DNA of 64,000 bases from Haliotis rufescens (lineage: Eukaryota), in the NCBI RefSeq assembly GCF_023055435.1, contig NW_025963835.1, positions 29,512,001-29,576,000 of the forward strand, written 5' to 3'. Positions 1 through 64,000 of the stretch are shown here, piece after piece. Each line of letters opens with the position of its first letter. The first letter of the stretch is position 1. A program made the translations under genes and the position numbers. The notes below the pieces were generated by a model, which saw only the letters and a program-made list of their open reading frames with translations, was not told the origin of the DNA and searched no databases.

Positions 1-183
1 GTTCGCCCCTGTTATGTTTAAAAGTTTGTCGGCACCATACCCCTGCTCGTGGGTTTCAGCAAAGTGGTAAACTTCTTAGACCTACATCACTTCGGGCTTT
101 CCTCCCACATGAAGCTGACACGCCGTGATATAACTGGAATACTGTTCAAAGCGGCGTTAAACCCAACTCACTCACTAACTCAC
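1..183 (+). mobile_element. SINE family A, 3' part (cut by window edge)
   Basis: Matches body and tail of the other A copies (...CATCACTTCGGGCTTTCCTCCCACA...GCGGCGTTAAACCCAACTCACTCACT). Confidence 0.85.
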
Positions 184-294
184 TGCTGATAAGCATGGGC
201 TATCAGTAAGAGGATCGGGTGGACTCTCTTGATCGTGTGTCATCCTACATCGACTGGAACTTAAGCTGTTTCAGTAACAGGTTTAATTACAAAT

Positions 295-530
295 CACCCG
301 AGCACTTCTGAGATAGATTTGGTGTCCAGACACATGCTGGAAGTTATAGGTGACTAAATGAAGCAGGGGGTCAGACTCGGTGACTTGGATGATTGCGTGT
401 CACCGTATCCTGACGGCGTGGGGCGATGCTCATCATATCAGTCACTGGTTGATCTGTCTCAAAATATTTCCAGGCTGTCGTGATATAGCTGGAATATTGA
501 TGACAGGCAAAACTACACACCAAACCAACT
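295..530 (+). mobile_element. Old, decayed family B copy
   Basis: GGTCAGACTCGGTGACTTGG...GATGCTCATC...ATATAGCTGGAATATTG. Confidence 0.6.
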
Positions 531-847
531 TATCACAAACATTGTTTATCTGAACCAGTGACCTTAACCGTGATATACCAATGCTTTCAGTAATTTCGTA
601 TGAACATTAACTACATTCTCAGGAAATATATCTTCCTCTCATTATTGCGTAAACTGTCTGTCAAATGTCCTCCATTTCAGTTTTGGTTTGAATAAAACTT
701 AAACTGAATAACGAATAAAAAATCGGGAATTTTAAGAACGTCTTAACCTCATGTGACATGTTATCAGCACTTGTTTTAAAAAAAAAAAAATGTATGTGCT
801 TCCTATTCAATTACCCATAAGGCCATATTTCAATTCTATACAAATCC

Positions 848-1118
848 GACCCGTGAAGATTCCGGGTTAGAATAGGTCTTCAGCAACCCATACTTGCCGT
901 AAAAGGCGACTATGCTTGTCATAAAAGGCGACTAACGGGATCGGGTGGTCAGGCTCGCTGACTTGGTTGATACATGCCATCGATCCCAATTGCGTGGACC
1001 GATGCTCATGATGTCAATTACTGGATTGTCTGGTCCAGACTCGATTATTTTACAGACCGCCGTCATATAGCTGGAATATTGCTGAGTGCGGCGTTAGACA
1101 ACAAACAAACAAACAAAC
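848..1118 (+). mobile_element. SINE-like family B, full length (non-tRNA structured head, (AAAC)n tail)
   Basis: GACCCGTGAAGATTCCGGGTTAG...GGCGACTAACGGGATCGGGTGGTCAGG...GCTGGAATATTGCTGAGTGCGGCGTT; TSD ATACAAATCC (838-847 / 1119-1128). Confidence 0.9.
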
Positions 1119-1485
1119 ATACAAATCCCACAGACTGTTACAAACAGAATAGAATAGAGTGGCATGACACCCACCCACGTTATAATCCCTACATGACTCG
1201 GGACTAATCAACCAGCAAACGCTATAAACAGACCAGAACGATGACAACAAACGCCTAATCATGAATAAATAAATAATTTTTGGTTGACGAAATGGTTCAA
1301 CGACACTGGTAACAGATGCAGCGTATGTCATGCATCATCATAACATGCTGTTGTTGTGTTGTTGACGCATGGACTTCTAAAGTTAATGAGGTTTTGTATT
1401 ATTGATAGGCACGTACACGTTGTGTGAAAACCATGGTTACACAAAGTTGGCTGTGAGGAAGGCCATGCTCATCTATACCCACGTT

Positions 1486-1572
1486 ATAATAATCATAATC
1501 ATAATCATAATCATAATAATGATGATGATGATGATAATTATAATATTAATAATGATAATAATGATAATAATT
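1486..1572. repeat. (ATA/ATC/ATG)n compound microsatellite
   Basis: Directly visible. Confidence 0.95.
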
Positions 1573-1664
1573 TATGCATTTGTATGGCGCAGCATTCACT
1601 GTGCATATGTGTTCTGTGCGCTACAATGAAACTTATAGTCAGTGGGAGTATTTTTATCATGAAA

Positions 1665-1777
1665 TGCGTGTTCGATTCCCCACATGGGTACGATGTGTAA
1701 AGCTCATTTCTGGTGTCCCCCGCCGTGTTATTGCTGGAATATTGCTAAATGCGGCGTAAAACCATACTCCCTCACTT
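1665..1777 (+). mobile_element. SINE family C, 5'-truncated
   Basis: GTTCGATTCCCCACATGGGTAC...CATTTCTGGTGTCCCCCGCCG...GCGGCGTAAAACCATACTC. Confidence 0.8.
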
Positions 1778-1818
1778 AGCTGTATTAACACGTCTTCAGA
1801 GGCTTGGATGTGATGGAT

Positions 1819-3925
1819 AGTCACTGTAACGACAGGTAGACACCGCGTACTTCGGAATCACTGTAACGACAGCTAGACACCGGGTACTGGGGTCACTGTA
1901 ACGAAAGACAAACGTCGGTTACTGGAGTCATGGTAACGACAGGTAGACACCGGGTACTTGGGAATCACTGTAACCACAGGTAGACATCGGGTACGTGAGT
2001 CACTTTAACGACAGGTAGACACCGGGTACTGAGGTCACTATAACGACGGGTAGAAACCGGGTACTGGGGAATCACTTTTACGACAGGTAGACACCGGGTA
2101 CTGGAGTCACTGTAACGACAGGTAGACACCGGGTACTTGAGTCTCTGTATCGACAGGTAGACACCGGGTACTGGAGTCACTGTAACGACAGGTAGACACC
2201 GAGGACTAGAGTCTCTGTAACGACAGGTACACACCGGGTACTTGAGTCTCTGTAACGACAGGTAGACATCGGGTACTGGGGTCTCTTTCACGACAGGTAG
2301 ACACCGGGTACTGGAGTCTCTGTAACGACAGGTAGACACCGGGTACTGGAGTCACTTTCACGACAGATAGACACCGGGTACTGGAGTCTCTGTAACGACA
2401 GGTAGACACCGGGTACTGGAGTCACTGTAACGACAGGTAGACACCGGGTACTGGAGTCACTGTAACGACAGGTAGACACCGGGTACTGGAGTCACTGTAA
2501 CGATAGGTAGACATCGGATACGAGAGTGTTACTGTAACGATAGACAGACGTCGGGTCCTGGAGTCACTATAACGACAGACATACGTCCGGGACTGGAGTC
2601 ATTGTAACGACAGGTAGACACCGGGTACTGGAGTCACTGTAACGACAGGTAGACACCGGGTACTGGAGTCACTGTAACGATAGGTAGACATCGGATACGA
2701 GAGTGTTACTGTAACGACAGACAGACGTCGGGTCCTGGAGTCACTATAACGACAGACATACGTCCGGGACTGGAGTCATTGTAACGACAGGTAGACACCG
2801 GGTACTGGAGTCACTGTAACGACAGGTAGACACCGGGTACTGGAGTCACTGTAACGACAGGTAGACATCGGATACGAGAGTGTTACTGTAACGACAGACA
2901 GACATCGGGTCCTGGAGTCACTATAACGACAGACATACGTCGGTGACTGGAGTCATTGTAACGACAGGTAGACACCGGGTACTGGAGTCACTGTAACGAC
3001 AGGTAGACACCGGGTACTGGAGTCACTGTAACGATAGGTAGACATCGAATACGAGAGTGTAACTGTAACGACAGACAGACGTCGGGTCCTGGAGTCACTA
3101 TAACGACAGACATACGTCGGGTACTAGAGTCATTATAGCGATAGGTACACACCGGGTACTGGAGTCTCTGTAACGACAGGTAGACATCGGGTACTGGAGT
3201 CACTGTAACGACAGGTAGACACCGGGCACTGGAGTCTCTGTAACGACAGGTAGACATCGGGTACTGGAGTCACTGTAGCGACAGGTAGACACCGGGTACT
3301 GGAGTCACTGTAACGACAGGTAGACACCGGGTACTGGAGTCTCTGTAACGACAGGTAGACACCGGGTACTGGAGTCTCTGTAACGACAGACAGACATCGG
3401 GTACTGCGGAGTCACTGTAACGACAGGTAGACACCGGGTACTGGAGTCTCTGTATCGACAGGTAGACACTGGGTACTGGAGTCACTGTAACGACAGGTAG
3501 ACACCGGGTACTGGAGTCTCTGTATCGACAGGTAGACACCGGGTACTGGAGTCACTGTAACGACAGGTAGACACCGGGTACTGGAGTCACTGTAACGACA
3601 GGTAGACATCGGGTACTTGAGTCTCTGTAACGACAGGTAGACATTGGGTACTGGAGTCACTGTAACGATAGGTAGACATTGGGTACTGGAGTCACTGTAA
3701 CGATAGGTAGACATCGAATACGAGAGTGTTACTGTACCGACAGACAGACGTCGGGTCCTGGAGTCACTATAACGACAGACATACGTCGGGTACTAGAGGC
3801 ACTGTAACAACAGACATACGTCGGGTACTAGAGGCACTGTAACGACAGACAGACATCGGGTACTGCGGAGTCACTGTAACGACAGGTAGACACCGGGTCC
3901 TGGAGTCACTGTAACGACAGACAGC
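1819..3925. repeat. Minisatellite, 35-bp unit GAGTCACTGTAACGACAGGTAGACACCGGGTACTG (~60 copies)
   Basis: Directly visible; includes a 177-bp higher-order period. Confidence 0.97.
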
Positions 3926-5037
3926 AGATTTCTTATGTCATATCGTGAATCCATTACGACGTTCACAGAGGGCGTTACACACTACAACACGTGTCAACAT
4001 CACACGTGGGGCGAGTATTTGAACAAAGAGAGGGGTTAGTAGGGGTAAGAGGCTCCCGTCTTGCTGAATAGAAGAGGTTCAAGGATCCCTCATATTCACG
4101 TGGGTTATTTTGTTGACACGTTTAACTGTAAAACACACATCATACCTACCCAGAGCCAGCGTGGAGGACACAGAAACACTTTCTGGGATGTGTAAATATG
4201 AACATTAGACTACACAGACACTTATGAATGTACAAATACTGATTCAGGAGAGCACCCATTGTTAGGTGATGTCTGTGTAAGTTTTTCGCTCGTCGCTGTT
4301 TAAATTCACAAAACAGGTTTTTGTCATTCACAGTAGATTCTTGGCGTTTTTAACATTATACGGATTATGAGAAAGGAATGCATCTACAAAATATGTATTT
4401 TTATACCTCCACTAAATCATACTGAGGTAACAAAATAGCCGTTTTAATATTTTAATATTCCAGACATATTAGACATATAACTGAAGATACTATTCGTACA
4501 CATGATGACTATTTACTGTGGCGTTATAAAGTTTTTGAAAACTTTTTGTCTAGTTGTCTACCGGAAAAAATAAATTATTTCATTATGAAATATATAATGT
4601 GAAGCCCGGACTAACACGCAGGGATGTTTCACCGCCTCTTGTGATTGCGATTTAAAAAATAGTACCGTGTTTGCAAAATGTTATACATTTATAAGCAAAA
4701 GTAACAAACAATATTTGAGGTCAGTAAGATTATTTATCATACATTTGGATATGATTATGTTTAAAAAAAATCTTGAAATCTACGAGACCACTATTGGAAG
4801 CTAAAATGAGAAATTTACGACAAGAAGCGATATTAACATACATGCACACATATACGTATACGCTATATCTATATGCTGAATGTATGATGTTGAATGTTCT
4901 CTTTGTGGTGCAGTGTTAGATTATTGTCTTGCATGCATCTTTCTATGGATCTGTAGATTAGACGTTGTGGCATTGAAAGGCCTTGAAAATAAAGATTGAG
5001 ACGTAAAACTGACACTTACACTTCTAATTCAAAGATA

Positions 5038-5512
5038 TGCATGCACTAATCTCATTAAAATCAGATCTTAGTTCTCGTTACCGCTAAACAAAGATCTGAG
5101 GACATCCCATTACGGGTCACGTCAGACCGACTTTGACCGACCATGGGAATGACCAATCAGGAGGAAGCTTTCCCGTGCTTTAAGGCACTAATTTCAAATT
5201 GACGACTACGCTTCGAAGCATAATTTGACAAATTCTCGATTACAAATTTGAAAGCTAAACATAAGAACACTCTGGAATCGCTAATAGATAGTCTAGATTG
5301 TATGGATTCAGTCGTTAAACCCGTAACCGTCGTTCGGAATACCCCGTGTTAAAGTTTTCGAAATTGCATGATTAGAAATCACACCCCGACTGTCACTTTC
5401 ATAATCTGGTAAGCGACGTCGTTCTGACGTGACCCCTTATGGGAAGTTCTCAGATCTTTATTTAGCGGTAGCGAAAACTATAAGGTCTGATTTTAATGAG
5501 ATTGTGCATGCA
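5038..5512. mobile_element. MITE-like element with ~95-bp terminal inverted repeats (TIRs)
   Basis: 5038-5131 is the imperfect reverse complement of 5418-5512 (AATCTCATTAAAATCAGA...GGGTCACGTCAGA); non-coding interior. Confidence 0.8.
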
Positions 5513-6207
5513 CAATGTCGGGGCTTTGATTAATACAATTGTGTCATCACACATCTTCATTGGACTCACTCACCTTTTCGTCATCACACGGGGTACATTT
5601 TGTCATCATATCTCCACGAACCACTCCCACCCTTCCCCTCCCACCCTTCGAAGGTCCTTGAGCCCTCGTTGGAGACCCTGTCCCTCTTGCAGATATGAAA
5701 CCACCCCACAGCGCCTGGAAATTAATGTGATCAGTGACACCCCGGGACAAGGGAGTAGGTAGTGCTGCCATGGCTATTGCAGTAACAGCTTCTGAATGAC
5801 AATCATTATTGACTGGAAATGTCATTCAAATGACAAAAACAAATTGATTTATATTCAGAGATGTGAAGAATCACATTAGCGCCAGATTAATGCCCCGTGT
5901 CGTATACATGCTTCAGAAATGCCATTGATGAACAGATTAATAAATTCCCTCGAGTTAACGCAAAGCCTTTCCGCGTTCATTTGTCACGTGATATCTAGTT
6001 CGATTTGTGTTCTTCATCTAACATAACCCGTGTCTAACAGGAACAGCCCCAAGTACCAGAAACCCTTTGGGGATTCCAGGTTTGGAGTGGTCCCACGGAA
6101 CCTGCACTGGTCATAAGAAGCGACCTTTGGGATCGGGTGGCTTCTCTGTCGATCAGAGTGTAGTGTAATCACTGTTATCTCTACTGGGGCGGGTAGCAGG
6201 GATGTGC

Positions 6208-6489
6208 TGTGAGTGAGTGAGTTGGGTTTAACGCCACTTTTAACAGTATTCCAGTTATATCACGGCGTGTCAGCTAAATGTGGGAGGAAAGTCCGAAGTG
6301 ATGCAGGTCTCAGACGTTTATCACTTCGGTGAAACCCACAAGCACGGGTATGGTGCTGACAAACCTAGAAACATAATCGGTGCGAACCAGGATTCGAATC
6401 CACAATCATAGGTTTCTGGCGTGGCCAAGGGACGCAACTCTGCACAGCGAATCGCGGCGCCTTAGACGACTGGGCCACCCGTGCCCCCC
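6208..6489 (-). mobile_element. SINE family A, full length (tRNA-derived head, (ACTC)n tail)
   Basis: A-box-like TGGCCCAGTCGTCTAAGGCG and B-box-like GATTCGAATCC on the - strand; TSD CAGGGATGTGC (6197-6207 / 6490-6500). Confidence 0.92.
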
Positions 6490-6649
6490 CAGGGATGTGC
6501 AGGGGGACTGCGGGTGATGTAGAGGTCCAGCACTACCCACTGACAGACTGATTTTGTGTCATGCATCATCAGCTGCATCAATTCACTGCGCATGGGATTT
6601 TGTCACAATACCAAACTTTCAACGGTAACTTAGTCTGATCACTACTTCA

Positions 6650-7715
6650 AAGCAGACCTGTGTGGATTCCGGGTTAGCATAGGTCCCCAGAAAACTGTGT
6701 TGGTCTCCCCGTGGGGATTCCGTGTTAGAATAAGTCCCCAGCAACCTGTGCTGGTCTGCCTGTGGGGATTCCATGTTAGAATAGGTCCCCAGCAACCTGT
6801 CCTGGTCTGCCGATGTTGATTCCGGGTTAGCATAGGTCCCCAGCAACCTGTGCTGGTCTGCCCGTGGGGATTCCGGGTTAACATAGGTCCTCAGCAACCT
6901 GTACTGGTCTGCCTGTGGGGATTCAGGGATATAAAAGGTCCCCAGCAACCTGTGCTGGTCTGCCGGTGGGGATTCAGGGATATAAAAGGTCCCCAGCAAC
7001 CTGTGCTGGTCTGCCTGTGGGGATTCAGGGATATAAAAGATCCCAAGCAACCTGTGCTGGTCTGCCTGTGGGGATTCAGGGATATAAAAGGTCCCCAGCA
7101 ACCTGTGCTGGTCTGCCAGTGGGGATTCCTGGTTAGAATAGGTCCCCAGCAACCTGTCCTGGTCTGCCGGTGGGGATTCCTGGTTAGAATAGGTCCCCAG
7201 CAACCTTTGCTGGACTGCCGGTGGGGATTCCTGGTTAGAATAGGTCCCCAGCAACCTGTCCTGGTCTGCCGGTGGGGATTCCTGGTTAGAATAGGTCCCC
7301 AGCAACCTGTGCTGGTCTGCCGGTGGGGATTCCTGGTTAGAATAGGTCCCCAGCAACCTGTGCTGGTCTGCCGGTGGGGATTCCTGGTTAGAATAGGTCC
7401 CCAGCAACCTGTGCTGGTCTGCCGGTGGGGATTCAGGGATATAAAAGGTCCCCAGCAACCTGTGCTGGTCTGCCTGTGGGGATTCAGGGATATAAAAGAT
7501 CCCAAGCAACCTGTGCTGGTCTGCCTGTGGGGATTCAGGGATATAAAAGGTCCCCAGCAACCTGTGCTGGTCTGCCAGTGGGGATTCCTGGTTAGAATAG
7601 GTCCCCAGCAACCTGTGCTGGTCTGCCGGTGGGGATTCCTGGTTAGAATAGGTCCCCAGCAACCTGTGCTGGTCTGCCGGTGGGGATTCCTGGTTAGAAT
7701 AGGTCCCCAGCAACA
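6650..7715. repeat. Minisatellite, 51-bp unit GTGGGGATTCCTGGTTAGAATAGGTCCCCAGCAACCTGTGCTGGTCTGCCG (~21 copies), derived from the family B head
   Basis: Directly visible; aligns to nt ~1-50 of family B. Confidence 0.97.
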
Positions 7716-7910
7716 TATAAGGATCAACATATAAGGAGAGGCGACTGTGTGCACTCGGTGGTCAGGCTCGGTCTCTTGATTGATTGCATGTCGTAGTACC
7801 CCGACGGTGAGTGACGTTACTCATTATATCAATCACCGACTTGGTCCAGATTCTAGTATTTACACGCCATAGACATATGGATGGAATATTGCTGAGGGCG
7901 GAACTAAATT
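7716..7910 (+). mobile_element. Family B body and tail directly following the 51-bp head-derived array
   Basis: GAGAGGCGACT...GGTGGTCAGGCTCGG...GGTCCAGATTC...TGGAATATTGCTGAGGGCGG. Confidence 0.75.
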
Positions 7911-8192
7911 AAAAAAGCACAAAGGCTTTACAGTAAAATCATTAAACAACTGCCGAGTACCGTTATGTCGAAATCTGGTGAGTTCTATTTCAAAATTCTC
8001 TTTCTGCACACGCCCCCTGTGTTAAAATTTTCGTTGTGTGATAAGCAGTGCTTGGAATGAGATCTCGATGACTACCTTTAGAACATACTTACTCACCCGC
8101 TGTGCAACACAGTTCTTATAACACATCTTAAAAAGTATTTTCAATAGTAAATACAATCAGTTCGAATTACACAAATTGTTTGTTAATATGAT

Positions 8193-8389
8193 AATAACGC
8201 CTCGCACAGCTATATTCCGGTGATATGACGGCAGTCTGTACATATTCGAGTCTGACCAGACAATCCGGTGATTGATATTATGAGCATCGATCCATGCAAT
8301 CAACAAAGTCACGATCCAATGAGTCACCTCTTACGACCTGCATAGGTTGCTATAGTAACCCTATCCTAAGCCGGAATCCCCACGGGACC
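8193..8389 (-). mobile_element. Diverged family B copy
   Basis: ACCAGACAATCCGGTGATTGAT...CTCTTACGAC...GGAATCCCCACGGG. Confidence 0.7.
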
Positions 8390-9339
8390 CAAGCTGAATC
8401 TACACGAACATTAGTTTCTTTTGGAAAGTAATGACTGGCCACATCTGGATGAAACGGTTCAGATCAAATATTTGACAAGCAACATTACCCTCTGATAGCG
8501 ATTAAACAATTCTTTACGCTTTATTTTAAAGCGATAATATGTTTTATCGAAAATTTCCCTTACTCAAACACGTTTTATTTCTGTGCGTATTATAACATTG
8601 TATCCGCGACTGTTGACATGGCGCAGATACATCCGGGAACGTTATTGTGTCGCTTCTGACTCCAATGGTTTAACACATTAATGTTCATGAAGCGTGGGTC
8701 TGGTGACAGACAGAGCTAATATCCATGTCCTGTCATCGTGGGCGCTCAAACGATCCTTTGTGGGTTGGTCAACAGTAGCAGGATATCGACGCTAGGATAA
8801 AATTACGATATAAAAGAATATTTTGCGTCAACAGATTTTGTTGAGAGAAAGTAAACTCGTGTTATATTGCAAGCTGTTGTAGTCCTCCGCAAGGCTGAAC
8901 ACTGGCTGTTGACTGAACATGCTTCAAAGCCCTGTGGTGCTGCGATAGAACTTGCAACTGCATTTGGTTAATGGCTGGATTATATTCATCCAAATGCATT
9001 ATTTATCAACGTATTTACGCCTTTACACCAAATTGATTTCTAATTTGAAACAGGATTTGGTACCATGTTACCGTGTTCAAATTGAATCGTCAGTAATATG
9101 TACATGCACTACTTCATTTCTTCCGCTTGCAGTCATGGTGTAACATCAAGTTTCGTGGTTATTATTGCCTCGGGAATTACCTGTGGTTATTATTAGCGGC
9201 ATATTGCCACTCGGACCACAATATGATCCCAGCGTTACAAGTCTCTGCTAAAGAATGCAGGTTACTTTCGTCATGGCGCTATGATTGCTTTGTGCATGAT
9301 GATCCGGCTGGCGTAATATTGTCCTCATATTTCCTATGT

Positions 9340-10890
9340 AGTTATTATTGCCATCATATTGCCAATTAGTTAGTATTACCATCATATTGCCAAGGTAGTG
9401 ATTATTGTCATCATCTTGCCCAAGTAGTGATGGTTGCCATCATATTGCCTATGTAGTTATAATTGCCATCATATTGCCCAAGTAGTGATGGTTGCCATCA
9501 CATTGCCCAAGTAGTGATGGTTGCCATCATATTGCCCAAGTAGTGATGGTTGCCATCATATTGCCCAAGTAGTGATGGCTGCCATCATATTGCCCAAGTA
9601 GTGATGGTTGCCATCATATTGCCCAAGTAGTGATGGTTGCCATCATATTGCCCAAGTAGTGATGGTTGCCATCATATTGCCCAAGTAGTGATGGTTGCCA
9701 TCATATTGCCCAAGGAGTGATGGCTGCCATCATATTGCCCAAGTTGTGATGGTTGCCATCATATTGCCCAAGTAGTGATGGTTGCCATCATATTGCCCCA
9801 GTAGTGATGGTTGCCATCATATTGCCCAAGTTGTGATGGTTGCCATCATATTGCCCAAGTTGTGATGGTTGCCATCATATTGCTCAAGTAGTGATGGTTG
9901 CCATCATATTGCCCAAGTAGTGATGGTTGCCATCATATTGCCAAAGTAGTTATTATTGCCATCTTATTACCCAAGTAGTTATGAATACCATCATATTGCC
10001 CAGGTAGTGATGGTTGCCATCATATTGCCCAAGTAGTGATGGTTGCCATCATATTGCCAAAGTAGTTATTATTGCCATCTTATTACCCAAGTAGTTATTG
10101 ATGTCATCATATTGCCCTGTTAGTTATAATTGCCATCATATTGCCAAAGAAGTGATTATTACCATCATATTGCCAAAGTAGTTATCTTTGCCATCTAATT
10201 ACTCAAGTAGTTATGAATATCATCATATTGCCCAAGTAGTGATGGTTGCCATCATATTGCCGAATTAGTTATTATTGCCATCATATTGCCCAAGTAGTGA
10301 TTATTGCCATCATATTGCCCAAGTAGTGATGGTTAACATCATATTGCCGAATTCGTTATTATTGCCACCATCATGCCCAAGTAGTGATTATTGCCATTTT
10401 ATTGCCGAATTAGTTATTATTGCCATCATATTGCCCGAATAGTGATTATTGCCATCATATTGCCAAAGAAGTGATTATTACCATCATATTGCCAAAGTAG
10501 TGATTATTGCCATCATATTGCCCAAGTAGTTATTATTGCCAGCATATTACCCTGTTAGTTATATTGCCAAAATATTGCCCAAGTAGTTATTATTTGCCAT
10601 CATATTGCCCTTGCAGTTATTATTGCCATGTTATTACTCAAGTAGTTATTATTGCCATTATCTTGCCCTGGTAGTGATTATTGCCATCATATCAACCCAG
10701 TGGTTTTATTCCTCTCGCGTTGCCCCAGTGGTTGGTGTTGTCATTATATTGCCTAAATGTTTAGTATTGCGCCAATAATTCCCCGGTTGTTATCATTGCC
10801 GTCCAGCTTCACAGTGTGGCTATTATTACCCTCATATTGTCCCTGGTGTTATTATTGCCTCGTACTTCTTCTGTTGGTCTATTATTGCCA
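9340..10890. repeat. Minisatellite, 29-bp unit CCATCATATTGCCCAAGTAGTGATGGTTG
   Basis: Homogeneous core ~9465-9945 with degenerate flanks. Confidence 0.95.
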
Positions 10891-11017
10891 GACCGTCTAG
10901 TGGTCTTGTGGAAGAGTGTCCGCCCGGAGAGCGGAAGGTCCGGCGTTTGATCCCCGGTCGCGTCGCTATATAAGTTCAATAATCTTGGACGCGGCGTTAA
11001 ACCCAATTTCACATCAC
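10891..11017 (+). mobile_element. Minimal tRNA-headed SINE (family D, ~127 bp)
   Basis: A/B-box-like head (TAGTGGTCTTGTGG...GTTTGATCCCCGGTC) followed almost directly by the GCGGCGTTAAACCCAA tail; TSD CTATTATTGCCA (10879-10890 / 11018-11029). Confidence 0.75.
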
Positions 11018-11290
11018 CTATTATTGCCATTAACTGACCGCGTTAGTTATTATCCCCTATATGTTCCCTATATATTGCTCATGTTTTGGAGTAGGATCCG
11101 CTGGTTAGTAATTATTTAGTTCCTAATTCGGTGGCAGTAGAAACGATTGGCTCGTCCTTTTTCCTTATCTGATTACGTTCTGCTCTTTTTAGTTGAAGCT
11201 ATGACCACAGCAAGGTTTGGATCAATGTCATGTCTTAGCTATGCCTCCGTACCTAACCTAGGTTATAGTTTGATCTGATCATGTATTGGA

Positions 11291-11539
11291 ATGAGTGAGT
11301 TGGGTTTAACTCCGCTTTTAACAGTATTCCAGTTATATCGCGGCGTGTCAGCTTAATGTGGGAGAAAAGCCCGAAGTGATGGTCTCAGACGTTTACCACT
11401 TCGGTGAAACCCACGAGCACGGGTATGGTGCTGACAAACCTAGAAACATAATCGGGGCGAACCGGGATTCGAACCCCAAGGGCCGCGCTCTGCACAGCGA
11501 ATCGCGGCGCCTTAGACGACTGGGCCACCCGTGCCCCTT
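11291..11539 (-). mobile_element. SINE family A, copy lacking ~25 bp between the A and B boxes
   Basis: Near-identical to the other A copies; TSD ATGTATTGGA (11281-11290 / 11540-11549). Confidence 0.92.
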
Positions 11540-11717
11540 ATGTATTGGAGATAGAGGTGTTTCTGGCCCATGAATACTGTAAATGTAGCGTGCGAGGGGC
11601 CTTCGATGGTACATGTAGTTCATGGATCACAAATTCCTCAACCAAAGTCATTCTCTAACTTACCCTCCAGTTAGTCACCTTTGGTGGCCATGATTCAGGA
11701 TATATTTCAGTTAACAG

Positions 11718-11878
11718 TGAGTGAGTATGGTGTTACGCCGCTTTTAGCAATATTTCAGCAATATCACGGCGGGGGACACCAGAAATGGGCTTCACACATT
11801 GTACCCATGTCGGGAATCGAACTCGGGTCTTCGGCGTGACGAGCGAACGCTTTAACCCCTAGGCTACCCGACCGCCCG
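11718..11878 (-). mobile_element. SINE family C, full length (~160 bp, tRNA-Asp-like head)
   Basis: Head ...CGCTCGTCACGCCGAAGACCCGAGTTCGATTCCCGAC resembles the anticodon and T arms of tRNA-Asp(GTC); TSD TCAGTTAACAG (11707-11717 / 11879-11889). Confidence 0.9.
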
Positions 11879-12865
11879 TCAGTTAACAGAATTACAAAAA
11901 TGTTAAGTGCTCTTTAGGACCCCTCTTGAAGTAATTTGGGCCGTATTATTAACCTTAGCTAAAACAATTTTTCAAGTAAGTTTCCTAGGAACGATTCTTT
12001 TGATTAGAGACTCGTCACTTGCGACGATATTTTGCATATTGTTAATATGACAACTTGAATATGACGAACTCCAAGGGACCATGAACATCAGTTCGTTACT
12101 CGCGAAGCTAGAAAATCTGTCGGTCATATTGGATTGAATTAAGAATTAAGGACCAAAATATTTCAAATGTTTTCAGTCTGTTTGATTAATTGTAGTTTTT
12201 TGACTGGTGTCGGCCATAAACGTAGACAAATCAAAATGGGTGAAAAAAAGTGGAAGCGCGGTAGGACTGACATTGAGAATAACAAGCACTGAAGTGGTCA
12301 TCCATGCAGTGCACGGTGGGTGAGAGCCGCTTTAAGACTGTGTTTTTTAAAGGTTCATTTAGTGTAAACACATTTAATTCATTATGTTTGCATGTCAGTC
12401 AAGAATAGACCGCCGGGAGGATCATTTGCCTACACAATCACACATTAAAAAACACTAATCATGTTTATTTCGAACTGAAGCTTACTTAATACTGAGAACA
12501 TCAAATTAAAATATGTCTATTCACGTTAAGCCTTTACTTTGAAAATAATTTAAGTTCTGATGTAAATTATCTTGGTGTATGTGTTGAGAAGATCTATTAT
12601 GTTTATTGATATTTCAGTTCGAAACTGAGAACATCCACTTATCTGTAACCATGGCGACCATAAATGCCATACTGTGAATACGTCAATGTTAATGTTTCAT
12701 CAAAATTGGTGGCGGATGTTAAGTACAGTCGATAGAGGCCTTGGAAATGAGAAGGAAAACAACTTAGGTTCGATTGTCTCCATCGCGAAACATTTGCAGT
12801 CGATTAAAGTGTTCGTCATTATATAACAAGTTAACCGTCACTGTGCCTGTGGTTGCCACGCACAG

Positions 12866-13080
12866 GTTTGTTTGATTGTTGTTTTACGCCGCAATATTCC
12901 ACCTATATGACGGCGGTCTGTAAATAAATCTAGTGATTGACAACATGACCACCGATCTACGCAATTGAGATACGATGACATGCATCTACCAAATCAGCAA
13001 GCCTGACCACCCGATCCCGTTAGTCGCCTCTTACGACAAGCATGGGTTGCTGAATATTCTAAACGGGATCTTCGCGGGTC
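12866..13080 (-). mobile_element. Family B copy (single-hairpin type)
   Basis: CCTGACCACCCGATCCCGTTAGTCGCCTCTTACGACAAGCATGGGTTGCTG...CTTCGCGGGTC. Confidence 0.85.
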
Positions 13081-16000
13081 GCGTGCACAGTTAGTTCAGT
13101 TATCTGAAATAGCATCTGAATCACAGCTAAAGGGGGCAACCAGATTGTACGTGTAGCGGGCCAAACATTTCCAACTACCGTGATGGGATTCGAAACACGG
13201 ACCTTATGAATTGGGGTCGGAAGTCTCGTCCACATGACCAAAGAGGTTAACCCCGTCAGCAAGCTGACAAGGGAAGGATGTCATCTGTGGGATGACTCCA
13301 CGCTCCGCCACATTCGCATGGGTACATTCCGTGTGGTATGGCTAATTCCGAGTTAGAGCTCGTTATATGACGAACTTCAATTTTATCTGTTTTTGTTTAC
13401 CTACAAGCTATTTTGACAACTGTTAATATCCAAGATAAGAACATGTCTTGTGCTGTATTGTATTGCGTGGATCGTTGTTCATGCTTTCAGCCACTGGTTT
13501 GCCTTGTCAACGCGGAATTATTTACAGGCAGTCATGACGTACCTTTCATAGACCTAATAATCGAGACTGGGTATTCTCCGGTTTTGGCGTTTTATATTTA
13601 TCTGTTTCCGAAAATTCCGGAATTTTCTTTTTTGACGTTTTAAAAATAATTTTGTATAAACAAAGAAAGTTTAGCGCCTCATTTTAGTGCCTGTCTTGAA
13701 GCGTTGACTCTCAAAGACGTTCACCATTATGGTGGAACCAACGACCATGGGTAGGTGCAGACAAAACTTGAACCATAAACAGGGCGAAATGCAGATTCGG
13801 ATCATGACCTTTTGTTTCTTGAACGTCTAAGGGAGGCAACTCTCGGTAGCGAATGGCTCGACGCCTCAGATGACTGGACACGGTGTCCTCTTATTAAGAA
13901 AACTCTTCCAACCAATTGATTATTTCCTCCTCAGTGAATATTGGATGAATATATATATCATATGTGGGGCATAGCCTCGAGTCAGTTCTGAGACTGCATT
14001 ATCGGGGGATATTACAACCGCTGCATTAACCAACGCTTCAATGATTGCATTCTGTTTGAAAAACGTCACTTTTTAATACGGCTGACAACAGGTCACTCTT
14101 TGTTCAGTGAAGTGATTATAAAGATGAATATGGATGAGCTGAGAGATGTGCCTGAATTGACAAGTATGTACAACAATAAATCATTATATACAATATCGCT
14201 GTTAATATTAATATTAATTTTAAATGATGACCAAACAATACCTTTGATTATTGCTCTGAGAAATTATAACCCGTGTTATATTGCTTTATATTGCAATATA
14301 GTTATATCATATGACAGATTATACACTAGCTTATCACCCTTGCCACGCTGCAGTCCACACTGGGCAGATCGATGGCGTACTGTATCAGAGCATTGCACAG
14401 AATCGCTAAGTTGCAGAATGGAAGCAATGAGATCGGCGGCCTTGTTCTTGGAGAAAATCTGCTATCGGTGGCACTATAATGACAGAATTAGGCCATCAAG
14501 TCAAAGCATGCACCTGATTAAAGATCTATAGCTACTCCACGACCAAATAAATAGAAGTCAACGTACGTTTTAGCACCTGCTACTCACATACGCCTCATAA
14601 AACCAATACACTTGCATTAAGCCTATCCCAAAATACCTTATTGAATCGTCATTCATAACAGTACATAAGAATGCCTGTTGTCAAAACAGACGAAAAAGAG
14701 TGAGAGGTCGCTGAAGATCGTTCTTCTCAATTATGCAGCAGAGAATATACCTCGACCAGCCTTAACAAATCATGCATGTAATGTCACCTATTATAGGACG
14801 TGTCATCTTAGATCTTGTTCCCTGTATTCGCAGAGGGTCTTCCATTTTTGTAACCAAACCATTCACTCTCAAAAAGTGCAGTTAACCGAGCCCTACTTGA
14901 CGGTCTATTGTTGGGAGCCCTGCCATAGCTATAGTACGGAACAGATCTAGTCCTAGAATGAACTGCGGCGCTGTCGATCGCCTACAGCAGGCTGATCATT
15001 GAACTAGAAGCTTTCAAGGCAGATTGAAACATGCATGTTTTATTACTGGGGTAGTGAGCGCTGGTCACCTGCGTGTGGAGCCGTATTTGATCAAGCAGGA
15101 AAGGTATGTTATCAGCGTCAATATTACATTTTTAAAAAAAAAATATATTGTTTTTTGATACCTGCTTTTTACATTAATCCTGCCTGGTTAAGGCAACGGG
15201 TGTCTTCAGAGTATTGGTTGGGTATTACTTTACAGTGTTATTAACTTTTCACACGTCGGTGTGAATAATGTGAAAAAATATATTTTACGCCTCGCATCAT
15301 CTATTTGTTTTATTGTGTTGGTGTCAGTAAATATAACACGTTGATTTATTATGTCACAGTGTAATGTCTGCGCTTTTCAATTTAGACATTACGAGGTGTT
15401 TTGTTTGTTTTCCTTTTGACAGCGGTTGTGTATTATCGTGTGATGGATATTATGAGCAATGGTCCACGCTGTCGTAAGTCGCAAGTAGGTCACCGAGTCT
15501 GACCACACCATCCATTAGGTCGCTTAGGACCTTTACCCCATATGACCCCTGGGGAACTTTTAAGCAATGATTTGCAATTTAAGTGTTTGAGGTAGGGAGC
15601 TCATCCAGCATGTTATCAGAACCGTCTTCTCAATGGTGATTAACGCTTCATCATTTAGTAAACACATCGGGTATAGTCCCTGTCATCTGGTCTACTTGTT
15701 GTATGCAGGCTGAATAATAAAGCACTGAAAAAGGGAAACCTTTCAGCATGCATAACAGGCAGTCTGTGTTACGTTGATGTGATGCGTGTGCATGCAGTGC
15801 GGACTGAGTTTTCTGAAGTTGAGAAAAGTGATATTTTCATGTCAGAGAAGAAAACACTTGAAATTTAACTGCAGTGAACATTTTTTAACACTTTGACGGA
15901 ACTATTGTCATAAGAGCTAGCTGGCCTCTCCCACAAATTATACCAATTCTTGTTGTTTGTTATTCTCTTGAACATGTTTCGTTTATAAACTGTATTTGTC

Positions 16001-16411
16001 TCTTTTAACACGGGAATCGAGCATAGCGCCATTTTTTTTTACTTGACCAGCGTGTGTTCCTTCGCTTCCAAAAGCGGTCTCGTAGCTTTCAAGAATATAT
16101 TTTAAAGTTGATTTTGTAAATAAAAATAATAATAATATCCAAACGTATGATAAAGAATTTTAGTCACGTCAAATATTATTTATTACTTATTTTAAATATT
16201 TTGCAAATTCGGAACTACTTTTNNNNNNNNNNNNNNNNNNNNNNNNNNNNNNNNNNNNNNNNNNNNNNNNNNNNNNNNNNNNNNNNNNNNNNNNNNNNNN
16301 NNNNNNNNNNNNNNNNNNNNNNNNNNNNNNNNNNNNNNNNNNNNNNNNNNNNNNNNNNNNNNNNNNNTGTGTGCATGGCGTATTTGTATATATAAAATAG
16401 CTGCATGTATG

Positions 16412-16515
16412 TGATGTGTGTGTGTGTGTGTGTGTGTGTGGTGTATTGGTTGTTGTGGTGTGGTGTGGTGTGGTGTGGTTTGTGTGTCTGTGGTGTGTCT
16501 GCGGTGTGTCTGTGA
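16412..16515. repeat. (TG)n/(GTGTG)n microsatellite
   Basis: Directly visible next to a gap. Confidence 0.9.
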
Positions 16516-16744
16516 TGTCAAGTAAAAGCCATGTACTCCTGCAACAATCAGACTTCCTAGTGGCAGGAAATAGGTCGCGTGGTTATGCACACATGTAGCG
16601 TGTAGTACCATAGTGTGACATTCACTTATAAAGGGCTGTGTAAACACCAGGCCAGCTGAAGTCGAGTGCAGCCACCGGCAGTGTGGGGTGATGGAGGGCA
16701 AGTCTCGTATAACACCTTTCCTATATACCTTGTTGACTTGCATA

Positions 16745-18438
16745 ACTAAAACACCAGTCCAGTATGTCTAGTTGGTTACTGAAACACAGGCTCTAAATAT
16801 GTGGCTGATGTGTATGATTGAAATACCGGTTCTACGTTTCTAGTCGATATGTGTAACTGAAACACTGGTTCTGTGTAACTAGTCCGTGTGTGTAACTGAA
16901 ACACTGGTTCTATGTATCTAGTCCATGTGTGTAACTGAAACACTGGTTCTATGTATCTAGTCCATGTGTGTAACTGAAACACTGGTTCTATGTGTCTAGT
17001 CGATGTGTGTAACTGAAACACTAGTTCTATGTATCTAGTCGATATGTGTAACTGAAACACTGGTTATATGTGTCTAGTCGATATGTGTAACTGAAACACT
17101 AGTTCTATGTATCTAGTCGATGTGTGTAACTGAAACACTAGTTCTATGTATCTAGTCGATGTGTGTAACTGAAACACTAGTTCTATGTATCTAGTCGATG
17201 TTTGTAACTGAAACAAAGGGTACTATGTATCTAGTCGATGTGTGTAACTGAAACACTAGCTCTATGTATCTAGTCGATGTGTGTAACTGAAACACTGGTT
17301 CTATGTGTCTAGTCGATGTGTGTAACTGAAACACTAGTTCTATGTATCTAGTCGATGTGTGTAACTGAAACACTGGTTCTATGTATCTAGTCGATGTGTG
17401 TAACTGAAACAAAGGGTTCTATGTGTCTAGTCGATGTGTGTAACTGAAACACTGGTTCTATGTATCTAGTCGATGTGTGTAACTGAAACACTAGCTCTAT
17501 GTATCTAGTCGATGTGTGTAACTGAAACACTGGTTCTATGTGTCTAGTCGATGTGTGTAACTGAAACACTGGTTCTATGTGTCTAGTCGATGTGTGTAAC
17601 TGAAACAAAGGGTTCTATGTATCTAGTCGATGTGTGTAACTGAAACAAAGGGTTCTATGTGTCTAGTCGATGTGTGTAACTGAAACACTGGTTCTATGTA
17701 TCTAGTCGATGTGTGTAACTGAAACACTGGTTCTATGTATCTAGTCGATGTGTGTAACTGAAACACTGGTTCTATGTGTCTAGTCGATGTGTGTAACTGA
17801 AACATTGGTTCTATGTGTCTAGTCGATGTGTGTAACTGAAACAAAGGGTTCTATGTGTCTAGTCGATGTGTGTAACTGAAACACTAGTTCTATGTATCTA
17901 GTCGATGTGTGTAACTGAAACACTGGTTCTATGTATCTAGTCGATGTGTGTAACTGAAACACTGGTTCTATGTATCTAGTCGATGTGTGTAACTGAAACA
18001 CTGGTTCTATGTATCTAGTCGATGTGTGTAACTGAAACACTAGTTCTATGTATCTAGTCGATGTGTGTAACTGAAACACTGGTTCTATGTGTCTAGTCGA
18101 TGAATGTAACTGAAACACTGGTTCTATGTGTCTAGTCGATGTGTGTAACTGAAACACTGGTTCTATGTATCTAGTCGATGTGTGTAACTGAAACACTGGT
18201 TCTATGTATCTAGTCGATGTGTGTAACTGAAACACTGGTTCTATGTATATAGTCGATGTGTGTAACTGAAACACTGGTTCTATGTGTCTAGTCGATGTGT
18301 GTAACTGAAACATTGGTTCTATGTATATAGTCGATGTGTGTAACTGAAACACTGGTTCTATGTGTCTAGTCGATGTGTGTAACTGAAACACTGGTTCTAT
18401 GTATCTAGTCGATGTGTGTAACTGAAACACTGGTTCTC
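16745..18438. repeat. Minisatellite, 39-bp unit GTAACTGAAACACTGGTTCTATGTATCTAGTCGATGTGT (~43 copies; occasional 40-bp variant)
   Basis: Directly visible. Confidence 0.97.
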
Positions 18439-18466
18439 TATGCCACTATGAAGAGAGAGGCAGTAC

Positions 18467-18608
18467 AGTTTAAGCGTGGCGAAGACAGCCATGAAGACAG
18501 CCCCAGTCATGTGAAGGCATGCACGTCAGCAACATAGTTTAAGCGTGGCGAAGACAGCCATGAAGACAGCCCCAGTCATGTGAAGGCATGCACGTCAGCA
18601 ACATAGTT
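18467..18608. repeat. Perfect 69-bp tandem duplication
   Basis: TAAGCGTGGCGAAGACAGCC... at 18471 and 18540. Confidence 0.95.
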
Positions 18609-19526
18609 GAGTAAGAGTCAAACACAATGAGGTGCACAATCTTTTGGGCCTCCTGGCCACATGTCAAGGTCAGCTACCCGTGAACATCTAAGCCCTGCCT
18701 GAACACCGAGGTAAAAGATCTAGTAACGACAAACTCCCATGGTACAACTGCATTGAAGTCTAACGCACTGTACATCACGTGTCTGCCTTCAGTGAACAAA
18801 GCTAGTGTATAAAAGATGAGTGTTGGCAAAGCGTTGAGCTGGCCACGCTCTGAATATTTTATAGACACATTATTAAATATGTATCCAGGTGGAAACGTAA
18901 CACAATCAATGGCGAAATAAACAAACTAATTGCATAACAAAAGCCTAGTTATATCCGAGTGGAGTGATTGATGAAGCAAATGGTGCGTTAATCACTCCAA
19001 ATCGCTTCACTGTGAAGCAGTATTATTTTAATTTATGAAACATAGTGGGTGGAACACTGATGGTTGACAGCGCTTACTGAAATCAGGCAGAGGTTTCTAC
19101 CAACCTGACAACGCTGGACGATCATTTACACTGAATAAATGCGCCTAAAGGACCCCCGCGATAAATCACTAAGATCAAGATGAAATAATAATGCGAATAG
19201 ATTTGATAGTGTTCTTAACCTGAGAATTATCCACTATATGGAAGCCCAGTGTCAGTGTACATCAAAGATAACCGTTCAGAGGTGACGAGGGGTCTTTTTC
19301 TAGTATGTTGATAGGCGACCGCATGGGGAGGGGACTGTGGACACAGCTCTGGAGTCCTTGTAAACAGATACTTGCCAGCAGGGGGTGGATGGTGAAGAGG
19401 AAGGGGTATATTGGGATGTGGGAGAGTGAAGGAATCATTGAATAGGATCGAGAAATCGGATTATGATAGGAAGAGAGCAGAGAAAATTGATGGATGTCAA
19501 CTTCAATATTATGAGGAACACAATGT

Positions 19527-19712
19527 GTCATCACTAGTACATGTTTTACTAGATCGTCAATAGTACATGTTTTACTAGATCGTCAATAGTACATGTTTTA
19601 ATATGTCGTCACTACTACATGTTTTACTTGGTGGTCACTAGTACATGTTTTACTTGGTCATCACAAGTACGTGTTTTACTGGATCGTTACCAGTGCAAGT
19701 TTTACTTGGTCG
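19527..19712. repeat. Minisatellite, 26-bp unit (TAGTACATGTTTTACTAGATCGTCAA), ~7 copies
   Basis: Directly visible. Confidence 0.9.
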
Positions 19713-20199
19713 TAAGTATAGCTCCCAATAGCACGTACAAACGGCAGAGGAGAAAATAGGTAAAACTTAACAATCAGTTGTGAATTTGTTTTGCAGCTTC
19801 CTACATAAAGAGGGAGTCTAGCTCGGCAGCATGCCTCTTAAGCAATCGGATCCAATCGGCTTGTTCCGCTTCCTACATTATACCCCGGGCCGCAGTGGAG
19901 TAGTAATATTGCAATAAATAACTGTAGACCGTATAACGCCAGATTCCGCCGCATATAGTTCTCATAACATGGCGTTTATTTTTGAAGACTCGTTATTCTG
20001 TGCGTAACAGCGATTAGCACTACACTTTGATTTGAAGACTAAAGCATACGGAAACAACTTGAAGCGTTAAAAAAGAATTATTACCGAAGGTTTTGTTTTT
20101 TTAAACTATGCATTTTTATACCTAAGGTATCCGGGTACTAGTATCTGCTCAAATGCGGTTTTATTTCATCACCGACCAGTGGATCCGTTTGCATTTCAG

Positions 20200-20345
20200 T
20201 TATCATTCTCAACTTCCTGAGGACTATACCACCCAAGCTGCCCAGGTTCGCTTGAAGGTTTTTAGATCCACCTCACATATCGGGTACCCATTCCCTCCTG
20301 GGTGAACAGAGGCACATTTGAACATTGCCCAGGGTTACACCGCAA
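20200..20345 (-). mobile_element. CORE-type SINE remnant
   Basis: The - strand reads CCCTGGGCAATG...TGCCTCTGTTCACCCAGGAGGGAATGGGTACCCG, resembling the CORE-SINE central domain as recalled; single copy here. Confidence 0.45.
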
Positions 20346-20644
20346 GTTTCGGGTGTATGTACGTATTCGTGTTTCCGCCATCTGGTCATCTACCATCGGG
20401 CGAGTGGGTTCTTTTGAGTGCACAGGGTGAATACTGTACTCGACACTAGGGTTAGTGACAACACTGTAAGGACCTGTAAACATTGTTGGTCCCAGGGCTG
20501 AATAACAACCCGGTCACTAGCGGGATACAATCTCAGCTTGCTAGGATGGCGCTTTGGACCGCTTGCCAACTTGTATTGTGTCATTCTATGTGATAGTCAC
20601 GTGAACGAAACTAGATCCAAAATGGATTCCGGCCAGAGATGGTC

Positions 20645-21161
20645 CATCTTCCCGAGGCAAGAGAGTTAACTGACTTTAAAAGTCCAGTTTCCACCCTTAC
20701 CGAACTAGGCTGGAGTCCCTGGGCTCCATCGTAGCGCCACCAGTGGCTATTACGAGTTATGTCCTTTCTATCGTATCACTTGCACTTGCTTCAAACAAAA
20801 CGGTGGCGCCCAGTCAAGACGATCTGATCGATAATCAAGACCTATATTGTGATAAAACGAGTCTTACATCGCGAAGTGCATCGAATCACTTGTGCACCTT
20901 GATTAAAAACCTGAAAAGATTTAGAAAATATCTGTTAACAACGAGTTATATTAGCGTTGCACATGCTTTGCAAATCCTGCAGTCGACCGAAATCTCCATG
21001 ACACTTTACGAACCGGATTTCGATTTCGGTGCGCGATTTTGATTGGACTATGCAAAGACTCGTTAGTCCAGCCAAAATGCCACTCAATAATACCAGCCTA
21101 GTTCGGCAAGGGTGGAAATTGGACTCTTATAGTCAGTTAACTCACTTGCCTCGTGAAGATG
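20645..21161. mobile_element. MITE with ~69-bp TIRs and an exact TSD
   Basis: CATCTTCCCGAGGCAAG...GAACTAGGCTGG (20645-20713) is inverted at 21093-21161; both flanks read GAGATGGTC (20636-20644 / 21162-21170). Confidence 0.88.
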
Positions 21162-21697
21162 GAGATGGTCGAGGTCCCATGGGTCCGAGTCGAGCCGAGA
21201 GGGCTCTGTACGTCATAACCTCCTCCGAGCAGGAAGGGTGAACTGTGTGGAACTTGGTGCTCTCATCACAACGTCCAGTGCAGTGGTGTATACAAAGATC
21301 ATGTGTTGATGCTGGGCTGGCACGCGCGTCAATAAACAGCAACTGTTGTTATCCTTGATTTGATGATCCACTGGAAGCCAAGTGCAGTCTGGTCAATGTG
21401 ATGTACATGCACTGGTCCACTGTGGCATCTGTAAATACTATTTAATACATTATGAAGCGTAACAGATTTGTTTACACGCGTAACTGATACACATCACCGT
21501 CAATTAGTATAGAGTTATCAGTGCAATCTGTGCCGTTGCAAGCCTACCGATTGAATTGACTCAGTTTTTAAAGCTTTCATAATGAATTTGAGTTTTTTTC
21601 GTTGCCGTGACAATAAATTGTACTAAGTCATCTTAACGTAGTTATCCCGTCTGTGTGGACTCTCTGAATGTGTTTGATAGGAACTGTTGTTCATACA

Positions 21698-22060
21698 ACG
21701 GCGTTACTTGATAATGATACGCGGCATTACATCGAGGTATACATTGCACATCTCGCGGCGTTACAACGAGATATACAATATGCATCACGCGTCTCCACAG
21801 AAAGATACACATTTTACATAAAGTGGCGTTACTTCGAGATGTACATTCTACATAGCGTGGCGTTATATCGAGATATGAATTCTAAATCTCACGGCGTTAC
21901 ATCGAGATATACATTCTACATTATACATCACGTGTCTCCACATCAAGATACACATTCTACACAAAGTAGCGTTACTTCGAGATGTACATTCTACATAACA
22001 TGGCGTTATATCGAGATATAAATTCTACATTTCATGGCGTTACAACGAGATATAATTCTA
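21698..22060. repeat. Degenerate ~32-bp minisatellite (GGCGTTACATCGAGATATACATTCTACA...)
   Basis: Recurrent GGCGTTA...CGAGAT...ATTCTAC. Confidence 0.8.
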
Positions 22061-23115
22061 AAAAAATAATTCACAGGGCAACGTGGGGGTTCGAACCACC
22101 AGATCAGTCACACAAACAACAGGTAAAACCCGCCTCCAAACATAATCAAGCGTAGTGTTACAGTTCACATATATCCATGTCTTTGGCACATTGCCATGGG
22201 ACAGAATACCCTATAGCTATTTCAGATGATTGTCGCTTGATATGTGACATGCAAAGAAGTAATTTGTATTGTCTATTTGACATTAATTGTACACGTGGTA
22301 TATATTGTCTGAATGTAATTGAATCCATTACATTCCAAAGAAGACAAAAAATGAGGTTGCATTTTCATAACCCAGCAGGTGTCTGTTTGGCAATAAACAG
22401 TGGGTGAGAATTAAGAATATATTTGACTTCACAGCTGACCTTTGTCTTGTTCAAAGCCGAATGCATAAAATACGCCAGTTACTTCTCCGCAACAAGGAAC
22501 CTATTGATTTCCAATCTGCATCCTTTAGCAGTAAACAACTAACACTGAGAAAAGTTTCAAAGGGATGCTTGAACTATTACTCGTTTCTTCAGCTCCATTT
22601 TGGCATATATATCTTCATCTGGCAATACGCCATCATTGTTTATCCCGGTCCAACGAACCCGACTGTGTAGTAGACTCGCGTATATAACTATAAATTGCTA
22701 GAACACTTTTTAGAGATTCGTTGTATCCACTCCACAGTTGACAACTGTCCTCTTAAAGTTAAAGTATGAATGCATTCGTTTAATAGCCAGAGCAAACACG
22801 AAGACAATTCTACTTTTTGTGACCAGTATTGATAGTAATATGTATTATTTACTACAATCATCGGCATAACTGCGGTGCTTAGGAGTAGATGAATGTCCTG
22901 ACAATTCGCATCAAAGATACTTGTTTGTGCAATATTGGGATAATGGTTGATCCATTGTGTCCAACACGTCGCCAATATCGCAAGGAACGAGTCTAGTGAT
23001 GTTACGTTACCATGGCGACACGGAAGCATCGGTGCAATTATTGGTTCAACAGGTGACCCTGCTCTGCTAATAGTTAGTGTAATGACATGTCTGCTATAAT
23101 TGTATTCCTCTGGCA

Positions 23116-23368
23116 TTTAATGGGGATGTTTTATGTCCTGGCTTCCAACCCTGATTCCTGGACATGGGGTTGGAGTCAGCCACGGGTTACTGGCGAGGAA
23201 TGGATTTTTTAAAACTCATATTGTCACGTAATGGTACACCTATGCTATAGTCACGCATATGAGTGAAGGCCTGTGGGGGAACCACGTGGTTAAAGCGTTC
23301 AAAGAGTCGGGCTCGATTCCCCACATAGGTGCAACGTATGAAGCCCATTTCTATTGTCGCAGGTCTTG
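23116..23368 (+). repeat. Copy 1 of a ~240-bp dispersed direct duplication containing a decayed family C SINE
   Basis: Aligns with 25716-25949 from TTTAATGGGGATGTTTTATG to CATTTCTATTGTCGCAGGTCT. Confidence 0.85.
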
Positions 23369-24629
23369 ATACAAAACTCACTCAACTCACTCACCCTCTC
23401 ACTCACTCACTACAGCTAAGTGTTATCCCAACATTTACGATTCCCGACACAGGTGCAAATTATGGAGCACATTTCTTCTGTCGCAGGCTTTGATACAAAA
23501 ATTGCTGCACTCACTCACTCACCCACTCACTCACTCACTCACTCACTCACTCACTGCGTCTGACACAGTAATTTAAGTCTCATGCTAATATTTTGATTCC
23601 AACTCCTCTTCTGGACGATGTTGCATTGCGATAACGAACTCGCTCCCATTTGAAACATCATCCTGCATGTTTTCCACAGTCACCTCAATAACTCCACCAA
23701 AGCATCGCCATCATCACCACCATCACCGACATCACCATCACTTCAGTTACACAGAGGATGTTGTCCTCTCCGCCAGAAAACAGTTCAACATATGTCCATC
23801 GTCTTATAATCTTCATAAAACCGTTGACATCATTGCCTGTCTCACCTACACACCAACTCTACCACCACCTGCTATTTTACCCCGTGTATCTTGAGGGCCA
23901 CCCTCAGCGTACGCTTCAGTGGTCCGCTGCCAATATTGAATTTTACTTTGAAACATGTTGTACGATGATAGATAGCCTGCTCTGTAAAACCAATCTCACT
24001 TTTATTCATCACTGATCCCCCTCATCCCCAGCGTCCCCTCCATCACCAAATCCACATCATGACGTCTTTGCCTCGGGTAACGATTTCTCGCACAAACAAA
24101 TTCGCCCCCCCTAAAGTTTGATCTTTTATTATTTCCATTATTGGTATGGAATTATCAACTAAAATTCACACTGTCCACGTAACGATGATATAATGTGATT
24201 TTGTGCTAATTGATTTTACAATGTGTTCGGCGATCTAGTGTCGAGATTGGGTTTGGAGCATGCAAACCACACATGTGTTGGTCCGAACCCGCTGCGAATG
24301 GCGTTAACAAATAAAGGTGTTAAGCTGTTTTGACAACTAAACTACCAGAAACAACAAAGTATACACACATATGTGATGGTGGATAAAAAAGAAAGAAACA
24401 AACAAGAACTGTTTTTTCTATGTTGATGTATTTAATACGGATATAACAGGACGTTAAGTAGTGACTGTTTTCAGCCTGGTAACATTTTGATAACGTATAC
24501 CCGGGAGGCTTACCATATTTCATAGACTGTGTGACGTGGGGCAGTTAGAAACCAAGACATGCGTTGACCATGTGCAGCCTCACGCTTGTAACCTACCAGT
24601 TGTCGCACAGCTTGGACTGATGTGGATGT

Positions 24630-24896
24630 TAGTTGGTTGGTTTGTTGTTTAACGCCGCACTCACCAATATTCCAGCTATGTGACGGCGGTCTGTAAATAA
24701 TCAAGTCTGGACCAGACAATACAGTGATTAATATCATGAGCATCGATCCACGCAATTGGGATCGATGACATGCATCAACCACATTAGCGATCCTGACCAC
24801 CCGATCCCGTTATTCGCCTCTTACGACAAGCATAGTCGCCTTTTACGGCAAGCATGGGTTGCTGAAGACCTATTCTACCCCGGATCTTCACGGGTA
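24630..24896 (-). mobile_element. Family B, full length (double-hairpin type)
   Basis: TSD TGATGTG(G/A)ATGT (24618-24629 / 24897-24908). Confidence 0.9.
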
Positions 24897-25715
24897 TGAT
24901 GTGAATGTAGGGCAATTCTATCAACTCGCATGTAAGGCTCTGACATCAGTAATCGACTATCTTTTACAACTATCAAGATACAGAGCCTGTTGGTTGATTC
25001 GTGGCCCGTATGCGTTGACCTTCTCATGAATATTTGGAATTTCCTGCTATTGATTTCACGGAAGTTAGATTACATTTTAAGTGTCAAGAAAGCAAACGAT
25101 ATTTTACAGTCCAGCTGCTTTCATCCAAACCTGCATCATGGAAGTCTACAGTCTTGCTGTGTTTTGCTGATTACCTTTTAAATATCAAAAGTATTCGCAT
25201 GGATTTCATGTCTCATTTCAGCCTTCGGTCGTAATTCTGTTCAAATTAGCGACGCATTATTTTAATGATTTGCCGTATTTAGATTTTTTGTTTTTTTATT
25301 TTGTATTTACCGTGAATTGTCAAACTCATGTCCGATTGTTAAGTTTCCATCCCCACACATACTACCGAAAGCTTACTATCACCGTATAGCATCTTATCAT
25401 TTTACAAGAAGTATATCTAGATTATTATTTAAAATCGATAAATATTGATTTATATTTGTCTCAGTTTGACGCCATTGACTGATCGATTAGTCTGTTGCTC
25501 GATAACAACTCGGCTCTTTAGTTTCTGTAGCACTTCTAAGGACTTGGACAAAGTGGATGTTCAAACTAGATAATAATAATGATAATAATGATATTGACAA
25601 TGGTATTGTCCCTTGGGATTGAGCACTCTCGGACACATGCACACTTCCAAATAATTCACAACTATTCAGTAGTGTCGGAGACAAGTTAGTATAATGACTT
25701 GTCTTCTATGTGGGT

Positions 25716-26097
25716 TTTAATGGGGATGTTTTATGACCTAGCTTCCAACCCTGATTCCTGGACAAAGGGTTACAGTCAGCCAGGGGTTATTGGCGAAGAA
25801 TGATTTTTTTAAACTCACATTGTCACGTTATGGTACACCTATGCTAAAGTACGAGTATGAGTAAAGGCCGGTGGGGGAGCCACGTGGTTAAAGCGTTTGA
25901 AGATTCGGGTTCGACTCCCCATGAAGCCCATTTCTATTGTCGCAGGTCTCGCTCCGTCCCTCTCTCCCTCACTCACTCACTGCAGCAACATTTCTTTCTG
26001 AACACGCACGCACGCACGCACGCACGCACGCACTCACTCACTCACTCACTCACTCACTCACCCACTCGCACTCACTCACTCACTCACTCACTCACTC
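25716..26097 (+). repeat. Copy 2 of the duplication, followed by a (GCAC)n(ACTC)n microsatellite
   Basis: As for copy 1. Confidence 0.85.
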
Positions 26098-27933
26098 CGC
26101 CCAGTTGTGATAAACCCAAACAGGGTTAAAATTTTATTGGCTCACTACCAACACATAGGCGAATATTGGCTCAGGCAGCGGCATGAGTTTTCGAGGATAT
26201 TACTGAGTTTAAGACCGGTGGTGAGAGGTCTCTGTTTGCTCTGTCTGCGTTCGTGTGCTAAGTCACCGAAGACTGCCAACAGGTTGCAGTATAAATGCAT
26301 CACAACGGCATTCACACGTGAGCTGTCGAGAACAGCGTCAGTATGAACAATGGCGGCGAAAGTCCTTCCTGTCTAATGGAACTATCCGAGAAACACGGCA
26401 GGACGCCATCACGCGTCACCGTCCACCTGCCTCCCAGTTCACCATAGCAATAACTCACTTCAAACTTGCTGAAACTACACCTATATCACAAGAAGAGCGT
26501 CGTTGCTGTTGTCGAGTACAGCGGTCGTTCACAGCCCCTCTGCGTTGTCATGGCGCTGTAGCGAGATAGACAGGGCACATATACAACATGGTGAAAGAAA
26601 ATTGAAATTGAAATGTAAAACGCAGCGGGATGTCGACCACTGGGTGTAGAAAGTCGTGTAAAAATATAAATGCGCTGTGTCGGAACAGGGCTGTGTGTCA
26701 TTGCTAGTGTTGGCCGTTGAAGGTGTCATTATTTACACATCGAATATGGAAGAGAGTCCGTAATCAAATACACAGTAAACCTATATTTTAATTGAAATGG
26801 GAATTGTTGAAGGAAACATCAATGGCAAAAACCTCAGAGATCAGGAACCTGTTTCAAAGGCTGAGTTTAAATTACAACATTTCTTTAAGCGTTAACGAAA
26901 ACATCTATGCGTCATGTAATACTATATCCGTCGGCGTTCCTCGATGTCAGGCTCCGTTCAGAGTGTTTGTATGTGTTTGTGTGGTGTCGCTGTGGGATCT
27001 GCATGGAGAGGCGACGGAGCATGCCGTTTCTGATGAACCCCACAACGTTCTTCATGGCTGCATATCGGACAGACGCAAGCATGCACGGACGCACANNNNN
27101 NNNNNNNNNNNNNNNNNNNNNNNNNNNNNNNNNNNNNNNNNNNNNNNNNNNNNNNNNNNNNNNNNNNNNNNNNNNNNNNNNNNNNNNNNNNNNNNNNNNN
27201 NNNNNNNNNNNNNNNNNNNNNNNNNNNAAAATGCGCGAGAGATACGTTAACACGCTCTTGTCCCACTATGTATAAAGTCTAACAAGCTACCGGAAATTTC
27301 TATGCAGTGCCCACACCAGTCTAACAGTACAAGAACATTCAAGAAGTTTCCATATCATACTATCGCCATCCGCGGTGTACCGGACACACCACACAGGCAC
27401 CTAAATATAATAACTCCCTGATGACTGATCACTGTCCAAAAACAAAGCAATGAGCGTCTTCCGAATCTCAACAGAAACAATGTTATTCAGTTACAAATCA
27501 TTGTTCAACAAAAGAATACACTGCCATATAACAACATTTATTCGGTTGTGAAAGCCGAAATGACGCGAAGTATAATACTGTTTTGATCCTGATCCGTATA
27601 CTTTCTTCTGAGGCTGACGACCACGTCTTTGTGATGAACGAGGGAATACTTTGATTGTGTTTACAGTATACACAAACATTCAACATCAAAGACCTCGTGA
27701 AATGGATTATTTCAAATTGATGGCATGGAGCTTTTATGTTTAACGTCTTCTTTATTGTTTCCAACGTCATTTCAGGGCAACAAAGGGGCAAGAAGCAGCA
27801 CGGAGACGTCGTTAGAAAGAATAAAGAAGTTGTTATTCACAAAAGTTTTGTGTCATCATGTTCCAGCAACTTCAAAGATGTTATTTTGAAATTGCTCTGA
27901 ATGTGAAGTTTGTAACTTTTAAGCGGTTTGGTC

Positions 27934-28002
<69 letters not shown>

Positions 28003-28005
28003 AAT
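27934..28005. repeat. (AAT)n/(GATAAT)n microsatellite
   Basis: Directly visible. Confidence 0.95.
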
Positions 28006-28088
28006 TAAATCCTACAGTACATCTGTCCGCATATCGTAGCATCTCAATTAAGTCCTACAGTATATATGACCTCATATCGTTCGTAGCA

Positions 28089-28374
28089 GGGGGGCACGGT
28101 TGGCCCAGTTGTCTAAGGCGCCGCGATTCGCTATGCAGAGTTGCGTCCCTTGGGCACGCCAGAAACCTATGATTGTGGGTTCGAATCCCAGTTCGCCTCG
28201 ATTATGTTTCTAGGTTTGTCAGCACCATACCCGTGCTCGTGGGTTTCACCGAAGTGGTAAACGTCTGAGACCTGCATCACTTCGGGCTTTCCTCTCACAT
28301 TAAGCTGACACGCCGCGATATAACTGTAATACTGTTAAAAGCGGCGTTAAACCCAACTCACTCACTCACTCATA
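28089..28374 (+). mobile_element. SINE family A, full length
   Basis: GGGGGGCACGGTTGGCCCAG...GGTTCGAATCCC...(ACTC)n; TSD TCGTAGCA; inserted in a short local tandem repeat. Confidence 0.92.
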
Positions 28375-29276
28375 TCGTAGCATCTCAATTAAGTCCTACA
28401 GTACATCTGTCAGCGAGTCAGTGAGTCAATCAAGTGCTGCAGTATATGTCACATCTGTACTATTGGTGGGAAGACGTTTGTTCCAAGACGTTTAACCACA
28501 CATGAAACCACACTAAAGCATCTACTACCAACATCAGCGGGGTCGTTAAGCGTTTTACATACACGTGTAAGTGTCCAGGCAAGCAGTAATCTTTGACACC
28601 GGCTTAGCTACTGTATGAATAAGTAGTTCCGCTCAAAGGAATGTATTTCTTTGATGAGAATCAGTTACAGCCGAGTTGTATTGATTGCCCCTCGACAGTG
28701 ACCATCAGCGGTCGGAGAGAGATCCTTTCAGTGGACAGTGGAACCGCGTGCTGCTTCAGTGATGCTGTGTATTAACTTCAATTGAAAAGTACTCACGGCA
28801 TTTACGAGAGGAGGTTCAAGCACTTGATGCAGAATCTCTAGAGACAATAATGATATTTGCTGTAGAAGGCAAACTTATGATAGTCTTGTAGACTCGCTCA
28901 GGTTCAAGCGAGACCCGGATATTATCGAGGGTGGGTTTACTTGGTACCTCACGGTTACAGTGTTCGATCGCACGATAAGCGCAGGGCCAGTTTGTTGAGA
29001 GATTGCAGTTTTATGATGTTTGGTTGTACCAAGCGGTGTCCGGGTTGTGTAATTAAAGCGATAGGGATGAGGATGGGGATGTTAACGGACAATGTACTGC
29101 GATACTATCAGGGAGCATCCTCCAGTGCTTCATCAGGCCACGTCTTGGTAGAGAACATTAGCGCATCGTTTTGCAGGCGCTGGGGCGATCAGGGAACCAT
29201 GGTAGTTAGGGAGAAAGTCTATGATTGTAAGACAGGATTAGATATTTAACCGTGTCATATATGTACATCCATCAGC

Positions 29277-29477
29277 CGCCCGTAGAGATTCTGGGTTAGA
29301 ACAGGTCCTCAGAAACCTATGCTGATCGTAAAAGGCGACCAAATTGATCGGGGATCAGGCTCGGTGACTTGAATGATTTTTTTCGACATATCAGTCACTG
29401 GATTGCCTGGTCCAGACTCGATTATTTACAGGTTGCCGTTTATAGCTGGAATTGTGCTTGGTGTGGCGTTAAACAAA
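29277..29477 (+). mobile_element. Family B copy, internally deleted
   Basis: CCCGTAGAGATTCTGGGTTAGAAC...TGGTCCAGACTCGATTATTTACAG...GGCGTTAAAC. Confidence 0.75.
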
Positions 29478-29557
29478 GGCATAAGTTTTGCTCGATGTCT
29501 AGTATGTATTATTCACCTACATGAATTCGTTTGTAACAATGTGTCTGTATGTTTCAG

Positions 29558-29683
29558 TGATGTGAAGCTTACATGTGCAACGTCTCATGGAACAGCGTCA
29601 TCGTTTACGACAGCGCACGCAAACGTATTCAACACCATCCCAAGTGATGACATCAGGGAGATCGTCCAGCCAGTGACGTCAAA
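29558..29683 (+). CDS. Probable upstream coding exon of the K2P gene (DVKLTCATSHGTASSFTTAHANVFNTIPSDDIREIVQPVTS)
   Basis: Acceptor TGTTTCAG|, donor AA|GTGAAT, 126 bp, stop-free, phase 2-2. It joins in frame to the phase-2 acceptor at 30101 (AA+C = Asn). No homology evidence. Confidence 0.5.
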
Positions 29684-30101
29684 GTGAATGTTCCAAAATC
29701 GAAGTCAAAGTGAGCATCCCAGATACGGAAGGGGAATTTATAACTTTAAAACATTAGCAAATTGGCGTTAACTTATGAAAGCTCGTGGGTTGCTGGTTCC
29801 GAAAAGTTTACACAGTGCCAAAGGAACTAAATAATTGATATTGCGTTGCGTGCCATTCACTCGTGTGGTTTATTGTGAGCTGGATAAGTATTCCCTACCC
29901 GAGGATGTTAGGGGCTTTATTGACCCCTGTGTAGCTGGGATGATCCTGCAGATATGCAATGTCGGGAATAACAAAGCCTTGTTTTACCTTGGATGGGATA
30001 CATATTAATGGGATTCATGTGAAAATCTCACACGGTGCGTGTATGTTCTATTTTTGGTGAGAGTGTGTATTTCGGAGATTTTTCAAAATTGAGAATCACA
30101 G

Positions 30102-30784
30102 CGAAAACGAAACACCGGTCGTAGAGCAACCCGGCGCTCTGCGACAACAATTGGTGGCTTCCAATGCCGGGACCGTCAATAGACCCATACGAAAACCCCG
30201 TAAAAGGGACAAGAAGAAAAAGAAGAAAAAGTGTTGTAATGGCTGCTGCAGCTGCTGTTGCTGTTGCAAAACTGGAGACAAAGTTGCGGGTACGGAATCG
30301 GAACCGGAAACGGAACCGGATTCTGGAACCGAAAAAAGCACAGGGTGTTGTTCGTGCTGTCCATCAAAGAAATCCAGAAAGACAAGGCAACCGTCTGACA
30401 AGAAGTCGTGTGTAGTGTGTTGTAAACGTTTCACGACTTTCGTATTTTCACATATAGGCTTGTGTTCGTTAGTAGTGGCTTATTCAGTGTTGGGTGGATT
30501 CATCTTCATGAAGTTGGAGGCTCCGTCGGAAGTAGTGGAGAGAAACAACATGGCGGCTAACCGCAAGCAGCAGGTGCTTGCGCTGTGGAACCTGACTGTA
30601 GATCTCAATGTGTTGTATGAGGGTAACTGGACTCAACTGGCCGATGATGTGTTGAAGGCTTTCCAGAAACAGGTGTACACAGCGACCAAGGAGAAGGGAT
30701 GGGACGGCAAGGATGGGGAAGGGGAACTACAGTGGTCGTTTGCGGGGGCTCTTCTTTACTCGGTGACGGTCATCACAACAATTG
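30102..30784 (+). CDS. Two-pore-domain potassium channel (K2P, TWIK/TRESK(KCNK18)-like): exon encoding the Cys-rich N-terminus, M1, cap and pore helix 1
   Basis: Open frame with M1 (FSHIGLCSLVVAYSVLGGFIFMKLE), a cap with NLT/NWT sequons and pore helix QWSFAGALLYSVTVITTIG. It ends at a canonical donor ATTG|GTGAGT (30784/30785, phase 1). The 5' boundary is inferred from CACAG| at 30101; there is an in-frame stop at 30058 and no ATG before M1. Confidence 0.93.
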
Positions 30785-30993
30785 GTGAGTCGCAACATTG
30801 TGCAAAATACCCAGACAACGATGNNNNNNNNNNNNNNNNNNNNNNNNNNNNNNNNNNNNNNNNNNNNNNNNNNNNNNNNNNNNNNNNNNNNNNNNNNNNN
30901 NNNNNNNNNNNNNNNNNNNNNNNNNNNNNNNNNNNNNNNNNNNNNNNNNNNNNNNNNNNNNNNNNNNNNNNNNNNNNNNNNNNNNNNNNNNNN

Positions 30994-31056
30994 TAACAAC
31001 AGTCCAGCCATATGACGGCGGTCTGTAAATAATCGAATCTGGACTAGACAATCCGA
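30994..31056 (-). mobile_element. Family B fragment beside an assembly gap
   Basis: CCAGCCATATGACGGCGGTCTGTAAATAATCGAATCTGGACTAGACAATCC. Confidence 0.65.
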
Positions 31057-31229
31057 AGTGAGCCTCAGTAAGATGGGAGGTTAAGAAAATCTAGACTTGC
31101 TTCATTTAGATACGGACAACTAACCTGATACTGGTTTGCCTCAAAGGAATACTTGAATCATTTGCATTCTCCTTAACGAGAGTTGATACGTTCATCAAGG
31201 GGGTTTAATATGTAGTTTCATATACAGAA

Positions 31230-31510
31230 TCGAAATGGGTCCAAATGTAGAGGGGTCAAGTCGAAAAGCGTCAAAATGAAGAAAGGGTCAAGTCGTAAGG
31301 GGTCAACATGTAGAGGGGTCAGTATCGAAAGAGGTCAAATGTAGAGGGCTTACTATTATTGCCAATGTCAGAACGAAGAGGGTTCAGTATCTAGAGGGAC
31401 ATTATGTAGAAGGGTCAAATTTTAGGGGGTCCGTAATTTTAGGGGTAACAATATGGAGGGGTCAGTGTGTAGAGAGATCAGTATGTACAGGGTCCGAATT
31501 AGAGAGGTAA
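31230..31510. repeat. Degenerate short-period AGGGGTCAA(ATGT) repeat
   Basis: About 12 AGGGGTC-like motifs. Confidence 0.65.
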
Positions 31511-32749
31511 GAATGCAGAGTTTATGTTTACAACAATGAAACATGGCCACCTGTAGGTGTTGCTAGCCTGCACCCCGGGATAGCTGTTACCATGGCAAAG
31601 TAGGTACTTGAGACTTTCCACACAAGCAGCCACCGGGTTTGAGTTTCCTGATATATACGAGGAAATCCATCCCTGTATACCACCTTCATGTCCTTCAGCT
31701 ATGTCCCGACACCAGGGCGCCATATTGGCTTGTGTACAAACGAATCGCCCTGTGAAGGGGGTGTGAAGAAATAACTGTAAATAGCTTAAGGACATAATTC
31801 CATGTGCTACATTTACAAGCACAGACCTACGCGAATAGTTCAAAGCAAGTTTCACATTTTTGTTACCACAATTGCAGTGTAAATTATTTCCCGAAGCCGC
31901 ACCTTACCCATATTTACGAGTCTTCCAAAAATATCCCCTTTATCAGAGAAGAAAACCAACATGGAAATAATGCTTAATCAATATGTTTGCGTCTGAAATA
32001 TAACATTGTAACTATAGAGGTGTACAATGTGCAATGTTCCTGAACGACGTGATTCTCATTTAATGACAGTATTACATGTGCAGCGCCGCTATACTCCGAC
32101 CGCTATTGTTCTCAGAACGGAAGTAATGGATAGTGGAATCGTAGCGTTTTCCTATCAACTAGTTACACTGACGAAAAACTTCAAGTGGGCCGTATGGAAA
32201 CATAGCGTTAACACCATCACTCTTGCAGGGGTGTTCTTATCAATTCTATACGGCTTTAAGCATATAGATATTCCATTCCAATGGCATTTTATGAAGAGCT
32301 GTAAAGCGTTTGTGAAGGAGTAAACGTGTTTTATGGCGTCTGTAAATTGATTCTGGTCTGGTATCGTCAGAAGAAAAAGTTCCCTGGATATGTATGAGAC
32401 GTTACCGATATAAAGATGTATGTGTCATGATTAGTGCCAGTATTTATTGGCTATTAACCAGTAGCAATTGTCGTTAGTAATGCAAAAACCTCGCCAGAGC
32501 TTTGTCGGCAAGTTCCGATGTATTCCAGCAACCTATCAAAGGGACAAAAAAACACGAGTCAAGTACACATATTATGGTGGTCGTTAGATAGCGCATCAGT
32601 ACAACGTCTTGCAGAGTGGAGTTGCTATTGATCTCTTACTATAGGGATTGGGAGCCAGTCCCTCGCACTGATTGCGTATGTTTTCATCTTTTTCTGATGA
32701 CCTGGTTCTTAATGCCGCCATTGAGAGGTACTTATTGCGCCTAACAGAC

Positions 32750-33740
32750 TGGTGCATGTCGTAATCAGGATTAGTTGCCTGGATGGTGGTGTCGTAATCA
32801 AGAGCATTTCCTTGATCGTACTTGTTGTAATTTCTGGTACATGTCGTGAACAGGACGAGTGGCCAAGATGGTAATGTCGTTATCAAGACCAGTTGCCTTG
32901 ATGGTACATGCCGTAATTACCGGTACAGTGGGCAGGCCTAGGTTCCTTGATGGTACATGTCGTAAATACTGGTACAATGAGCAGGACCAGTTGCATTGAT
33001 GGTACATGTCGTAATTACTGGTACAATGAGCAGGACCAGTTGCATTGATGGTACATGTCGTAATTACTGGTACAATGAGCAGCACCAGTTTCCTTGATTG
33101 CACATGTCGTAATTACTGGTACAATGAGCAGGACCAGTTGCCTTGTTGGTACATGTCGTAATAACTGGTACAATGAGCAGCACCAGTTTCCTTGATGGTA
33201 CATGTCGTAATAACTGGTACAATGAGCATGACCAATTGCATTGATGGTACATGTCGTAATTACTGGTACAATGAGCATGACCAGTTGCATTGATGGTACA
33301 TGTCGTAATTACTGGTACAAAGAGCAGGACCAGTTTCCTTGATGGTACATGTCGTAATTACTGGTACAAAGAGCAGGACCAGTCTCCTTGATGGTACATG
33401 TCGTAATTACTGGTACAAAGAGCAGGACCAGATCCTTGATGGTACATGTCGTAATTACTGGTACAAAGAGCAGGACCAGATCCTTGATGGTACATGTCGT
33501 AATTACTGGTACAAAGAGCAGCACTAGTTTCCTTGATTGTACATGTCGTAATTACTGGTACATGAGAAAGACCGGTTGGCCTTACCGGTACATGTCGCTT
33601 CAAGTGTCGCACACATGACCGGTTGTCTTGATGGCAGACGTCGTATTTGCAGGCATATATCTGAAGCAGGACTAGCTGCCTCGGTGGTACAAGTCGTTAT
33701 CGCCGGTACATGTTAGGTTGTCTGGATGGTAGAGGTCGTA
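32750..33740. repeat. Minisatellite, 49-50-bp unit GATGGTACATGTCGTAATTACTGGTACAATGAGCAGGACCAGTTGCATT
   Basis: Core 32950-33560 with degenerate edges. Confidence 0.95.
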
Positions 33741-33816
33741 AACAGGAGTTGTACGAGTGGTTATTGCTGGTCGTTACTCATGCTGGTTGCCTTGCAGATT
33801 TAGTTAGGTCAATAGA

Positions 33817-33971
33817 GTGAGTGAGTGAGTGTGGTTTTACGCCACTTTTAGCAATATCACGGCGGGGGATACCAGAAATGGGCTTCACACATTGTACCCG
33901 TCGGGAATCGAACCGGGTCTTCGATGTGACGAGCGAACGCTTTAACCACTAGGCTACCCGACCGCCCCTAT
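33817..33971 (-). mobile_element. SINE family C, full length
   Basis: TSD GTCAATAGA (33808-33816 / 33972-33980). Confidence 0.9.
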
Positions 33972-34940
33972 GTCAATAGAAAATGTTATGTTAGTATAAA
34001 TGAATGACGGATATTGTGTTTTTTCAATGTGAAGTTTACACGATATACGATTTTGCACTGGACGAGCGGCCGGTCACATGGTCGCGAAAATGACGTTCAT
34101 AAGGATATGAACGCCACAGTTGGACGTTCATACGTTTTTCAAGACACTGTGTTCTTGAAATGACGTAAACACTGACGGACTATTTCCACTTTTCTGGGGA
34201 AATCCCTTGGAATTCCCTTGCACGAATACATACAGAAGCGTTGTTTCTGATCATTTGGACCATTTAATCTTGAACTCAACGTTTTAGTATACATTGAGAA
34301 AAGTCAGAGTGTTTCAATGCATGATCGTTAACATATTTCCTCGCTGCGACCCATCCAAGTGAACGAACCGAAGAAATACACATCCAAACTACCGTAGCAT
34401 CGACTCGATCCGTGTCCAGGCTGACAGATACTGTCTACAGCAATCTATGAATTTACAACAGACCTTTCTCATCTAATGATGATATTGTTTGAATGTATTT
34501 GTTGCAAACAAACTACAAAAGATGTCTCGGTAGAACAATGTTAACAAAAATACGCCCATGTCACCTCTGCTTTTGAGGAACTACTTTATTCCACGATACA
34601 GATGGCTGTTGTATGGCTGTCAGTGTTAACCGGAAGTCACACGTAGACTAAATAAAACTGTTTTTAGAACTATATAATTCGTGGTAAATTGCTTGATATA
34701 CGTTCATACAGTTTGACCCTTACTCTATGAAGTATCATACTTCAAGGAACTCACACAACGTGAAAATCTAGTCTGTACGTGTGTCGATCCCATGATGCTC
34801 TTGTGTCAGTCACGTGTTGTACTTACTAGTTTGTCAGTCACAGGATGTGCGTGTGTCAGTAATATGCCGACCTTAAAGATTATTATTATTGCGATGTTCA
34901 ATGCGTTCAGTGTATCCCTCTGTTCATCCCTCTGTCCATG

Positions 34941-35178
34941 GACACGTGTAGTTCCGGGGTAGAATAGGTCTTCATCAACCCATGCTTGTCGGGAAAGACG
35001 ACTAACGGGATTGGGTGGTCAGGCTTGCTGACTTGGTTGATGCATGTCATTGTATCCCAGTTGCGTGGATCATGCTCATGATTTCAATCACTGAATTGTC
35101 TGGACCAGACTCGATTATTTACAGACCGCCGACCTATAGCTCGAATTTTGCTGAGTGCGACGTAAAGCAACAAACGAA
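34941..35178 (+). mobile_element. Family B copy
   Basis: TTCCGGGGTAGAATAGGTCTTCA...GACTAACGGGATTGGGTGGTCAGG...GCTGAGTGCGACGTAAA. Confidence 0.85.
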
Positions 35179-36074
35179 CATTCATATGTCAAACAAACTC
35201 TGTCCATACGTTTAAGCCCTGGAACTCTCACCCTATTCGATGTGCACAATCCTGCAGCATTCACTGGTAAATTGGTGAAATGGTCAACTGGTCAAGCAGT
35301 ACGTCCACCACAGTCAAACACACGCCGTGTTACACACTGTCGGGCGAAGATGAGCGACCAATTACGAACGTTTCTTTCCGTTTTAAAAAAAATCCAGCTT
35401 TTATTCATCCTGCAAAATTAGGGTAGCCACGCTATGTGTCACGTGATTGTGGCAACCCTTTGATGTTAAGGCTTAAAAAGACATCAAACCATTTTTGCGT
35501 TATATAACTACCCACCGTATAATCAACGAATAGCTTGTGCTTAGACCAGTCTAAATCATATGTCATGGGGTGTTATATGTGGAAAAGCAAGCGGAAGTGA
35601 TTGAGGCTTTATAAAAGAAACATGAAGTAATTCCTACTGCAAAAACACCATCAAATAACCGTATGTTTTAGCTGTTGACTGACTGCCGCAGGACGATACC
35701 ATCAACGCCTAACCCCGATGGTATCATGGTTCTACGCGATCGCGAGGCCGATGCTCAGATAGTGGTTGTCGCTAGGTGTTGTGACTGGCTGTTGCGCCGG
35801 CTCCTGTGTTTATGGGACTTGGACATGCACGTCCGTCCTGCCTCATGTCGGGCGCAGCATGGTTTATTTAGAGGCACTTGCGAAGATTAATTTGCCCTTT
35901 TCCCCCGTAATCATTTGTAACCGATATCAAACATTACTCCCCGGAAGTGAACTACGCTTAATGCGGTGTTCGACAGTCAGCCCTGTCCAGTGCTTTTGTT
36001 TAGTGCAATTAATCTTGCAAATCCTTGAGGCAGGTTTCATCAGTTACTTTCTTCCAGGCCTGGGGGTGGTGAGA

Positions 36075-36640
36075 ATAGTCAATCCTTTCTTGCCAATGAA
36101 GCAGTGGCAACAGTTAACCCTGTCAAAGCTCCGAGATGGTAACAACAGTTAACCCTGTCTAACCTCCGATATGGTGACAACAGTCAAACATGTCAAGTCC
36201 TCGAGGAGGTATTTGTCAATCCTGGCCAACTTTTGAGGCAGTGGCAACGGTTAATCATGTCCATTCCTCGAGAAGGCGGTAATTGTCAATCTTGTCCAAC
36301 GTTTAAGGCATTGGAAATAGCCAATCATTTCTTGCCACTGTGGCAGTGGCAACAGTCAATCACGCCCAGTCATCGAGGAGGCGGTAATTGTCAATCCTGC
36401 CCAACCTGGAAGCACTAGCAATAGCCAATCCTGCCCAACCTGGAAGCACTAACAAAAGCCAATCCTTTTTTACATTGAGAAAAGGGCAACAGTCAATCCG
36501 TCCCAACCCTTGAGAAATTGGCAATAGCTAATCCTTACTTTCCATTGAGGCAGCGGCATCAGTCAATCATGTCCAGTTCTCCCAGCCAATCCTACCAATC
36601 CATCAAGGTGGCCAAGGTCAATCATCGAGGCGGCGGAAGG
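36075..36640. repeat. Old degenerate minisatellite (GGCAGTGGCAACAGTCAATCCTG motif)
   Basis: Recurrent GGCAA(C/T)AG(T/C)CAATC. Confidence 0.7.
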
Positions 36641-37193
36641 CCAAATGGTGCCTGTGTAGTTCTGTTCCGAGTTAAAATGACTAAAAACATCCTGAACATT
36701 ATTTTTACATTTCCAAGCTGTCGTCATCATAAAACGTCCGTGTGCAGTGTCCCTGTGATCGCCGGCGTTATGACCAGCGTGTTCATCAACAAGAAATATT
36801 TCTCCATTCATCTGTCATATTGTTTGTAGGGTCACGCTATGTCAATTCCGGAATCACATCGGCTTCCTTGTTACCTTAAGGCCAGGATGGTGGTTTAGTA
36901 GCAGATTTTATCACAAACGATTTTTGATCTTTGATCTCACAATGTTTGCATTGGTCTACCTCTGAAACATCCGTGATAACTGCCCTAGAGGATATCTTGC
37001 ATCAGTAGGATGGTAATAACATCAGCATGTTATGATGCTATAAAGCTCATTTAGTATGACAATTCTGCCGTCAGTAAATCTCGTTAATATAATGTTCCCG
37101 AGAAGCGATCAGATCACCCAGCAATATTGTTGTGCCATGTTACCCAGGGTCGCTAATGAATGAACCATGTATGGTATTACAGGACGTTTAACT

Positions 37194-37448
37194 GTGAGTG
37201 AGTGAGTGAGTGAGTGAGTGAGTGAGGTTTACTGCCACATTGAACAGTATTCCAGTAACATCACAGTGTGACAGCCCGAAGTGATGCGGGTCTTAAATGT
37301 TTCCCACTTTGGTGAAACCCACCAGCAGGGGTATGGCGCTGACAAACCTAGAAGGTAGAAACATGGTCAGAATGAACCATGGAGCCTCGAGCCAGGCCTG
37401 CGGGCATGACGGGTGAACCCTTTAACCACCAGGGAACCCCACCGCCCC
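37194..37448 (-). mobile_element. Chimeric SINE: family-C tRNA head plus family-A body and tail
   Basis: The reverse complement starts GGGGCGGTGGGGTTCCCTGGTGGTTAAAGGGTTCACCCGTCATGCC (C-like). It continues CTAGGTTTGTCAGCGCCATACCCC...GCATCACTTCGGGC (A body). Confidence 0.8.
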
Positions 37449-39544
37449 AACATACTCAGATCACATATCGATTTACAATGGAACCCTTCAATCTGCTTTT
37501 TAGGAGTCAGATGTCCCAGGTGTAGTTGTGAAGGCCGTCACAACGACAAGACTATTTTAGCAAAGTCAGCATAAAAAAAGTGTAACCAAGCTCGTCAAGT
37601 TACACGAAACAAGGACGCGACTTGATAGCAAGTACACATGAAGAACCATTGACGGAATATCTCCAGATGCTCATGTTACCTTTAAAAAAATACGCCCGTG
37701 TTGTTGTAAATTCATACTATCGTGATCCCGTAGAGGAATAGGGATAATTATCACTTTCCAGTGTGACAGTGCGTTGACGTATAGTCAGTCTGACGTACTC
37801 TATTGGCTTTGACCACATTTCAAGGATACATTGCAAAAATACGTCAAACCAAATCCTTTGAACTTGTTCTAATATAAATTTAAACAGGATATCCAAGCGA
37901 CTTTTAAATGTCAGTCAGTCGAAAACTGTCTTTGCACTATAACATAAGATTCTTAAACCTAAATATAAAGTTCAAATACCTGGGAAATTGGAATCTCAGG
38001 AAACGGTTTCTTTTTCAAATATGAAGAAAACCAACCAAAAATATCGTTTCCTAGATAAATAGAGTTTGATAATTCTTGAATGATTGTGGTGACTAGCTGG
38101 GAGATGAAAAGGAAAGCTATAAATATCGATGAACTCTGATTACGTTAGGAACACGTGCTCGGGTTGTCGGGAAGCATGGCAATTGGTTAATCAGTTTTAG
38201 ACGTGATCCCCGGTACCTCCAGCGTTGAAGAGTGATCTCGTGCTACACGCGATCTCGATTTGAGGGGTTACGTAATAATCGCCATCTAAACAAATAATCC
38301 ATAATTGAAAAAAAATGTAAGATAAAAGACGTCTCCATTTTGTTTACGAAGCTCTCTTGATGTCTCTGCAAGGGTGTGAGATTGGGGAAAATGACCCTTG
38401 TCGTATTTTCATTTCCGTGCAGATAATAGTGGTTACGACACGCGCTCGTCTCCGCTTGTCCAGCCCGGCTCGTTTTCGCCAAGTGTTTATGTCAAGAATA
38501 AGGTTAGAGTTATCAGATTAATCTTACACACACTACCCAACGCTCGGAACTAAATATAGCACCAATTTCCTATGAATGGTCTTCTGGGAAGTTTTGCTCT
38601 GTCTAAGCGCTGGAGCTCGGTTGAAATTTAAAGTAAACAGTCGTCCGGAGAATGCGATTTAGAGATGAACGCCAGCACTCGAGACGTTAGTATTGACTTT
38701 ACACCTCCTGGCTTGAAAAACACGATTAGAGAAGAAATGACAGTCTATTAGGTAAACTGTTTAGAATTGTCGGGCTTTGTATACTGTACAAAACTGCTGA
38801 TATCTTTTGACATGCTAATATAAGCTAGTGAGTGAGTGAGTGAGTGAGTGAGCGAGTGAGACAAACGTCGCTATTATAGTGCAATAATCATCCCACCTGC
38901 ACTCGAACACTTGCGGGAAATCGGATATTAAGTTAAACAATAGAATTGGCCTCCAAAACTTAATTGTTTGTTCTTTAGAATCCCTTCGTAATATATAAAA
39001 ATCAACTTACACATTCGATTGTGATATTTTGGTGACAAACAAGTTGATATAACTTAGCTACTTACTACAAAAGAATGTGTAAGGTTATAATTCTCTCCTT
39101 AGACTTAAAAGAATAAATCCTAATATCTAAAATCTGTTGTTTCTAATATTTCGTAATATTCTGTTCGTGAAAGAATAACATTTGCAGAAAAATGATATTG
39201 ACTTTTATCAGTCTTTGAAGGCAATGATGATAATCGTTTAAAAATACTACATGGCATATTTGTTGTGTCCGTATCCAATGCCGCACGATTTGGAAACTAG
39301 ACGTTATCATCTCGGGGTTGCTCTCAATGACAGACGCGGTCAAATACTAGAATTGTGAATGCTTTTCTCTATTTACATATTTAGTGGTTTTCTTCTAACA
39401 TACGCTAAATCAACATTTATATCCAACAACGGCTTTGATACGAATGACGTCTAGAATCCACCAATAATTGTAATATTTCAGCGATGAAACCTACCAAAGC
39501 AGGGTCAGACACGACTTCAGACAATGTTGCTAAATATAACTGCA

Positions 39545-42503
39545 TGCTGCTCTATGCGGCTGTTGGGGATGTTTGGTTCTGCTTGCTGTTGTATACTGAT
39601 GTTTGGTTCTGCTTGCTGTTGTATACTCATGTTTGGTTCTGCTTGCTGTTGTATACTCATGTTTGGCTCTGCTTGCTGTTGTATACTGATGTTTGGTTCT
39701 GCTTGCTGTTGTATACTGATGTTTGGTTCTGCTTGCTGTTGTATACTGATGTTTGGTTCTGCTTGCTGTTGTATACTGATGTTTGGTTCTGCTTGCTGTT
39801 GTATACTGATGTTTGGTTCTGCTTGCTGTTGTATACTGATGTTTGGTTCTGCTTACTGTTGTATACTGATGTTTGGTTCTGCTTGCTGTTGTATACTCAT
39901 GTTTGGCTCTGCTTGCTGTTGTATACTGATGTTTGGTTCTGCTTACTGTTGTATACTCATGTTTGGCTCTGCTTGCTGTTGTATACTGATGTTTGGTTCT
40001 GCTTACTGTTGTATACTGATGTTTGGAACTGATTGCTGTTGTATACTGATGTTTGGTTCTGCTTTCTGTTGTATACTGATGTTTGGTTCTGCTTGCTGTT
40101 GTATACTGATGTTTGGTTCTGCTTGCTGTTGTATACTGATGTTTGGTTCTGCTTGCTGCTGTATACTATGTTTGGTTCTGCTTGCTGTTGTATACTGATG
40201 TTTGGTTCTGCTTGCTGTTGTATACTGATGTTTGGTTCTGCTTGCTGTTGTATACTGATGTTTGGTTCTGCTTGCTGTTGTATACTGATGTTTGGTTCTG
40301 CTTGCTGCTGTATACTATGTTTGGTTCTGCTTGCTGTTGTATACTGATGTTTGGAGCTGATTGCTGTTGTATGCTGATGTTTGGTTCTGCTTGCTGTTGT
40401 ATACTGATGTTTGGTTCTGCTTGCTGCTGTATACTATGTTTGGTTCTGCTTGCTGTTGTATACTGATATTTGGAGCTGATTGCTGTTGTATGCTGATGTT
40501 TGGTTCTGCTTGCTGTTGTATACTGATGTTTGGTTCTGCTTGCTGTTGTATACTGATGTTTGGTTCTGCTTGCTGTTGTATACTGATGTTTGGTTCTGCT
40601 TACTGTTGTATACTGATGTTTGGTTCTGCTTGCTGTTGTATACTCATGTTTGGCTCTGCTTGCTGTTGTATACTGATGTTTGGTTCTGCTTACTGTTGTA
40701 TACTCATGTTTGGCTCTGCTTGCTGTTGTATACTGATGTTTGGTTCTGCTTACTGTTGTATACTGATGTTTGGAACTGATTGCTGTTGTATACTGATGTT
40801 TGGTTCTGCTTTCTGTTGTATACTGATGTTTGGTTCTGCTTGCTGTTGTATACTGATGTTTGGTTCTGCTTGCTGTTGTATACTGATGTTTGGTTCTGCT
40901 TGCTGCTGTATACTATGTTTGGTTCTGCTTGCTGTTGTATACTGATGTTTGGTTCTGCTTGCTGTTGTATACTGATGTTTGGTTCTGCTTGCTGTTGTAT
41001 ACTGATGTTTGGTTCTGCTTGCTGTTGTATACTGATGTTTGGTTCTGCTTGCTGCTGTATACTATGTTTGGTTCTGCTTGCTGTTGTATACTGATGTTTG
41101 GTTCTGCTTGCTGTTGTATACTGATGTTTGGTTCTGCTTGCTGTTGTATACTGATGTTTGGTGCTGCTCGCTATTGTATACTGATGTTTGGTCCTGCTTG
41201 CTGTTGTATACTGATATTTGGAGCTGATTGCTGTTGTATGCTGATGTTTGGTTCTGCTTGCTGTTGTATACTGATGTTTGGTTCTGCTTGCTGTTGTATA
41301 CTGATGTTTGGTTCTGCTTGCTGTTGTATACTGATGTTTGGTTCTGCTTGCTGTTGTATACTGATGTTTGGTTCTGCTTGCTGCTGTATACTATGTTTGG
41401 TTCTGCTTGCTGTTGTATACTGATGTTTGGTTCTGCTTGCTGTTGTATACTGATGTTTGGTTCTGCTTGCTGTTGTATACTGATGTTTGGTGCTGCTCGC
41501 TATTGTATACTGATGTTTGGTCCTGCTTGCTGTTGTATACTGATATTTGGAGCTGATTGCTGTTGTATGCTGATGTTTGGTTCTGCTTGCTGTTGTATAC
41601 TGATGTTTGGTTCTGCTTGCTGTTGTATACTGATGTTTGGTGCTGCTCGCTATTGTATACTGATGTTTGGTCCTGCTTGCTGTTGTATACTGATGTTTGG
41701 AGCTGACTGCTGTTGTATACTGATGTTTGGTTCTGCTTGCTGTTGTATACTGATGTTTGGTTCTGCTTGCTGTTGTATACTGATGTTTGGTTCTGCTTGC
41801 TGTTGTATACTGATGTTTGGTGCTGCTCGCTATTGTATACTGATGTTTGGTTCTGCTTACTGTTGTATGCTGATGTTTGGTTCTGCTTGCTGTTGTATAC
41901 TGATGTTTGGAACTGATTGCTGTTGTATAACGATGTTTGGTTCAGCTTACTGTTGTATGCTGATGTTTGGTTCTGCTTGCTGTTGTATGCTGATGTTTGG
42001 ATCTGCTTACTGTTGTATACTGATGTTTGGAGCTGCTTGCTGTTGTATACTGATGTTTGGTTCTGCTTGCTGTTGTATGCTGATGTTTGGTTCTGCTTGC
42101 TGTTGCATGCTGATGTTTGGTTCTGCTTACTGTTGTTTGCTGATGTATGGTTCTGCTTGCTGTTGCATGCTGATGTTTGATGCTGCTTGCTGTTGTATGC
42201 TGATGATTGGTTCTGCTTGCTTCTGTATACTGATGTTCGGTTCTGCTTACTGTTGTATGCTGATATTTGGTTCTGCTTGCTGTTGTATGCTGATGTTTGG
42301 ATCTGCTTACTGTTGTATACTGATGTTTGATTCTGCTTACTGTTATATGCTGATGTTTGGTTCTGCTTACTGTTATATGCTGATGTTTGGTTCTGCTTGC
42401 TGTTATATGCTGATGTTTGATTCTGCTTACTGTTGTATACTGATGTTTGATTCTGCTTACTGTTATATGCTGATGTTTGGTTCTGCTTGCTGTTGTATAC
42501 TGT
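39545..42503. repeat. Minisatellite, 30-bp unit GTTTGGTTCTGCTTGCTGTTGTATACTGAT (~98 copies), intronic
   Basis: Directly visible; contains a 747-bp internal duplication. Confidence 0.98.
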
Positions 42504-43264
42504 ACGTGTCTGTTACATGTGGGCCAGATACACGTAGGTAGAGACAGCCATGGATATCATGTATAACACAAACAAAATCCTTTACTTATCCAATAGTGGT
42601 GATACTTAATGTTTTAGTTTGTATATTTGAATAACGAATATTGGATAAAGATCAGGGGAGTTCGTTGATCCCGAAGTTGTCGACGTATCTGAATGTCCGG
42701 GTGGTATGTAAATATATCAGTGAGTATAGGCGGTCAATTGCTGCACGAAGTGGACAAACATGTGTATGACAGAAACTGCCCGAAACTTCGCTGAATATAA
42801 GAAGGCTGTCCAGAGTAAAGTTACATACCCCTCAATATATTAACCATCATCAATTTGACGTCATTCAGCTGGTATCACATTCGAATGATCTGTGCAATGA
42901 AGGGGACGTAACTGCGTAAGCTGATTGATTACCATTGATTTCCGCGAGACACGTGTGACCCCTGGGCAGTGTGATGGATGTATAACAGGACTGATACGTC
43001 TTTGATGATACGTCAACTCCATTCAACCGTGCTCAGCAGGGCACCGGACTCAATTTGTGGTCAATTCATAACTGATAACCACGGTAATACTATACTCATC
43101 TCTTATTCGTGAGCTGAGTCCAACGTGACCCCATCACGTGTCATTTAGCATCAACTTGTTGAGTATATTAATCGCAGTTTTATGTCGGGCAATGTATCGT
43201 TTATTTCATGCAATGAGTCTTCAAATGTCCACCAATTTTCACTATAAAGGAGCAAATGCTAACC

Positions 43265-43950
43265 AGGGCAGGACAGGGCGGCTCTGATCAAGGCAGGGTG
43301 GGTCGGGGCAGGTCAAGGTGATGTGAGTCAAGTCAGGGCGGCTCGGGTGGGGAAAGGGTGGGACGATGCAGGGCAGGTCAGGGCAGGTCAGGGCAGGTCA
43401 GGGCGGCTCGGTTTGGGGCATTGTAGTGCAATGCAAGGCAGGTCAGGGCGGCTCGGACGGGGCATGGTGGAGCGTCGCAAGGCAGGTCAGGGCGGCTCGA
43501 ATCGGATCATGGTGAGGCGATGTTGGGCAGGTCAGGCCGGCTGAAGTCGGGGTATGGTTGGGCGATACAGGGCGGGTCAGGGCGGCTCGAATCGGAGCAT
43601 GGTGGGGCGATGTAGGACAGGTCAGGGCGGCGGAAGTCGGGGTATGGTTGGGCGATACATGGCGGGTCAGGGCGGCTCGATTCGGATCATGGTGGGGCGA
43701 TACAGGGCGGGTCAGGGCGGCTCGAATCGGATCATGGTGGGGCGATACAGGGCGGGTCAGGGCGGCTCGAATCGGAGCATGGTGGGGCGATGTAGCACAG
43801 GTCAGGGCGGCGGAAGTCGGGGTATGGTTGGGCGATACAGGGTGGGTCAGGATGGATCAGGGTAGCTCGGGTCGGTGAAGGGTGTGGCGATGCAGGGCAG
43901 GTCAGAGCCCGTCAGGTCGGGTCGCATCGGAGCAGAATAGGGCGGTGCAG
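43265..43950. repeat. G-rich minisatellite, 45-bp unit (GGGCGGGTCAGGGCGGCTCGAATCGGATCATGGTGGGGCGATACA)
   Basis: Directly visible; ends ~340 bp upstream of the last K2P exon. Confidence 0.9.
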
Positions 43951-44293
43951 TACATTCGCGTGATTCCTCAATTGCGCTCGGGATGTTAAGGCATGTTATC
44001 AGCACTCCTTCAGTATCAACCATTATTCATAAACTCTTTTCATGAGTGTATTAACATAATACACTGTAATCATTATGACAAGGGATATAATGTATACGAA
44101 TATATGTGTGTGATGTGTGTGGCACCTCTGACACGTGTGTGTGTGTATGTGTGTGTGTGTGTAATTAGGGGTACAGGAAGTGGACACCGTTTGCGCTTTT
44201 GAACCTTTACTTCAGACATATTTCGTCTTTCAAGGCGCCGCAATTCTGCTCAATTTTTGCTCATTTACAAACCAAGTTCGTCTATATTTTCAG

Positions 44294-44970
44294 GTTACGG
44301 ACACATTGCCCCCAAGACAATGTACGGCCAGCTGGTAACCATGCTGTATGCCCTGATCGGAATCCCACTCACATTGCTGTGTCTCGCCAACCTCGGCAGT
44401 TTCATGGGAGACTGCTTCCGGTGTTTGTACAAACAAATCTGCATCGGTCTCATGTGGCTCTGCTGCCCACCACAAGCACGTGCAGCACGATCCAAATCAT
44501 ATTCCGCAAGGATACGATACCGGAAGTCAGGTGACTCGGAGGAAGAGAACCCTCTCCGAGGGAAGACTGTGGTAGAAGGGGAGGGGACGGATGTGGCTGT
44601 GATGGTTGAGGAAGAACAGAAGTCTCAAAAGGAAGACCCAGTGAGAGTACCGATGTTTGTCAGTCTTATGATAATAGTTATATATATATTTGGTGGTGCT
44701 TTGATATTCTCCAATTGGGAGGGGTGGGACTACCTGATTGGGTCTTACTTCTGCTTCATCACACTCAGCACGATTGGTTTCGGGGACTATGTCCCCGGGG
44801 CCGCTGGAGCGGCGGATGACTGGGACAGCCAAGAGAAGCTGATCATCTGTGCGTTCTACCTTGTGGTCGGACTCTCCCTTATCGCCATGTGCTTTAACCT
44901 GATGCAGGAGGAGGTGCGGGCCAAGTTTGCTTGGTTGGGGATAAAGCTGGGTATCCTGGACAAGGAATAG
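44294..44970 (+). CDS. K2P channel terminal coding exon: GYG, M2, M3, pore 2, M4, stop
   Basis: Acceptor TATATTTTCAG|GT completes TTIG-YGHIAPKT in phase 1. It encodes M2 (LVTMLYALIGIPLTLLCLANLG), M3, pore 2 (YFCFITLSTIGFGDYVPG) and M4, with TAG at 44968-44970. Confidence 0.96.
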
Positions 44971-45004
44971 AGGATGGAGATTCCAGATCCTGCACCTGTT
45001 GCCT

Positions 45005-46070
45005 CGGGGATGCTACACGGGGTGATGGTTGACTAGGGGATGGTTAGACGGGGCGATGGTTGACTAGGGCATGCTACACGGGGTGATAGTTGTCTAGGGG
45101 ATGGTTAGACGGGGTGATGGTTGACTAGGGGATGGCTACACGGGGTGATGGTTGACTAGGGGATGGTTACACGGGGTGATGGTTGACTAGGGGATGGCTA
45201 CACGGGGTGATGGTTGACTAGGGGATGGTTAGACGGGGTGATGGTTGACTAGGGGATGGTTAGACGGGGTGATGGTTGACTAGGGGATGGTTAGACGGGG
45301 TGATGGTTGACTAGGGGATGGTTAGACGGGGTGATGGTTGACTAGGGGATGGTTACACGGGGTGATGGTTGACTAGGGGATGTTACACGGGGTGATGGTT
45401 GACTAGGGGATGGTTAGACGGGGTGATGGTTGACTAGGGGATGGCTACACGGGGTGATGGTTGACTAGGGGATGGTTAGACGGGGTGATGGTTGACTAGG
45501 GGATGGTTACACGGGGTGATGGTTGACTAGGGGATGGTTAGACGGGGTGATGGTTGACTAGGGGATGGTTAGACGGGGTGATGGTTGACTAGGGGATGGT
45601 TAGACGGGGTGATGGTTGACTAGGGGATGGTTAGACGGGATGATGGTTGACTAGGGGATGGTTAGACGGGGTGATGGTTGACTAGGGGATGGTTAGACGG
45701 GGTGATGGTTGACTAGGGGATGGTTACACGGGGTGATGGTTGACTAGGGGATGGTTAGACGGGGTGATGGTTGACTAGGGGATGGTTAGACGGGGTGATG
45801 GTTGACTAGGGGATGGTTAGACGGGGTGATGGTTGACTAGGGGATGGTTACACGGGGTGATGGTTGACTAGGGGATGGTTAGACGGGGTGATGGTTGACT
45901 AGGGGATGGTTACACGGGGTGATGGTTGACTAGGGGATGGTTAGACGGGGTGATGGTTGACTAGGGGATGGTTACACGGGGTGATGGTTGACTAGGGGAT
46001 GGTTAGACGGGGTGATGGTTGACTAGGGGATGTTACACGGGGTGAGGGGTGACTAGGGGATGGTTACACG
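45005..46070. repeat. G-rich minisatellite, 31-bp unit GGGGTGATGGTTGACTAGGGGATGGTTAGAC (~34 copies)
   Basis: Begins ~35 bp after the K2P stop codon. Confidence 0.97.
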
Positions 46071-46894
46071 CGAAGCCATGGCTGACAAGAGGTACACTTG
46101 GTGGTAGTTCACTAGGGTGTGGACACACGTTGACATGGTTGCCTAGGGGCTGGTTGTTTACCTACTTTGGAAATAGGAACCTTTTGCCCAGTTAGAAGAT
46201 TGCCTGAGATAGTGTCCATCTCGGACGATGTATACCAGAGTAAATGGTTACCAAGGACGACGCTTACCTTGGATGACAGTTGCCCTGGATATAGTTACCT
46301 GGCATTATCCTTGTCTCGGGTCATTGTTTGCGATCTGAGGCGATGGTTAATCCTTTTTGATTGGTTGAGTTTCTTGATGTTTACTCATTGTGAAGGAAAG
46401 TGATTCTTGAACCCAAATGAGAGGCGGACGGACATGTGAATACCACATGCGTTATACTGGATGGCGAAGACAGCGACCGTACAGAACTAGAAAAGGACAA
46501 CTGAAGTGATAGTTTGAATATCACAGTGAACTGGTGTGCACAAGGAGCGAGGCAATAGGAAATTCTGAAGGATTCCAGATTAATAGATGACGTGTTAGGA
46601 TTTGTGTGGAAAGAACGTTGTCAAACTGGTCGCATTTGCTGTTTGAACAGGTGTGTCGTAGAGTTATAATGACTAGTTGTACAGATGTAGATATTTGATA
46701 TATCTGATAATCCATGATGTTACGACAAACTTTGGCACATATTTCGTCTACACGAGACACAGATTATCTGCCCAGAAGGTCACGTGGTGCTAACTTCCTT
46801 ACATTGGAGTGCTTACTATTTTACAATCAAATCACACTATCACGCATCCGGACAAAACATAAACAGGATATATATTCGTGAGTACATCTGTAAA

Positions 46895-47590
46895 CATGAT
46901 ATATCACCTGTATCCAACCTCCTTGTCTGGTATGATATCACCATGTTCCCGACCTCCTGGCCTTACATATGACATATGCCCGACCTCCTGTTCTTACACG
47001 ATATCGCCCTGTTCCCAACCTCCTGATCTTACATGGTATATCCCTGTTCTCAACCTCCTGATCTTACAAGGTATTACCCTGTTCCCGACCTCCTGATCTT
47101 ACATGGTATCACATATTATCGACCTCCTGATCTTACACTTTTATCATCCTGTTCCCGATCTCCTGACCTTGCATGATATCACCTGTTCCCGACCTCCTGA
47201 TCTTACATAGTATCCCCAGTAGCCGACCTCCTGATCTTACATGGTATTACCCTGTTCCCAACCTCCTAATCTTGCATGATATCACCTCTTCCCAACCTCC
47301 TGATCTTGCATGATATCACCTGTTCCCGACCTCCTGATCTTGCATGATATCACCTGTTCCCGACCTCCTGATCTTACAAGGTATTACCCTGTTCTGGACC
47401 TTCTGATCTTACATGGTATCACCTGTTCCCGACCTCCCGATCTTGCATGATATCACCTGTTCCCGACCTCCTGATCTTGCATGATATCGCCTGTTCCCGA
47501 CCTCCTGATCTTGCATGATATCACCTGTTCACGACCTCCTGATCTTGCATGATATCACCTGTTCCCGACCTCCTGATCTAACATGGTATA
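46895..47590. repeat. Minisatellite, 34-35-bp unit CATGATATCACCTGTTCCCGACCTCCTGATCTTG
   Basis: Directly visible. Confidence 0.93.
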
Positions 47591-47679
47591 ATTCTGACTA
47601 TCTTTCTATTAATAGCACTGTACCGGCTAGAAGAAAACATCAATAGTTTATTTGCATTTGTGGTGGGTACGGTTGAGCC

Positions 47680-47880
47680 CTATGGACGTGCCAGGAAACT
47701 TAAATTCGTGGGTTCGAATCCCGGTTATGTTTCTAGGGTTGTCAGCACCATACTCGTGGTAAACGTGAAAGACCTGCATCACTTAGGGCACACATTGTAA
47801 GCTGACAGCGGTCATATAAGAGAAATACTAATTAATGCAGCATGACAATTTTAAATCAAACTCATTCACACACTCACGCA
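47680..47880 (+). mobile_element. Decayed SINE family A copy
   Basis: GGGTTCGAATCCCGG...GTCAGCACCATAC...GACCTGCATCACTT...AAGCTGACA, with deletions. Confidence 0.7.
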
Positions 47881-48390
47881 ATGGGCAACTGAACAATGGG
47901 CCATAGTTGGCTGCCTATGCTGTATAGCTAATGTTGCGAAGGGAATACACATTGATGTAGAGTTACAACTGAAGGATGAAGTGCATTTGGGGGTCAAGCA
48001 AATAATCGTCAATGTTCATTCCAGGCGTAATGATGTCAACTCAAGCATAATACCATTATGATTTTGAATAAATCATCGCCACGACCTCCATTAACAGGGT
48101 GATATTCATCAGTTTACATGGCACCAATTCATACAGTTACCTCCATGTATGCCACATCAAACAAATGTCCGCTCTATCTCGCATTATATCATATCAAATT
48201 ATTATTCGAATTCCGTTATTAATATGATGGGAAATCAGTATACAAGTGGATCTTTCAAAAAGGAAAAGTAATACTCTGAACTGCATAATATCAAAATCAG
48301 TCCCGACCTCATGCAATTTCCTTGAATGAATTTTTGTCATTAATTATACATGATAATGCATGAATGATCCCCCTTTTCCCCGTACATGGA

Positions 48391-48589
48391 GTTTGTTTGT
48401 TTGTTGTTTAACGCCGCACTCAGCAATATTCCAGCTTTATGACGGCGGTCTGTAAATAACCGAGTGATTGGCAACATGAGCATCGATCTACGCAATTGAA
48501 GATATAGTGACATGCATCAATCGAGCCTGATCACGCATTCCTGCTTGCCGCCTTTTATGACACAATTTTAACACGGATATTTACGGGTA
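48391..48589 (-). mobile_element. Family B copy with deletions
   Basis: (GTTT)n tail and B body; TSD CCGT(A/T)CATGG (48380-48389 / 48590-48599). Confidence 0.8.
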
Positions 48590-48754
48590 CCGTTCATGGT
48601 CGGTATTCCAGTCAAGGTGATCTCTGACTTGAAAGGTACCGGAGGTCACCACTGCCAACGTTAGTCCGTGGTTTGAAATCAAACAATGGCCACAAATAAA
48701 AGTATCGGAAACCAGCTATTTAGTCCATCTATATCGTAATATCCGTTTGCCGTT

Positions 48755-50335
48755 CATGACATCAGTCTCTAGCCAGACCTTGTCTCTCATGACATCATTC
48801 TCTATCTCGACCTTGTCTCTTCAGCCCGACCTTGTCTCTCATGACATGATTCTCTATCTCGACCTTGTCTCTCATGACATCATTCTTCAGCCCGACCTTG
48901 TCTCTCATGACATGATTCTCTATCTCGACCTTGTCTCTCATGACATTAATCTCTAGCCCGACCTTGTCTCTCATGACATCATTCTCTATCTCGACCTTGT
49001 CTCTCATGACATCAGTCTCTTGCCCGACCTTGTCTCTTATGACATCAATCTCTAGCCCGACCTTGTCTCTCATGGCATCATTCTCTATCTCGACCTTGTC
49101 TCTCATGACATCAATCTCTAGCCAGACCTTGTCTCTCATGATAACAGTCTCTAGCCAGACCGTGTCTCGCATGGCATCAGTCTCTAGCCAGATCTTTTCT
49201 CTCATGACATCATTCTCTATCTCGACCTTGTCTCTCATGACATCATTCTTCAGCCTGACCTTGTCTCTCATGACATCAGTCTCTAGCCCGACCTTGTCTC
49301 TCATGACATCAGTCTCTAGCCCGTCCTTGTCTCTCATGACATCATTCTTCAGCCTGACCTTGTCTCTCATGACATCAGTCTCTAGCCCGACCTTGTCTCT
49401 CATGACATCAGTCTCTAGCCCGTCCTTGTCTCTCATGACATCATTCTTCAGCCTGACCTTGTCTCTTATGACATCAATCTTCAGCCCGACCTTGTCTCTC
49501 ATGACATTCTTCAGCCTGACCTTGTCTCTCATGACATCAGTCTCTAGCCCGACCTTGTCTCTCATGACATCAGTCTCTAGCCGCCCGACCTTGTCTCTCA
49601 TGACATCATTCTTCAGCCTGACCTTGTATCTCATGACATCAATCTTCAGCCCGACCTTGTATCTCATGACATCAGTCTCTAGCCCGACCTTGTCTCTTAT
49701 GACATCAATCTTCAGCTCGACCTTGTCTCTCATGACATCAGTCTCTAGCCGCCCGACCTTGTCTCTCATGACATCATTCTTCAGCCTGACCTTGTCTCTC
49801 ATGACATCATTCTTCAGCCTGGCCTTGTCTATCATGACATCAGTCTCTAGCCCGACCTTGTCTCTCATGACATCAGTCTCTAGCCCGTCCTTGTCTCTCA
49901 TGACATCATTCTTCAGCCTGACCTTGTCTCTCATGACATCAGTCTCTAGCCCGACCTTTGTCTCTCATGGCTTCATTCTCTATCTCGACCTTGTCTCTCA
50001 TGACATCATTCTTCAGCCTGACCTTGTCTCTCATGACATCAATCTTCAGTACGACCTTGTCTCTCATGACATCAGTCTTCAGCCCGACCTTGTCTCTCAT
50101 GACATCAGTCTCTAACCAGACCTTGTCTCTTATGACATCAATCTTCAGCCCGACATTTGTCTCTCGTGACATCAGTCTCTAGCCGCCCAACCTTGTCTCT
50201 CATGACATCAGTCTCTAGCCGCCCGACCTTGTCTCTCATGACATCAGTCTCTAGCCGCCCGACCTCTTCTCTCATGATATCAGTCTCATGCCCGACCTTT
50301 GTCTCTCATTACATCAATCTCTAGCCAGACCTTGT
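48755..50335. repeat. Minisatellite, 33-bp unit CATGACATCAGTCTCTAGCCCGACCTTGTCTCT (~47 copies)
   Basis: Directly visible. Confidence 0.97.
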
Positions 50336-51919
50336 AACTCAAGTACCCCTTTCTTATCTAAAACAGTTCTTACGTGCAGATGATGAAACTATTTTTATAC
50401 TAGAACATCCCTTACCCCCACACCAACGCGTACCCTGTGACCCCCAAACTCCCCCCCCCCCCCCCCCCCCCCCTCCCTCCCGAGTAAATTGTACATAGTC
50501 AGGAAACAGTGCCCTGTTAACGGTTACTGCAGCAACAACAGTGCCATGACGTCATCAACAAAGAATTCTCACGTGATGATATTATTTCATATTACACCAA
50601 AAACAGTCGTTATTCACGTGAAAATATGAAACACTGTAAATACTCACGTTTTTGTCCATGTGCGGAGTACTGTGGTACTATCATTCAATGACTGAAAATG
50701 GTCATATGATGTGACAGATTACAGTACGATGGGGTATATTTTACAACCATTTCTAATATTCCATCAAAGTGCGGCTGAATAGATTAAGCCATAACTTATT
50801 TTTCAAAGTATGCAATGTTATTATATAGAATATATCGTCCATCTAAAAGGATCATGTTTTATTTTTACTATTCGACATGTGTGTTGTTTATATCGTGCTT
50901 TACTGTTAGATATATATCACATCTGCTGGCTTTTACTCACACCAGCCTTGCCTCTTATCACCCAATCTCGTGACGTCATCCACGCTCGCATCCTGTGCAT
51001 CTCCCGCCGTCATCTGTCGCTGTTGTTATTTGTTTAACTTACTTTTAGATGAAATGAGGTATTAAAAGCAATAAAAGTAATACTCTGTCACTTTTCGCTT
51101 TCGACGAATGAGAAATGGGTGTAGCTGGAAAAGACAACCAAGGGAGAATATTCAGGACAATATTTTCTCACCCAAAATAGACATTCGTTTATCCGAGAGA
51201 TTTTGTTCTGAAAATTGTGTACGTCGGCCGATATGTGTAAAAGGTAACCAGCCACACTCACCCGAAATCACCCTTAAACCTCCCCCATCCTACCCTACCC
51301 TACCCCTCAAATCGGACCACAAGCCCATACACAATATTCCACACCTCGGGGATGCGGCCTCGCAGTAGGAGCTAACTAGTAAAACATATAGGATTGAACA
51401 CAATGGAGAAATATAACCGACCTCATAAAATAAAGTTTGATTGATATCTGAACAATGAATGTTATTTAGTTTGCTGATTATAGAAGTGATGGTTACTATT
51501 AATGAGCACGATTCGTATTTTTTAATAGTCAACCACCTAGTACAAAACCGCGTGAAACAGAAATTTCAACCTATTTACTCTTACAATAACACACATGGAG
51601 CGCTTGTTTGTACATCTGCAGTGTGTGGTCTTGTGATAGCGTTGATCAATCAAGCAATATTAATAAACAGTCTTTTAAAATATAAACATTATTTAAATGA
51701 ATTACAAGGAAGGTGATCGTTTCCCAACGTAGGCCACCAGAGTTGCGACCAAAAGGAATAGAACGTCTGAAAATTAAGCCTCGTTAATCCAGACTGTGCT
51801 GTGTCCAGGTCAATGGGATCCTCACTAGGGCGAGGTTCCGATAGCCCACTGTCTTGGTGCAGACATCTTATAATATCAGCTGCGTTCTGTCTTACAGTTC
51901 CGTAAATAATCAACAAATG

Positions 51920-52295
51920 TAGGTCCTCCCCTCACCGGAGTCAGAACATGCTTATGGTGTTGTACGTGTATGGATGTGTACGGCGCCAGGCTGATCGAAT
52001 GTAGCATCACTGTCATACGGTTGTCTCCCTTGCTTGCTGATATTGAAGGTCAAGGTTACTCATCACACAGTCTTAATGTAGCATCAATCTTTCACAGTGT
52101 GTGTCTGAGTCTCCAATGTATGCTTGGCTGATTTTGAAGGTCAAGGTTATTGATCATAACTTAGGCTTGTGAGAACAGTGACTTTAGTCTTTATGTAGGA
52201 TTTTGACCAAATTTGACAATAAAATTTTCTGGGTGGGATCACTATTTCTGAACATTTTGACTGACTTGGGTCAAAGGTCAAGGTCACCAAGGATC
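51920..52295. mobile_element. Remnant of a GGTCAAGGTCA-motif interspersed repeat
   Basis: Three TGAAGGTCAAGGT / GGTCAAAGGTCAAGGTCA motifs plus TTTTGACCAAATTTG; family assignment not possible here. Confidence 0.4.
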
Positions 52296-54430
52296 ACATT
52301 ATAAATCATAAGAAACAGTTATGCTAAGTCCAGTATCGATGAGTCCAATATGCCATTTTCAACATCGCAACATTCGTTAAAGTGAATATCAAGATCAATC
52401 AGTCAAAACGTTTGATATATGGTAAGACACGTCGTGTTGTATCTCCGCATCGAAAGCAGTACTGTATTGATACGCGCATCGACAAAGGTTTATTATTCCC
52501 TATGCTCGCATAACCATAATAATTTGATTATGTAAGCCTAGTTGGTCAAAACGATCATGTTTCTAACTTCTGTTAATGGCCACCAAATTACTGACAATCG
52601 AACAAAAACGTTGGTAGTATTTGACTTTGTGAATACCATTGTCTATCAATTCAATCAGCTATCACCTGATTGGCTGAATTCTCTCCAGAATTTCAGTGTG
52701 AATAGATAATAACAGGGCCTAGGGTCAACTGTCACTTGATTACCTGATTGCCATGATCACAGTTCATGACATTTGAAATAAAGTGCCGGACAAAAGAAAG
52801 TATACAACCAGGTTTGATGATGGCTAAATTGAAAAAAAACAAGAAATAGATATTCGATATTTGATACGGGTATCATTGTGGTGTTTTGAACCTGAAGTTT
52901 TCAGTGTTGCAGCGACTGTTTTCTGCATAACGTTTTGATAACGTTCGTAATGTTTTGGTGAAATCCAAATTTCAAATGTATTCTTTCTTTTGCTCGGCAG
53001 TGGATGTTTAGAGTGTGAAGTTAGTCTCGGTCCATTTATAAATACGTTGTGGCGTTGTGTGGCAAATTAGGAAAAATTCGCGATGCGGTTGCTTCCCTTT
53101 TATATAATGCAAACGCAGTTTCAGATTTCCTTATGGAACGACCAAGGCATTAGCCATCTTAACAACGCTCTCACAAACCATCAGCTGGCTTTTGTGGCTT
53201 GAAAGTATACCTTTAGGGAGCTCTCGTTTGATGAAGCTAAACATTCAGAGAGCTCTCCTGTGTTTAGGGTAATTCTTTCTAGAGTTCTTCTGTGTTGAAC
53301 ATTCAGACTCCCCTGCCCTTTAGGGACAAGTATGGAGGAATGGCCTTTAGGGGTTCATTGTAAAGACGAGGAGGGTTTAATGCCGACCACGATAAGAGCT
53401 AATTGTGTTGGTTCTAGTCTCGAGTCTATTGTACATGTAGATGGTATTGATCTTTCTAATTAAACCTGACGTCTCCTTCGACAAGCTTCCTCGCCCCTGG
53501 TATCCATCAGGCTGACGATATGACGTTTCTAGCACTTAAAATACTACTATGATTCTAACTTTTTGAGTAGCAATTATAGGAAAATGGAGGCATATATTGA
53601 GTCTAATTTCCGATCTTCTAGGGCCACGATCAATGGACTTTATAGTGGAACCGATCACAAACCGAGTGATCAGAAGCAATATGGGACTAACTAGAGAACG
53701 TCGGTGTAGAAGGTGATGTAGAAATTACTGTTTCATTGCCACTGTCACTGCTAAGCGATGCTTGTCGGTATTTCGGGAAGATCGAAATTTGGGATTATGT
53801 TTCTTGCGGAAGCCTGTACTCTAAAACAGGAATGTCTGACACAAGAAACAACTTAAATCTCCAGCTGTAGGAACGGAATCGGATTCTTTAGAAAAAGGTA
53901 AAATACGCCCTAATCATTTGAAGAAAAAAAACAGGATCGAAACCACAAAAGAAAATTAAGCGAAATTGGATAATGCAAAGCTATTTTAAAAATGTTGAAC
54001 TTATTTAGGAAGAAACGAACTTGGAAACCAACCATTTCGCCTTTGAGTCGTTTACTACGAGTGCACATGTTAAATATAGAATGATACATGTCGATAATTC
54101 AGACATTATCGAGTCAGAACCCAAGACTAACAAATTAAGGAAATTGACTCAAGTTGGGAAACTTTATGGTGCAATCAATAGTGATGGGGAGACGAGAGCA
54201 TCTGTTGTGTACTGGAGGGAGAGTTAATTCAAGCAGACGGAGTCTGCACTTTATTGCCATTGATCAATGAATTTGACATAAAATAATGTTTTCTTTGTTC
54301 GAGTAACGTTCAGACAATTTGGGATCTTCTCTGACACATAATAATGAAGTGGTGGTGTTTCTGTGTGTCGATGTGACCGTGACTGTTGAAACAGTTATGA
54401 TACAGACCAGAGCTACATGTCACAGAATGA

Positions 54431-54697
54431 GGGAGGCACGCTTGGCCCAGTCGTCTAAGGCGCCGCAATTCGCTGTGCAGAGTTGCGTCCCTTTGGTACG
54501 CCAGAAACCTATACTTTTTAGTTCGAATGCTATGTCTCTAGTTTTATCCAAGTCATACCCGTGCTCGTGGGTTTCACCGAAGTGGTAAACGTCTTAGACC
54601 TGCATCACTTCGGGCTTTACTCCCACATTAAGCTGACACGCCGTGATATAACTGGAATACTATTAAAAGCGGCGTTAAACCCAACTCACTCACTCAC
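54431..54697 (+). mobile_element. SINE family A, near full length
   Basis: Head TGGCCCAGTCGTCTAAGGCG, A body and (ACTC)n tail; B-box region damaged. Confidence 0.88.
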
Positions 54698-56837
54698 CAG
54701 CTTTACGTGATCTTTTCAAAGAAATATCTTTGAAAAAATCACCAAAGTGTATTATTTACGTACGCTTCCTTCAATATGAGGCAAACGCAGAAATCTTCCT
54801 GTCAAAATTAAACTGTTTGATTAAAAAGTCAGGCATGTTACAGTGATATTTGAATAACTTACATCGGGAGGGCTTACGAATTCATTTTTGCGTGCTTGCA
54901 GGCGAGAATGCGTATTTGCGTGCGTGCATGATGTTTGAATGAATGTAAGCGTGACTTTGTGTATTTGATAAGAATTACCACAGCTTTCACGATATAAACA
55001 AGCTTATGCACCTTTTACAAATATATGCTTTTATATCTAAATTATCGTTGTTACTGTTCACATCAGTGATTGTTATAAAATGATAAAAGAATGCAATGCA
55101 CTGTACATAGAACCCTCGCAACGTTCACCGTGAGATGTTGTGTTGTATACGGAGCCAGTGTGTGAGCTAACGAACAGTTTCTGGCTTTGGTCTCGAGTGT
55201 GACCCCTACCCGAGATCCGAACTCAGAATCACACGTCATGACCACACCCTCTACACCACCCGGACACGGCAACAGTGTCCCTGTGGGAAAATTCAGGGAT
55301 CTAAATGTGTATGGAATCCTTAATGTTGATCCATTTTTATGTAAATATTACACAAATACTTACACACTACTAAAGTAGTGCATGTCTACTTTTGTAAATA
55401 GCTATGTCNNNNNNNNNNNNNNNNNNNNNNNNNNNNNNNNNNNNNNNNNNNNNNNNNNNNNNNNNNNNNNNNNNNNNNNNNNNNNNNNNNNNNNNNNNNN
55501 NNNNNNNNNNNNNNNNNNNNNNNNNNNNNNNNNNNNNNNNNNNNNNNNNNNNNNNNNNNNNNNNNNNNNNNNNNNNNNNNNNNNNNNNNNNNNNNNNNNN
55601 NNNNNNNNNNNNNNNNNNNNNNNNNNNNNNNNNNNNNNNNNNNNNNNNNNNNNNNNNNNNNNNNNNNGACCACAAGGTATATCTGGAGTTCGACATTTAA
55701 TATTAAGCTTTTATGAGTATTTCATTAGATGCTAGACGTGTACCCAAAGGTTGTATTACAACACCGTTACAAGATTCAGTCATACATTATAATACATTAT
55801 GCATTATTGTTGTGTATTTTGCATTTTGAAAGTCTAGTATTTGTTATTTATTATGGAATAAATATTCATATCATCTCTGTTTCTGAGGGCTCTGAAGTCG
55901 GTATGACAATCAATGCTGTGGGGACACTTTTCAGCGGTAAACCACAAGACTAGGTTCTGTACGCTGACTAGAGAACGGTTATCGGCAGAAGGAACAAGTC
56001 ATATGTCACCCATGCAACACTGAAATGGATATGTATTCATGTCATAAATTAATAGGCAGATTAATGAACATGAAAAGACTGACGCTATAGCAGGATCTTC
56101 AAAGTCATGTACTTCCGCTGTATATTATATTTATTATCATAGGCGGTGTAAGGTTACGTATGATGCAGAGCGTAATACACCATGTAAAGAGTATACACTA
56201 TGTGTAAACCTACACCAGTGTATAACGTCCTACACTGTATTACATTACTCGCAAGCGTGTAACAATACACGGTGTATAACGCGCTGTTCGATGTATAACA
56301 TTACACACGGTGTATAATTTTCACAATAACTCATAGTGTCGTGGCCTCCAGTTTATGGAGTGTGTACCACACATCGTCTTGAGTACTGATTCGTCCTTAA
56401 AGGTTACACTGAATTAGAATTTACAAATGCACATGTTCCTATGTACACACGTTCGTCATGTGAGTGTATTGCATCATCTTCGCACAGTGTACATATAACC
56501 ACATGGGATGGGTCCCAAAACTTGGTTCCGTCTTATGGGGTATGCGTACTTCCTAGCCTCATCAGCTGACTACAGTAGACGTGTGCACCGGAGACTCGAG
56601 TGTACTCTTCATATCACTGTAGGTTGTCTTCAAACGTTGCCACCATGTAAACTGGTTCTCTGACTGTAGACTCCGTCTCCTACCCAGGGGCTTTCTGCAC
56701 TCAATAAATTACATTCTTCACAAACTTGGCTTTGTTGTGCGTTCATGCATGTTCAAGGGAAATCGATCTGTTGGATCGCTTGGAAAGTGTTTAACGACAC
56801 AGGTGCGGTGAATGTTGACAGCATCCGTGATTAGACT

Positions 56838-58625
56838 GAATATATAGATAGACAGCTAGACTGGTATATTAATAGACAGCTACAATGGTATATTGATTTT
56901 TGTTTTTGTTTGTTTGTTGTTTGCCGCCACACACAGCAATATTCCAGCCATATGACAGCGGTCTGTAAATAATCGAGTCTAGACCAGACAATCCAGTGAT
57001 TGATATCATGAGCGTCGATCCACGCAATTGGAGTACGATGACATGCATCATCAAGTCAGCGAGCCTGACCACCCGATCCCGTTAGTCGCATCTTACGACA
57101 AGCATTGTCGCCTTTTACGACAAGCATGGGTTACTGAAGACCGACCGATTCTAACCCGTATCTTCACGGGTTGGTATATTGATAGACAGTTAGACATATG
57201 ATATGAATAGACAGCGAGACTGGTATATAGATAGACACCTAGACTGGTATATGAATAGACAGCTAGACTGGTACATGAAAAGACAGCTAGACTGGTATTT
57301 GAATAGACAGTTAGACTGGTATATGAATAGATACCTAGACTGGTATATGAATAGACAGCTAGACTTGTATATGAAAAGACAGCTAAACTGGAATATAGAT
57401 AGACAGCGAAACTGGTACGTGAATAGACTGGTATATGAAAAGACAACTAGACTTGTATATAGATAGACACCAAGACTTGAATATGAATAGACAGCTGGAT
57501 TGGTATATGAAAAGACAGCTAGACTGGTATATAGATAGACAAATAGACTGGTATATAGATAGACAAATAGACTGGTATATTAATAGACAGCTAGACTGGT
57601 ATATGAAAAGACAGCTAGACTGGTAAATGAAAAGACAACTAGATTGGTTTATAGACAGCAACATAGACTGATATATGAATAGACAGCTAGACTGGTACAT
57701 GAAAAGACAGCTAGACTGGTATATGAAAAGACAGCTAAACTGGAATATAGATAGACAGCGAAACTGGTACGTGAATAGACTGGTATATGAAAAGACAACT
57801 AGACTTGTATATAGATAGACACCAAGACTTGTATATGAATAGACAGCTGGATTGGTATATGAAAAGACAGCTAGACTGGTATATAGATAGACAAATAGAC
57901 TGGTATATAGATAGACAAATAGACTGGTATATTAATAGACAGCTAGACTGGTATATGAAAAGACAGCTAGACTGGTAAATGAAAAGACAACTAGATTGGT
58001 TTATAGACAGCAACATAGACTGATATATGAATAGACAGCTAGACTGGTACATGAAAAGACAGCTAGACTGGTATATGAATAGACAGCTAGACTGGTATAT
58101 GAATAGACACCTAGACTGGTATATGTATAGACAGCTAGACTGGTATATGAATAGACAGCTAGACTGGTATATCAAAAGACAGCTAATCTGGAATATAGAT
58201 AAACAGCGAAACTGGTACGTGAATAGACTGGTATATGAAAAGACAACTAGACTGGTATATAGATAGACACCAAGACTTGTATATGAATAGACAGCTGGAT
58301 TGGTATATGAAAAGACAGCTAGACTGGTATATAGATAGACAAATAGACTGGTATATTAATAGACAGCTAGACTGGTATATGAATAGACAGCTAGACTGGT
58401 ATATGAAAAGACAGCTAGACTAGTATGTAAATAGACAGCTAGACTGGTATATAGTTAGACAGCTTCTCTGGTATATGAATAGACAGCTTCACTGGTATAT
58501 GAATAGACAGCTAGACTGATATGTGAAAAGATAGCTAGATTGGTATATAGATAGACAGCTACACTGGTATATGAAAAGACAGCTAGACTGGCATATGAAT
58601 AGACATCTAGACTAGTGTATAGATG
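56838..58625. repeat. Minisatellite, 24-bp unit ATGAATAGACAGCTAGACTGGTAT, with degenerate continuation at ~59455-59500 and ~59655-59830
   Basis: Directly visible; interrupted by a family B SINE; contains a 352-bp internal duplication. Confidence 0.95.
56898..57171 (-). mobile_element. Family B, full length, inserted in the 24-bp minisatellite
   Basis: TSD TGGTATATTGAT (56886-56897 / 57172-57183). Confidence 0.9.
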
Positions 58626-58812
58626 GAGAGTTAGACCAGAAGATATTTACACACACGCACACACACATGCACATACGCCAATACTGGTATATAAGGTGAG
58701 CTACACTAGTATAACAGTATAGTGGACCACCATATGCACAGACAACTGCATGTAGACGAGTATATAACCGTAGAGTTAGACTATTATATATATATATAGA
58801 CCTAGACGTGTA

Positions 58813-59460
58813 TGTATGAGGGTTGACTGATAAGGTCTGAGCCTCACAAAGAAGTAACTGCGAAACAGTAACATCTTTTGTTATAGACATTACATGGTGT
58901 CATAGAACTTGAGTGATTTGAAGAAGTTGTTTCGTTGTGGCAAGTCAGTAAAACCAGCAGGGGTCAGTAGCCTGTAGAAAAAGTACAAACAAAACGCACT
59001 ACACGCAAAAAACAGACTTAACACCAAAAGCCATCCATAAGAATATGAGTTCAACACTAGGGAAGGATGCCCGTTCCTATGTCACTGTAAAGAGGTGGGC
59101 AGCAGTGTTCAAACGTGGCAGGGAGCGACTTGAAACCGATCCCCTTTTCTGGAATGTCCTCATTGACAGAAATGATCCAGAGAATCCACGACATGGTGAA
59201 GGCCGACCAGCGAATGACTGAGCGTCATATTGCTAGTTCTAGCATTTCCCGGGAGAGAGAGAGTTCTTTCAATTCTCACAGACACTTTGGCAATGAAGAA
59301 AGTATCAGCTCGTATGTTTCCAACGTTTCTGACATCTGATCAAAAACGCTACAGGCATAACATGTCTCATGATGATCTAGCTCTGTTTGAAGCTGACCCT
59401 GCAAGGTTCTTGCAACTTTTTGTGGCTGGATGAAACCTGCTTTCACATCCTCCAGCTAGA
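58813..59460 (+). pseudogene. Decayed mariner (Tc1/mariner) transposon, 5' half
   Basis: Starts TATGAGGGTTGACTGATAAG (mariner-like end). Frameshifted translation: LTPKAIHKNMSSTLGKDARSYVTVKRWAAVFKRGRERLETDP / EMIQRIHDMVKADQRMTERHIA / SILTDTLAMKKVSARMFPTFLTSDQK...FEADPARFLQLFVAG / DETCFH. This covers the HTH, the WVP-linker equivalent and the first catalytic Asp motif (GDET). Confidence 0.88.
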
Positions 59461-59956
59461 CAACTTAGCGAGTATATAGATAGACCGCTCAGATGGGTCT
59501 ATACCTCGTTATTTCGAACTCCGTTATCTCGATTGTACCTATATCTCGAACCTATTCTTCGGTCCCGACCGCCTCACTATATAAATACATGTACATTTTC
59601 GAGATGAAAATATATAACGCTGTCTCGAACCTTGATCTCAATTTTGACTTTACATTGTAGGTAGATAGCAAGAGTAGTATACAGATAGAGAGCTTGATTA
59701 TTATATAGATAGGCGGCTAGATTAGTATATAGATAGACCGCTAGACTAGTATACGGATAGATAGCTAGACTAATATACAGATGGTGAACTATACTGGTAT
59801 ATAGAATAAAAAGCTGGACTAGGATACTAACAGACGAATATTTTGTTAAGTAAATAAACAAACAGGTAGACAGATTTCGACATAGATTGACTGAGAAAAG
59901 CAAAGCATAAAACGTAATAAGATCCAACGAAGCGACGTGTATTTGACATGACTAAA

Positions 59957-60338
59957 CAGCGTTCGAAATACCTGCCTGCCCGACCGTCCGAGACGGGTTG
60001 ATTTCAACTCGGGCTGCCAGATTTTCAAATCCTCCTGCCGGACGGTCTGGTTATATTTCATAGGTGAAAATATTCTAAATATTTCCCGATGATAAGCATT
60101 AATTCACATGTAAAGATGAATGATAAAATGTAACCAAAAAGAAACCCCGTTAGCTTTTAGACAACCTAACATTCAGCGATGCGCTTATGCTACAAGCAAT
60201 CAGTTTTCATATTTTTAATTAAATTATCCTGAGAAACATATGATAATAGTGGGCAGGCAGGTTTTGGTCCGGGCTGGCAAGTATTTCATCTAGCCAGTCC
60301 TGTGGTCTGGCTGAAAGTTTTGGGAGTTTCATACCCTG
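59957..60338. mobile_element. hAT-like MITE
   Basis: Ends CAGCGTTCGAAA / TTTCATACCCTG, subterminal inverted CCTGCCTGCCC / GGGCAGGCAGG, flanks GACTAAAC / GTCTAAAC (imperfect 8-bp TSD). Confidence 0.55.
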
Positions 60339-61006
60339 GTCTAAACCAATGCTCCTATCATATCTTGGCTTCAGTTAACCGTTCATGCCTCTCCCTGAAC
60401 ACGAGACTGTGTGTACACGGGTATCGTAGGGTTCGGTATCTCATCACTGGGGAAATCAATGTGTTTTGTCTCTACGATAAGCTACATTAACACGCGCAAG
60501 CCTTTAATTACGACGGTTTCATCTGTGACTGAGTTTTTTGTTTGCACCTACACATCCTCCTAGCCCGGAGACTCCGCCATTGATGCTATCTCTCGCATCA
60601 CAAGATAGATATCATTCTTTATTCATTGTGAAGCTTTTTTAATATCCGTTTTATGTTTTATGCAAGTGATCGATGAATGGCGCATCAAGTCAATCGCCAA
60701 TTCAAAAATACAATACATTGATACAGCTGGATATTGCGTAATTTATGGCTTTAAATGGTTGAAGCGTGCTGGTAAATTGGGGGTTTAGTCTTGACAACAG
60801 TAATCTGTCGTGCTTAATCGTCCCTACATGGTTATTTCCTCGTATTTGTCCTGGCTTGACGTTCGGTTAGTTTGAGTATGACGGAGAGAGTTTGCTCAAT
60901 GCAACGCACTGACGAAAATGAATCGGGTTGAATGTTGTGTGAAGTTTGTTTTGATCACCTAAATACATAACCTGCGTCTGTCCTTTCTATCAACACTGTA
61001 CCTTGA

Positions 61007-61282
61007 GACCCGTGAAGATTCCGGTGTAGAATAGGTCTTCAGCAACCCATGCTTGCCGTAAAAGGTGACTATGCTTGTCGTAAAAGGCGACTAACGGGAT
61101 CAGGTGGTCAGACTCGCTGACTTGATTGATGCATGTCATCGATCCCAATTGCGTGGGTCGATGCTCATGATATCAATCACTGGATTGTCTGGTCCAGACC
61201 CGATTATTTACAGACCGCCGCCATATAGCTGGAATATTGCTGAGTGTGGCGTTAAACAACAAACCAACTAACCAACCAACAT
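61007..61282 (+). mobile_element. Family B, full length
   Basis: TSD TACCTTGA (60999-61006 / 61283-61290). Confidence 0.9.
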
Positions 61283-61421
61283 TACCTTGAACACACATGT
61301 AGTGACATTTCATATCATATCTTTTACATGCAACCGACCTGTTCAGATGTAAATGCGTACGCGTGAGTATAAGTGCGTGCGCGTTTTTCATTTCTGATCA
61401 CAGTTAGAGGTAGTATGCAAG

Positions 61422-61659
61422 TGTTTGTTTGTTGTTTAACGCCGCACTTTCCGAGATATATTCTTGCTTTATGACGAGTCTGTATATAATCGAATCTGGA
61501 CTAGACAACCCAGTGATTGATATGATGAGCATCGATCTACGCATTTGGGATACGATGATATGCTTCAACTAAGTGAGTGTGGGCATCCGATCCCGTCAGT
61601 CGGCTCTTTCGAGAAGCATGCGTTGCTGAGGACCAATTCTAGCCCGGATCTTCACGAGG
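61422..61659 (-). mobile_element. Family B, diverged full-length copy
   Basis: GTTGTTTAACGCCGCAC...CCGATCCCGTCAGTCG...CCCGGATCTTCACGAGG. Confidence 0.85.
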
Positions 61660-61854
61660 TAATACACAATTACACAGCGGGGAAATACGCGTGCGCTATG
61701 GCGTCATGGTCAGAGCCACAATTGATTCGGCGTTCACGTCTTCATCCCAGCGGAATAACGAGGATGTGTCTGCCACTTATCCATCCATCTGTCTCATGTC
61801 ACCTTCAAATGTGTTGGCTTCAGGCATTGTTGTGGTCTAGTTACAAGTATCATA

Positions 61855-62080
61855 TGCGCCTATTTATAGGTAGAGCTATAACTGTACTTTAGTTGGAATT
61901 ATAACAAACGCCTAGTTATAGTTAGAGATATAACTGTGGTTGCGTTGGAATTATAACAAACGCCTGATTATAGTTAGAGCTATAACTGTAGTTTAGTTGG
62001 AATTATAACAAACACCTATTTATAGTTAGAGGTATAATTGTAGTTTAGTTGGAATTATAACAAACGCCTGATTATAGTTA
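61855..62080. repeat. Minisatellite, 52-bp unit (TATAGTTAGAGCTATAACTGTAGTTTAGTTGGAATTATAACAAACGCCTGAT), ~4 copies
   Basis: GTTGGAATTATAACAAAC at 61892, 61944, 61996 and 62048. Confidence 0.92.
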
Positions 62081-62361
62081 GAGTGATTGAGTGAGTTGGT
62101 TTAACGCCGCTTTTAACAGTATTCCAGTTATATCACGGCGTGTCAGCTTAATGTGGGAGGAAAGCCCGAAGTGATGCAGGTCTTAGACATTTACCACTTC
62201 GGTGAAACCCACGAGCACGGGTATGGTGATGACAAACCTAGAAACATAATCGGGGCGAACCGAGATTCGAACCCACAATCATAGGTTTCTGGCGAGCCCA
62301 AGGGACGCAACTCTGCACAGCGAATCGCGGCGCCTTAGAAGACTGGGCCCCCCGTGCCCCC
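62081..62361 (-). mobile_element. SINE family A, full length
   Basis: Reverse complement of the A consensus; abuts the 52-bp minisatellite. Confidence 0.9.
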
Positions 62362-62776
62362 GACGCAGTTGGAAAGACCTATCGGGTTAGCCATTAGCGT
62401 AGCTACGGGAAATTAAAATGTAAGCAATCATATTGCAGTTCCATTTTTTTCCTTAAACATTCATAACGCTTATCAAACACAACCACAAGCAGGCCCGTGT
62501 AACATATCTTAAACAGAAATATCACGAAATATCTTTCCTTGTTCCGTACATTACACATGTCAGAATAATACAGTTTGATTATTGTGATCAAACCCATATA
62601 TCCTCATAAAATATAGATTGTCAATGCAAGAGAATAATCACTCTAGAGCATCCACCGAAACAGATTCCATTAGGCGTAAAGGGCAAATAGCAGTGAAAAT
62701 ATTATGAATGGACCACTGAAAATCAGTGATGCCACCAGGTGTTCGCGAAAAGGTAAAGGAAATGTTACAACGACAG

Positions 62777-63060
62777 GGGGGCACGGGTGGCCCAGTCGTC
62801 TAAGGCGCCGCGATTCGCTGTGCAGAGTTGCGTCCCTTGGGCACGCCAGAAACCTATGATTGTTGGTTTGAATCCCGGTTCGCCCCGATTATGTTTCTAG
62901 GTTTGTCAGCACCATACCCGTGCTCGTGGGTTTCACGGAAGTGATAAACGTCTGAGACCTGCATCACTTCGGGCTTTCCTCCCACATCAAGCTGACACGC
63001 CGCGATATAACTGTAATACTGTTAAAAGCGGCGTTAAACCCAACTCACTCACTCACTCAT
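62777..63060 (+). mobile_element. SINE family A, full length
   Basis: TSD CAACGACAG (62768-62776 / 63061-63069). Confidence 0.92.
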
Positions 63061-64000
63061 CAACGACAGATTTGACACTGGTAGGCTGGGCAACCTGTTA
63101 ATTAACAAAAGATCATGTAACTATAACAAACAACTGAAAGAACAACACACTAAAGCACATTTGAAAAAAATATTTTATTGCATTTAATTTTTTGTAACGA
63201 TTTCAAAGTGTAAGTACTTGCTTTTTGTGCTACGTGGTAGCTACGATCCGACTGACTTACAATCCGTTGAAAAAGCATAGACACAGAGGCGAAAAATCGT
63301 AAAATGTTCAGTACAGTCTTTGAATACGAGAATATCCAAATTACAAGGAAATTTCTCACGAGCTTTTTATTCCAAGATTGAACCGAACAGCCCTGCTTGC
63401 TTCTGTTGTACATTTCATGATCAGTTAATGAACGTACCCTATCTCTCACCTTCACTCACACCCCAGGCAAGTAAGTACATGAGTGCAGTGTGTTCAGTAT
63501 CTTGCGAGCCATGTGCTGTCTGACTTTCACTGAAGGAACTAAGGGGATATTGCGTGTCATAGAAACGGTTTATGAGATGTCGTAAACTTGTATTTAAAAC
63601 ACTTCGCACACACGTAACAATAACAGAGTGAGATTCTACAGAGGTGGGATAACGAGCACAGCACATGGAAGGGGATGTGTATGCTTTAATGTCTGGGATT
63701 ACGGATATGTTATTCTCTAGATAGCCGTTCCTGGCACTCAAAATATCTGCAACAGCAAAAATACATTAGATTCCTAACGTACTGATCTTACACAAAAGTG
63801 CAATCACAATACGGGGGATCGATGAGCGCCTGAAGGTGCAAGACTTGGCATAATTATCGATTATGAGACTATAGTAAAGATTATTATTCTCGAACAATAT
63901 TCAGACCTGTTCAAAGTGCTCGTCGGTGTGGAAAAACTATTTTTATTAGGTATATGGGGCAGTCGGAAGGGCTTGCATTAGATATTGATGTTTTATTTGA

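Follow-up and report, generated by a model that had tools for sequence, protein, structure and literature searches.

Mollusc genomes carry SINEs whose heads derive from LINEs. In these LP-SINEs, with members including Hdi_LP, Hmi_LP, Lsa_2 and Sgl_LP, the initial ~70 nt correspond to the 5' ends of the LINEs Nimb-17_LMi, I-3_DR and RTE-9_CPB (PMC4758252). The same source gives a 255-bp Haliotis consensus, proposes the head as a promoter and names no partner LINE; as far as its text was covered, neither RNA structure nor viral copies are mentioned. Since LP-SINEs were described, it has been a standing question by what means a SINE that lacks a small-RNA head produces its RNA. Two groups of RNA elements bear on it. 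HDV-like ribozymes occur in R2, RTE, baggins and L1Tc, and 5' stability has been proposed as a limit on R2 insertion (PMC11331408). In viruses, the base of the first helix is where published xrRNAs halt Xrn1 (PMC10520033, PMC12397905); such elements can occur in tandem (PMC8374639), and the pairing of a hairpin loop with a 3' segment is the connectivity of plant-virus xrRNAs (PMC12397905).

Family B, a repeat in the 64,000-nt stretch of Haliotis rufescens DNA analysed here (the window), fits the published mollusc LP-SINEs, and would thus be a non-autonomous retroposon of that type, without a tRNA head. Family members are 245-270 nt long, with a sharp 5' end and target-site duplications. They are like LP-SINEs in their LINE-homologous 5' ~70 nt, their variable duplications and their short 3' tandem repeats, and in a length near the 255-bp consensus. 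The LP-SINE hexamer AATATA before the tail repeats reads AATATT in young copies and AATATA in an older copy at 8386. The copy at 848-1118 is a 271-nt repeat that ends in (CAAA)n and is flanked by 10-nt duplications. Its features are listed here, with the helices as predicted:

838..847, plus strand: left target-site duplication, 10 nt, identical to 1119-1128
848..1118, plus strand: family B SINE copy, young B1 subfamily, LP-SINE type
850..853, plus strand: P1, 5' strand; 37 of 40 pairs form over ten lineages, and 848-849 join the helix in the GGGTT allele
854..862, plus strand: P1 loop, doubling as the 5' pseudoknot strand; 9 nt long in the 848 allele, 8 nt in most lineages
863..866, plus strand: P1, 3' strand
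867..874, plus strand: pseudoknot linker with conserved AGAAU (invariant columns in alignment A2)
875..882, plus strand: pseudoknot, 3' strand (two-sided changes in 7 of 8 pairs)
887..889, plus strand: P3, 5' strand, predicted to pair with 937-939
893..934, plus strand: 22-nt tandem duplication of the conserved hairpin, then UAA
896-910 and 918-932, plus strand: the duplicated hairpins, both mismatched in the 848 copy
937..939, plus strand: P3, 3' strand, predicted to pair with 887-889
1065..1085, plus strand: tail segment common to the 3' end of the head-bearing LINE (19 of 21 identical)
1119..1128, plus strand: right target-site duplication

About a dozen more family B copies or heads were found inside the window with BLAST and a covariance model. 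They fall into two subfamilies, B1, which is young, and B2, which is older and of the GGGGA/TCCCC type:

6063..6140, plus strand: B2 head (GGGGA/TCCCC type)
6654..7901, plus strand: 51-nt tandem array derived from a B2 head (P1 and part of the pseudoknot), continuing into B2 body
8176..8388, minus strand: B2-type copy
12866..13081, minus strand: B1 copy without the 22-nt duplication
24619..24896, minus strand: full-length B1 copy
29279..29476, plus strand: older copy, B2-like
34941..35180, plus strand: B1 copy without the 22-nt duplication
48391..48589, minus strand: decayed family B copy with an internal deletion
56905..57171, minus strand: full-length B1 copy
61007..61282, plus strand: full-length B1 copy
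61422..61659, minus strand: decayed family B copy

The copies bounded by duplications that a first-pass annotation of this DNA had listed do exist, at 848 (10/10), 61007 (8/8), 24896 (12 nt, 1 mismatch), 48589 (10 nt, 1 mismatch) and 57171 (18 nt, 1 mismatch); the last adjoins a minisatellite and is hence less telling. Across the 1.33-Gb genome, the core pattern of the head has 3013 exact matches, compared with 0 for a reversed control. A profile search of 600 kb sampled at 60 round coordinates gave 117 matches that were not tail-only, 64 of them beginning within the first ten profile positions; scaled from this sample, in which one region contributes five tandem copies, the genome would hold roughly 10^5 copies. 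A strict script called a target-site duplication in 13 of 49 full-length sampled copies. The 22-nt insertion, a tandem duplication of the hairpin, marks the dominant young subfamily: it is present in 18 of 19 intact sampled heads, and the second hairpin is intact in 11 of 16. When the usual 3' flank was barred from the pattern, 143 matches remained, and each of the 30 inspected proved to be a variant or an array of family B. The 848 copy has 30 small-RNA reads from three runs, too few to show 5' ends. At L185, a whole family B copy lies within a 1.8-kb unit repeated five times in tandem.

When 55 heads are anchored on internal letters only, 38 of them show G at -2 and 46 show A at -1; further up, from -3 to -12, the letters are mixed. 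The sharp 5' end reported at first is thereby borne out, fixed 2 nt before P1, and with mixed letters upstream of it the head is not a truncation of a longer, tRNA-headed parent. The reported absence of Pol III boxes holds as well. The best A box has 2 mismatches in 30/30 young copies and the best B box 2 in 29/30; a neighbouring tRNA-headed SINE has 1 and 1. The A and B boxes that define a tRNA-derived SINE are thus not found in the family B head. ARAGORN detected 0 tRNA genes in the window, and the tRNA-headed neighbour was also missed by it.

The head of family B is a structured RNA module of ~90 bases under selection, predicted from covariation to consist of a pseudoknot and a hairpin. One fold appears to be held across ten lineages (six viruses, B1, B2 and two subfamilies of a LINE, the viruses and the LINE being described below): P1 joins 850-853 to 863-866, and the P1 loop pairs with 875-882. 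The pseudoknot helix forms 72 of 80 pairs over the ten lineages, with many two-sided changes. When a loop is set against the partner from another lineage, 4.6 of 8 pairs form, and the real total was reached by none of 100000 permutations. The six viruses, with six different loop sequences, keep 22 of 24 pairs in P1 and 45 of 48 in the loop-to-3' helix. The hairpin is near-invariant and the AGAAU linker is conserved across lineages, the ~20 near-invariant letters lying in loops and linkers. P3 closes the hairpin in most lineages in varying registers; it is longer and variably placed in the LINE and the viruses, and its support is weaker than that of P1 or of the pseudoknot. The energies of the nested folds, with z from -0.3 to -2.3, do not stand out. 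By eye, the published scallop block of 'Nimb-17 homology' has the same linker, hairpin and pairings as the family B head, and in Supplementary Fig. S2 of PMC4758252 the C-run of P1 stands at the very start of the scallop heads or immediately after it.

That the head is a structured module under selection, with pairs that covary across lineages, had been proposed at the outset and stands. Of the fold proposed with it, the central stem (854-860/876-882) is real and the hairpin is right; the C-rich and G-rich helices had been given swapped partners. Paired cells make up 44% for the outer helix 850-853/936-939 and 67% for GGGTT/AACCC, whereas the revised helices reach 82% and 89%, and the two long helices break in 5/6 viruses. 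In alignment A2, which has 13 rows, some of them related, and leaves out L034 and L035, 88% of cells are paired under the revised structure, with a covariation score of 0.49, as against 76% and 0.38 for the earlier one. The viral failures and the lower A2 scores rule out the earlier version as the conserved fold. Several of the changes cited for it also read differently. GAAGA/TCTTC to GGGGA/TCCCC is a true two-sided change, and it marks an older dispersed subfamily, beyond the array in which it had been noticed. GGGTT, however, is a minority allele (12/46 heads), 23/46 reading GGGGT with the partner unchanged; GGGTTA/TAACCC is one-sided; and CAGGTT/AACCTG is not a linked change, AACCT being found with CAGG, CTGG and CCGG alike, a variation that probably represents CpG decay. 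The GTCG/CGAC hairpin was rightly called, except that the 848 copy has no perfect one and carries two mismatched copies in 893-934. The swapped helices are still able to form in B1, the LINE and the viral contig L032, and the minimum-energy nested fold that RNAfold gives for the intact B1 head includes the outer helix, so a second conformer in the retroelements is possible.

A variant of the pattern exposed a second head-bearing family in the genome, with 938 matches. The head-bearing LINE group is ~6.2 kb long and has two ORFs, ORF2 encoding an AP endonuclease, a reverse transcriptase and an RNase H (Pfam). The element at L429 has frames of 453 aa and 1230 aa and the ORF1 and ORF2 domains of the I superfamily, of which Nimb and Ingi are clades in molluscs (PMC10294476). 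The LINE matches the family B head at 81% over 64 nt (E 1e-11) and its tail at 19 of 21 positions (E 0.005 in a four-LINE database), and is likely, given a tail match that is short, to be the partner of family B. The top 150 reverse-transcriptase matches led elsewhere, to LINEs of another group that lack the head and have a different tail (20 loci), and the other I-type LINEs examined begin with CAGT-like letters. The head-bearing group (L425, L428, L429 and L433-L475) comprises ~1000 copies, clustered and nested in one another; its subfamilies differ by 20-30% further in, and their first ~310 nt, ribozyme and module included, are 89-97% alike.

In the LINE, the module begins 57 nt inside the element, behind an HDV-like ribozyme fold. 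Rfam RF02682 matches the first 57 nt at the exact 5' end in 5/5 loci with 27.5-30.5 bits (E 0.05-0.26, under the gathering score of 44). These 57 nt have P1 with a G1-U wobble, P2, P3, an L3 of UCCUCGU, a P1.1 of GG and the C of J4/2, and with all the listed features of the class present they are read as a predicted ribozyme of the kind found in R2, RTE, baggins and L1Tc. Among 48 LINE copies, 43 could be anchored, and 43/43 begin at G1 of this fold after mixed flanking letters; four of the other five have a mutated ribozyme start and one is cut within the ribozyme. Duplications abut G1 in 3/3 full-length copies, and 1013 copies retain the 3' strand of the ribozyme upstream of the module. No LINE copy starting at the module was found: a no-upstream pattern, estimated to pass ~30% of random flanks, gave 3 matches, all still with the ribozyme. 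The pseudoknot shows a two-sided A-U to C-G change between LINE subfamilies.

The starts of the LINE copies bear directly on the first-pass suggestion that the module processes or promotes the RNA of the element. Either a cutter or a promoter would yield LINE copies beginning at the module, and since all anchored copies begin at G1 and none found begins at the module, both readings are weakened. It is unlikely that the module is a cutter or a promoter that sets the start.

The module is also found in viruses. An 18-nt core pattern matched nine viral stretches, and six distinct contigs contain the full module at fixed spacing; L042 repeats L037, and L040 and L044, which have the hairpin without the linker or the upstream part, were dropped. 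Five are RNA-virus contigs: L032 (RdRP_4), L043 (RdRP_3), L037 (peptidase A21 capsid), L041 (nodavirus capsid) and L036, which has no Pfam match and looks polymerase-like by eye. In 5/5 the module lies on the coding strand 6-101 nt past the last stop codon, at 89-183 nt from the contig end, and in L036 it is present as two tandem copies with differing paired letters. The sixth, L031, is a 212-kb AT-rich contig of a large DNA virus with the module between two same-strand ORFs. None of the looser viral scans added a new virus, and their matches were mostly chance (at least 120 stretches with 1 true, 8 with 7 true, 11 with 5 true, 27 with 7 true, and 1 match that was already known). The phage collection had no match to the module pattern. 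That a 90-nt RNA element is common to animal retrotransposons and to double- and single-stranded RNA viruses is unexpected.

Two prokaryote-genome matches, L034 and L035, look like animal DNA in metagenome bins and were set aside. Related SINE or head sequences occur in L033, a metagenome contig, and in these two bacterial genome bins, probably all animal host DNA; the pseudoknot linker is longer in L035.

Among described RNAs, the module resembles the class 3 xrRNAs of dianthoviruses, luteoviruses and ST9a (PMC12397905, PMC8374639). It is like them in the pairing of the apical loop with a 3' segment, a long pseudoknot helix (8 bp as against 9 in ST9a), an end point at the P1 base, which for the module is predicted, and a 3' UTR or intergenic location. 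It is unlike them in having a single 4-5-bp stem, with no P1-P2 stack and J1/2-L2B contact, an AGAAU linker with no AGY motif and an extra conserved hairpin, and in occurring in retroelements. The coremin xrRNA (PMC10520033) also has ~20 conserved letters on a GUC...GAC hairpin followed by UAA, and is likewise scattered over unrelated RNA virus families; the loop of the module is not YGAD/YGNNAD, there is no conserved 8-10-nt spacer or hp2, and the hairpin is downstream of the pseudoknot, not at the 5' edge. The three-way junction and double pseudoknot of classes 1 and 2 are not seen in the module.

The SINE head differs from HDV-like ribozymes. It has no P1 from its first base, no nested P2, P3 and P1.1, no L3 of the UCCUCG type and no J4/2 C, as covariation gives a single H-type pseudoknot and Rfam gives no match; in place of a nested double pseudoknot it has the separate module that follows the ribozyme in the LINE. 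Pistol and twister ribozymes have a short stem with a pseudoknotted loop and an A-rich linker, as the module does. The module, however, has no second helix enclosing a cleavage site and neither the UA step nor the second pseudoknot of twister. These comparisons were made by eye (PMC6154101 for the twister core; see also PMC10085705); circularly permuted HDV, twister, pistol and hatchet mappings gave no fit. No hammerhead, twister, twister-sister, pistol, hatchet or hairpin ribozyme of Rfam matched the module at E<=5 in the window and 14 loci, and none of the six weak Rfam matches in the window lies on family B. The earlier statement that the module fits no HDV, hammerhead, twister or pistol template is thus upheld. 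In the literature searched, which excluded figures, most subscription journals, Repbase, Dfam and bioRxiv supplements, no description of the module core was found, nor any title or abstract opening that deals with such a fold. The SINE type is already known; the fold of its head was found in no earlier description, and a prior one may exist.

The reading that we favour, tentatively and at somewhat less than an even chance, is that the module acts as a cap substitute, stalling 5'-to-3' exoribonucleases. A block to 5'-to-3' decay would fit the SINE start at the P1 base, the position of the module in the viruses, the tandem pair in L036, likened to tandem xrRNAs, and the loop-to-3' topology. A SINE copy would be transcribed passively as part of a host RNA. 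Nucleases digesting this transcript from its 5' end would halt at the P1 base, and what remains would be a stable SINE RNA with its first letter 2 nt ahead of the stem, a template that the LINE protein would copy via the common tail. In viruses, the block would leave a protected 3'-UTR fragment. In the LINE, the 5' end would come from the HDV-like ribozyme upstream, with the module behind it as a second barrier. With somewhat greater reserve, a retroelement may in this way carve a precisely ended RNA from any host transcript, without promoter or ribozyme, by means of the host decay machinery.

Several observations count against an exonuclease block. It permits LINE copies trimmed to the module, and none were found. 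The pseudoknot has undergone its two-sided change in the LINE, an RNA for which the ribozyme fold should be protection enough; this hints that the module has some other job there. The ~20 near-invariant letters are more than in most xrRNA classes and suit a protein- or ribosome-binding site. The defining features of xrRNA classes 1-3 and of coremin are absent, the module carries a 22-nt insertion in the dominant young SINE subfamily, which tolerates it, and the nested folding energies are unremarkable. The G at -2, in only 38/55 heads, is possibly a copied cap, which would favour a promoter. An exonuclease block thus explains less well why the LINE keeps the module.

That retention is better explained by a role in translation or ribosome binding. 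The module would then be a cap-independent translation element that binds a translation factor or the ribosome, an account that we place second and consider less likely than not. Both the LINE RNA, left uncapped by the ribozyme cut, and uncapped viral RNAs would be translated with its help, and through it SINE RNA would reach the ribosomes that make LINE protein; the sharp 5' end would be a by-product of the bound fold. Alu RNA is brought to ribosomes by SRP9/14. The structural selection on the module in the LINE 5' UTR behind the ribozyme, the near-invariance of its loop and linker letters, and its location between two same-strand ORFs in L031 are all in keeping with such a role, as is its presence in 3' UTRs of viruses with RdRP_3 and RdRP_4 polymerases. 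Viruses of these two groups are often without caps. HDV-like LINE leaders, moreover, have been tied to cap-independent translation (PMC6765202). The fixed start of the SINE is not explained by a translation role alone; the SINE has no ORF, and Rfam has no translation-element match. Exonuclease block and translation role may both hold.

The lead given by the first-pass annotation, a ribozyme, here taken as a new self-cleaving class with its cut 2 nt ahead of P1, is improbable. The SINE 5' end is sharp and the ~20 near-invariant letters lie in loops and linkers, and ribozymes are known, single or in tandem, in the UTRs of linear RNA viruses (PMC13725137). In the LINE, however, the copies retain the 57 nt ahead of the module, and the pairs of the module go on covarying, although the cut site would fall inside the P2 helix of the LINE ribozyme and might be blocked. 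Around the would-be site no letter is conserved across lineages, cleavage within the 3' UTR of a virus would detach the end of its genome, and no Rfam ribozyme matches the module.

We give little credence to the proposal of the LP-SINE authors that the head is an internal promoter from a LINE, in which case the RNA fold would be a separate, second feature. The head does stand at the 5' end of several SINE and LINE families (PMC4758252), the G at -2 is partly penetrant, as a copied cap would be, and the 77-nt head of L1Tc is both promoter and ribozyme. A promoter, however, has no role in RNA viruses, and a DNA promoter cannot explain conservation of the module there, which weakens the promoter half of the first-pass suggestion further; the pairs covary as RNA, the module in the LINE of this genome starts no copies at its own 5' edge, and the other I-type LINEs have CAGT-like starts. 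A binding site for the polymerase of the element itself, whether LINE ORF2 protein or viral replicase, with a possible switch between the revised and strand-swapped folds, is highly improbable: R2 protein does bind a 5' pseudoknot, the swapped helices can form in B1, the LINE and L032, and the nested minimum-energy fold of B1 has the earlier outer helix, but the swapped fold fails in 5/6 viruses and one sequence is unlikely to be read by a reverse transcriptase and three unrelated groups of viral polymerases.

With a conserved fold, a candidate partner LINE and viral homologues, the question of how such SINEs make their RNA becomes testable. If the module blocks exonucleases as we favour, it would be an xrRNA in cellular retroelements, of which the literature searched gave no example, and a defined 5' end could then be reached in three ways, by an internal promoter, by a ribozyme or by such a block. 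Its compactness may also make the module useful as a tool to protect uncapped RNA.

Some further features of the window and related loci are of interest. The head seeds tandem arrays repeatedly (window 6654-7714, L236, L338-L339 and L350-L352), with units of 51, 61 and 22 nt that each correspond to a structural sub-unit of the module, and about twenty minisatellite arrays with periods of 22-52 nt occupy a large part of the window. A family A SINE on the minus strand at 6200-6480 is tRNA-headed, with A and B boxes, and has its tail type and (CACT)n end in common with the head-bearing LINE. Another I-type LINE family with a 1260-aa ORF2 (L272, L278, L283 and L285) has an antisense piece of family B tail fixed in its duplicated 5' UTR. 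Antisense to the LINE module at L433:1478-1508, minus strand, there are 127 small-RNA reads of ~31 nt, all with one start and U first; they are piRNA-like and come from one library, of a species that also has the SINE.
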